This document shows, piece after piece, positions 1-64,000 of a stretch of DNA of 64,000 bases (position 1 is its first letter; each line of letters begins with the position of its first letter). The notes beneath the pieces are model-generated. The model ran no database searches, had not been told where the DNA came from, and worked only from the letters and a program-made list of their open reading frames with translations. The DNA is from Patellaria atrata CBS 101060 (Eukaryota), in contig MU006089.1 of assembly GCA_010093705.1 (NCBI GenBank), positions 1,118,455 to 1,182,454 on the forward strand, given 5' to 3'. Made by a program: the position numbers and the translations under genes.

Positions 1-42
1 ACCAGTACATGGCCATGAATGACAGTGCGCAAGTAAGGTAAT

Positions 43-1422
43 CTAATCCTTTGGTTCAATGAGATCTGGAATTTGCTCAGGTCTGGCTTTGCCCTCGAGG
101 ATATCTGTAAGTTCGTATTAGCTTTTTTTATCTTTCGGTAGCAAGAGAAATGGTTGGCCCTACTGTAGACTGCGGTCATCAAGGGGAATTCTTCCTCAAG
201 GTTTTGACTCCTGAGCCACTGATTGACTTCATATGCCGTTGAAGTTCCCTGCAACTTTTGTCCATTCAGTTCAGTCCTCTCCACTTCATCAATACTGACG
301 CCACGCTCAATGCTCATCTTCGCGCAGCGGAAATTTCTGCCACCCGAACAACTGGTGATCATGTCTGCGACACCACAGCTCTCCTCAGTAAAGGTAGCAG
401 CTCTCACAGAATCAGCGAAGAACATCTTGCCAAACTTTACTTCCTCGAGAATTCCAATCCTCATCACTGCCGCTTTAGCATTGTCTCCCCATCCTAGACC
501 TTCCACGAAACCTGCAGCGAGGGCGACGACGTTCTTAAGTGCACCCCCCAAGGATACACCGGCCACATCAGATACCATTCGGACGTGGAAGTACGGTCTG
601 TGGAAAAGTTTCTTGACATTGTCGTGATTGAGGGGAGGATAATCCGCTGGCAGAGGTTGTAACCGGGCGTGTTTAGGAGCTGGTGGAGTATCTGTATTGG
701 ACATGGTAAGATCCACTTGCGAGTGATGAGGAGACCCATGGGGAGTTACCCTAGGTGTGGGTTGCCTAGAGTCCATAGGCGGTGGATCATATGCCACAGT
801 AGTCTCACACCATTTCTCGAGGGCTACTTCGGTGGCGATGTTCGCCCCAGACAGAGCACCACAGTAGATTCCTAATTCAGATCCTATCACCTCTGAGAAA
901 AGCTGGACTCCTTTGTTAGACACATCTACACCTTTGGTGCAAGATATGGCTCTGGCAAAAGGCACGATCTTGCCCCTTAGTTGCTCACATGACTTCGCAA
1001 TGAACTGATGCGGTAAGCAGAAGACCAGTATTGTTGAATCTTTTGCAGCGTCGGGAAGGGAAGGATTGGCAACCACATTATGAGGAAGCGGGATGTTAGG
1101 TAGGTACTTGACGTTCTCGTGAAGAGCATTGATTAGGTCTGTCAACTTTTGTGGTTTGTTGCAGAGTGAGGAGCCAGGATCGTAGTGTTTGGACTCTTTG
1201 GGTACAGTGACTTCTTCCTCATACACCCACATCTGGATCTCGGGTTCGAAGAGGTTTGGATTTGCGGTTGCATTTTCAGCACAAATCTTTGCTATCGTGG
1301 AACCCCTACATAGTATTAGTGTTGACCGTTCTCCGTCTTTCTAGCAGGGAAGATACTCACCAATTTCCAGATCCCACCACGGTCACTTTGTGCTTCTTTG
1401 AGGCAGGACCAAGGGTTGCCAT
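43..1422 (-). CDS. GPD1: NAD-dependent glycerol-3-phosphate dehydrogenase (2 introns; possible upstream start at 1539)
   Basis: Spliced translation gives [16 protein letters not shown] (Rossmann fold), [46 protein letters not shown] and LNGQKLQG. Last exon [19 protein letters not shown] ends at TAG 43-45. Confidence 0.96.
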
Positions 1423-2447
1423 GTTGTCGAATCTGTGTCTTCTGGTGGTATGTAATTGTTGAGGTGTAAGCAGGCGGATTCTTGTAAAGCGGTAAGGTGC
1501 AAAAACTTTGGAGTGAAATGAAGCAGGCAAGCTTAGCATACGCAACGGTTGGATTTATAGTAAGGTGAGAGAAACGGTCACGTAGCAGAAGGATCGAATC
1601 TTATGGTGATTAGAGATCACAAGCCAAAGAATATGTTGAGCCGAGAAAGAGCGACCTACGACCTCAAGGGTTGCATCATCCGGACAGGGACGTTGGCCTG
1701 TCGTTCCTACCTAATCCCTGTAACGCTTCTAGACCCTCATATGCCAGATTCCGCGAAAATAGAAACTGTACGGTAACTTCAGGGCTTTTCATACTCGATT
1801 ATGCTGAAGTACCTAAATGGCTACTACTACGTATATAGAGGTTCTTTGTCAAGCTAAGTATTACACCTTCAAGCACAAGTAAAGTATTCTGTAACACTAC
1901 TTCGCGCAAACCGTAATGGCCGAGTGGCCGACAAGTACTGGGCTCGGGCATGCCGGAGGTGTCACCGAGGCTCGGTTCTCTTTGCGATGTTTTGCCTCCC
2001 AACCTCGAAGTGCTCCTTCGGTTCCCACGCTCGTGCTAGCCTGGTCTATATTCTATCATAGTAAGAATATATCGGAGTATATGATGAGAAGGGACGCCCA
2101 ATGTGATGTAAGACTAGGTAGGAACTCTTGAGTTGACTTCATGGTCAGAGTCAATTAGCATAAAGAAGTGCCAGTAGTCATAGTAAGAATCATTGTTGTA
2201 TCGCTATCTCCTAAGGTAATTTCCCCTAATCATGCAGATGCTCGCAAAGTCAAAACCTCGCCGAAAAGATCAAATAACACCGACGCTCAACTGCAAGATA
2301 AAGGAGAGGAAAAATTGATACGACCCATAAGTGAATCGTATCAAACATTAAGACAAGAACACATCCAATGACTCGAGTGTTTCCCCTTCCACCTTCATTA
2401 CGCTCCAGCCTCTTCGTACCGTGTATGATAAACTCGATTCCCTTTCC

Positions 2448-3124
2448 TTATAGAACGAATCCGAAGATACCCAAGAGACCTGCGGCAAGGGCTGGGGTAC
2501 CATAATCACGGGCAAAAGCGAGAGGGACGGCGGCGCCACTGGACGTCTCAGCGGGAGCATCGGCAGTTTCTGAGGCAGCGGTAGAGGTGGCGGCAGCTTC
2601 AGATGTTGTGGTGGTAGAAGTTGTAGTGACAACGTTCTCGGACGCGTTACGATTGCCGCAAACAACACTCAAGCAGTCGGTTTGCTGAGCGAGGTCACTC
2701 CCAGCTCGCTCTACACACTGGCCCCTCCATACTCCGCATTCAAGGGATGGTAGTGTCTGATCGAAATCCGTGATATTTGGGCTGCTACCAGTGCAAGTGC
2801 ATTTCCACTCAAGGGTGTCCTAGCCGGAGCAGAGCTCGTCAGTACTGTGGAATTGTTTGAATGAAGTGAATGGAGAATTCAACAATGGATGCGCCAAAAA
2901 GGAAGGGTAATTACCGCATCGCAATCATTATCCGCTGGTCTTCCGTTGCAAATCATAGGACAGGTATTTTGTTGAGCGCGACACCAACTAATTCTGATAG
3001 GACGATCGACCGAGTTTGGATCAACGGTGTAGTCATTTGTCGTATTTTGCGACACAGCAAGACCAGCAAAGGTCGAAGCGGCGATGAGGAGCGAAGTGAA
3101 GATCATAGTGGCGGTGATGTTCAA
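2448..3124 (-). CDS. Small secreted Cys-rich, Ser/Thr-rich, probably GPI-anchored cell-surface protein (1 intron ~2820-2914)
   Basis: N-terminal signal peptide; Cys pattern WC..QQNTCP.IC...DC...KCTC...EC...QC...DC..VC; Thr/Ser/Ala-rich stalk; SSGAA omega-like site followed by a hydrophobic C-terminal tail. Confidence 0.85.
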
Positions 3125-4235
3125 ATGGATGTACCAGTCTGGGAAAAGGTGGAGAAGGACGCGTTAGCACTTGCTACTCAATCGAACAAGGGAGCTCCAT
3201 GATGAAAGTTTTGCTGGCATTGATCAGAACTTACAAATATAATCGGAATTTTCGATGACAGTCGGATGCTGCAACGAAGTAAGAGAGCAACGATGGGAGT
3301 GAAGACTATGATGATGAATGTTGGTGGGAACAATTGAAAGCGCGAGTTGAGAATCTTATGTACGGTATCTCGATGCGCTTGGTCAGAATCGCATGTTTGA
3401 GCGTACGCGGCAATTTTAGGCGAAAATACCAACCAAATTTCCGGAAAGTGCAATTTCATACGCTTTCGTAATATAAGAACCGTTATTATTATTATTGACA
3501 GCATCAAGGCTACCTCATTGCATGTTTCTAAGGTATTCATTCTTCTTTGCACTTTATATCTCAACAACATCTGATCAAGCCTCTGCAGGTACTCTATAGA
3601 TAAACCTGCATCACCACCAAGCTGAGGTACATCAAGCAGATACAGCTGTGTTGGGGAAGTACTGAGGTGTGCAGTAAGTACAAAGTCCAGTACAGTGGAG
3701 GCTACGGTACAGATCACCTCAGATCATGCGGTTTCAATACTCATTAATAGAAAACTGACGATAGATTACGCGCACATGTTTAATGAAGCAATTAAAAGAG
3801 CAATGGGAGAATCTTTGAATTACCCGATATCCAAGAGATCTTCCCCAGCAACGGCCACGATCATGGCCCGCTGCCCAATGAAATTTGCCCAAAATCATTC
3901 ACACGAAACGCGTCGGCGATAAGTGAGATTCACTATAACCAACACAGCACATGTACTTTAGCGTATTTTCACTGGTTGTTAATTTTGTCTCAAGAGTCTT
4001 GCACATCTAACTAGCTGAAAGAGGGTTTCAAGAAAGCGCTGCAACCATCATCGCTGAGACCCCGCTATGCTGTTCCGCCAATGATCTTGAGGAATGACTT
4101 TTGGACGCCAGAGAACGGGCGGACAGAAGAAACAATGTGTTGATAACCACTTGCAGCGGAACCGATGATCATAGCGGGCGGTGCCGTCTTGTGCACCAGC
4201 AAGCCGTCATACCTTAGATTCCTTTAACCAACGCT

Positions 4236-4243
4236 TATATATA
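4236..4243 (+). promoter_or_regulatory. TATA box upstream of a hairpin
   Basis: TATATATA followed by a CT-rich tract (4268-4285), a typical fungal Pol II core promoter layout, with no convincing protein ORF downstream. Confidence 0.45.
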
Positions 4244-4287
4244 CCTCACGCCCCTCACTCGTCTAGACTTCTTCTCTTCTTCTTCAG

Positions 4288-4443
4288 CGCCACCTGCTTC
4301 AACCTTCAGAGAGGCGGAGCTCACATTAGAAATAGGCGCGTACGATGTTGAATATAGCCCCAAACGCAAGGAGCTCACAACATCGTCCGCGTCTATTAAA
4401 TGAGTCGTCACAATCTATCTAGAGGTTGAAGCAGGTGGATGCG
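4288..4443 (+). ncRNA. Long fold-back hairpin; candidate microRNA-like RNA (milRNA) precursor or structured ncRNA
   Basis: Perfect 16-bp inverted repeat (4290-4305 / 4423-4438) enclosing a nested 20-bp stem (4331-4350 / 4378-4397; one G:U, one mismatch), with G:U-containing pairing between the two stems. Confidence 0.55.
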
Positions 4444-6316
4444 GAAAACCCTCAGTGCGGTGCTGCCTGTTTTCAGCTACCATATTTTGTGGAGTGGTGA
4501 TGTGTTGGGTCTGTCGGCATATCAAGTCGGTCGACAAGATCTGGTAGCTGGAAACAGGTAGGCCGCTATCGCTCTTTTAACCTTCATTTGGGTTTTGTTT
4601 CTGAAGGAACGGATGCACTGGACCGATGTTGCATAATAGCCGAAAAGAACCTTTCAAGAAGGATAATCGCATCAACGGCCGAAATGTTTTCACAGATGCA
4701 ATCCTCCCGTCTATGGCTCAGGCTCACGCCACTGGTACGATATGTACTGTCACTCTTCTGGTTACAAAACTCGTCAGGTGCCAGAAAAGACCTTGATATC
4801 GCCAAAACATCATTTTCACTAGTCGCAGCTGGCAGTCTTGCTTGCTATACTGTTGTCGTGCGCTCACCAGTGGATACTCGAACCTCGGGTATCGCTAGAT
4901 GGGAAGATATACACGATCTTCGTTCGTACAGCTCGCAGCCATCTTTACAGTCTACTTCATTTTGTACAGCGGGGTCAAGCTATCATTCAAGTCCATCCGT
5001 ATAGTGGGCCAGGAGAAGCATACGACAGGAAGGACAAACATTGAATGAGCGGTCTGTTCTGACCTCAAAGGCGTCTTCAGCGGATTCCTGATGATCGTTC
5101 ACGAAGAGATTCTGTACAGTACCAGTACAGTAGTCTAGATGTACGCCAGTCATGCGGCATATCGCTCTTTTTGGCAAACACCGAACACTAGATGCAGGAT
5201 ACGAATTTCGGGTCAAACAGGCGAACAGATGGATTTCAGGACAAGTCAACATCGGCGCCGTACCTTACAGTATATCAGGTACGAAACGTGGATATGCACC
5301 GTCAGCATGAAGCGAGAGGCAAGATTCTCATCGAGGAAGCTCGAAAGCGAATTGTCTCCATCATCCAAGACGACTCGTATCCTTCTGGCAGGTGATCTTG
5401 ATTGCTCGGTTCTGAGAGTCTGGTTTAGCATTATGCACAGTGCGTCTGTTCAATAAGAATAATTGAAGAAAGTCCGGACGATTGATTTCCATCTCCACGT
5501 GATGTCGAAACTCCGTTGAAGTCTCCGCGAGTGACTTTGGTACCTCTTGCATCTTTTGTCCTTATCGTTCTTCAGCCCACTCCCGTCTTTGAGGTAAACA
5601 AACTCGAAAAAGCTCCTCCCATCTGAGCTGCCTTATGTCGTCGATGGCTGAATTCCTGGTTACCGGTGTAAATCCCGTCCATGACTGTGAGCATCGTCAG
5701 CCAACGAAGGGGCCACTTGACCTCCCAAGATTCATTGTCGAGGTGTGAAAAGTGAAAAGTGTGAACAGTGAAGCTTATTATTCGTCAATGAGCTCTCTCC
5801 CCGCGTTTTCCCCGCCATGACTTCAAAGCGCCAAAGGGATATCTTACCACAACCCCTGCTATCATCCCCATGTAGCTCATGCCATCATCACCATAAATCT
5901 CCACCTTTGAGGCAAAACCTCGCAGAGAACATGCGCCGAGCCTGTGCGCTCCACGAGCCGTATCCCTCTCCATCCCGCGTGCACACTCGATATGATAGGC
6001 TTCTAGCTTCATCGGGTAAACATTTCTGGGGATGATGCTGCGTTTGCCGCTCGAACTATCTCCCAGGATGTAAGGTCAATAAGGTCGTGGGACGTGGATC
6101 TGCGCTATGGAGTACAGAGATAAGTAATGCTGTACAAAAGTCCGTGGATGCAGGGGGGTGGAAGTTCCTCTTTAAGTATGGCATCTTAGAAGCGTACATG
6201 AACGTATAAACTCGGGAAACCCGTGTCTCATATTCTCATTCCCCATGCCCTCGCCTTTTCTAGCTCCCCCGGTGAAGATTTGCGATTTCAAGAGCTCTGA
6301 AGGGAATACTGGAACC

Positions 6317-8339
6317 ATGGCGGATACCGAGAAGGAGACTGCGCTCGATGCGACCTACGACGAGAAGAAAGTCGGTTCCAGTCCCCAAGGAAGTGAACTC
6401 GACGATGCGACGCGCAGAAGGATGGACGAGATTCCGGATCCGGATGCTGGTTTGAGCGAGGAGGAGAAGGCGGCGATTGTAAGTTGATGTTGATGTTGAT
6501 AGCGGGGTTCAATTCCACGTACTAGTTACTCCGTTGCGGATACCATACTAACGAATTGATATTATAGGACAAGAAGCTCGTGAGGAAGTTGGACTTCAAA
6601 CTGATCCCATGGGTACGTACTCTATTCCAACAAAATCGCGTACTGTATCTCCCAAAGGTACTGTGCAGGTGTATAGGAGAATACATACTGACTACACCTA
6701 GCTATGCCTTCTCTACCTCATCTCCTTCCTCGACCGCACCAACATCGGCAACGCCCGTATCGCCGGCCTCGAAGAAGACCTTAACATGACACCCGGCCAA
6801 TACTATGCCTCGCTATCCATCTTCTTCGTCTCCTACTCTCTCGCCGAGCCCCTGACCAACGTCCTCCTCAAGCGTCTTCGTCCCAGCGTCTTCATCCCCG
6901 CCATCATGATCCTATGGGGCATCTGCATGACGACCATGGGTCTCGTGCACAATTTCGCCGGCTTGGCAGCATCCGTGAGTTTCTCCCGATTTTCCCCCTT
7001 AATTACCACTTCTTCGGTCCGACTTTTCACAATCTCCTGCCGTCCCCTCTTCCCGCCCTTCTCTAAATTTCTCCGCCCTTCCCTTTCCGCTTTCCTTTTA
7101 ATTCCCAGCTTTGCTCTTGATTCCCCGCTTGCCCTTCTAACTCCCTGCTCTTCTCCCCATTCCCCGTCCACCTTCTTATTCCCCACTCTCCTCTTTCCAC
7201 CCTTTCTCACCTCCGCAGCGCTTCTTCTTAGGCCTAACGGAAGCGGGACTCTTTCCTGGAACCAACTATTACCTTTCTTGTTGGTTCAAAAGATCGGAGT
7301 TCGGCATCCGGGCCGCCATCTTTTTCTCCGCCGCCGCCGTGGCCGGCTCCTTCGGCGGACTTCTCGCCGCCGCGATCGCACAAATGGACGACGTAGGCGG
7401 CAAGCCGGGCTGGGCTTGGATCTTCATCCTCGAAGGCATAGCCACCATCTTCGTCGGCATCGCCTCCTACTGGATGGTCTTCGACTTCCCGGACCTGGCC
7501 ACCTTCCTCTCCGACGACGACCGCGCCCGCGTCCTTCGCCGCCTCCGCGCCGACAAGCAGTCCTCGGCCGAGCACGAGGAGTTCCGCATGGCGTATTTCT
7601 GGGCCAGCGTCAAGGACTGGAAGACGTGGACCTTTGCTGTCATATATATGGGGGCTGATGGCGCGTTGTACGCGTTCTCCCTCTTTCTACCTACCATCAT
7701 CCGCCAGCTCGGATATACCTCCACGCGCGCCAATCTCCTCTCCGTCCCGCCCTACGTCGGCGGCGCCATCCTCACCATCGCCGTGGGCTGGTACGCCGAC
7801 CGCACTGGCCGCCGCGGGTTGTGCAATATCGTCGTCCCCCTGCTCGGGATGGCCGGGTTCGTCATGCTGCTCGCGTCGCAAACACCGGGCGTCAAATACG
7901 CAGGCACGTTCCTCGGCGCGCTGGGCATATACCCCTGCATCGCGAACACGATCTCCTGGGCCTCGAACAACGTCGAGGGCGTCTACAAGCGCGGCGTCAC
8001 GCTCGGCATCGTGATCGGGTGGGGCAACCTCAACGGCGTCGTCAGCTCAAATATCTACCTCGCGCGGGAAAGCCCCAGGTTCTACACCGGCCACGGCGTC
8101 GTGTTGGGGTATTTGAGCGTCTTTCTGTTCGGCGGCAGTGTCGTTAATCATTTGCTTTTGAGACGCGAAAATAGGGCCAGGGTGGAGGGGAGAAGAGATC
8201 ATTGGGTCCAGGGGAAGAGTGAGAGTGAGATTGAGCTCTTGGGGGATAGGAGGTATGTGCCCTGGCTTTTACACTCTTGGGCGAGGAGTATTGCTAATGT
8301 GGTTGTTTGTTTAGACCGGACTTTTTGTATACGGTTTAG
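6317..8339 (+). CDS. MFS transporter, allantoate/nicotinate permease (Dal5/Tna1, ACS) family; 4 introns
   Basis: KLVRKLDFKLIPW, LISFLDRTNIGNARIAGL, RFFLGLTEAGLFPG, GWAWIFILEG, NLLSVPPY, NNVEGVYKRG; C-terminus RPDFLYTV* after the last intron. Confidence 0.93.
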
Positions 8340-9207
8340 TGTGCTTCTCGAAAGGTGAGGAAAGGGTGTCGATGTATCCGGTTGTGCTATATGCATCCCA
8401 TAACACGTGAAGGTGTACCACAGGCTGTGCGGTCGATCGGCGTTATCGTACTCCGATCGTCCACGTTGGATTTCTGGCGTCGTAGAACTTTTTGGCCACC
8501 TCGACGTTGGAATTTCCCCTAATTTCTCTGCGCTGGTCCCTATTCTCTCTAACCAGTCGAAGATCTGGCGCGCGGACGGAAGGAGGACTTAGACACCCTT
8601 TATGTCATGCTAAGTGTGGTGACATCTTCAGGTGTCCATGGAATATGTACGGTACATGTTGAATAAGAGCACACCTCACGAAAACCGGAGTAGAGTTTTC
8701 CTCAATAAGGTAAATCATCGATTGCATGCCCCAGTCTAGTGACATGACTTAATCTGTACCGTACAACATGCCATCCGTTTCAAGTTTGATCGAAAGCCTA
8801 CTCCCGTTGTCTGAATACAAATCTGCCCGTAACGACATAAGAACCTCGCCATTTTTATCATCAAACTTATGAACATGCACCGTTTTCACATCAAACCCAT
8901 CAAGACAGTAAGACGCGCCGCACGCGAAGCAAAAAAATCTAAAAACCAAAACCACCATACACTCAAACTCAATATGAAGATGTAAGAGATGCCAGTGATT
9001 TTCCGATAAGCAAACGCCCTTTTGTCTCTTGGACCATGCAAATATTTTCCCTTTAACGCCCTTCGGTTTCCAGCTATGTTCGCTCGCACTAATTGCAACG
9101 TAACATGTAAACACTCAAGAGGAAAAGTAGCCATATAGGGTATATATGTTTTCGTGATTCCTAAACGTTAGAAAGGGGATTCATCAAGGGTAAGTGGGTG
9201 TCGGAAA

Positions 9208-10663
9208 TTAGACGTTGGAGGGAGAAGCTGTAACGGTGCGGTCGTCATCGACCTCCTCTTGCTGTGGCATCTGATAAGATGCGAAGTACAGCGGATTGGC
9301 GAAATAGTGATTCATATCAAACGCCGCTGCGTGTTGATATACTGGAAACCCCATGGCCGGAGCACCATAAGTATGATGGAGCTGGTATGCGGGATAGGTT
9401 AAATTTTCTTTCTCTTCGAAAACCATACCGTTGCTGAAAGGGTCGTACTTCATGGTCTCATGGGTCCTCTCCGGAGTTGCTTCCGGACGGAATTCAGAAT
9501 TGAGATATGAAAACCCTGCAGGGTTTGAGAATGAGACCTCTTCGCCATGAAATACATCAAAAGCACGCTTCCTCTTCTTCTCGGGGCGTCCATAATTGAG
9601 GTCTATCTCCATCTCCTCGTCGTCCATAACTGCCTGGGCTCTCGCTCCGAATCCTTGACGTATGTTGTTTCTCGTATTTCGACGAGACTTGTTGACATCT
9701 AGATTGTTGAGTGGAGCACGATTTGCTTGTCGCTTCCGGGGAGGTGGAGAGGGTGATGGCTTCATTGGACTGCTATCGTCAGGAAGCCCATCAATAACTC
9801 TTTCTTTCTTGAGAGAACCATGTGGAGTCCATATAGATTCGATAGCTTCCACTTCTGTTGAGTTATGCTCTAAACCCTCAATAACCGAAACATCCTTTTT
9901 CTGGTTCCGCTTTCTCCGCATCTCAGGGGTGGCTGAATCAAAGATATCCATCCCGGGCCATAGCACTCCTTTCAGCCTTGTGCATTCGGAGCCAATTTCC
10001 TCGACTTCAACTTCCCCGGTATCCTCCGCATCATGACTGCTGTAGAGGTCGACATCAATAGGGTGTCTGTGGCTGACATGACCAGCAACCTCGCTTGAAT
10101 TATCCAAAGATCGAGAATCGGTTGTGAATGGAGTGGAGCGAGCACTGAACAATTGCATAGGCGGAACAAACGTGCGGTGTAGGATGGCAGGGTCTAGTGA
10201 AAGCGGCGTTGTTGAACGGGATTCATGCTTGATCGGATGTTCTGAAAGTCGAGGGTCTAAGGCATTGGATTTCTTCCGTCCGTATGTCGGACGTGAAGGA
10301 ACCGTGGTTGGTGTTTGGCTTGCCCTGTTTGTCCCTGAGATATCATAAGACAAGCTGTTATACATTTGTGTTCGATGAATACATACCAGAGCTCTTTGTT
10401 GTTCTAGTCCGCTTTTTATCCTTTATGTTCATCCGCTCCGACATCAGCTCCTCTACATTCCAATCCGCGTACCATTGGTCGTAGCTTTCAATCAAGCGCT
10501 TGGAGGAATCTTCACTGCTTGAACGGACCTTGACCTTGTAATAATGGGACAAGTGTCCCTTGCTTGCAATGTGTGTGAGAAGATGCGAAACATCGCTGAA
10601 TCGAGGCTTTTTTGGACAAATATTGCAATGTAGCGGGATACTGTTGGTACTGGAAGGCATCAT
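9208..10663 (-). CDS. Conserved-looking hypothetical protein with an N-terminal C2H2-like zinc finger (1 intron near 10320-10386)
   Basis: CNICPKKPRFSDVSHLLTHIASKGHLSHYY motif; block LKGVLWPGMDIFDSATPEMRRKRNQKKD with an NLS-like basic stretch; GTATGT donor after TTKSS. Confidence 0.8.
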
Positions 10664-11957
10664 GCTGGGCAATCAACTCTCGCTCGACCAATCCTGAAGG
10701 GAAACAACAAGGTGAATGAAAGGTGAGTGATTACGGGTCCCCGATGTGACTGAGGGAGGGTATAAAAGAAGGTGAAAGGGAATTTGAGGAACCAGGAGGG
10801 ATGAGGAGAAGAAGGGGGAGGTGGAGAGAAGGAGGAGGAGGGATGGAGATGTTTTGATCCAGGACCGAGCAGATAGAATACACCTCGGTGACGGTGGATG
10901 AGCCAAATGTGTGATAATAGAGTGAATGGAAGGTTAACTCGATGCTGAGGTAAAGAAGACGGAATGAGGCCGTGGTCCTGCCTATACAAGATCTCCCAAG
11001 TGTCGGGTCGATCGCAACCGGATGGGATCGGGAAGGTGATGTTCTTGTAGAGAAGGGAAGTCGTGAACGGTAAAGTCGCAACTTCTTCGTCTGGAAAAGT
11101 AGACACACAGAAACCGGGGCCGTGGAGAAGCTAAGCCAGATAACCGTTGCACACTTGACGTTCGACAATCAAAGAAGTAAGGTGAGGCGGCAATGGAAGT
11201 ACCGTAAGGTAGGTCGGTGGGGCAAAATAAGGTACCTTATTTTTCGAAGTTGGAAGGAAGGACTTGAACAACACTTGGGAAGAACGCGTCGCCGAGGCAA
11301 CGGCAACAAAGCCCCGCTCAGCAATTCAGGGACAACCGGAAGGAAGACAATGGAAGTCGATGTTGGATCATAAGGTACTCAACACTTGAACTCAATTGGG
11401 GGTTTATTCCTTGCGAAGTACCTTGATGACAAAAGGTAAGAGAGATAAGATGTCACATGTAAATCCCTGTGGGAAAAGGTTGGGTGAAGAGCAAGTGAAA
11501 AGATGCTGAGAAAGAGAGCAATGAGAGTCTAAATTCATTCATTTTTATCTTCTTTTCCAGCTCGCATCTCTAATCGCCTGCTTACGTGAAATGTCATGAG
11601 AGGGAACTGAGCGTGACAGGGCTGGATTCATTCCTCATTCTACATTATCTTACCCCCGTATCCGTGATCATACAATCCGCTTTCACCGGACTGTCACTGA
11701 TCATTGAATCTTATCTTGAGATGTACATTTGCGCAGCGGACCATGCACGTGACTATCGCGTAAGATCCATACGCTGCTTTGAAACGTTTATTATACTCCT
11801 GTCTTGTATCCCAGCCTCCACGGTCATAACAAGGTGGGTTATTAGATTACAGGAGAGCCTCTAAAGTAGAGTGATAGGCCTCATTCAAGTCCCGTGGTAT
11901 CATAGCGGAAAGGAACCATGCTGGATAAGATACGTAGGATATTTCGCATGCGCGAGC

Positions 11958-13151
11958 TCAACCTGCCAGAATACGTTGGGTGATCGATTTGGGCATACAG
12001 CTATGCGCAACATAGTTTCAGTAAATTTGACAAAGCCGTGATAGTGGATGGAATGGAAAATATACTCACTAAACCGGATCTACCTCTTGCAGGCCGGGAT
12101 ACCCGATCAGACTTAAACCGGCAATGCCGAACACAGTGTGAAAGACATCAACCATATCACCCGGTCTGTCTGCGATACCTCCAAGTTCTGGATCCTGTCT
12201 CTGTTAACGGAACGCGAAATTTACAAGAACCGGAAAAAGATTACAAACCTGACATCTGAGAATGAACGTTGCGAGTTTCTCTTTGTCAATCCAATGCAGC
12301 CGTCCGATCATTGCAAGACTGCTGACTACCCACCAGCTATAGCAGACATCTTCCAATTTTTCAGGGCGTCCATTTAGGCCCCCATTAGGTAATTGCCTCT
12401 CACTTAGCCACGCCCCGAGCTTGTCACGGTCGACAAGATCCAGACGACCAGCTATTGTAAGGGCTCCTACGCATGTGAATATCTGACCAGCGTGTGATTC
12501 TGCTCCTGGACCCGTTCCATAACCACCATCGAAATTTGCACAGGAGTCCACATGTTCGACTGCCTTTGTCACATCAACGAGGTGAAGCATGCCCAACAGT
12601 GATAGAGCGTTTAATGCCCCATACAGAAACCTCGTGTCCGTTTCACCCCATTCGTCGCCGGCAAACGTTCCTGTATCGCGGTTCTGGAAATTTGATATGA
12701 CTGTAAGCTGATAAGTAATGGTTGAAGGGATTGGAACTGGAGTCAATCACGTACAGTGCCCTATCTTACGCTTGCCGTCCTGCACACGTTGTTCGAAATC
12801 TTCGAAAGCATCTAACATTGCCAGTATTTGTACGCCGCTCACCGTATATAGCATATGTGCGTCATGTCCAGGCGCTGCGCCAAACCCACCGTTGTCGTGC
12901 ATGCACGATATTACAAAATCAATAATCTCATCGCGAGGAAGGGCATCAGGCTGGCCAAGAAGATGAAGAGCCGTAAGTCCCCAGTATAATCCACTTAGAC
13001 GAAGGTGTTCTGTAAGCCAGTATTCGAGTTCATCCTTCCGTCTGTCCAGACTCTGAATGTACATGACGTGCTTGTCGATATAGAGACGTAAATCGTCAGG
13101 TAGATGCGCTGTGTCTGTCCTAGCACGTCCTGGACCTGAAGCCAGGGACAT
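11958..13151 (-). CDS. BET2: Rab geranylgeranyltransferase (type II) beta subunit
   Basis: [74 protein letters not shown]; last exon [13 protein letters not shown]. Confidence 0.96.
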
Positions 13152-14073
13152 GGTCTTAATTTTGATAATAAGCTTCTATTTCTTGGAACTTATGCGGAAG
13201 GTTTCTAGGACACTTTTGTTAGAAAATTTTGATAATATAGGGAGATGAGGTTCCTGTTTGAGGATGCTCGTTTCAGAAGCGCTGACATTCCGATCAAACC
13301 CACACCTCAGCTTCAAGTCCCTTTCCGTGCCCCTGCAACTTTCCTCCCACTACCCCTACCCACATTGACCTCTCCCACTTGTTCTCAACTTCAATCAGTA
13401 CAGCTTTTGGCTCTAGGTTGCTACTACACGCTCCTTTCTACTGCGCAAAAGTTTTCTGTTCAAGTCCTACTCCATACGATTATCACGTTCACATTACCTA
13501 CCGTCCGTTTGTATAAGTCGGCAGCTCCGGAAACCACGTCCTCCGTAGCCGCACCGCTCCTCTAATATCTGGATTCTGTCTTTGCCGCCTTCTATCCGCC
13601 CTCGTATCCGCCCCTTTGCATAAGACCTGCAGCAAACTATTGTTGGAATCTATAGACGTGTCTTTCCCTTGGCTACGGATTTGCGACTCCTAGTTACAAC
13701 TTTCTTATATCAGAATTTGCTTGAAGCAACCCCAAGTACCATACCTTCTCTGGTCCAATCTTGACCCTAAGTCGCGTGAAGAAGTAGATTTGCTCTACCC
13801 CAAGATTGTCGTTTGTGTGCGTATCCGCTACGACAAACAGTTTCTTTCAGACATTTTGGATCAACTGGGTTGTGAGTATTGTCTCTTCCTTTGTTCCATG
13901 TGCTTCACTTCCGCTTCAACAACCCTCAGAACGTCGTTTGCCCTCATGTTTCATAATTGCTCCTTAAGCAGAACCTGTGACGCTCTCCAATGATTCTTGA
14001 CCACCGAAACGTACAACATGTTAGCTGACGCACTTCACTTCAGTAAGTGAATAGATCGGACATTCTTTGGAGG

Positions 14074-16160
14074 ATGCCGAAACCTTCGAACCTCTCTTTA
14101 ACACTATCGCAATTAAAAGACGAATCCAGAGCGGAACGTCAACCTCGAAGCCCCAATTCTCCTGCTCTACCAAGCCCGAACAATGCGCGTGACGTGAGCG
14201 AAGCAAACTTTGCGGACGCGTATGATCTGCATTCCCCGATAACCTCTCTTCCCCCCCCTCCGCAATCGCCCTCCATTTCCAAGCACAAGAAGGAATCTTC
14301 GAGGTCGTGGTTCTCTAACAACAAACCATCAAAGTCCTCAAGTCGCAATCGACCTACCGAAGGTCCAGTACGACAGATTTCCGACAATCATATACCAACA
14401 ACTTCGAGCTCCGGTGCTGTATATCCATATCGACGTAGTCCAGGTTCTTCTCCGGAACTCACTCTAACGCTAGAAGGCGCCAAAGGCAACGCTAGCGTGT
14501 CCAACAGTAAGTTTTTATGAGCTTGACTCCAAACAACCCCGAACCGTATTGATGATTTCTTAGGTGCCACTTCATCCACTGATGATCTCGGAGGTCACAA
14601 ACAAGCAAGCTCATTGAAGTCAAGTAGCGCGTCCCAGATTGACAGTGATAATTCCACGACAAGGAAAATTGGATCTACCAAACCACGCTTCACAATTTTG
14701 AATCGAAATCGCTCGATTCGGAACGAAGAAGATCATCAAATCCAGCGCAAAGCATCCATTCCCAGTATTCTCGGGGATCACAGCGAAAGTACACACAAAG
14801 GCTCGATTAGTGGCGGACTTAAGACAGCTCCATTGAAGGAAGAAAGACATTTTAGGGAGATGATGAATTCAAACTCGCGTAACAGGTCCGTTGATCGGCA
14901 TGACCGTAGGAATGGAAACCCTGAGGAAGACTCTCAGCATCGTAAGGATTCTACATCGCTATCAACCTCGCTTAAAGAAAACTTCATGTTTCTTAACATC
15001 AAGAGCAGCGGCACTAAGGCGGCAGATGCGATATTTCGCGGAGGCAAGAACATGGCAAGCAAACTGGGCCGTAGCGGGAGCAGTAATGAGCGCGAAGTTC
15101 CTGTCGTCGAGGGACCATATCAGTTGCAGGTCATTAATTTGCCATTGGTGGAACAAACGCGTATCACAAGAATTTCTAAGCGCTTAGAAGACTCCAAAGA
15201 TAAGACAGAGTTTTGGATGCCAGCTTTACCATGGAGGTGTATCGAGTATGTGTAATGTATCGAATCCGTCGCGGATCTCACTGATGATGGTTGTAGCTAC
15301 CTGAACCTCAAAGGATGCGATGAAGAGGGTCTCTATCGCGTTCCTGGATCAGAAAAAGATATCAAACTCTGGCAAAAGCGTTTCGACAAAGGTATGTGTA
15401 GCAGTTATAATCTTTGTGGGCCGAGTTACGGGGCTGATCCTTACGTCTAGAATACGATATCAACCTGATTGAGGCGAACGAAAATGGTGACTTAAACGAC
15501 ATCAACATCATCGGATCGATGTTCAAGTCATGGTTACGCGAGTTACCCGATGAGATCTTTCCAAAGAAGATCCAGCATAAGATCGCAGAAGAATGTAAGG
15601 ACGCTAAGAAGACCCCCCAGATGCTCAAAGACGAGCTCTCCAAGCTTCCCCCGTTCAACTACTACCTTCTCTTCGCCATTACCTGCCATATTAGCCTTCT
15701 CCATTCGTGCTCAGCGCAGAATAAGATGGATTTTCGAAATCTGTGTATCTGCTTCCAGCCTTGCCTTAAAGTAGAGGCTTTCTGCTTCCAATGGCTCGTT
15801 CTTGACTGGCGCAATTGCTGGCAGGGCTGTTGGACAGAGAAGGAGTACTTGGCGAAAGAGATGAAAGAAATTGCCACCAAGAATCCTTCTACTAAGCAGC
15901 TATCGTCGATACGGGATGTCTCACCATCGAAGGTTAACGCTGTGGATGAGCGTGCTGTGTCATCGTCAGGAAGTAGCAAGCTATCTATGACCGACGATGC
16001 ACCAGCGGAACGATCGCGAGTTCCTCCTCCCGTTGACTCCTCGCTCGCTAATCTTTATGAAGATGAAGCTCCGACTCCGACAAAGAATGGTCATTCACGG
16101 ATGGATTCTCAGTTACCTCCGTTGTCACCCATGAAACCTCTATCGCCCATGCGCCTCTAG
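14074..16160 (+). CDS. Rho GTPase-activating protein (3 introns; start uncertain)
   Basis: EFWMPALPWRCI, EEGLYRVPGS (arginine finger), IGSMFKSWLRELPDEI, NKMDFRNLCICFQPCL; long S/P-rich N-terminus. Confidence 0.92.
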
Positions 16161-16340
16161 ACCGCATAGGCTAAGTGATGAGCACTCGCGGATGGATTCT
16201 CAATTCCCTCCGCTGTCACCCAACAAATCTCTGGCATCACCTGGCTTCTAGACGCATTATGCTAAAATATGGTACTCACGGATGGATTCACAATTACCTC
16301 TGTTGTACGCCATAAAACCTTTATCATGCATGCGTTTCTT
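16088..16340 (+). repeat. Three degenerate ~90-bp tandem copies of the RhoGAP C-terminal coding end
   Basis: CRCGGATGGATTC.CA.TT.CCTC recurs near 16097, 16186 and 16277, with further aligned similarity downstream in each copy. Confidence 0.85.
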
Positions 16341-17560
16341 TCGACGACTAAGGCCGCTCTCCGAGTCTAAGCCCCTCCTTCACTATGTCCTTCTGCTCGG
16401 TCCCACGTGCGGACTATAATATCACCTGCGACTGTTCCGCGATTCCCCTGGCGATTTTCCCCCGGTTTCCCTTCGACAAGGTGCCTGTAGGCCTACCTCT
16501 TTTCAGCATTCCCCAAGACTCAGTTTATAAAAAGTCATTCTCGGCGTTGTAGGATATCATGGAGTGGTCTCAAAATAATTGGTTCTATCAAATTGGCGAG
16601 GCGCTTCTAAGGAGGCGGGTTTGTTTATGTGGAGCGATTGCATGCCATGGATGGATTTCTTTTTCATATGTGGGGAACTTCACCTATTCCCCAATCGAAT
16701 CGGTCAGCACTTTGTACGATATTGATGAGACAGCACGGTTATGAAGCGTGTACTATTAGTTTCCCCCTAATAAATTCTGCTTTACATTTACATGACCAAC
16801 CTAAGGTACTGTACTGTCCTGTACTGCACCTGAGCAGGGCCCGGCACGCGACATTACCTTATGTGGATAATTTCCTTCAAGTGCAACCGAATCCAGCGAC
16901 ATGGTCCAGGTTATGTGCTGTAAGCATAATTCCAATTGATGGTACTGTAAACGTAAATTCAATGCCTGAAAAAGTAATAACGAAGGTACCTTAAGGAGAC
17001 CCGACGGGAGCAGTGGTAAGGTAAGGAAAGACCCCGCCCCGCGGCCTCGCCTCTCACTGTAAAATCCCGTCATTGGGCCCCACTACAACGCTTGGGTGCA
17101 GGTACAGTACAGTATCCTACCTTATTACATCCTACCACAGCTTCCAACTTTCTTCAAATGTAGTATACTCATACTATCTTCGAAGATTTCGACTCCCATT
17201 GGGAAGGCATCTCCCATATTTCCCCCATAGCACCTGGACAGGTCCCTTCGGAGCCTTCTCTAGAAGTCTTTCTTGTATTTTTTATTGGGTCTTTGGGTGG
17301 AAAGTGCAGTCCGGCGCCGCATTCAACAAAACCAGGTCCATATCCCTCTTCCTGTCTGTTTCTCTTTTCCTCTCCATTACTCTACAGTTTTACCAAACCT
17401 ATCCCTACGGCTTAACTTTTACTTTACGCCTTCTTTTACTCATAGACATAGCTTCTGAACCTCCAATTGCATTGTCTGCAGCCTTCTAGCATCCGCTGTG
17501 CCGTGTCCACTGCTGTCCGTCTTCGAATAAACCCACTCCCATTAGGCTCAAGAAGTTGCT

Positions 17561-20500
17561 ATGACCCCTCCACGACGTGGATCGACTCAAGCCGTATACC
17601 TTCTACCATTGACCGATGGAGGAGCTCCAGATGTTCCTGGATCCTATATCTACCTTCCTCCACCGTCTGACCCTCCCTATATAGTCCGATTCCAGATTGG
17701 TGGCTCTAGCTCGATATGTAGGCAAGGTAGTCTCTGGGTTAACATACCTACCAAAGGGGAGGAGTTTGTACGGAGTAACTACAAAGAATACAGGTAAAAT
17801 ACAACATCTCCATTGAATACGAATGCTTCACTTACTTCTCAAATTAGGCTCACACCAGATTTCAACCGAATGGAGACAATAGACATTCCTATTACGGCTG
17901 CTGGCTCATTTTCCTTCTATACCACGTATTCACCTCTCCCGGAATTCTCTGTGACAGCCGTAGCTACACCAAAACCGACCAGAACCCCCACCCACCACAT
18001 TGATGTCAGCCCGAGGCTTACTCTTAACGGGAGTCCGGTGCCTATTGACTCTTTGTCCATATTTTCCGTCATTTCAAAGTTTATGGGAGAATCTCGTACG
18101 GACTGGAACAAACATCTTCAAGGAATCGGTGAAAGGGGTTACAACATGGTTCACTTTACCCCACTGACCATGCGCGGTGAATCCAATTCCCCATACAGCA
18201 TATATGATCAGCATCAGTTCGACAAGCAGCATTTTCCCAACGGAGAAGAAGATGTTGCGGAGATGGTCCGTAAAATGGAACAAGAGTATGGACTTCTCGG
18301 TCTTACGGATGTTGTCTGGAACCATACAGCAAATAACAGCAAGTGGCTTGAGGAGCATCCAGAAGCTGGATACAATGTCGAGACAGCACCCTGGCTCGAG
18401 GCTGCACTAGCACTGGATGACGCTCTACTTAAACTCAGCCGTGAACTCTCCTCTCTTGGTCTCCCGACAACTCTGCGCAGTGAAGCTGATCTGATCCGAA
18501 TCATGGATGCAGTCAAAACTCGTTGCATTGCTGGCATTAAGCTCTGGGAATACTACGCATTGAATGTCGAGAAGGGTACAGATGACATCCTTCGAGCATG
18601 GAAAGAAGGGAAGGTGAATTTCCCGGATAACGGCTTTGGCACTATTGGTCTCGGAGGGATCCGTGAAATCAAAGGTTGGTCATTGAAGCAAAAGGCTGAC
18701 TGGCTCATCGACAATGCTCTATTGGGAGGTGACCGGTTGGGCGAGAGACATCACCGCAGAATCGATCCTGAAACTGGTGCCGCATTACTCAGTGCTCTTT
18801 TCGGAAGATACGATACGAGGACGAACGGTACGCCAGATGAACGGGCTGCACATGGAACAATGTACAAACTGGTCGATGAAGTCAATTTGCAGCTCTACAA
18901 AGAGTTCGACGCCGACAGCGCTGAAATCATGGAGCAGCTCTTCAATCGGATCAAATATGTCCGTCTTGCTGACCACGGCCCGAAACTTGGAGAAATCAAT
19001 GATGCCAACCCTCTAATTGAGACGTATTTCACCAGGTTACCTGCGAACGAAACCACAAGCAAGCACAGTCCAAGGAGCCTAGCATTGGTCAACAACGGTT
19101 GGATCTGGGCTGCGGATGCTATGAGAGATAATGCCGGACCGAAATCAAGAGCATACCTTAGACGAGAAGTCATCGTCTGGGGTGACTGTGTCAAGCTACG
19201 ATACGGAGCTGGCCCTGAGGACAACCCGTTCCTCTGGGATTTCATGGCGAAGTACACGAGGTTGATGGCCAAGTACTTTTCAGGATTCCGCATCGACAAC
19301 TGTCACTCCACCCCGATCCAGCTTGCCGAGTACATGCTGGATGAGGCACGCAAGGTACGTCCTAACCTTGCAGTGTTTGCTGAACTGTTTACCGGATCTG
19401 AAGAAATGGACTTTGTTTTCGTCAAACGTCTTGGTATCAGCGCTTTGATCCGGGAAGCCATGCAGTCTTGGAGCACTCAGGAAATGAGCAGACTGGTACA
19501 TCGTCATGCCGGACGGCCGATTGGCAGCTTCGAGATTGACGATATCACTGCAACAGATGTGCCAGCTGCACAGGGCGCGACCGGAGGTACAAGACGTGAA
19601 TTGATTCGCAGGATTAGACAAAGCCCGGTCCATGCCCTCTTTATGGACTGCACGCATGACAATGAAGTTCCAGCTCAGAAACGTGATGCTAGAGACACTC
19701 TTCCAAACGCTGCCTTGGTCGCAATGTGTGCTAGTGCTATTGGAAGTGTCATGGGGTACGATGAAATCTATCCTAAACTGATCGAACTGGTACACGAGAC
19801 AAGGAACTATGATTCTCCTTATTCATCTGGCCAACCTGTGAAGGTACAAGCGGGCGAAGGCGGCATTGGAGGGATCAAGAAACTGCTGAATCAAGTCCAC
19901 ACCTTGATGGGAAAGGATGGCTATGACGAAACCTTCATCCATCATGACAACGAATACATCACCGTTCACAGGGTCCACCCTCAGTCTCGGAAAGGCTATT
20001 TCCTGATTGCACATACGGCTTACCCAGGGTATGGCAATGGTAATGGTGGATTCCCGCCGGTTCATCTTCCAGGAAGCAGAGCCAAATTACTTGGTAGTTG
20101 GAGTCTGGAGGTAGAGGCTAGTGAAGAGGTCAAGTCCAGAGTCATCAATGACAAGTCTACTTTGAGAGGTCTACCTAGCCGGACGAAGGACATCAGAGGA
20201 CTCAAGCTTGAGGTTCGCGGTGATGAGACGGTCATTACTGTACCGGAGAAGTTCCCTCCTGGGAGTATCGCACTTTTCGAGACCTGGATTCCAAGTGCTG
20301 AACACTCCGAAGGATTGGACAAGTTTGTTACCAGCGGAGCCAAAGATGCATTTTCATCCCTTGATCTCACCGACCTGAATTTTGTACTCTACAGGTGCGA
20401 ACCGGAAGAACGTGATTCGAGCAAGGGCAGTGACGGCGTCTATGCCATTCCAGATTACGGTCCACTCGTTTATGCGGGCTTGCAAGGCTGGTGGAGTGTA

Positions 20501-22325
20501 CTCAAACCTGTTGTCCGGGGCAACGAGTTAGGTCATCCGATCTGCAATCACCTTCGACAAGGTACGTGGGCTCTGGACTACTGCTATGGTAGACTGGAAC
20601 GTATGTCTACGCAGGAAGGTTATACCAACTTAGCTGGACCCGCCTCGTGGCTCAAGGAACGTTTCGAGGCTATTCGTAAAATCCCAAGTTTCATGCTTCC
20701 ACGATATTTTGCGATGACAATCCAAACTGCCTACAACGCGGCGTTCGATCGTGGAATCGAGCTTATGAATGACAACATCCGCAGTGGCACGACTTTCTTG
20801 AAAAGTATGGCTATGGTTAGCACCCAAGTTACCGGTTACATGAACAACGCTTCTCTCTGGCCCGTCAAGAAGGTACCAAGCATGTCAGCAGGCTTGCCCC
20901 ATTTCTCCTCAGACTGGGCCCGCTGCTGGGGACGAGATATCTGCATATCTATGCGCGGTCTATACTTGGACACTGGCCGATTTGCTGACGCAAAGGAGCA
21001 CGTTCTTGCCTTTGCCAGCGTGCTGAAGCATGGCATGATTCCAAATCTTTTGAGCGGTGGTAAACTCCCGCGTTATAATTCCAGGGACTCGATCTGGTTC
21101 TTCATGCAGAACATTCAGGACTACACCAAACTGGCTCCAAATGGCCTTGAGATCTTGCAGGAATCCGTAAAGCGCCGATTCTTGCCTTACGATGACACCT
21201 GGTTCGCCCATGATGATGCGAGGGCATACTCAAAATCTTCGACAATCGAAGATGTCATTCAAGAGACTCTTCAAAGACACGCCGCTGGTATGTCTTTCCG
21301 GGAATACAATGCCGGACCAAACCTCGACAGTCAGATGAAGTGGGAAGGTTTCCAGATTGACATTCACACCGACTGGGAAACCGGTATCATCTTTGGTGGC
21401 AATCAACACAACTGCGGAACTTGGATGGACAAAATGGGAGAAAGTGAAAAAGCTGGTAGCAAAGGCGTTCCCGGAACTCCAAGGGATGGAGCTGCTGTCG
21501 AAATCACCGGAATGTTGTACAGCACTCTTATCTGGGTAGACGGTCTACAGAAGCAGGGCAAGTTCAAGTACGACGGGGTGACTGTGGACGAGAAGACGAT
21601 CAGCTATGCAGATTGGGCTGCAAAGATCAAGGCAAACTTCGAACGATGTTACTATGTTCCTCTCGAACCAAGTGAAGACAAGGACTACGATGTCAACTCT
21701 AAGATCGTCAACCGCCGAGGCATCTACAAGGATTTGTATCGCTCTGGTAAGGAATACGAAGACTACCAGCTCCGTCCAAATTTCCCAATCGCAATGGTTG
21801 TCGCTCCCGATCTCTTCGACCCTGACAAGGCTCTCTATGCTCTCTCCATGGCCGACAAGATTCTACGTGGACCGTACGGTATGGCGACGCTCGATCCCTC
21901 TGATCTCAACTACCGCCCATACTACAACAACGCCGAGGACTCTACCGACTTCCACACCTCAAAAGGCCGCAACTATCATCAAGGACCGGAGTGGCTGTGG
22001 CCAACGGGATTCTTCCTCCGTGCTCTGTTGCTCTTCGATCTGAAGCGTAGATCGACAGCAGAGGAACGCGTGGAGAGTTACCAACAGGTCACGAGAAGGT
22101 TGGCGGGTTGCGTGCAGTGGATCAAGGATAGTCCATGGGCGGGTCTGACGGAGTTGACGAATAAGAATGGAGAGTTATGTCGGGATTCGGTGAGCTTACC
22201 TTCTAATCATGACTTTTTGATGGAGTCGTTTGCTAATGTTTTCACAGTCTCCCACACAGTCATGGTCCGCTAGTTGTTTGATCGATGTGTATCAAGATGC
22301 CAGGGAGTACGAGGATGGACGATAG
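17561..22325 (+). CDS. GDB1: Glycogen debranching enzyme (4-alpha-glucanotransferase / amylo-1,6-glucosidase); 2 introns
   Basis: GYNMVHFTPL, DVVWNHTA, GFRIDNCHSTP, AELFTGS, MDCTHDNE, WARCWGRD, GTWMDKMGES, NYHQGPEWLWP; last exon SPTQSWSASCL. Confidence 0.98.
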
Positions 22326-22928
22326 ATGATGCGCTTGCTATGAGTCACGATGATGCTGATGAGGGCTGCGGATAGATCCCTATTACACCTATAGAGGCTG
22401 CATTGGTCTTTCTCACGGGGAGTTTCCCCCGAGAAGCTTGTAGATATGAGTTATGAGCAATGAATAACCTAGACTCGACTATCCTCTGACTTGGCTTTGA
22501 CCTGAAGTGGTTCCAAAGGGGTAGTGAGTATGTCGTGTTGTGATTTGTTGTCATTCAACCCAGGACCCATATTGGATCTTTGTTCTCCCTGCTCTTCTTG
22601 TACTCTGACTGCACATCTCCTTAGGTGAGATGAATATCTCACCTTATTCTGACTTTGTTCTTTACTTCCGCGGTGAGAATGGGAGCCACAGGGTTGAGCA
22701 ATACTTTGCTCTGAGAAAATTATTCTACGCCTCATGCGAGATTCCCAACGGAATGGGGAAGAAGAATCGAAATATATCGAAATGGCCGTCACGGGTAAGA
22801 GCTGAGGAGATAGAGAAGAAAACCTAAGGGACATGAGAATGCGGTAACCAGGATATTAAATTCGAACGTGAGTACTATTTTCCCCGACAGACCTAACCCT
22901 TCCTATCTATTTCCAGCTCTGCACTGAC

Positions 22929-24059
22929 TCACGGCCCAAACACTAGTTCTTCTCCCCATCCTTCTCCAGATCCATCAGTTGTGCCCTCTCTCCTCCAGGA
23001 CGTTCGGCGCCCCTCCATCCCACCGTCCCCAGGCCCACCATCCCCAACCGTCCTCTCCCCATCCCCAAACACACGCACAAAGAAATTATCATAACTAGCC
23101 CACATCGCGACAACGACCGCATTGAACGCCTGCGCCAACCACCCCGGAATCATCCCATCGGGATCAGCAAAAATCTTCCCCAGCGCAAACAGGAAGGCGA
23201 AAAACGGCATCCACAGCGTCAGAAACGCCACCCGTCCCGCCTCTTGGCCCCGCGTCGTCCGCGTATAAGGCCGTATACCCGCGAGGTAGGAGAGGTACTC
23301 GGCCGGCATGCCGTGCTGTGCTGCGCCGTCGGTGATGAGTTTCAAGTACCGCGCGCTGGGCTGGGCGTAGCTGGGGTCGGGGCGGCGGAAAAGACGGCCT
23401 TCGGACACGGATGGGGATTGCCGGGGCGCGAAGAGCGTGTGAGCTTTGAAAGCCGGGGTTGTGGGGACGGATGGGACGACGGGGGAGAGGGGCAGAGGGT
23501 GGCAGGGGACGATTATGTCGGCGTAGGAGGAGCCGCCGCCTTCGGTCGCGATGATGTGCGCGTAGTCGGAGGGTGTGACTTCGTAGACGACGCCGATTAG
23601 GCCTTTGTGCCAGCGGTCTTTGTGGTAGTCTGATCCGTTTGCGGGGTGGTCTTTTGAAGGTGGGAGGGACGTGGAGCCCTTTGATGGGGAGGACGGGTCT
23701 CGAAGCGCCGTGTTGGCGAAACAGGGCTCGTGGTAGGGCATGAAGGGGAGGTCGAAGGTGAGGCGTAAGGAGGGGACTTGCACGTTTAGCTGCGAGAGGG
23801 GCCGGATGCCTCGTACGCCTTGGAAGGTCTCGTGCGAGAGGTTGCTGCCGTAGGCGAGGTAGAGGACCGTGCGGCGGGTGGAGTCGGGGAGGTGGTAGTG
23901 GGAGAGGGGTTGGGTCGGGATGGGAGGGGGAGGAGGGGTGGTGGGACGTTGGAGCCGCTGGGGGATGAGGGATTGGAAGAGAGCGGGCAGTTCGGTGAGG
24001 TAGCGGGATGCGGTGAGGGTTTGGAGGTTTGAGGGGGAGTGGGAGGGGGTGTTGGCCAT
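22929..24059 (-). CDS. GliK-like gamma-glutamylcyclotransferase with C-terminal hydrophobic helices
   Basis: VLYLAYGSNL GGCT motif, LIGVVYEVT, IIATEGGG (catalytic Glu region), PSARYLKLITDGA; intronless 376-aa ORF. Confidence 0.85.
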   Translation of the reverse strand: MANTPSHSPSNLQTLTASRYLTELPALFQSLIPQRLQRPTTPPPPPIPTQPLSHYHLPDSTRRTVLYLAYGSNLSHETFQGVRGIRPLSQLNVQVPSLRLTFDLPFMPYHEPCFANTALRDPSSPSKGSTSLPPSKDHPANGSDYHKDRWHKGLIGVVYEVTPSDYAHIIATEGGGSSYADIIVPCHPLPLSPVVPSVPTTPAFKAHTLFAPRQSPSVSEGRLFRRPDPSYAQPSARYLKLITDGAAQHGMPAEYLSYLAGIRPYTRTTRGQEAGRVAFLTLWMPFFAFLFALGKIFADPDGMIPGWLAQAFNAVVVAMWASYDNFFVRVFGDGERTVGDGGPGDGGMEGRRTSWRREGTTDGSGEGWGEELVFGP

Positions 24060-25991
24060 GGTTGTGCTTTGGTTGGCTCTCTTGGGAGATAAGATGCCAG
24101 TTGGTGTTGTTCTCGATGGTGGATTAGTTGGAGAAGATAGAGTCTTGAAGGGAGTATGTGGAAGACGTCACAGGAAGGATAGAGATGAAGGTAGGATTTA
24201 AGGAACAGTACGGAGATAACTCTCTATAAAGGTCAGCTTAATTGATATTGATAGCTTGATAGCTTATCAATAGCGTCCACCCTACTTGCGCTAGCCTCGG
24301 GACACGGGAGTGCGGGCGCCGTTGAATGTTCAGGCGGCCTGAAACTCCAATTCTTTGATAGCGAGGACTGTGTAGACATGGAGTTCTACTACATATCCTT
24401 GGTCTCGCTCGAATACAGTACGAATTCTCCATCCGCGAGCACAGTATCCTACTTGTATAGCCGGGATCCATTCCGCTTGAGCTAAAAGTTCAGTGACAGC
24501 TGTAAAATCTGTCAATTTTAGGCGGTGCCATGCAAGCATTGACAGGGAGTGGCAGAAATTGTCACCTGGGGTTCGAATTTCAACGTCGTTCCATCGACCT
24601 CCAGGTCACCTCTCGTTCCCATTCTAAGTACCCGTATATAAACACAAGTTGTGGAGGTCTTAGATTTCAACTGCTGTATCCTCGGTGGAAGATTGAATTG
24701 CAATTGCTTTCGAGGTAGTTGCTAAACAATCAATACAGTTCTATCACACGTCAGGTATGTTCTGCCGAGTAAATCTACCCCGTAACTCGGGTTGGGCGGG
24801 TGACATGACGGTATTGACTGTTCTGCTGTTGTCTTGGAGAACTTTTGTACGATCCATTCTCAGTGGTGACTGTATAAATGTCCGGGTTCGGAAACCCTTG
24901 TTTCAAGGAAAAGCCGCTGAAGGAGAAAGTAAGAGGTAATAGACAAGGACCGTAGAGCTCGTGGCGTGGACATTGACTGTTGTTATGAAGTAGTTCAAGG
25001 TTGGTAAAACTCCGAGGAATAATAGCTAAGTACTGTTTTGTCTTATCCGAATTTCCGTAGGAACCCTCATCCTTACGTCTCCGTATTCTCATGTCTAACC
25101 TTCAAGGCTACTGTAAGCTTGCTCTAAAACGTAATTCTGACTCTACTATACGTAATTAATCGGAGTGTGAAGCGGACTTCAGGTTGTACCGTCTTTACTC
25201 CGTACGTAGCTCTGGACAGCCGTGGAGATCCTACTCTGGGTATGGCCGAGAAGAGTATAGCAATTGTACAGGAACCGACGAGTGTCAATAGGGGTAAGGA
25301 GGGAGACATACGGATTGGGCAGATTATTCAATCAGTGCTCGGCTGGCGTAACTGGACATCGAATCACGATGAAGGACAAGTATATCTCTATATCTTAAAC
25401 AAGGTTGCAAGTATCTTTCCCCTACGTAAGTTTGCAAGTCTGTAGTATTTACCGTCTCTCAACTCCCATAACCGGATATCTCAAAGGAAAAAGAACTTCA
25501 ACAGCCGGAGTAGGACTTGTGTGCTCCTTTTTTTTCCCCCTTATCCTTATCTTAAGCTATTGCCTTAAGAGCTCATATGGCAAAGAAAAGTGATCTCGTA
25601 TAATTCCCATCAAACAAAAAAATAATTTTAAAAATCAGTAAAAGAAACCCCGCTTTCGCAGCGAAAGAATTACCTCATTCTTAGAGCGTTTCCTTAATCT
25701 CCATACTCATCAGTTGAGAGCTACACTGAATACCTCATGCTGTACAAGTAAAGTACATCTTTAGAACCGACTTCTAGAGGCTTGCATGGAGCAATCTGAT
25801 AGCATGAAAAAAGTAAGAGGACTGGTGAGCCTGTCATGGATTTGAGAGTAGAGGATGTTTACCGATTGACGACCTAATTACCTTATAGAGATGAGGGATG
25901 TACGTGTATCAAACCGAATTGGGAAGGGGTTTCTTTGGTAGGCACGTGGAACGTACGTGAGCTAAAGACGAGGAGCTCCTTCCTTACAAAG

Positions 25992-26047
25992 ACGCGTAGT
26001 AGGTAAGGTACAGTCTCTTGCATTAGTATTTTCGAGCTTTGACGCGT
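25992..26047. promoter_or_regulatory. Two MCB (ACGCGT) elements
   Basis: ACGCGT at 25992-25997 and 26042-26047, about 80-130 bp upstream of the ATG at 26124. Confidence 0.5.
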
Positions 26048-26123
26048 AAATTCTCAACCGTACAGACCTACGGTTGAACTTTTCCAACTATAGCATACAC
26101 GGAGTGCCATACTACCCACAGTC

Positions 26124-29100
26124 ATGTCGCTTCCAATGCTATCGGAAGAGTTTCTTGAATCACTTAACAATACGCTCTCTGGAAATCCAGATGATTCACG
26201 TTGTCGTACGCTCTACGAATACACGGTGAGTGGTCGGCTACCATCCAGAGGAGCCTCTCAATGGTGCAGCAGCTAATTGTACCCAGAGAACTGTATATGA
26301 AGCGGACCTGAGCACAAATCTAGCTCAGAAATACCTTGCGGCCCTTTCTGACGCAATAGCTCGCAAGCTTCTAGGTCACTTCCTTGCGGATAATATCTCC
26401 AATTTGTCAAGACGCTGGGTTAGCTATCCTTCGAATCAATATCAGTAAATAGAAGTAGGAACTAATGTTTACAGGCCGGGCTCCTGTTAGTACAACTGCT
26501 TGAAAAGTCAGAAGTAGCCGGATATCGCATATGCGACGAGAAACACATGCTCAAGAAACTCGGTCAGAACGTCTTTAAACAAAGTGAAGACCTAAAACTC
26601 ATCACTGGCATGATCATCAAGCCCTTGGTCAAGCGCGGGCTATGCGAAATTGGGGATTTTTGGTCTTTAAGCCCTAGCTTCCAAGGACCAACAAGCTTTC
26701 CGACAGAAAATAGTCAAGACTGGATAGGGAAGTACCAGGAATTCATGGATTCTCTTTTCGAGACAGATAGATTTTCTCTTGGGTAGGCCTGGACCTGATC
26801 ACATCATTTATGAATAGGCTAACATGCTACCAGTCCCGAAGCATTCTTCGTCGTCGATCTCACTGCAGACGGGGATACTTCCTTCACAGAAGAGTCGGGA
26901 AATATAATGCTCAGCATTGTCAATGAACGAGCGACATTCATGATTCCTCAAACATCTAAGCAACTGATCCAAGTTGTTGAGGTCCCCATACAGAATATTA
27001 ACGTGGTCCAACGGCAGCCTTCCACGCTAAGAAATCCCAAAGGCGAAGAAATCGATGTGTGCAGACTCAGCCTAATCCTTCGAGATTCCGCGCATGGCTA
27101 TCTCCTCAATGCACAACGAACAAAAGCGGCTGTGATGACAATAACATTCCCCGAAGAATCCACTATGGACACTGCAATAAAAGCTCTCTCTAATGCCCTC
27201 GCTGATCGGTCGTCGCAACCTGTTACATCCTCAATGAGGGCATCAAGTTCACAGGTTCTCAATGTCAGCACTAAGCAGTTCAATAGCACAGACACAGCGG
27301 AATCGCGATCTAGCCCTCAAAAGCTCGGGGAAATGTCAGCTCAGCATGATGAGCCTCGATCAGTGGCACGAGATAATTCTCCGGACGACCTTTATGGCCT
27401 AAGTGACGGAGGAAAGGAGTCTCAAGCGAGACTATCGCAGCGTCGCGCAAATGACAAAGGGGGACACGACGTGGATGGAGTATCAAGTTTACCCATGAAC
27501 AAGCATGGAGACCCAAAACCAGCTGAAAAGCGCAAGGTATCATCGAAGAACCGGGTAGATGCAAAGAACTCTGCATCTGAGCTCAAAGTTACGCACCAAC
27601 AACCATCTTCGCCCCTGTCTGATCTGCGTTCATCAGCGCAAGCCTCCCCACCTAACTTACCTCTAGTCAAGTTGAAGCCTGCACCTCTCCCTACTCCAGC
27701 GGGGAGAAAAGAGTCTCTGAAAATCAAAGATGGGACTGTATTCAAAACTTCAATTGGCAAAATCAATCAAAATACTTTGGCGGACCGTGATTCGGATGAT
27801 AACGTCCAAGGAAAACCGCAAGCTGGTTGGATGCCTCTTAAACCAGCTCAAGAAACAAATCAACCACAACTGGGGATCGTGAGAGCGGGAAAAGGTAAAC
27901 TTAAGCGGATCAATAATAGAAGTAGGTCGCGTTCAAGATCAGCAGCCCTTGAACGAATTGATGACGATTTTGAGGTGCCGGTAAGTGAAGAGGACGAAAG
28001 TGACAGCGAACCCGTCAAGAAGAAGAGGAAGAAAGCAAAAAATTCCAAAAATTCGACTGCATCCGCTCATAAATCGAAGGAGAGTTCAAACCAAAAGCAA
28101 AGTCATTCTTCAAGAATCACGAAGCCGAAGCAGAAAGCCGGTCAGCACGCTTCTGGCCGATTACCGCCCAGTAGACGAGATAAGGATAAAGAAAATGAGC
28201 CGGTGAATGACGGCGGGACTCATCACGATGGTAGAGGTAGGGGAAGATTCCCAGCGGAAGAGATAAGAGCACGTAGAAGTGAAGTGATCCCAGAACAGAC
28301 AGATGAGCTTAACGATAAGTCTGAGGCCTTTTTTTTCGCTCATAATGATGACAATGGTATGAAAGACATGGAGTTCCCAAGTGACTCTAGAAAGCGTGAG
28401 TCCTCGACTTTGAACCAAAATAAACGACTGCTGGGACGTTTAACAGCAAAAGTCGACCACGAGGAAACACCACAACGATCTAATAATTCCGTTCATGATG
28501 CTCCACAAGAGCCGAAGAGCAAAAAGACTGTGCCTCCTTTCTTACGGCCTGCATCTCTGGCGGAAAGTCCACTCGCAGTAGACGATGATTCCGCTCGGAA
28601 AGCATCACTGGTCGCATTTGATAGGAATGGTGCGAGGAACCAAGGGTATGGTCTTTCATTGATCCAAAGCCCTATTACTATAGCGGATAGCCCAACGGTG
28701 GAAGTTTCGCAGAAATGGACCAACGGGATTGCGTTGATTAAACAGGATTATATTCGTCCTGACGAACCCACAATGACCAGACCAGTAGCACGAGCTCACA
28801 ATAATGATCTTCGTGAAGAGATAACCGCTGACAAGGGAGACGGACAGTCAACAGTGCAATATCAGGAGCAGAAGCTATTAGCAACCGCCCCTCAACAGCG
28901 ACTTTCTCTATCGAAGACTGAAAAGAAAGCATTTGAAAATCTTGCTGATATGATCAGTTCTTCATCTCTAGACGACCAGGCGGACGAGGTGCCACAGAAT
29001 CTGGCTCTTTCGGAGGAAAAGGGAGTATCAAGCCCACACGAACCACCAGTATTTGTGAATATGGAGGACCCATCCGTTCGGCCAGTGGATAATGTCCCCT

Positions 29101-30473
29101 TTGACGATACAATTATAGTTGAGCCTACTGAAAATTCGTTCTCTAAGTTTGTACAACCCCTCCGGACAAACCGACCAGTCGATACTAGAAAACGTCCAGC
29201 GGATACAGAGCAGCGACAAGCATCCAAGGCCAAAAAAGGGCGAGCTGATCCTATCCAAGGGTCTCCAATTGCCGTCGTTAAAAGGTCTAAGATGGGTCAT
29301 AAGCTACCAGAGAAACCTGCAACCATGAAAATCAATAAGCCCCAGGTTCCCAAACGTACAGTTCAGATCACACCGGTCTCGGTACCAACGAATGACAATG
29401 ATCGAAAAAAGTTTTCCCATTTCTCTGAATCTTCTTACGATCGTGGTAAGGTGATCGTCACTGCTGAAGGAAGCCCATCGAGAACCGTGCCGGTCTTCCA
29501 GACTCAAGTGGCTGATCCGGTGACGCCGATGACTCATTTTAGTATCGTGATGGACGAGGATGATGCTGACGAGCCTGAGAATGGTGATCAAATGGACTTG
29601 ATAAATGGTACTGAGAGGCATGATGTCGTTACAGATGCTGGCATCGAAGAAGTGTTGTCCAGCAACAGGAAACCTCCACCAGGACATCCAGAAGCTGAAT
29701 CACGTGCTATTTCTAGCTATTTGAGCAAAGAAGAACTAGAATCTAAAATTGCTAAAGCAGTTTACAATGAGGAAAAGAGTCCTTTCGAGAAGGTCTCGAA
29801 GTCGACCCAACCTATACCGTCATTGCTACAAGCATTTCTCTCGATCGCATCGAGAAAACGTGATCTAGTCGCAGAGATAGCTCCCCCTGGACACGATGCT
29901 GAACAAAATTTTACTGATGAAAGGGAACCTGGTGAGAATCTTACCCTGCCTACAAATGCGGGTAAAAGCTCTAGCACCGAAACATCATCTCAAGTGGAAG
30001 ATGAAGAGGTTGAAGATACTGATGTACTTGAGTGGGCAGTTGCTCTAAAGCCACACCACCGTGGAGTAGTTGACGCACTGATATCTGTTGTTAGAGTAAG
30101 CCATGACCCTTCTTTGTAGTGCGTCGAAATATATTGATCAGATTAGGGTTTACTGCGGCATCTTGATGACGCGGAGACCGTGCTGAACGATATGATAAAC
30201 GACTACGAAAAGGATGGACTGCGCGTACTGGGAGTATTAGAAGAACAACGTCGACAGGCACATGAAGCAAGAATAGAGAGTGAAAGAATTGTGATACAAC
30301 AAGCACGAAGGGACTTGCAAAACACCCTGAAAAGATCCAAATCAGCCGAGCGGGAGCAGAATCAAGATAGCGGTTTGGATCAGAGCATGCTTAAAGAAAG
30401 AGAGGCGAAGATACAATTTGGGGTAAAGCAGTTACAGGATGTGCTCTCTTCAATTCTTGTGAATCTAGTGTAG
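26124..30473 (+). CDS. Large (~1400 aa) protein with N-terminal folded region, long disordered linker and C-terminal coiled coil; possible meiotic axis protein (Red1/Rec10-like); 4 introns
   Basis: Exons join in frame through canonical GT-AG introns (ORFs 26230, 26547, 26907, 30180). C-terminal helical block WAVALKPHH...LLRHLDDAE..NDYEKDG followed by heptad-like sequence. Gene existence is well supported; the functional call is inference. Confidence 0.8.
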
Positions 30474-30775
30474 AAGTTAGAAATAATAACCGTGTTGTTG
30501 AGTATCTCATATCTTGGCAGGCACAGAATCAGTTTAAGGGGTTCCTGGAGTGAGCGGTGAATCCTTGGCAGCACACTGCGATCAAAAGCTCGGATCTCAA
30601 CCGATGGGACGGGAAGCTTCTTCGACTCTTCGTAGTACATAAAAGGATAAAAGTACGTGTACAAGAACGGTTTACGAATTATATGGCCAATTGTGAATCC
30701 AATTGACATTTTAATTGCTCAGAGTCAATAGATTTGCTCTCTACACCTGGCAATTCACTCGCTGGTCTACTTACC

Positions 30776-32503
30776 ATGTCGAACATGGAGAAATCGGCCT
30801 CTGAGGACTCATTTGAATTTATTCAGACGCCGCCAGCCCCAAGTCCAGCACCGTCTTCTGTCGATTTCGGTGTTAAGACTACTTCTGTTAGTTGGGCCCG
30901 GTCATTCTGTACCAATACTCTCTCGATTTCAGGACGCTTATCATTTGTAGTATCCCTCAATTAAAAATGCCCCTCTCCCTGCAGATGCCGCGGGTGCAGA
31001 ATCGTTTTCGAACATTCTCCTCTTCTCTTTACTAGGGGGGGTTCCCTTATATGTCTCGTGGAAGCTCGGAGGCGGGTTTAAAACATGGTTATTCTTCGCG
31101 GTGCTGTTCGCCATACCTATTCTTATGGCCTTCTGGTCATTATTCTCAACCTACTCTCCTAGGATCAATGAGAAAGCAAGGTTTCCGGGGAAACCAATTG
31201 AGAGTTACCTCACATTTCACAAGGAGGAGGACAAAGAGAAATACTATGGCAGAAGCAAGATCCCGATGGAGACATTTCACGAGATGTACTTTGACGGCAA
31301 GGTTGACTTTAAAGGGGACTGCTTGGAGGCTATGGAGTACAGACATGATTGGGCAAGTTTCAGGTTTACCCTCAGCTTGTATTGGTTCTTCTTGACCGGC
31401 ATGATGCCAGAAGTAATTTTGCACACACGTTCCCAAGGTAGCCCTCAAAATGTCTTAAGCAGAGACGGTCTAGCTAACATATATTCGTAGATGAGGAGCA
31501 GGTCCGTGATCACTATGACCGTGGCGATGACTTCTACGGTTGGTTTCTGGGACCGCGGATGATATACACATCTGGGATCATCTCGGATATCAACAAGGAA
31601 GAGTCACTTGAGCAACTTCAGGATAACAAACTGGCCATAGTCTGTGAGAAGATTCAAGTCAAACAGGGCGAAAGAATGCTTGACATTGGATGTGGATGGG
31701 GAACACTGGCAAAGTACGCCAGTGTATCCTACGGCGCCCAGGTCACGGGTGTTACACTAGGCCGCAATCAAACGGCGTGGGGAAACAACGGCCTTCGAAA
31801 GGCTGGTATTAGTGAGGGGCAGAGCAAAATTCTTTGCATGGACTATCGTGATATCCCCGTACCTGAAGGCGGCTACAACAAGATCACCTGCCTAGAGATG
31901 GCTGAACACGTCGGTGTCCGCCATTTTGGTACCTTCTGTCGTCAAGTCTACGATATGCTCGACGATGATGGTGTCTTCTTCCTGCAGATCGCAGGCCTTC
32001 GTAAACCCTGGCAGTATGAAGATCTCATCTGGGGCCTCTTCATGAACAAGTATATCTTCCCTGGTGCGGATGCTTCCACACCGCTCGGATTCTTCGTCGA
32101 TAAACTCGAAGGCGCTGGCTTCGAGGTTAAGTCACTTGATACCATCGGTGTCCACTACTCGGCTACCCTCTGGCGCTGGTATAGGAACTGGGTGGCGAAT
32201 AAAGACAAAGTCATCGGGAAATACGGAAAGAGATGGTTTAGGGTAGGTTTCTTTCTCTTTGACGCTCGCTCTATTATCCCAATATGTTTCACTTTTGTGA
32301 CAAATTGCACGATTACTGACATATTCTAGATCTGGGAGTACTTCCTCGCATACTCTACCATTATCTCGCGTCAAGGCAGTGCGACCTGCTACCAGATCAC
32401 GATGGTCAAGAATGTCAATTCAACACACCGCATCGAGGGTGTCCCGACTCAGTACGGTCTTCATGCCGCGCTGGCCGCCGCTAAGGCAAAGCAGCAGGAT
32501 TGA
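30776..32503 (+). CDS. Sphingolipid C9-methyltransferase (cyclopropane fatty-acyl synthase-like); 3 introns
   Basis: N-terminal TM segments, HTRSQ/DEEQVRDHYDRGDDFY.WFLGPRMIYTSG, LDIGCGWG SAM-binding motif, CLEMAEHVG, FMNKYIFPG. Confidence 0.93.
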
Positions 32504-33219
32504 AAATGCGTTTGTTTGCTGGAATCGGCGTGCCTGAAAGAGCTGGATCCAAGAAGATAGAGGAATCGTCATCCCTCACATAAGATTGTGCGGGGGTGAA
32601 ACGTTGTTCTTACAACCTTTTCCGGGTACCTCGATGCCAATTCCAATGGTAAAAGGGTGAGGGGTTTAAGTTGATGCTGTGTTCGCCCTCGGTATTCTCT
32701 TGTCGGTGTGGGAAGTTCCGAGTGGTACGACTGAAGTCCCGGCAAGATTGAAATGTACCGCGTCAATCTCAAAAGTGGTAGGTAGTACGTAGTTTGATAT
32801 GAACGTATGGTATTTTTGAGGTTTTGGAAGTCTTAGAGATGTGAACATTCATAACATATGATCGTTACCTCCACTTGAATGCTGTACAGAAATGCTATAC
32901 AGAACTACTGTACGGTACTAACATTGACCATAATTCCTTCCGTTCCCAAGAGAGCTTTACAGTATACCTTTGGTTACCACCAACTTGGTATGTTCTGGTA
33001 TCTTAGCTTGTAACCTTCTCTTTACCTCCGTACTGCCGTACAGAATGCAAGTGTACTGTACTGCGTGAATTCATCGTTACCGTAATGTCCTATGTATTGT
33101 GTTATGGAAACATGCGTAAGCTTAGGTCTACTATCGCTGGATTACGGGGCGTGCAAACCGGAAGACGGGATTGGAGGTTGCAATATCAGCTTATGAGTTC
33201 TGCCTGCGTGATAGTGAAA

Positions 33220-33278
33220 TAGTGTAGGTTATGCCGCGATTAGTGCAAGTTATGCCGCGATTAGTGCAAGTTATGCCG
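33220..33278 (+). repeat. 21-bp tandem repeat in the CYP51 promoter
   Basis: GTTATGCCGCGATTAGTGCAA at 33228-33248 and 33249-33269, a partial GTTATGCCG at 33270-33278, and a preceding partial TAGTGTAG. Confidence 0.95.
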
Positions 33279-33436
33279 AGTCAGGATCAAGGCCTCAACC
33301 CCATAAACTTTTTCGAAAACACCCAAAACCCACAAAAGAAACCAAGGTCACCTTTCCACAGCTTCTTCACTTCTCCCAAGCTCATCTGTTCTCCCTTTCT
33401 CTCTCCTCTCACCCTCATTTCTATTTTTCTCTAGCA

Positions 33437-35094
33437 ATGGGTCTGCTCGCCTCCGTTGCTGGGCCTCTGGCCGAACGTATGGCTGATACCCCTTCCTCGT
33501 ACATCGTGGTTGGCTCATTGGCCTCCTTCTTCGTCCTCACCATTGTCCTAAACGTTTTGCGCCAATTACTATTCAAAAACCCAAACGAGCCTCCAGTCGT
33601 ATTCCACTGGGTACCCTTCATTGGTAGCACCATAACCTACGGCATTGACCCTTACAAATTTTTCTTCGCCTGCCGCGAGAAATATGGCGACGTTTTCACC
33701 TTTATCCTCCTGGGCAAGAAGACTACCGTCTGTTTGGGCACCAAGGGCAATGAGTTCATACTCAATGGCAAACTGAAGGATGTAAATGCGGAAGAGATAT
33801 ACAGTCCTCTCACAACACCTGTTTTCGGCAAAGATGTCGTCTACGACTGTCCAAACTCGAAGCTCATGGAGCAGAAGAAATTCGTCAAGTTCGGCCTCAC
33901 AACCGAAGCCCTGCGCTCCTACGTCACCCTCATAACCGGCGAAGTCAACGATTTCGTCTCCCACCACAAGGGCTTCCAAGGCTCCAAAGGCAAAATCAAC
34001 CTCCCCCCGGCCATGGCTGAGCTGACTCTCTACACTGCATCTCGCTCGCTGCAAGGGAAGGAAGTCCGCGAGCGTTTCGACTCCACCTTCGCGGAACTCT
34101 ACCACGACCTCGACATGGGCTTCACCCCGATCAACTTCATGTTACCCTGGGCGCCCTTGCCCCAAAACCGCAAACGCGACTTCGCCCAGCGCAAGATGAC
34201 ACGCACATACATGGACATCATCGAAGCGCGCAAGGCCGCGGGCGGGAAAAAAGACTCCGAGGACATGATCTGGAACCTGATGAGCTCGAAATACAAAGAT
34301 GGGACCCCGATCCCAGACGCCGAAGTCGCCCACATGATGATTGCGCTCCTAATGGCCGGTCAACACTCTTCCTCCGCCACCGTATCCTGGATAATCCTCC
34401 GTCTCGCCTCCCGCCCCGACATTACCGAAGACCTCCTCCAGGAACAGAAGGACATCCTCGGCGCCGACCTGCCGAACCTGACGTACGAAGACCTCTCCCG
34501 CCTCCCCCTCCACTCCCAGGTCGTAAGGGAAACCCTGAGACTCCACTCCCCCATCCACTCCATCATGCGCAAAGTAAAGTCCCCCCTCCAAGTCGAAGGC
34601 ACAAACTACATCATCCCGACCTCCCACGTTCTCCTCGCAGCCCCCGGCGTCACGTCGAAGCAATCCGAATTCTTCCCCGACCCGGCCCATTGGGAGCCCC
34701 ATCGCTGGGACGCCGGCCACGCCCTCGCCCCCCAAGGTGGCGCAGGTAAAGTCGACGAGGAAGAGGAGAAAGTCGACTATGGGTACGGCTTGGTTAGTAA
34801 AGGGGCCGGCAGCCCATATCTCCCGTTCGGAGCGGGACGGCATAGGTGCATCGGCGAGCAGTTTGCTTATGTACAGTTGCAGACAATCCTTGTTGCTATG
34901 GTTAGGTTGTTTAGGTTTAGGAATCCGGATGGCAGTGATAAGGTCGTTGGGACGGATTATTCGGTGAGTTTTCTTTTGGAAATTTGTAGGAGAATTTTGC
35001 TGATTCCATCTCGCAGTCACTTTTCTCCCGTCCGCTCGACTCCGCGGTCGTAGAGTGGGAGCGCAGAGAGAAGGGGGAAAATGAGAAGGAGTAG
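33437..35094 (+). CDS. CYP51: Sterol 14-alpha-demethylase, cytochrome P450 (CYP51B-like); single intron 34964-35016
   Basis: [70 protein letters not shown] heme motif; last exon SLFSRP. Confidence 0.98.
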
Positions 35095-35695
35095 GGTGTC
35101 CTTCCACCATGCGATTCGTGCTCGTTTCCCGGGTTCGTTGTACAAACGTCGAAGAATCCATCCGAGAGCCGAGAAATCGGAGGTGGAAAGGAATATTGGA
35201 AGCGGAATGAAGAAGATGCTTTTGGGCGGAGGATGTAGATACAACGTCAGGTATATCTCCTACACTCTTCCATTTGTTGTCACGCATATCGCATCGCATT
35301 GGCGGCGGCCGCACGTTGGAACTCGGATACATTAATAAAGAACAAGAGCACGAGGAATAGTAATATTAATGCATACTACACTAGATAAGCAGTCCCTACT
35401 CGTTACTGCTTGTGAGTGAAGTGGTATCTATCCAACGAAAGAAAAGAGGTCTGGACGCGAGCGCGGTTCATTCAAGGGTATACTAATACGATTTACGGCA
35501 CACACACACACCACACCGCGTGAGCCAATTGTGAGATCCACATTTCCCCTCTTTCCATTTATCACTTACTGTAGAACGGGCACTCGAATAGTACGCTTAC
35601 ACTATGTGATTGAGACAGTGGAGAAGCATAGTATAACTATCGCGCGCCCAAGCAACAGCCTCAACAATCCACACAACAACCTTAACCCCACACAT

Positions 35696-38600
35696 CTACC
35701 CCAAAACCCTCCCACTAACAGCAGCCTGACTCCTATCCTTCGTCTCCACCTTCCTCAACCCCTTCCCAGCCTGTATCTCCCCCAATAACGCACCTCTACT
35801 CGGCGCTCCTACTCCCGCTCTCGGCAAATTCGGCATAGGCGGAGGCGGCGGCGCACCACCAGCCGGCAGAGGGGGCGGAGGCGGCGGTGGCGCACCACCC
35901 GTTGGCATCGGGGCCGGGGGCGGTGCGCCCGTGGGCGACGTCACGGCGGGAGAATCGGGACGAGAGCTTTTATTGTCCATGCTGGACAGGGGCCTCGGTG
36001 GGCCCATGGTGCCGAAGAGGATGCTAGCGAGCTGTTTTGCGTTTCCGCCGCCTGGTCTTTCGGCGTCCTCGTCGGAGGAGGAATCGGAGGAGGAGTCGAC
36101 GACGGACCAGTCGTCGTCTTCGGGTCTGTGGCGGCTTCGGGCCTGCGCGCCGGCGTGGACGGAGGCTTCGGCGAGGGCGGCGGCTTTGGCGGTTGAGTCC
36201 GCCTTTTCTTGCGTCAGGCGGTGGAAGGGGTTTGTAGAGACTTCTTGGTGGGAGGGGGTTGGGGTGGATACGTTGTTCGCGTTGTTGGCCGCCTCGTTGT
36301 TCTGGGCGAGCTTCTTGAGGAAGGGGTTTTTGGTCTCCGTGTTGTCCATTGGAGGATTGGTGACGACGTGGGGTAGTGGGCTGGTGACCGAGGAGGGAGG
36401 AGTATGTTGTGTGGTGAGGTTTGGTAGTGGAGGTGCGGGAGGAGGACCGGAGGGAGAGGCAATCTCTCTTTCCCTAGGTAGTTCTTGGCTGGCGACTGGT
36501 GTTGTTTCTTGCGGCGTGATTTCTTGCGGTCCTTCTTCGTCCGAGGACGTGTCTTCGTCTCCCAGGCTCTCGAGTTGAAGAAGTAGTTGACGCTCTCGTT
36601 CGCGTGCCGCTTCGAGCTCCGCACGTTGCGCGGCGAGGCGAGATTCCTTCTCTTTGGCTTCGCGTTGGGCGGCTTGCTTCCTTCGCTTCTCCTCGTCTTT
36701 CTTGACTTTGCCTTGCTTTACTTGTTCCTCTAGAGCGCGAAGGCGAGCTTGAGCTTCCTCTCGTTCCCTAGCTAGTTCATCGTGCTGTTTTCTTTCCTCA
36801 TCCCTATGCAATATGTCAGATATAATAAATATTAACACTTGAATATACATACTCTAAAGCTTTCCTTTCGGCTTCCTGCGCTTCCTGTTGCTCCCTGAGA
36901 GCCTTCTCTGCGATCTCCTGCTCGGCACGCTTCTTTTCTGCTTCAGCCTGCTGGGTATCATGCTGTGCGATATCTGACTTGTTCTTGCGAGTCGGAGGAG
37001 GTGGTGGCTTTTTAGCACTAGACTTGCTTGCTGCTGGTGGAGCAATCGATTCATCTTCCAATCTTCGCTGCCTTTCTTGTTCTCGCCGCGCATCTTCCTC
37101 CTCTGCTTGACGCAATTTCTCTTGTCTTTCTTTGGCCTCCCGTTCCTGTCGCTGCTGAGCCGTTTCTCCGCCCTTAGTTGGGGCCTTGATCCCTAAAGCA
37201 GCAAGACGTTCCGCCATTTTCTGCTCAGCCTGCTGCTTGATGAAAGCGGCGCGCTCTTCAGGTGTCTTATAGGAAGCATAAGACCCACCGGCACTCGTTG
37301 GCGCAGCGGATGGGCGTCTTTGAGATTCAGTTTCACGCGGTGCGCTGACAGGAGATGGTGCATCACGTCGGCCCTCATCCGATGGGCGGGTAGTCGGTGA
37401 TGAATACCGACCAGCCTCTTCTCGCCTCACACGAGACGACCTGCTGCTTCTTTGAAGATCAAAAATGAAATCTTTTATTTCATCTTCGACGCCTAAGGCA
37501 TCCTCCCACCTACGTCTTTCATGTTCACTAGAAGAATCCAGAGTTCCTTCTTTGAGGTTGTCCTCCAGGCTCCGGCTGTAGTCTCTGACGCTGTCTTCTA
37601 CGTCCTTTACCATCCTCTCGTTATTTTCGCGTTCAGTTCTGACTCGTTGGCTCTCCGCTTCAATGCGTTTCGCTGCAGCTTCTGCATCATCACCATTGGT
37701 TGCAGATGGTTTACCCATCAAAGCTGCAGACCTCTGTTGCATCATCGCTCGAGCACGTGCTTTGAGCCTGTCAGATTCGGTTACTGCACCACCTGGACCA
37801 GTTCCAACAATCGCTGCTGCAGCATTAGGATGTGCCTTGGCGTCTTTAAGTCTGAAGAGCTCGAGTTGTGCATCAGCAATCGCACGTTCCGTTCGGCGTA
37901 CATGAGAAGCCAGCTCCGGCAATTTGTCAGTCAAGGCTTGTAGTTGTCGACGAAGTGTTCTTCGTTCCGCATCAGAACCACCGCTAGCAAAGGATGCATT
38001 CGGATGAGCGTCTATATCCTCCTGTACTCGTCGAATCCTACGATATAGATCTTCAGCATCACGACGATCTCTACGATCCAGAGCATCTTCCTCATCAGCC
38101 CGATTCTCATCTTGGAAGTCTATAGCGTCAAGCAGAACTTGTTTCTCTCGAATCAACTTCTTTATTTGATCGATAGAGAGCTCATCTGACGATCGTTCTG
38201 ATCCTGCATCAGATGCTGGCGGCGCGGGCGAGGGTGATCTGCCACCGGCACCAATGCGACGACGAGCACTTGACTTGTAGCCAACATCATCGTCGTTATT
38301 CTTAAACACGGTTGCGTCCTTCCTGCCTCCCGCACCGACTGGGCTGGATGTACGGAATGAATGGGTCTTGAGATAGCTTACACCCGTTTTCTGAGGTTGT
38401 AAGAAGGCACCGGTATTTTTCCTCTGCTCCGCTTCACCCCTGAGTAACGACTTAACGGTGCCGATGGAATCATTAAAATTACGAGTCGACGGTGGTATGA
38501 GCTCTGGTGGGAGACGGTTAGGAACTGGATAACCATTGAGCTTGCGGTAGATTAAGTGCATTGCAACTGCAAACTCGTCCAGATTCAGTCTGCCACGATT

Positions 38601-40066
38601 GTTGGGGTCTGATAAAGTCCAGATTTTCTCCAAGTCAGGTTTCTCTAGACCACTTTGGCCAAAAATCTCAATAGCTTGATCCCCACTAATGAACCCTTTA
38701 TTGAAACCATCCCATGCTCTGAATAAGTCATCGTAGATTTTCTTCTCGTCCTTTGTTACCGCCCAAGGGACAGTGGCGTTGCCCTGGAGACCACTCGTTG
38801 TGTACCCACCTTCTCTCCCGGCTTGAGGCATCATTTGCTGTTGCAATGCGGCAATATTCGGGAGGCCAGTTGCGGGAGCGTTTACAAGACCCCATTGTCC
38901 CGGTCTACCGGTTGGTTGAGCATTCAATGGTGCAAGTCCTATCTGAGAGGGTGAGACGCCGGAACCAAAGCCGCTTGGCATGGGCGGCATGGGTGGACGA
39001 GGACCGGCATAGCCGGTCGGTTGGGTTAAATTGAAACCCGTCGCTTGAGTCGAGAGAGGGGGTACAGAAGGTACCTGACCAAAATTCTGAGATTGACCCG
39101 GGAATCCTGTCATCGTCGGCTGCTGAAACCCAGTAGGTTGCGCGGTCAGTTGGGAGAGAAGCTGACTATTCGACTGTTGCGGCTGGGGCTGCTGGATCGC
39201 CGGTGGTGAGTTATGGCTTGTTGGGGCGTCAAAGGTTGGAGCGTTACTCCGCGCAGGAGCTTGCGGACGATCATCAGGGACACCAAAAGATATGATATCA
39301 ACCATGCTGGACACCTCATTCATGATACGTTCTGGAAGCGCAGGGGGAAGATCCTTGCCTACAATCTTCAAGTTGCAAAGATACATGGCCAGTGCAAACT
39401 CTGGGAACAAGAGCTGACCCGATTTGGTGGTATCGGAGAGTGTCCTATCGTATGTTAGTTGTGGTCATAAAAGATCTTGATTGAACATAGCTAAAGCTAT
39501 ATGGCAAGATTGATGTAGCAGAATTTGGCGAGCGTGTATTTCCCATACCATATTTGAGATAGAGACTCTCCCGGGAGCTTAGATCGCATAAGCAGATCCT
39601 TAGCCTTTTCTCCAGACAAGGCTTGATCGTTCCCAACCGCCGACTTAAACAGTTGCTCAAATTTGGCCTGATCTTGCGCCGTGATGAAAGATAATCTGAT
39701 ATTAGGTATCTTAGATCTTGCTGGCCCTGAATTCTGTTCTTGGACTGGTTGAGATAAAGGCGTGGAGCGGAAAGAATCGGCTATCTGACTGGATGTCATG
39801 CCTGTGGGCTGTGGGAATTGTTGCGGCGGTGGTTGTGAGAACTGTTGTTGCTGCTGCTGAGGCTGCTGCTGCTGCTGGAAAGATTGCGAAGCATTTTGCA
39901 TAGGATATCCCGTGAACTGAGGGTTCTGCTGAGGGAGCGGCGGAGGAGGAAGATTCGATTGCTGAGTGTATTGCTGGTATCCAGTAGCTTGAGGATGCTG
40001 TATGGGTCCTGGTCCCATTCGGCCAGAATTCGACCCTCCTAAAAAGCTATTGGAACCAGAATACAT
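35696..40066 (-). CDS. PAN1: Actin cytoskeleton/endocytosis scaffold Pan1 (2 introns)
   Basis: MYSGSNSF start, QPTG repeats, [21 protein letters not shown] (EH1), [12 protein letters not shown] (EH2), coiled coil, NPF motifs, polyproline, C-terminal WH2 ([17 protein letters not shown]). Confidence 0.96.
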
Positions 40067-40427
40067 GACGAAAATTATAAAAAGGAAAAAGTATTCGTGA
40101 GACTGGTGTGTAGTAGGTTTAGTCTCTGGGGATGGTCGACAGCATCGACAGCACGTCTAGGGGACGGAGTTGCGTGGACAAGCTTGGCGGCTCATCTGTC
40201 AGTAAGATAACTTGCTTCGAAACAATACTGGCTCTAATTAGCTACAAGGTATCTGTAAGTATCCTATCATTGTGCTTGATACTGTACGATAGAAACTCTA
40301 CTTGTTATTAGTCTACCGGCGTCAAAACTTCTGCTCTGACAAGCTTCTGCCAGCTCTAAGACCTAGAAGTCCCCGTCTTCAACAAACTTCCACCACTTCT
40401 CTAAGAAAGCACCTGTGTACCATAAGC

Positions 40428-40747
40428 ATGTCATCGGAAACCCCAGAGAAGAGCTATACCAAAGATAACAAGCAGCAAGATGCGGACTTTGCGCAGGTGA
40501 GATGCTCTCCTTCCACTCCTTATTTTACGTCAATATTCTCAACAAGACCTGCGGCTAACACTATTGGTTATCGCAGGCATTCAAGGAATTGCAGAAGGGT
40601 GAAAGCACTGCAGCTGCACTTGAGAAGCATTTGACGGAGCTGGAAAGCAAAATTGAAGAGCTCCTCGCAAAAGCTGATGAGGAAAAGAGATCTCTCGCTC
40701 AAGATTCAACATCGCCGGACGGCTCGGAGAAGTCAAATCCATCATGA
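40428..40747 (+). CDS. Small coiled-coil hypothetical protein (~79 aa, 1 intron 40497-40577)
   Basis: MSSETPEK...DADFAQ joined over a GTGAGA..GCTAAC..CAG intron to AFKELQKGESTAAALEKHLTELESKIEELLAKAD...*. Missed by the ORF track. Confidence 0.8.
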
Positions 40748-40899
40748 TCTTGTCCAGCAAGATACACCTACCCATGCTGTAAAGCGGCTTCTATGTCAGA
40801 ATCTATACGGGTAAAACAACATGCACATCACCATTGAAGGCCGTATCTATGTGTTAGGATCATTTACCACAAAACAGAGAGCCGCAAGCTCGCCATTCT

Positions 40900-42094
40900 C
40901 TATTTCTCGAAAACGGATGCCATGTTAAAAGCTCCAGACTCATCCTTTTCTACAACCCCGACTTCAGTTATGATGGCGTCTATCAGTTCCGCTGGAGTGA
41001 CATCGAATGACGGGTTCCATATATCGATACCGTTTGCTGCTATACTGACATTTTCCACAATACTAGGATCCAACTCAGCCCCATCGAAACGAGGCCCCTT
41101 GATCCTAGTTACTTCCCAACCAGGTCTCTCCTCAATCACGATATCCTTTCCGCTCTTGGTCTGCAAGTCTATTGTCGTTCTTGGTGCCGCAATGAGGAAC
41201 TTGACACCATGATGGCGTGCACTGATAGCTAATGCGTATGTCCCAATCTTATTTGCGGTGTCTCCATTAGCCGCGACGCGATCGGCTCCTACAACTATAG
41301 CAGCTATTCGTTCCTCCGAACCACGATTATAGAGCAGTGCGGATGCCATAGAGTCCGTTATTAGAGTTGCGGGTATCTTGTCGTGGACAAGTTCAAAGGC
41401 TGTCAAACGCGAGCCTTGATTATACGGGCGAGTTTCGGTACAAAAAGCACGCCTAAGCTTTCCTTGAGCATTGAGGGATCTTATGACCCCGAGGGCCGTA
41501 CCATAACCTGCTGTTGCCAGAGATCTTAAATCATCAGCTAGAAAAAAGGAAAAGGGATGATAGGGTTTACCCAGTATTGCAGTGTGTCAGAACGCTAACC
41601 TCACTGTTCCCTTGAACAATTCCGTTCTTCAGTATCCATTCGGCCCCATACTTTCCTATGGCTTCGTTATCGCTCACATCGTCCACTAGCATCTTCTCCG
41701 CCGCCTGGATATATGCATCTTTCATCGCCTCTCCGTTACCAGCTTCGGAAAGAGCGTTTTCCACCACTTTAGACAGCTTAGTAACAGCATCAGCAAGGTT
41801 GACAGCCGTCGGCCTGCTCGTTACAAGGTAGGACAGCTTCTCGAGGATGAAAGCCGCGACTTCTTCCGCTTTATCTGATAGCTTGTTGGCGGCGGAAAGA
41901 TTTTCAAGCTCAGCGGCGAGGGCGAGAGCTGCTACTATAGCTATTGCCGGAGCACCTCGAGTGCGCATCTCTTTGATAGCATGCCATGCATCTTCACTCG
42001 ATCGTACCGTTTCATAGACTTCGGCATGTGGCAACCTCAGCTGGTCCAGTACTTCGAGTTGGCCTCGCTTGTATTTGATCGCTTGTAGAACCAT
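40900..42094 (-). CDS. MRI1: Methylthioribose-1-phosphate isomerase (1 intron)
   Basis: [82 protein letters not shown]. Confidence 0.97.
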
Positions 42095-43016
42095 TTGCGT
42101 GCGTAGATGGACTTTTATAGGCGAATATTGTTTATCAGAAGTTGGATTTCAGCCTTTTGCTTTCCTATAAGGAAGGACAAGGAATAATTGTTCAAATGTA
42201 CAGGAAACTGCTCGGGGTATCGATATTGCAAATAACGCGCATAAATTTTAGGATGACGATCGCCTGGGGCAAAATTCACACCGCCTTGGAAGTACACCAA
42301 AGCATCCATCACTGCTATATCTTCTTGGTAACGAGGAGACTCCAGAGTATCGATTTCGATATCTCTTCTTGAATCCGATGCTTGACGAAATTCGCTTTAT
42401 TGGAGGGCACTTTATGTGGTAGTTCCATCTCAGCGGATAAAGTAACCATCACCCGCGACTCGCCCGGCACCAATATCAACTCATCATTCCTCTGCTTCCC
42501 TTAAAGAGTAAATTTCTTCAAAGCTGTGTGTTTCGAAAATCAATGTACAGTATCCTTTTCTTTCCTGTTATGTCTGTCTCTTACTCTTAAATTTCATCGT
42601 CTCCTCTGTTACTTCGGGGACTCTCGGTTGCTTTACGCTAGCTGTACGAACAGTGGCAGAGTCTCAAAATTGGGTTTTTAATAAGGTAAACTGGTCTGTA
42701 CCTCACATTGAAACTTCCTCTATCAATAGACGTACAACTAGCTGTTATTCATGCAACAAGGTAAAGAAACAATATACACGCAGATACCTATCTCTCCACC
42801 ATTTCGCGTTTTTAACGTGGACAATGTGTTGTTCTGTATCCACCTACACTTTGCCTATTTGGTATTTCGATGACCTCTATGGGACATTACTTTTGCTCAG
42901 TATTTCCCAGAAGATGTATTCTTTGGTTGAGTGTCTCGGAGTCTTTCTCGGCTCTCCTCCACATCTCTCCCACCTATTTTCTTGCACTTGAGCTACCTCA
43001 CTACCACACTACCACA

Positions 43017-43871
43017 ATGTCCTCTCACAAACCTCTTACCCTCATGACTCGTCTGGCCCTCCCCAATTCCACCTTATCCATCCCAGTTATCGGCTTCGGC
43101 GTCTATCAATCCCACGGCGACACTTGCCTGCGCTCCTGCAAGACCGCTCTTGAGAATGGTTACCGCCACATCGACACCGCCCAATACTACGCCAATGAGG
43201 CTGAGATTGGGACCGCGCTACGTCATTCTAATATCCCACGCTCCGAACTCTTCATCACAAGCAAAATCTTAACTCCAAGGAAAGACCCCGAGGCCACCTA
43301 CTCAAGTATAGTAAACAGCGTGCACAAACTAGCCGGCGAGGAAGGTTACGTCGACCTCTTCCTGATCCACAGCCCGAACTGCGGTGTTGAGGGACGGAAG
43401 ATGCTATGGACGGCGCTCGAGGGGGCGAAAGAGGAGGGCTTGGTTAGAGCCATAGGCGTGTCCAACTACGCCCCCTCCCACCTCGATGAACTGCGCACCT
43501 ACGCCCGCTCCTGGCCCCCGGCTGTCAACCAAATCGAACTGCACCCTTTCTGCCAGCAGCGGTCCGCGGTAAAGTACTGTGAAGCCAATGGTATCGTGGT
43601 TGAGGCGTATTGTCCCCTGGTTAGGAATCAACGTTCTACGGATGGAACTTTGATAGCGGTTGCTGAAAAGAGGGATGTAAGTGTCGCGCAGGTACTCATC
43701 AGATATTGTTTGCAAAAGGGCTGGGTACCGTTGCCTAAGAGCGATACTCCCGTCAGGATAAAGGAGAATGTTGATGTTTTTGGGTTTGAGCTTGATGGGG
43801 AGGATATGGAAAGGTTGGATAGGCTGGATGAGGGGAGTAGGGGAGCGATTGTGGAAGCGGTTGAGGAGTAG
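43017..43871 (+). CDS. Aldo-keto reductase
   Basis: IPVIGFGVY, GYRHIDTAQYYANE, ELFITSK, YVDLFLIHSP, IGVSNY, NQIELHP, LPKS. Likely start at ATG 43017. Confidence 0.95.
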   Translation: MSSHKPLTLMTRLALPNSTLSIPVIGFGVYQSHGDTCLRSCKTALENGYRHIDTAQYYANEAEIGTALRHSNIPRSELFITSKILTPRKDPEATYSSIVNSVHKLAGEEGYVDLFLIHSPNCGVEGRKMLWTALEGAKEEGLVRAIGVSNYAPSHLDELRTYARSWPPAVNQIELHPFCQQRSAVKYCEANGIVVEAYCPLVRNQRSTDGTLIAVAEKRDVSVAQVLIRYCLQKGWVPLPKSDTPVRIKENVDVFGFELDGEDMERLDRLDEGSRGAIVEAVEE

Positions 43872-44087
43872 GGGTTCATCGCGCCAAGGTGGAGTTTATG
43901 ATAGAAGGTGTTGAGTCGGTGGTCAAAGGAAAATACCATCGAAGTCTTGCCAATTACATAAATCGTTGAAATTGAAGTAACATTAAGATATGGTCCGCCT
44001 CTCGCTAGTTTTCTTTTCCTTACAGCGCCCCGTACTCCTAACGCCTTGTCTTTCTCTCTATGAAAGTAGGAAAAATGTCTCAAACAT

Positions 44088-46312
44088 TCAATTCCACTTC
44101 TCGAGATTCTTCAAAACGCACCTCTCGCCCGTCCTCTTAACCAAGGTTCCCACCGTAAACACCACCTCCCCACTCTCCTTCAAACTGCCGACAGCCTCCT
44201 CCACCCTCTCTTTTGCAACAACCACCACCATGCCAAGGCCAGTATTCCACACCCTCGCAAACTCACCGGCATCTACATTTCCCGCTTTCTTAAGCCAGGA
44301 TAGAACATCCGGCACACTCCACGTGCTCACATCCATTTCCGCAGCCAGATGCTCTGGTAGCATTCTGGGTACATTATCATATAACCCTCCGCCGGTGACA
44401 TGCGCCATCCCCTTGGTCAACCCTTTTTCAGTGAGTTTCAAAAGGGGCTTTACATATATCCTCGTAGGCGTCAATAACGACTCTCCCACACTTTTCGTCT
44501 CATCCCACGGCGCCTTGGACTGGTACGACAACTTCCTCGCTTCCAGGATGCGGCGCGTGAGAGAGAAGCCGTTGGAGTGCTGCCCACTGCTCGCCAACCC
44601 AAGGAGGACGTCCCCTTCTTTCATCGCATCTAGGTCCGGGAGGATCTTCTGTCCGTGAGGAATGGTGCCGATAGCGGCGCCAGCGGCATCGTATTCCTTG
44701 CCTGTATATATCCCCGGCATCTCCGCCGTCTCGCCCCCTACTAACGCGCAGCCCGCTTCCCTGCAACCCCTCGCGACGCTCTCCACAAACTGCGCCGCTG
44801 TCTCCAGCTCCAACTTGGAGGACGCAATATAATCCAGAAACGCAAGCGGTTGTGCACCCTGGACGACCAGGTCATTTACATTCATCGCCACAAGGTCTAC
44901 CCCTACGCCGGAGTGATCGTTCATCTCAACCGCGATCTTAAGCTTCGTTCCTACGCCATCGATGGCAGATACGATTTTAGGAGCCCTAGGGAAGCCGGCC
45001 GCGTCCAAGTCGAGGATGCCACCGAAACCGCCGATCTCAGCGGAGGCGCCAGGGCGTGCTGTGGAGGCGACGGCTGCTTTGATGCGGTGGACTAGCTCGT
45101 TGCCCGCTTCGATGCTAACCCCGGCGTCGGCGTAGGTCATTCTAGGTCCTGCTGGGACTTGCGAAGTTTCGGATTCGGGTTTGCGGAAGACTGTCATGCC
45201 GTCTTCTGCTGGCTCCAATACCTTAACTAAGCATGATGTTTTCTTTGGAGCCCCAGATGTGCTCTCTGGTGAATCGTATCTCTCCATTATATTTTTGATG
45301 TTCTGGGAAATAGTTTCGAAGTTCTCGGTTGCGAGAGCTAGAATTGTGGGACCAGCGCCGGAGAGACAGATACCTAGAAGTCCTGGGTGTGATTGAGGAG
45401 TTACGGATTTAAGAACTTCTTCTAATCCAGGGACGAGATGCATCCGCTGGTTCTGATGCACTTTATCCTGCATCCCATCATATATCATCCTCGGATCCGG
45501 TGGCGATTGTCCCAAGGCCGTCGTAAGTAGCGCAATCCTCTGCAAGTTAAAGATAACATCCGCTCTCTTATACTCCACCTGAAGCACTTTCCTCGCTTCC
45601 GCAGTCGGGACCTCAAAATCCGGTATAATAGCAATACACTTGATCTCCTTCGCCCACCTGAACTTAATATGATGCCCGATATTGAGCGGTGGCACTGGGG
45701 GTTTCAATCCCGTATCCACACCACCAGCAGGCTGCGGCAAGACCTCACTCAATGGAATCTCCTTTCTTGCCATATCTTCAGGGTCCAACTCGTTCAAATA
45801 TGTACCCACGAAGCCGCCATATAGCGCTGCGGCCACGTTATCCGGATGTCGTTCGATCATGAGACAGAAGTCTAGCAGCCGGTCCTTCGACAAGCCTAGG
45901 TTGCCTACTTCGTTCGCCAGCGCAGCTCCTGCGACAACCGCAGCGCCCGAGGAGCCGAGCCCTCGGCCTAGGGGAATGGGATTTATGATATGGACGTGGG
46001 TTTGTACGGGGAAGGCGCTCTGGTTATGACATCGTAGGACATAGAGAGCGGTGCGGGTTATGAGGTTCTCGTCTGCAATGAGACTGACCTCTTCCGCGCC
46101 CACGCCTTCATATGTGATTTTGCAGTTCAAGGGTACATTGGAGGAGGTCGTGGTGGTGTCTATTCTGACTTGAAGCTCAAGGTAGATATTAAGCCCTAGG
46201 CCTACGACGTCAAAGCCGGGGCCAATGTTGGCCGAGGAGCACGGTACGCCTATGAAAATCATGAGTGATAGCAGCATTCAAGAAGGAAAGGGTATGTACG
46301 GATTGCTATCAT
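44088..46312 (-). CDS. Fusion protein: homoserine kinase (Thr1/ThrB) + phosphoribosylaminoimidazole (AIR) synthetase (PurM / Ade7 domain); 1 intron 46250-46299
   Basis: N-half: RVPCSSANIGPGFD, PIPLGRGLGSSGAA, ERHPDNVAA, LSGAGPT. C-half: TYADAGVSIEAGN, IGGFGG, DGVGTKL, DLVAMNVNDL, GGETAEMP, SNGFSL, AHVTGGG, WNTGLG. No stop codon between the halves. Confidence 0.93.
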
Positions 46313-46508
46313 TTTGGATATCCAAGCAGCTTCACCAGAAAATCAGAAGTGGAAACGTTATAGTGAGAGTACAATTATCAAGGCTTTCCGCAGTGTGGAC
46401 TATGGAACCCTTAAGACAAGTTCAATTGAAAAGCTGTACGAGTAAAAGAATGTCCGCCCCGCATGATTGCCAGAGATTTTCTTCCCAAAAGGAATGCGAG
46501 CTGTGAAA

Positions 46509-46514
46509 TGACTC
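46509..46514 (+). promoter_or_regulatory. TGACTC element (Gcn4/CpcA- or Bas1-type) in a divergent promoter
   Basis: ATGACTC near the middle of the 364-bp gap between the Thr1-PurM fusion and ADE1. Confidence 0.45.
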
Positions 46515-46676
46515 GAGCAACAATTTTTGCCCGCATTGTTTGATGGTGGGGTTGTTGCTGAAGCCCCGCCAAAAATTCTCAAAGCCGCAAGGGTAGTCCT
46601 ATAAAGTCCAAATACAAAAAAGGTACAATACTTTCTTCTGCATTTTCCTGCAGTAGAAAATATCAATTGGATACCA

Positions 46677-47738
46677 ATGGCATCGCAAGACGCAGTCATA
46701 GCTTCAGACGTCCAAGGTCTACTTCCTCTCCTCGCGCGAGGCAAGGTTCGGGATGTGTATACCATCGATGACTCGACCATCCTATTCGTCGCAACTGATC
46801 GGATATCTGCATACGATGTGATCATGAGGAACGTACGTATCAATATACCCTTCAGGCGTCTCAGTGTACTAATCGACAGTTTCCGCAGGCGATTCCCAAT
46901 AAAGGCACCCTTCTGACCGCTCTTTCCGCGCACTGGTTCACCATCCTACCAGCTCTGATACCGTCCTTACAAACCCACTTCATCACATTGAAACTCCCGG
47001 CTACGTTGCGCAAGTCGCTATCCCCAAACCTCCTCTCACAGCTCACATACCGGAGTATGACCGTAAGGAAGTTGAAGATCTTCCCAATTGAAGCTATTGT
47101 TCGAGGATATATCACGGGTAGTGCATGGAGTGAGTACCAAAAGAAGGGAACGGTCCATGGTATACAAATACCGGGAGATAAGCTCGTGGAGAGCCAGGCC
47201 TTCGCCAAGCCATTGTACACTCCGAGTACCAAGGCAGAGCAAGGTGAACACGATGAGAATATACATCCACAGAGAGCGGCAGGTATCGTTGGCGAAAAGT
47301 ATGCGAAGCAAATTGAAGACCTTAGTGTCGAGATATACACAAAGGTACGAGAACCTAAGAGTTATCTGGTTGAAAATAACTGATTTATTCTATCTTGCTC
47401 AGGCTCGTGACTATGCCCTTGCCCGGGGTATCATTATAGCCGACACAAAGTTCGAGTTCGGTCTCGATGAGGAAACAGATACCGTTGTCCTAGTCGATGA
47501 GGTTCTTACGCCGGACAGCTCTCGCTTCTGGCCTGCCGACAAGTACGAAGTTGGTAGGGCGCAAGAGAGTTTTGATAAGCAGTACATTCGAGACTATTTG
47601 ACTAGGGAAGGGTTGAAAGGCGAAGAGGGTGTCGTAGTGCCTGAGGGGATTGTAAAAGCGACATCAGATAAGTATGCGGAAGCATTCGAGAAATTGGTTG
47701 GAAAGAAGTGGAGCAAAGTGGTGAGTGTACAGATCTAG
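46677..47738 (+). CDS. ADE1: SAICAR synthetase (2 introns)
   Basis: [70 protein letters not shown]. Confidence 0.98.
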
Positions 47739-47855
47739 GATTAGAAGCCTCCATGAGATTGGACTCCATAAATGTGACGCATCAAGCCATGATTGATGCA
47801 TAGTGGAGTCGGTCTTGATAGGATCGGATGGGGTCATATAAACCTACGGTGTTCA

Positions 47856-48708
47856 TTATGCAGTGGTACTTTTCATCTTCACCTGTTCTGATACCCTTTC
47901 CAACCACCATGTATGTATTCTAGGATCTCCTGTTAGTTCAGGATGAAAGCTTGTACCGAAGACATTGCCCTGTCGAATCGCAATAACATCCCCCCCTTTT
48001 GCAGCTGCTGATTGTGAAGCCGAGCCTGCCGGCAACGTCGCCAGTATCTCCACTTCCCCGCCTAGCATCCTCTTCGCCGCATCGTCCTTTGGTGTTTTTG
48101 ACGGTGCTACAACTGTATCCACCTGCTCCGCTTCTTCGGTCTGAATACCCTCCTTGTGCGGTAAAATCTTCTCCACGACCGGCGCTCGTATGAAGACGCT
48201 CTTGAAAGGTTTGGCGTCTACATCCGGATCCAAGAAAGGAAGTTTAAGATCAGTTGCAAAACTGTCCAGTTGGCGCCCAAAGTGGTTACGCTCTACCCTC
48301 ACATCGAGCCCGCCGATAAGCTCCTGACCACCTTTTTTTGTGCGATTTGCCGATTCGGCGAGGAGTATGAGGCCAGCGCAGGTTCCCCAAGTAGGTTTAC
48401 GCTCTACTCTACAAGCCGATTAGCATATCCTGGAGCTTAGGATATGTGGTAAAGAAATATTACTTTACGAAGTCTCTTAACGGCTCCAGCAAACCTGATC
48501 GAGCTGCTACCAGAGATATAGCTGTGCTTTCGCCTCCCGGTATGATAAGCGCATCGCACTTAGAAAGCTCATCCTGAGTCCGTACTTCGACAAATTGAAA
48601 GTTTGGGGATTCTGGAGTTGCCGGTTTGATGGTCATGGCGGCTTGACGGAGGAGTTGGATGTGTTCGCTAAAGGCGCCCTGCAGCGCAAGCACACCGACT
48701 GTTATCAT
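47856..48708 (-). CDS. SNO1: Pyridoxal 5'-phosphate synthase glutaminase subunit (Pdx2); 1 intron
   Basis: VGVLALQGAFSEH, IIPGGEST, WGTCAGLILL, RNHFGRQ, FIRAP, FHPEL (Cys-His-Glu triad). Confidence 0.97.
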
Positions 48709-49652
48709 GGCTATGCTAGAGAGTATATTACTGTGTGGAAGGAGACAGATGAGAAAAGTGAGCGTTGACGGAAAAAGATAGAACTTCGAGATTTTTACTT
48801 GTCAATCGGAGGTGAGGCGGGACGTTCCCGTCGGCATTATGTCGATAGGGCGTGTTCGGACATACACCTCCTCCATGACGTATGAATCCGAAATGTCCAT
48901 GATGTTAAGACGGCATAAGAGCGTGAGATACTCTGCGTAGGGGACAAAGTACTCGGATGATGGAATATATGCCACTACCTTAGTCGGCAAAACATTGGAT
49001 CATGAGCGGATGTCTGAGATCGTAAGCTCTCGGCCCGATCAAAGTTGAGCCGCTATCACGATCCTGCTAAATCCTACAGCCGATATTGTATCGTTTGCAC
49101 TGCCAAACCTCCACAACAAACTACTTCGACGATAATCCACCAGTCATTCCTCTCGTAAAATGCAAAAAGTTTCCGGCACGTACTACTGTGACGATTCACA
49201 CTCAATGTTTGGACCCCACCACATAGATATCTCGTCTCTCGTTTCGAAATATGGCCGTATTGCCAAACACTGGGGCCAATTTGGCACATAACAAAACTTC
49301 AGATCTGCGTCCACCGTCATGAAATAGTTTCGACTGCTTCCCTCGTCCTCTTTTTCTCTTAAACGATTGTATCGTCCTCTCGTGTTTGGCATGCTACACA
49401 GTAAAAGTCTCATTATTCATCCGTTGTGTTCCAAGCGTTTACGGTTGATCAAGCATCAACAACTTTCACCAAAACAATGGTGCAGTCTGCGGCACAGGGC
49501 AAGAGTATATGAGCGTGGCTCCCGCATTCTAAATTAGTAGGTAGTATCTTCATCAAGTGGATTATCTAGGTACATCACCTTCGACATCATTTTCATCTTC
49601 TTCTCTTTACTTATCCTTCATTGAATACGTCCAACTGTCTTTATAATACACA

Positions 49653-50564
49653 ATGGGAAGCCGGACTCTTCCACGTGCTTCATTTCACTTCGCCATTTCC
49701 TATATCTTTTCTACAGTCGTTTCTGCAGCCATCGTTCCCAGGAATACCGATGACAAACATGTCGCAACCCGGGTGCCGCACAGTCGGGCCGCACAAGTAA
49801 CCGGTTCTCCGGATATCGTCGATAGCACTAGGGTCTCTTCGTCCTCTTTTGTGTCAATTTCAAATATCCCTAGCTCGGCCGCATCCATTACGAACAGTAA
49901 CCCAATAGACCTAAAAACTCCTGCCTCTGCCCTTGGAATGGGTGCCATAATAGGCATAATCATTGGTGCCGTCGTGTTGCTCCAGATTATCCTCGTCTCC
50001 TGGTTCTGCATAAACAGACGAAAACGCCAGGCCCGAAAAGCTCTGGAGGCCAAAGATCCGCTCAACCTCACTGCTGCCGACATTGCTGGCTACCGATCCT
50101 ATATGAACGGCGAAAGTCCCTACGGTCAACAGAGGGCTCTCGGATCCAGGGTCTTGCGACAACCTCCACCAAATTTCGAAGCCGTGACCAAGGCCAATAG
50201 CCCCTTTGTATGGCGCGTCATTGAGAACGCAGATATTTACAACCCGAAGTACAATCCCAATGACTCGACGAATATATCCGTTGTGGATGTCGAGAAGGGT
50301 CTGGAGAAGGGTGAATCGATCATTATTGCGATGGAAATCCCCGAAGCGCCGCCCGTACCAGAATCTACGACAAACAATACTTCTAGCACGGGTCAAGGTG
50401 GCATCTCGCGGAAACCGTTGACACTTTCTGCTAGGGATAGGTTACGGAACAAGTCTGGGGATGATTTAGGGGACCTTGGAACCGCGAGGCGGTCGAGACT
50501 GTTGGGAAGAGCAAGGAGGAGCAAGCTCTATTCCATCAATGAGAGCGAGGCTACCGGGAGCTAA
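49653..50564 (+). CDS. Type I single-pass membrane protein (signal peptide, Ser/Thr-rich ectodomain; Mid2-like layout)
   Basis: Hydrophobic N-terminus, Ser-rich stretch, TM GAIIGIIIGAVVLLQIILVSWFCI followed by a basic stop-transfer NRRKR. Confidence 0.8.
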   Translation: MGSRTLPRASFHFAISYIFSTVVSAAIVPRNTDDKHVATRVPHSRAAQVTGSPDIVDSTRVSSSSFVSISNIPSSAASITNSNPIDLKTPASALGMGAIIGIIIGAVVLLQIILVSWFCINRRKRQARKALEAKDPLNLTAADIAGYRSYMNGESPYGQQRALGSRVLRQPPPNFEAVTKANSPFVWRVIENADIYNPKYNPNDSTNISVVDVEKGLEKGESIIIAMEIPEAPPVPESTTNNTSSTGQGGISRKPLTLSARDRLRNKSGDDLGDLGTARRSRLLGRARRSKLYSINESEATGS

Positions 50565-51974
50565 ACTTGTCATTCCTTTTTTCTTTCTTTTCGCTAGAGC
50601 CGAGCTCTGCATATCTCATGTATTATTGACGTTGCGTGGCTGGAACACTTTTACTTATGGTGGGGTGGTCTTCTCACTTCAATCTTTCTTATCTTATTAA
50701 TTGGCGCTTTAGGCACAAGGGGTACTGAGCGAATAGTGTAATTGGGGGGGTTGTACATAATGAGCAAAAGATATTGATGAAATAGAAAGAGATAACAATT
50801 CTTTGCTTTCACATCAATGAACCAGCACCTAGAGCCGACAACCACACCAAAACTGAATACGCAAGTTCTAGAGCCAGTCAATACTTAATTCTGATATAAT
50901 GCGTGTTGTGTACGCATATCCAAGGTACCTAGATAATACTCAGGGGGGTGAACTGAGCGCTTACTTTCCAATGCAAATGTGCCAAGCCGATGTCAAAATC
51001 GAGTCTGGAACGGAATGTGGCGTACTTAAATGTGGCTGATGAGTTCGGTTCAAGATTACATGTGTGGCAGTGCAATTCATTTTTACCGGAGCCCCGCCGA
51101 CCGCGTCCCATCCCGTCGAATCCATTTTTCGAAGCCGAGAGAGCAATGATCAAACAGTGATCATTGTTAGATGGGAAATTCAAATGGAACCTTAAGGCGT
51201 ACATGGAAGTAATTACGAACGTTCGGTTACAGGGACGCAAGAGTTTGGCGGCAAGTGGCTGATTCTTGGAGTCGATCAGGTCTTCGTGATCAACGGCCTT
51301 GTTTTGAGTCTTCTTTGACGCGTCTCAGATAACCCAGCACCATGCAAGCTCGCATCCCATTATAACGAAATCGCCAGTACCGTCCCTAATTGTCCTTCGG
51401 ATGCTACTAGTCGGCGACTCGGCGCCCAAATTTGTCAAAATAAACGGCCTTGAAAACTGCATCGAGTGCGTGGCTGCACCTAATTTCAACCAGAGGAGTT
51501 TGCTGGCAAGGGGAAGCCCTGTTTACAGTGGGACGGGAATTGGTTCATGTCCAACGTACAAGTTCCTTTCACTGCTGCCACACTTCCATCACCTTACAAT
51601 GTCAATCCTCACCCTCATTACTATACAATATTCCTATCTAAAAATTATAATTAACTGATACAACCAAGTATACCTACCAATTATTCCATGAGTAAACCTC
51701 TCGTTACTCGTAATCTGTTCCCCGGCCACCTTCGATCCTCTCTGGTGTAGCTTTGGATTACCTACAGGCATCCAGGTTACTACCTGAGCAAGGGGAATAT
51801 GATTATGGCGATGTAACTCGCTTTCTAAGAGTAGCTGCTATGCATCAGGCCCGTTCCGACATTCTACAGTCAAATCCTATGCTCTCAAGATAAACCTCGA
51901 ATTGCATCTCTGAACCCGGTTCTCTTTATATTGACTGTGAGTCTATCGGGTTCACAACTTTAGCAACAGTTGTC

Positions 51975-54900
51975 ATGGGGAATACCGGTTCAGTACCCAG
52001 CGAGCGGCACCCTCATCGACTCTCCAAACCGCGGACCAACACCAATGCGAAGTTCTCGGCTTCACGATCTGACCTACAAGTCTATGTCAACAATGACGAG
52101 AGCGAGATAATTCCTGAACATGGCCTTCAGGTTGTGGATCGGGAGTATACGGAGATACGATATGGTGTACCACAACCTAGGTCTCGGATGCGCATGTCCT
52201 TGGATAATCTGGTTCGGGAAGAAAGAGATGGTGATGGTTTAAACAGACCTGCAAAACGTTCAGAGCAAAGAATGTCACTACCCGTCTCAACACATTCGAT
52301 GTTTTCACAGAGCCCAAGTGTGAGAGGTTCTACTTCAAAAATATCTACATCCCATTGTGGCTCGAAATTATCGCTTGTCCCTGAAGATTCTCCTGTGGAT
52401 GTAGCGACTGCTCTCTCCGTTATTGATAGGCTTCGGAGAACTGCTTCACCCGAGGATCTAGACACAATACGTAAGTTATGACAGCTACAGTGGACTCGCA
52501 ATTTGACTCTCAATACTAATTTTGTATATCTCGTATAGGGCAAGCTTTGCAGCCAGAGAGCTCGCCAATAGAGCGATCACAGAGCACATGTACTCAACCC
52601 GATGAGCCCCTACAAAATTCTGCAATTGCTCTCATCCGTCGTCGGTCTTTGGCAACTCCTGGTATTGCCACAAGAGGGCCACCAGTAGATCAGCTCAGAC
52701 GGTTTGCATCGTCTTCAAATAGCTCTTCACCTGTAATCCCGAGCAATACCTGGGGATCAGAGCACTTGAACACCTTTCCGTCCCAAGTAGATACTCGGAG
52801 TAATCCTTGGATAACAGAACTGTCTAACACGCTCCCTCCTTTCCAGGTTGACGTGTCAGCTGTGGAGAATGAAGAGGAGGAACTGCCCCAAAATAGAGCC
52901 CAAACTCCCGGCGACATGGCTTACTCTCACCTTGGAGCATTGCGACTCGGATCGCTTATGATAACCAACGGCACAGCTTCGCCAGAACCAAGTATAATAT
53001 CACGCCGACTAGCGTCCCGGTGCTCAAATCTAGAAACACCTGAAGATGAGGATGCAGATTTCAAGTGGTACTCGAAATTGTACTCAGGATCTTATCATCA
53101 ATTAGAACGGCAATTCCTTAATCCTTCACAGTCCCATCCGTATTTGCGGGAGCAAGCTCTAGATTCTAGGAGAATATTGTCGGAGCCCAGTGAGAGATAT
53201 CCGATAGGTGGGGGTGTTACACCCACCTTTGCGCGTACGCAAACGAAACCTATACAAGCTCAAGAATCGCCTACACAAAGTGCTTCGCTGATTGCGAAGG
53301 AATATATTGCGGAACTCCCAACTAGTCCCTTCTCTTTTACCGGATTTGCTACTGAGGACATCACTCCAGAACATACCACCACCCGTACCATAGATAGTAC
53401 GTCCCAAGCTGCGATAGACTTACGCATAGGAGAATCCTTGTCATCTGAATATCCAAAGCAGGACCGTCCTACTAATGTAAAGTCAGACTCAGGCTATTCC
53501 TCCGGTGCCAGCTTACGAGGTTTATATTCCAATAACTACCCTCAAGCCAATCGCAGCAGGGTTTGGGATGATTTTGAAGACTTGGGTTACTGCGAGGATA
53601 TCACTACTTATGTAGAAGACAATATACCGCGAATTGAGCGCACTGTGACGGAAGTCCCCCTTCATTCAATACCGCTAAACACGCAGAAGACACCAGAGGT
53701 GGAAACGCCTAAGTCAAAACCGCTTGGACTGCGCCAAATCCGCTCACTAATTTGGAAAAAGCCACCCGCCGAGACTTTACAATCCCCCACCTTGACCGAT
53801 AACATGCACCAGTCCTCGGATAATATCGAGAAGGCTTTAGTGGTTGATGATACGCCTAAACGTCGCAAGCTCAAGAAGGCTCGATCGTGCTCTGCTCAGC
53901 CACCTATCAAGGAAAAGGATGTTCCTTCTCAAACCAAAAACATCCCTACAATTCCCGTTGATGTGGCTACGAACTTTTGGAATCGGACCTCAAGGTTTGA
54001 ATCACGATCGAACACCCACCGAGGCTTACCAGGTGAGGATTCCCGCCGGAGTTTGGATATTACATCGTTTCAAGAGCCTAGATCAGACTCATCTCTTCAT
54101 ACTCACTCTACCCGACAACAAAGTCCACCTAGACTCTCCAGGAGGCACACTATGTATCCACCTTCTGCCCCGAGACGGACACCATCGACAATGTACGATG
54201 ATGTTGGTCAAAGTACAAAATCAGCGGATCATTCTCGTCCGTATCACTATCAAGATAATCATGATGTAGTATCAACCCGGGGAATAGTTTATTCTGTACC
54301 AACTGCTAATAACTCAATCACTTCCCGATCTTCTGCAACATACGCTAGCAGAGAGTTTCCTAGGAGTCAATCAATGGTAGATATTGAAAACACCTCTTCC
54401 AAGCCCGCACTACAATCCGCCTTTATGGGTCCTGAGAATGTGGTAGAGAGTGGCCACCGTTTATCACTTCCTAAGAGCTTGACGCCGCATAGCAGATTAG
54501 GTAAGGATAGTGGTTACATCAATTATTCACGCCGGCAAAGTCCAGCTGGTGATGGTGTTGAGGGTGTTCGCGCCAACAGTTTGACAAGTATACACTCTCA
54601 TGGCAACAATCCCTCGAAAGCGGAGTTCAACCAGAGCAGCACGCCTCGACTCCAGTCATCTTCTATTGATATGAGGGAGGAGCCTGGTCAACCTGACTGG
54701 ACAAAATTTTCAGCACATTGGCGAGGGCGGCGCAAGTCTATTGCCCAAAATCTTCGTCCAGCACGTAAGAGTAGTTTCACGCAGACCGAACCAGCTACGA
54801 GCGTACCAGTTGCACGACATTCAGCTCGAGTACACACTACTCTACAACAAGATAAGAGTTCATCGCTCGTCATTTCCCGGGTGATGGGTCCGGCTCATTG

Positions 54901-55180
54901 CTCAACGCAGTCTTTAGTGTCTCCTTCGGAGTCGAAATATCAAGTGCCGGTATCAACAACGCTCAATATGAAAGCCTTGAGTGGCAATCTAGCCCACGGT
55001 CCCACCTTAGAGCCGGATCGTTACGGTGGCGGACTAAAGTATGGATATGAGTCAGAATATCGCCTCGGTGATAGTGTAGGCACGAGCTGTGTCGATAGTA
55101 GAGCAAGTGGAAAGAGCGGGGCTCATATTCCTCAAGGCCTTGATCTTTCTGGTATTCCCGTTATGGCAGTTAGAAGATAA
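51975..55180 (+). CDS. Large Ser/Pro/Arg-rich disordered hypothetical protein, probably N-myristoylated (1 intron ~52471-52538)
   Basis: MGNTGS start; motif islands RLSKP, RRRSLATPGIATR, RAQTPGDMAYSHLGALRLGSLMITNG, DSGYSSGASLR, RYGGGLKYGYE; the two ORFs join through a GTAAGT..CTAAT..TAG intron. Confidence 0.8.
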
Positions 55181-55861
55181 GGCGCAGCTTTCCATTGTTT
55201 GGATGAGGTATTACTGCTCTCGCAATATCGGTTGACGGCACATTTCGATAAATTCCACGTCTCTTAGAAACGGGTTCGACGATACACCATGAATGCATGA
55301 ACAGATAAGCGGACAATGCCAATTTGTACAATTTATACAAATTGCGGGCGTCATGAGGATTGGGTAGGTGGTTATAAGGTATTTGACAGATAGTCACAGA
55401 GTGACATTTATATCAATTTTGAACAATTTGAAGATCCCACATTGGGTGCATTACCGTATTCAATGACTCCCTAATTTGCTTATACACTAATCTGACTTAG
55501 ATAAGGTAGTCATAAACCGCTTCCTACGTCGAAATCCATCTGTCCTCGTGACGTCGCGATTGCCTATGATGGATCGCGCTTTCCCTCCTTGTTGAACACT
55601 TTAACATTTCCATTTTTCTAAACCATCAGCTAGAATTTCAGCTGAAGTACCCCACATAAGATAGCGACACAAATTGCGTCTCTTCTTACCCGTCGTTCCT
55701 AGTTCTAGCTCTCTTTACTCCCTACAACTTCTTCATCAATCCGTCTTCTCGCCCAATATTTACCTACCTTGCAGCCGTCTCATTTCCTTCACTTTCCCCT
55801 TATGCTCTACATCATCTAAAACTGTGTTCGCAAACACGCTTCATTGAGAAATTTCATCGAG

Positions 55862-58767
55862 ATGCCCGTCTTCGTGGTTTCGCTGTAGGTTAATCTTTAC
55901 ATCGAGAGTTTAGCATCACTGCTCTATTCATTCATCCATACTTACTTTACTGACCATTTCTCCTCACTTTGGTACAGTTTCTTACCTTATACGGTAGATT
56001 TTCACGATGCAACCCCAAACGAATCAACACCAGCTTCAAAACCGGAAAAGCGTCTACCCCTTCGTAACAGTTCAATTCCAGACCTCAAAAACCTATCCAC
56101 CTTGTTAACTACCCCAACGCCGCCACGGACGCCTGCAGCAACTGCGGACCACATAGAATTTTTCTCGCAATTCCAACCAAGCCCAGCGTCTCATTTCCCA
56201 CAACCCCATGTTCCCCGGTCTCTTATGCGCAGTGATCCACACGTGCCAGAATGGGGGAAAGGCGCAGTGTTCAACCAGCCTCGCTCGAGAGCCGGTCCAA
56301 CACCTCCGGATACTATTCTCGAGGCCGGAAAGGCCCAAGATCTCGCAGAACTGCAGGCACGCGCTATTGCTGGCAGTACAAAACGTTCTAGGCGTCCATC
56401 CGCCCGTGATATCAGGTCCCCTAGAGCAATGAGCAGCGAAAGGAGCCAATGGCAATCGGGATGGAGTGTAGAACCTGCAGTGGAGGGAAATGGTGGGCTA
56501 GCTAACGCGATTAGAGCTGCATCAGAGGCAGGAAGGATTGGGGATACATTCTGGGTGGGTACTATCGGCTTTCCAACAGACGTATTAGAGCAAAGCCAAA
56601 AGGACGAGATACATGAAAAGCTAGAATCCGAATACGAGGCTCTGACTGTGTTCGTCGAAGATAGTGATTTTACTGGTCACTATGTCCATTACTGCAAAAC
56701 CATCTTATGGCCATTATTCCATTATCAAATCCCCGACCACCCTAAGAGCAAGGCATACCAAGACCATTCTTGGAAGTATTATGTTACTGTGAACCAGGCC
56801 TTTGCGGACAAGATTGTAAGAAACTACAAGCGTGGGGATGTTATATGGATTCATGACTACCATCTGTTATTGGCACCTGGAATGGTGCGCAAAAAGCTTC
56901 CTGATGCGCAAATTGGATTCTTTCTCCACGCCGCATTCCCCTCATCCGAGGTGTTTAGATGCCTCGCAATGCGGAAAGAGTTGCTTGATGGTATGCTGGG
57001 GGCGAATCTTGTAGGATTTCAGACCAAAGAATATGCCCACCATTTCCTACAGACCTGTAGCCGTCTCCTTATAGTTGAAACAACCCACGAAGGGGTGCAG
57101 TTAGACCAACGTTTCGTGAACGTTGTATCTCTTCCTATCGGTATCAATCCCGAAGGACTGGGCATAGCCCGTGAGCACCCAAACGTTCTTGACTGGATTC
57201 GAGTCATAGAGGCACGTTACGAAGGGAAACGCCTCATTGTCTGTCGGGATAAGCTAGATAACGTTGGGGGAGTGAGACATAAGCTTCTGGCTTTCGAGTT
57301 ATTCTTAAACAAATACCCGGAATGGAGGGATAAGGTGAGAAATCTCCATCGCTTACAGTACGAAAACTTACCCATCTCGTCAGGTTGTCATGATACAAGT
57401 CGCCACATCTACTACTGAGAACCCAGAGCTTGCAGCTACAGTATCTGACATAGTCACAAGGATCGATTCTACTCATTCGAATCTGGCACATCAACCACTT
57501 ATTTTCCTCAGACAAGATATCCCGTTCTCCCAATACCTGGCGTTACTCTCTGTTGCGGATGCTATCATGATTACTAGTCTTCGTGAAGGGATGAACTTGA
57601 CTGCTCACGAGTACATTTTGTGCCAAGATGGCGCAAGCAGCAAGAAGAGACACGGTCCTCTCATCCTCAGTGAATTTACAGGTAGTGCTTCGATATTTGG
57701 AGGTCAAGAGCTATCTGTCAATCCTTGGGATTTCCACTGGTGTGCGGAAGCGATTAGAATCGCGCTAAGAATGGATTCGGTTGAACGCGAGCGCCGCTAT
57801 ATCAAGTTACGAGACGTAGTAATGGATCGCACAGGCGAGAACTGGTGCACGACGCTATTCGATACACTAGACAAGGTCTACAAGGAACAAAATATGCGCG
57901 ACACTATGTCAATCCCTCGGTTGGCACTTGGTCCGCTGAAGTCAAGTTACAAGGTAGCTGAGAGACGACTCTTTATCCTGGATTTTGAGGGTACTCTTGC
58001 GTCATACAGCATCGACACGAGTCTGCAGCGTGTATTCGACACTCTCAAAGAAATGACGCTGGATGACAAGAACATCGTCTATATCACGAGCGGGAGAAAG
58101 CCCGAAGACCTCGAACGTCTGTTCAACACAGTCCCTGGTCTCGGTATGATCGCAGAAAACGGATGCTTCGTGAAGGAGTCTGATAGCAACACATGGATCC
58201 AATTCCCAGACAGTCAGAAGATGAAGACTTGGAAAGAGAGCGTCAAAGGGATGCTCGACTACTATACACAGCGCATCGAAGGGAGCTACATCGAAGAGCG
58301 CCATTGCTATCTCATATTCCACTACGAGAATGCGAACGACGCTGAGAGTGCCGCGAGGCAGGCGGGCGACTGCGCGAATCATATCAATGACTCCTGCGAG
58401 AACCAGCGGATTCATGCCGTTCCGACGGAGAAAGCGCTCCTTATCGAGCCGGTGGATTGGAGCAAGGGGACCGCTGTTAAGCATGTGTTCAAGAATGCGT
58501 GCCATACGGTACCAGATTTTCTTCTGGTGGCTGGCGATGATAGGGAGGATGAGATCGTCTTTCGGTGGGCGAAGAGGCGTGCTGCGAAGGGGAATGTGAA
58601 GCATGTAACCACTGTTAGTGTGGGGAATAGGAATACTGAGGCTATGGCTACTTTGACTCAAGGAACACCCGGTAAGTGGATTGGAGACATCGACAACCGA
58701 TCACATACTGACTGATTAACCTCCAGGACTCCTTTCGGTTCTCCAGAAGCTGGTGACGGGTACGTAA
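55862..58767 (+). CDS. Trehalose-6-phosphate synthase/phosphatase complex regulatory subunit (Tps3/Tsl1-like); 3 introns
   Basis: Short first exon MPVFVVSL/FLPYT; GT20 motifs LWPLFHY, WIHDYHLLL, GFFLHAAFPSSEVFRCL, REGMNL, LSEFTGS; HAD domain with degenerate DFEGTL motif I. Confidence 0.92.
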
Positions 58768-60728
58768 AGTGCTGATGCTGTGCTCACCGAAGGGGCGCAA
58801 AAATAAACTGGGACTATGAGGGTCTACATGGGAAGATATGGGAACGGGAAGGTCGAGGATGACTGGACTGAGGTGGTGACTCAGGATGTCCCAAGTAAAT
58901 TCTATGACAATAGCTTAGATGTAGTCTATCAAACAGAAGAAAATGGAATAGTGTACTACAAACGTGATAAGAGAAGTGATGATACCATCTGAACCTTATT
59001 CATTACCATCAACCCAATAAACATTATCCTCTGGATCCAATTCATTTCCTATCCCATGCACAATCCATGACAATTGTCGAATACCGCCCGTTATGATAAG
59101 AAGAGTAGGAATGTCTGTCGATGATTTAGTCCTGCCGATCTACAAGGAAGAAAGGCAGGGTGGAGACGACAATAGGCCCTGCTAAAAGCCCGTAAAGTTT
59201 GATCTTCCACTGATTATGATGAAGTATACCTCGCAGGTCATGGGAAGACGCGGGAGGCAGGCAAATCGTGGTGTTTGAAGCAGATGTCTTCGACGGATTG
59301 GAGAAAATAGAACTCTCTCTCTGTGTGTGTTGGATGTCACTCTACGGAGTGTACCCGTTCAATTTACGATACATCATTTCTGCCCGGGAACGAGGCTAGG
59401 GGGATGACATTGAATATCATTAAGATGTCTTCCGAGGCCGGTACATGCTTTGACTCTCGTGAGCATCGTTGGTGAAGAAATTTGCTCGGTATTTACAGAG
59501 CGGAGGGAGAGAATGAGGGCAACGGTGTCTCATTCATCGTGGAAGAGCATGCTTTGAGCAATTGAGTGTCAATGTAATGAGGAAACCTTACACAACAAGA
59601 AATGTGTGGGTTTGTGTTGGGTTGTGTTCTTTGGGTGGGAGCTTAGTTCTGATGAAGGAAAGTTATTTGACGTCGCTACATCCTCGGGAAAAGTTGTGCC
59701 CCTATTCCTACTCGGTTTCCTATCACGTGCACCTCGCTTCCCGTCCCATCTTTCATCAAACCCTTCGCCTCCCCTTTTCTCACTTTTTCTCTTCACACTT
59801 CATAATCAAGAACGCATAATCAACCACCTTTCCGCTTAATGGGCTGGTCGGTCATATTGGCGTACGAGAACGAACCTTTTAGGAGGCGCTTTTAGGCTTT
59901 GTTGCCGACCGTTTTATCTGGTCTTTATGGCAATTGGAGCCACCTGCGTGCCGCACATTCTGTTATTAGATGCTATAATTCAGCAACTTAGGGATGGAAA
60001 TGGGATGCTGTAATGATTCCGTCTTGCTTGCTAGTACTCAATTGAAATGTACTCAGTCCCCTACAGAGAAAAAACGGTTTTCAACTCGGTGATGGTTGAC
60101 GGATTAAGGAAATATTTCTGTGATAGTTATGTTTGAGTACAGTAGTACGGCCGATATTGTGCCTTTTGAAGTCTCATACACATTCCTATTCATACAAATT
60201 CATATTCAAAATACAAAGCTGTATCAGAATCTCTCGCCACACTCGACCGTTACCATATGACCGTTGAGTAAATTATTTCCGCCTCACGGATGAGTTTTTG
60301 ATCTGATGGATATTGAAGGGGTTGAGGTCTCCCTAAAACGCCACAAAAGCCTTCCGACAACAGTGCACGACCACGTACTTGACTAGTGAGGTAACTTATG
60401 CGGACTGCCAACGCTGGGGTAGTCAGGAGGAGAAGATGTGCTGTACCTCCTTTCTCATAAGTTCACCTTAAGGATATCACTGTCAATACGATCACCTCCT
60501 AACCTCTCAATTGCCGAGCCCGCATCTCCTTCACCGCAAGACGAGCAATGAAGACAAACTGCTGCAGAACCTATTCGAAGTAGTTCGTGACCGTTGCGCT
60601 CTGGAAAGTACCAGTACCTCTCTGGATTGTTCTTATTATCAACTTTCCCCTAGTATACAGGATACCATCGTCGTCCTGTTTGGAATGCGACATTCTCGCC
60701 AGTTGAAACCATCAGCAACAATCGCGAA

Positions 60729-62950
60729 ATGTCTTCCGGTCTGAACAAACGGCAACAGGCGCGCAACGAGCGCGCACTTCAAGATTTGATCAAAAGCGTC
60801 CCCGGAAACGACCGATGCGCAGATTGCAGTGCGCGGAACCCAGGTATGTACACAGTGAAGTTTTGTACGTGATCCTCAAGCTGATCAGATGTTACTAGGA
60901 TGGGCAAGTTGGAGCGTGAGTCTTCTTCACCACACCAGCCGTACGCCGGCGTCGGCCAATTACGGCAGCTCTGCATAACTTCACTTCCAAGAGAGATCTA
61001 TTTGCTAATAAATTTCTCGGGCAATAGTTGGGCATATTCCTCTGCATGCGCTGCGCTGCACTGCATCGCAAACTCGGCACCCACATATCCAAAGTTAAGT
61101 CGCTGAGTATGGATAGTTGGACGAATGAACAAGTCGAGGTACATATACGCAGCTATCCTGGTTTGTTGTACGCTTCTGACATTATGCCGCATTAGAACAT
61201 GCGGCAGACAGGAAACACTAGCTCAAATCGAAAGTTCAACCCTCAGAACACCCGACCGTCCATACCGATCGATGTTGACGAGGTGGACGGAGCAATGGAA
61301 CGCTTTATCCGGCAAAAGTATGAGCATAACGCGTTATCAGGGGACTCACGACCTTCGACACGGAACAACACGGGAAGCAATAGTTCGGTAGAAGACAAAC
61401 CTCCACCTCTCCCTCCGAAGCCTAGCAAAAAATTTGGAATTGGGTTCCGGGCGGCTTCGTCTACGTTACCCAATCGTAAGACAGACAACTTTAGCCCGCC
61501 GATATCTCCTGGCATAGTCCGGTTCGAGCGAGAATCCTCGCCACCACGAGTTAATAAAGCTTCGAGAGTATTCGGCTCGACTGTAAACAACTCGCAAAAC
61601 ACCGGAGAAGATATGGAGGTCAAATTGCAGACTCTCCTTGAGATGGGATTTCCCGATGAGAAAAGAAACTCTACCGTCCTTAAAGGGTTGAACGGGAACC
61701 TGGACAAGGCAGTAGAAGCCCTTGTGAGATTAGGTGAAGGCCAAGGAAGTCGGCAAACTTCTGGGAACCAAACACCTGCTCCCGCTCCTATATCAAAGAA
61801 TGGTGATATTATTGGCATTACGATTGATCGGAGTAGACCCTCTATGGTGTCGAAAAATCCTTTCGATCGGCTCGACAACGAGAACCCGGCGCCAGCACCA
61901 CCTGTAAAGCAAGAGCTACAACAACAACAGCTGCAAAATCCCACTCCTCTCTACACTCAACATCAAATCCGTAGTTTCAGTCAAGCGTCATCTCCTATTA
62001 ATTCATTCAATCCCTTCCTTCCTCCAATTCCCCAAGGGCAGCCTATGCAGCAACTAGATGCTTCGTTTCAGAGTCTACAGATCGCGCAAAGGCAGCCACA
62101 ACAATTATTTCCCAACAACACAGGAGGCCACGGTTTTCACAATCCGCAAGCTCACAATCCTTTTCTCCAAACTTACACCCCACCGCCCGTTCCTCAAATT
62201 CCAAACAATTTTCAAAGCTCTATACTCTCAAATTCTGCATCCTTCAACTCAACCAATAGTAATCCTTTCTTGAGGCATTCTCAATCACAAAATTTCGTTT
62301 CATCGAACCCTTTTGACCAGCCACAGCAACAGCAGCAAGTTTTCAACAGTCATAGTGCTGTGGCCCAACAGCCGCCTGCAATGTACGGGAGTACACAGCA
62401 ACAGCAGCAGCAGTGGAGTCAGAGTTGGCAGCCCCAAGAGCAACAGACCCCTTTTCAGAATACGAACTATTCTGACGCCAGTCCATTCTCCGGTATTGAG
62501 TCACAGCAGACTTTCAACCAATCCAATCAATCAACCTACTCAACTATACAGTCCCAAGCACCGATCATGAGTGGATCCACGCAGTCGATGACTCCTTTTC
62601 GCAAAGAGTCTATCATGGCTCTGTATAATTACCCCCATCTTGCTCCGCCCAGAGCCACGGATAGTGCCCCAAGTACGCCTGTAGAACCATTCGGAGGCAT
62701 GGGATCAAAGCACCGCAGTGTGACTATGCCCGTTCTTGGTCCTACTAGTAACGGAACCAACCTGATTTCGCAAGCCACCCCTTCTTCTGGGACCTTAAAC
62801 CCTTTCGGCGCTGCAGCAACTATTACCGGGCCTAATGGTACATCAAGACATATGAGTAACGAAAGTGTTGATTTTGCAGGATTGATGAATCAAGCCCGAT
62901 CGCATAGTCCGGACGCATTTGCTGGTTTGAGTGCGAAATATACCCACTAA
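60729..62950 (+). CDS. ArfGAP with UBA domain and NPF repeats (Gts1/Ucp3-like); 3 introns including a 17-nt exon
   Basis: GNDRCADC...[36 protein letters not shown] zinc finger; UBA-like LLEMGF...[10 protein letters not shown]; several NPF motifs; C-terminal [10 protein letters not shown]. Confidence 0.92.
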
Positions 62951-64000
62951 GTTGTACTGAGTACGAAAATATTCCAACGTAAGCGGACGTTGGCCTTGGC
63001 TACGGTCGTCATTTATGAGTAGGAAACCATTTGGAGTTGAAACACTCGGGTTTAGGCGAGCGCTAGTCAGTTATCCGCCGTTTAAATAATAATGCATTGG
63101 ATGATTGCTGGTTTCTGGATGGACGAAAAGGTCCGAACGTACTCTATACACGAACATTAATAGAAGCGCCCACATCTGCTATAAACGACCCACTGGAATC
63201 AAGCGGCGTGACCGGCAGCAAAGGTGCCCTTGATGCATTCGGTGCACCGGATTCTCGTAGGGGAGGGCAAGTTCCGTGTATATTCAGCTGAGCTGGGTGG
63301 GAGCTGTCATGGGATTGGCAAGGCAGAATGGATGCCTTGGGAGTTAGGTTTACATGTACTTCTATATGAACGTGGCTGTGCGGCTGATGTAACTGGTCGT
63401 ACTAACCTAGTGGAGTTGTTGTTTCTATCCACAAGGAGAATAGATGTTTTGTAATCGCATTTTTATTGAACTAGCGGTCGAATAAAAGCTCTCACCGCTG
63501 TAATTACTTGACTACAGTGATATTTTTTGAATTCAACGTTGACGACGTCGTGATAGGACTTGTAATTTATAGCCTAAAATTGCCCGTAATGCCACGAGGT
63601 TTTGATCCAGGTTGATGGCACCTTATCCTATTTTGGCTAAACGTTTCGATGGAGTAACAAACATCATATCCATCTTCTCAGCCTCACCTCACCATTTCTT
63701 GACAATTCTGTCCTCAAGGCATAAGGCCGAAACCCAACCTTCTACGCGCTCGCCGATGAAAAAATCTTTTCGTGCAACTCCTGCCCAGAGCACCAATTGT
63801 AAATCCTCCTTATTTGACCTATCGTCAATTTCGGAGAGGAGGGACACCCTCTCATGAATTACAGGAAGGAGTCTGCTTTTGTTCTTCAATGGGAATGGGT
63901 ATCAAACCGGCAATCGTACGTTTTTGACTTTAGATCTCTATCTTGATACTTTGAAATATGATCTACATATCTGTCACTGATGCTTATTTTGATGCTGATG

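Follow-up and report, generated by a model that had tools for sequence, protein, structure and literature searches.

The locus lies in what we call the window, the whole 64-kb stretch of DNA that was analyzed. The window is fungal, and the flanking gene for glycerol-3-phosphate dehydrogenase (GPD) has Dothideomycete relatives, the closest nonidentical one at 77%. The gap containing the locus is bounded by a DUF7707 gene on the minus strand and by an MFS transporter gene. A first-pass annotation had described this gap of about 3 kb as having no credible gene, in agreement with our finding that none of the five gap ORFs scanned reached the Pfam cutoff. A tRNA search of the gap found none. The Rfam search proposed in that annotation gave no family at the gathering score for the locus, and the four weak matches at an E value of ≤10 were judged to be chance. 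Beyond the match of the first hairpin (HP1) described below, no transposon homology was found in the gap. Upstream of the locus, a small hairpin at positions 3661 to 3723 had a weak Rfam score (E value of 0.03, below gathering).

A TATA box, TATATATA, and a CT-rich tract are present upstream of HP1, as had been noted before (Table 1). In the region from 3245 to 6316, each strand has two TATA[AT]A words, and TATATATA is one of them. The role that we assign to the CT-rich tract is based on what is generally known of promoters in filamentous fungi. No run of five or more T's occurs until position 5168, and only runs of four T's precede it. Because no T run directly follows the hairpins, unlike the Pol III-transcribed milR-1 to milR-4 as they appear in the accessible text of PMC3547838, Pol II is the likelier polymerase for this locus.

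Table 1. Features of the two-hairpin locus, in window coordinates
Feature	Position	Strand	Remark
Putative core promoter TATATATA	4236-4243	.	Palindromic; strand not set by the box
CT-rich tract	4244-4286	+	Likely start region of a predicted Pol II transcript
Hairpin 1 (HP1)	4287-4443	+	Outer stem 4287-4310/4418-4443 and inner stem 4331-4351/4377-4397, with a weak middle
Candidate star strand of guide 1	4290-4312	+	Departs from the transposase motif at 4306-4307
Inner duplex of HP1	4331-4397	+	No target found
Candidate guide 1	4417-4438	+	Antisense to the HLLQPLD codons of pogo/Fot1; 5' U at 4418
Hairpin 2 (HP2)	4457-4566	+	48 pairs, including 10 G:U; specific to the + strand
tRNA-end mimic, candidate guide 2	4469-4482	+	5' U at 4464 or 4468
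Apical stem of HP2, rich in G:U	4490-4529	+	No target found
Opposite arm of hairpin 2	4542-4563	+	Primer-binding-site-like; alternative guide

HP1 was largely as first described. Positions 4290 to 4305 are the exact reverse complement of positions 4423 to 4438, and the inner stem (4331 to 4350 with 4378 to 4397) contains one G:U pair (4336/4392) and one T/C mismatch (4341/4387). The two short helices drawn in the middle both use T4405, so that only one of them can hold this residue. Folding was compared with shuffled sequences on both strands, as the first-pass annotation had suggested. The region from 4280 to 4450 folded at -77.8 kcal/mol on the + strand (z score of -9.07), and none of 200 shuffled sequences was as good; the minus strand folded at -79.8 kcal/mol (z score of -8.40). 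HP1 alone thus has no strand preference. The earlier argument that its G:U pairs reflect selection on a + strand RNA fails for HP1 alone, since the minus strand folds equally well.

A second hairpin (HP2), overlooked previously, begins 13 nt after HP1. Its folding energy was -70.3 kcal/mol on the + strand (z score of -10.05) and -36.8 kcal/mol on the minus strand (z score of -4.24), and of all 120-nt segments of the 64 kb, the one with the lowest GC-corrected folding value is at this hairpin. Because HP1 shows no strand preference by itself, the case for the + strand rests on HP2. In a joint fold, the two hairpins formed side by side with mean pair probabilities of 0.92 to 0.98 (0.93 and 0.92 for HP1). 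Among ungapped stems of the window they rank highest, with scores of 62 and 60 on the + strand and of 47 and 43 on the minus strand. A 160-kb sample from other parts of the genome had one stem scoring ≥60, and 947 kb from other fungi had such stems at seven places; since they are so rare, the adjacency of two strong ones is not attributable to chance. G:U outnumbered A:C combinations 14 to 3 (P = 0.013), only when the stem ends were those chosen by the fold, and 5 to 1 inside stems defined by Watson-Crick pairing. The informative differences between arms were all (3/3) on the putative star strands. As the first-pass annotation supposed, the locus is best read as a small-RNA precursor, but that annotation had taken one hairpin as the unit, which comprises two, and had named no target.

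Other hairpins were also recorded. A weaker one in the window (39941 to 40090) had a z score of -3.98, with 1 of 200 shuffled sequences equally good. Another single-copy multistem hairpin (L301:9313-9486, G000:C1:3009313-3009486; z score of -6.37) has a tRNA-His gene about 1 kb away, and its pairing with the zinc-knuckle region of pogo was at the chance level. Long imperfect hairpins near GPD in other fungi (L026:10285-10472, L026:13444-13561, and L091:7174-7385) may be miniature inverted-repeat elements (MITEs) or small-RNA loci.

HP1 and HP2 each had one match in the 28.7-Mb assembly, in which copy counts are lower bounds. Sequencing runs X1 and X2, probably of DNA and perhaps the source itself, were identical to the window over the stretch, and run X3 contained two low-depth pieces identical to the window (4601 to 4789 and 5035 to 5258), which we left out of the evidence. 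The first-pass annotation had named many dispersed copies with target-site duplications as the sign of a MITE, whereas a single copy of each hairpin was found. The inverted arms, of 16 to 24 nt around about 100 nt, do look terminal, but they match an internal coding motif rather than the ends of an element (see below). With one match per hairpin (a lower bound) as well, it is extremely improbable that the locus is a MITE or another mobile foldback element.

The neighborhood was then compared with 80 fungal loci from metagenomes (L025 to L104), several of them near-duplicates and some too short. The DUF7707 gene lay beside GPD in 27 of the 80. In the window, GPD and this gene, which encodes a secreted protein, lie within positions 114 to 3244. 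At the syntenic place in these 27 loci, neither a blastn match nor a strong hairpin was found; the fungi of the 80 loci were 65 to 74% identical at GPD. According to the accessible text of PMC9757828, milRNA hairpins are mostly kept only among close species. Because GPD identity was only 65 to 74% and milRNA conservation is this narrow, the absence in the 80 loci says little.

The first-pass annotation had proposed a product of about 20 nt with a 5' U from the 3' arm of HP1. An unguided genome search with this 20-mer, allowing three mismatches, gave 9 off-site matches (control, 12). One of them, in L007, is a DDE_1 transposase, matched in antisense on the codons for HLLQPLD, and the reverse complement of positions 4417 to 4437 translates to this same peptide. 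HLLQPLD ends in the Asp that closes the catalytic DD35D triad of pogo/Fot1 transposases; in 25 of 30 loci, this residue follows the second Asp of the triad at a distance of 35 residues. The arm had been picked correctly, but the register that fits the transposase site begins at 4418 and not at 4420, with penalties of 2.0 to 3.0 versus 4.0 to 5.0 on L105, L108, and L111. A general description of the DDE/D triad is given in the accessible part of PMC4188875.

The best 30 of the 66 DDE_1 matches of the genome were scanned with the 4417 guide. Its best site was at the motif in 28 of these 30 loci, with a penalty of ≤3.5 in 8 and ≤5 in 13. At a penalty of ≤3.5, it ranked first among the 63,980 21-mers of the window; at looser cutoffs, it was not the top 21-mer. 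Pairing was poor (penalties of 5.5 to 8) in 17 of the 30 loci, some of them with long open frames. In a set of 182 partly overlapping loci of the pogo, gypsy, copia, LINE, Tc1, hAT, and Helitron types, with the MULE family outside the search set, guide 1 had four distinct sites at ≤3.0 (three subfamilies and a mutated variant), while none of 25,523 controls had four and two had three. A peptide test made no prior choice of family and used 251 seven-residue words, each coded in at least three different ways in transposon loci. HLLQPLD was the only one of these words present in the six frames of the window. The expected number of such matches was 0.06 for the whole window and, for the 290 hairpin positions, 1.3e-4, or 1.3e-3 with a looser set of 2,334 words.

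The match between HP1 and L105 covers 23 of 26 nt, that is, the size of a small RNA. The flanks of the motif were not significantly pogo-like (P = 0.17 to 0.33), and an 8-nt near-diagonal run linked the 5' arm to pogo sequence downstream of the motif (P = 0.03). The 3' arm keeps the motif at two letters where the 5' arm does not. A guide starting at U4418 pairs with L105 at positions 1 to 11; on L108 and L111, two of the three best subfamilies, its positions 3 and 6 are mismatched. Duplex energies were -28 to -32 kcal/mol, versus -42 kcal/mol at a perfect site. Genome-wide, 33 HxLQPLD sites were found (control, 3). No second hairpin carrying this motif was among them: the four sites previously unlinked to pogo or HP1 were one pogo site and three without a stem. 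Well-paired pogo subfamilies had one to three intact motif sites each and poorly paired ones two to seven, which are too few to test for escape. At L116:825-1040, the 5' ends of two pogo copies meet head to head in a near-perfect inverted repeat of 104 bp, which might act as a natural dsRNA trigger.

The 5' arm of HP2 carries a different match. Positions 4469 to 4482 are identical to the last 14 nt of the mature tRNA-Met(CAT) encoded at L323, including the CCA that is absent from the gene itself, and 15 of 16 nt are identical when the match is extended. The tRNA-like arm end had been noted before the comparison, which covered 30 of the 39 tRNA matches; the longest end match of the other 29 tRNAs to the HP2 arm was 8 nt. 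This arm is the only place in the window, on both strands, that matches the last 12 to 14 nt of any of 57 modeled tRNA ends. The L323 gene has A1:U72 and three G:C pairs in the anticodon stem, which we take as initiator features, so that L323 is presumably an initiator-type tRNA-Met (tRNA-iMet). The 3' arm of HP2 is complementary to this initiator tRNA. The 6 nt beyond the CCA of the arm are identical to the trailer of the tRNA gene. The matches of HP1 and HP2 to transposon hallmarks are independent of each other.

These matches bear on two other readings of the locus. It might be a nonfunctional relic, made of short captured pieces (a fragment of a transposase and one of an LTR/primer site or a tRNA) that were duplicated in inverted orientation and of which only the universally conserved bits can still be recognized. 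The genome is full of broken transposons (66 DDE_1 and 78 RVT_1 matches) and has inverted repeats made by transposons; the 8-nt run near pogo, the tRNA gene trailer after the CCA, and the lack of a homologue in the 80 fungal loci also fit. Against this, all seven codons of the motif are kept (7/7) while its flanks are not significantly pogo-like, and two adjacent hairpins, one with a catalytic motif and the other with a tRNA end, would rarely arise by random capture. The + strand specificity of HP2 and the TATA/CT box immediately upstream also count against a relic, and we regard it as fairly unlikely. The locus might also be another type of structured noncoding RNA acting uncut, such as a domain of a long noncoding RNA, a tRNA decoy, or an inhibitor of priming, as could be expected from the complementarity of HP2 to the initiator tRNA and from a transcript that might be long, given the lack of a T run of ≥5 until 5168. 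This is very unlikely considering that the Rfam search returned no family at the gathering score and nothing convincing at an E value of ≤10 and that the near-continuous duplexes of about 20 bp are of the Dicer type.

We then looked for targets of HP2 among long terminal repeat (LTR) elements, of which a minority had a readable 5' end. The primer-binding-site word complementary to the tRNA 3' end was not enriched in the assembly, which has N stretches (20 matches versus 20 in the control), nor was it with RIP-tolerant letters (41 versus 67), and none of three matches inspected was an LTR junction. The one full-length copia 5' junction read had an internal tRNA-Met primer site (13 of 14 nt), not one for the 3' end. 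The 3' arm starting at U4542 paired with a copia U5 word at positions 1 to 13 in 4 of 14 copies, and 18 of 127,974 window words reached the same pairing. At a penalty of ≤4.5, the 4 of 14 copies were matched by 22 of 127,958 window 21-mers, for a target picked post hoc. The U5 word, with which this arm pairs moderately, is a possible target. The copia family concerned (L376, L199:751-1018, and related copies; 41 LTR matches) ends its U5 with 12 nt identical to the 3' end of tRNA-iMet. Its primer-binding site matches the anticodon arm of the same tRNA, and the primer with which it pairs may be the 5' strand of a half-tRNA.

For two of the four stems, no match to conserved transposon words was found even when wobble pairs were allowed, and their genome matches were at the chance level only. 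Among the candidates tried, no other stem matched reverse-transcriptase, integrase, hAT, or Tc1 motifs better than chance. Pairing of 4509 with a copia RNase H site and of 4300 with a pogo site 28 nt downstream was either at the chance level or due to self-complementarity of the element. The 5' arm of HP2 reached a penalty of 3.5 on the sole Helitron, as did about 2% of controls. Viral contigs containing the core inverted repeat of HP2 (27 stretches) had no similarity beyond 16 nt. Short words common with Neurospora milR-16 were not collinear and were taken as chance. In the published milRNA tables of PMC9757828, as far as they are accessible, no most-abundant sequence matched in a partial motif search, which covered two words in all nine files, six in file 2, and four in file 8.

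Genome searches allowing three mismatches also gave some antisense sites in host frames. A real milRNA cluster with host targets or none, in which the transposon and tRNA matches merely mark the origin of the arms, would explain the structural evidence equally well and would agree with the poor pairing of many pogo families and with the lack of an enriched primer-site target. However, matches to the host were at the control level (9 versus 12, 2 versus 3, and 4 versus 1 off-site and control matches), and codon identity with the transposase is kept on the guide arm, not on the star arm. We consider this reading unlikely.

Two Dicer_dimer matches were found in the genome, together with five Piwi matches at four places, two of them stop free. 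The locus combines its folded structure, its copy number, and its two sequence matches in a genome where Dicer and Argonaute genes and the target transposons are present. Judged from sequence, it is somewhat more probable than not that the locus is a single-copy, host-encoded, bicistronic gene of two hairpins for milRNA or hairpin RNA directed against transposons. Under this reading, Pol II would start behind the TATA/CT box and produce a + strand RNA in which two long imperfect hairpins form, and Dicer would cut duplexes of about 21 nt. Argonaute would load the 5'-U guide from 4418, which could pair with the mRNA of the pogo/Fot1 transposase where it encodes the catalytic motif, a site that pogo presumably could not easily change. 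Guide 2, from the basal stem of HP2, would act on the priming signals of LTR retrotransposons, either as a mimic of the tRNA-iMet 3' end in the manner of miR845 or through the opposite arm against the tRNA-like U5 word. A bolder version, which we hold tentatively and regard as possible rather than probable, is that the locus is a hard-wired polycistronic array of fungal small RNAs against invariant hallmarks of several transposon classes, here the catalytic motif of a DD35D transposase and the signal for tRNA priming in LTR elements. Such an array would provide an innate, broad-spectrum defense, independent of quelling and RIP, even against elements that the genome has not yet met, and the two orphan stems would then aim at further parasites.

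The locus has a stable imperfect hairpin precursor and lies outside coding sequence, transposons, and structural RNAs, as milRNA loci do. In the accessible texts on fungal milRNA loci (Johnson et al. 2022, PMC9757828; Yang et al. 2013, PMC3547838; Dahlmann and Kueck 2015, PMC4425646), comparable features are an intergenic imperfect hairpin with a TATA-like element, a possible 5'-U product of about 21 nt, and perhaps weak conservation beyond close relatives. Unlike the usual loci in these texts, ours has two tandem hairpins with four duplexes, and its predicted targets are hallmarks of transposons. According to the part of PMC9757828 that is accessible, few fungal milRNAs have confirmed targets and most have no known job; the well-confirmed targets listed there are host or plant genes.

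Plant miR845 pairs with tRNA-Met primer-binding sites, and its origin from a tRNA or from an inversion of an LTR with its primer-binding site has been discussed (Borges et al., 10.1101/203612, accessible part). As in the miR845 described there, one arm of HP2 copies the 3' end of tRNA-Met, here over 14 nt with CCA; different from it, our locus is fungal and has a second hairpin alongside that is predicted to act against a DNA transposase. No match to the Rfam family MIR845 was found at an E value of ≤10, nor were complementary primer-binding sites, a feature of MIR845, enriched in LTR elements of the same genome. Because homology to the family model and the primer-site features are lacking, we do not file the locus as a MIR845 member, and we treat it as a candidate rather than an assigned milRNA. 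The hairpin RNAs (hpRNAs) of Drosophila are likewise lineage-restricted hairpin loci that silence selfish genes, lie far from their targets, and consist of inverted target fragments, as far as the accessible text of Vedanayagam et al. 2023 (PMC10317233) describes them. Their targets in that text are meiotic drivers, whereas those predicted here are transposons, and the complementarity here extends over the length of a single small RNA only, at the motif that is most conserved.

We found no comparable locus in the open literature searched, although bioRxiv supplements may list some. In plants, one miR482/2118 guide covers the diverse NLR family through the codons of the P-loop motif. The predicted guide 1 similarly lies on codons of a conserved motif, although in a fungus and on the catalytic motif of a transposase. 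The job proposed for the locus is precise and testable, since it comes with a candidate guide, a predicted site of cutting in the mRNA of the transposase, and a mimic of a tRNA end. All fungal genomes could be screened for hairpin arms that are antisense to conserved transposon motifs or identical to tRNA ends. If real, the locus would be an independently evolved fungal counterpart of miR845 and of the motif-targeting plant miRNAs.
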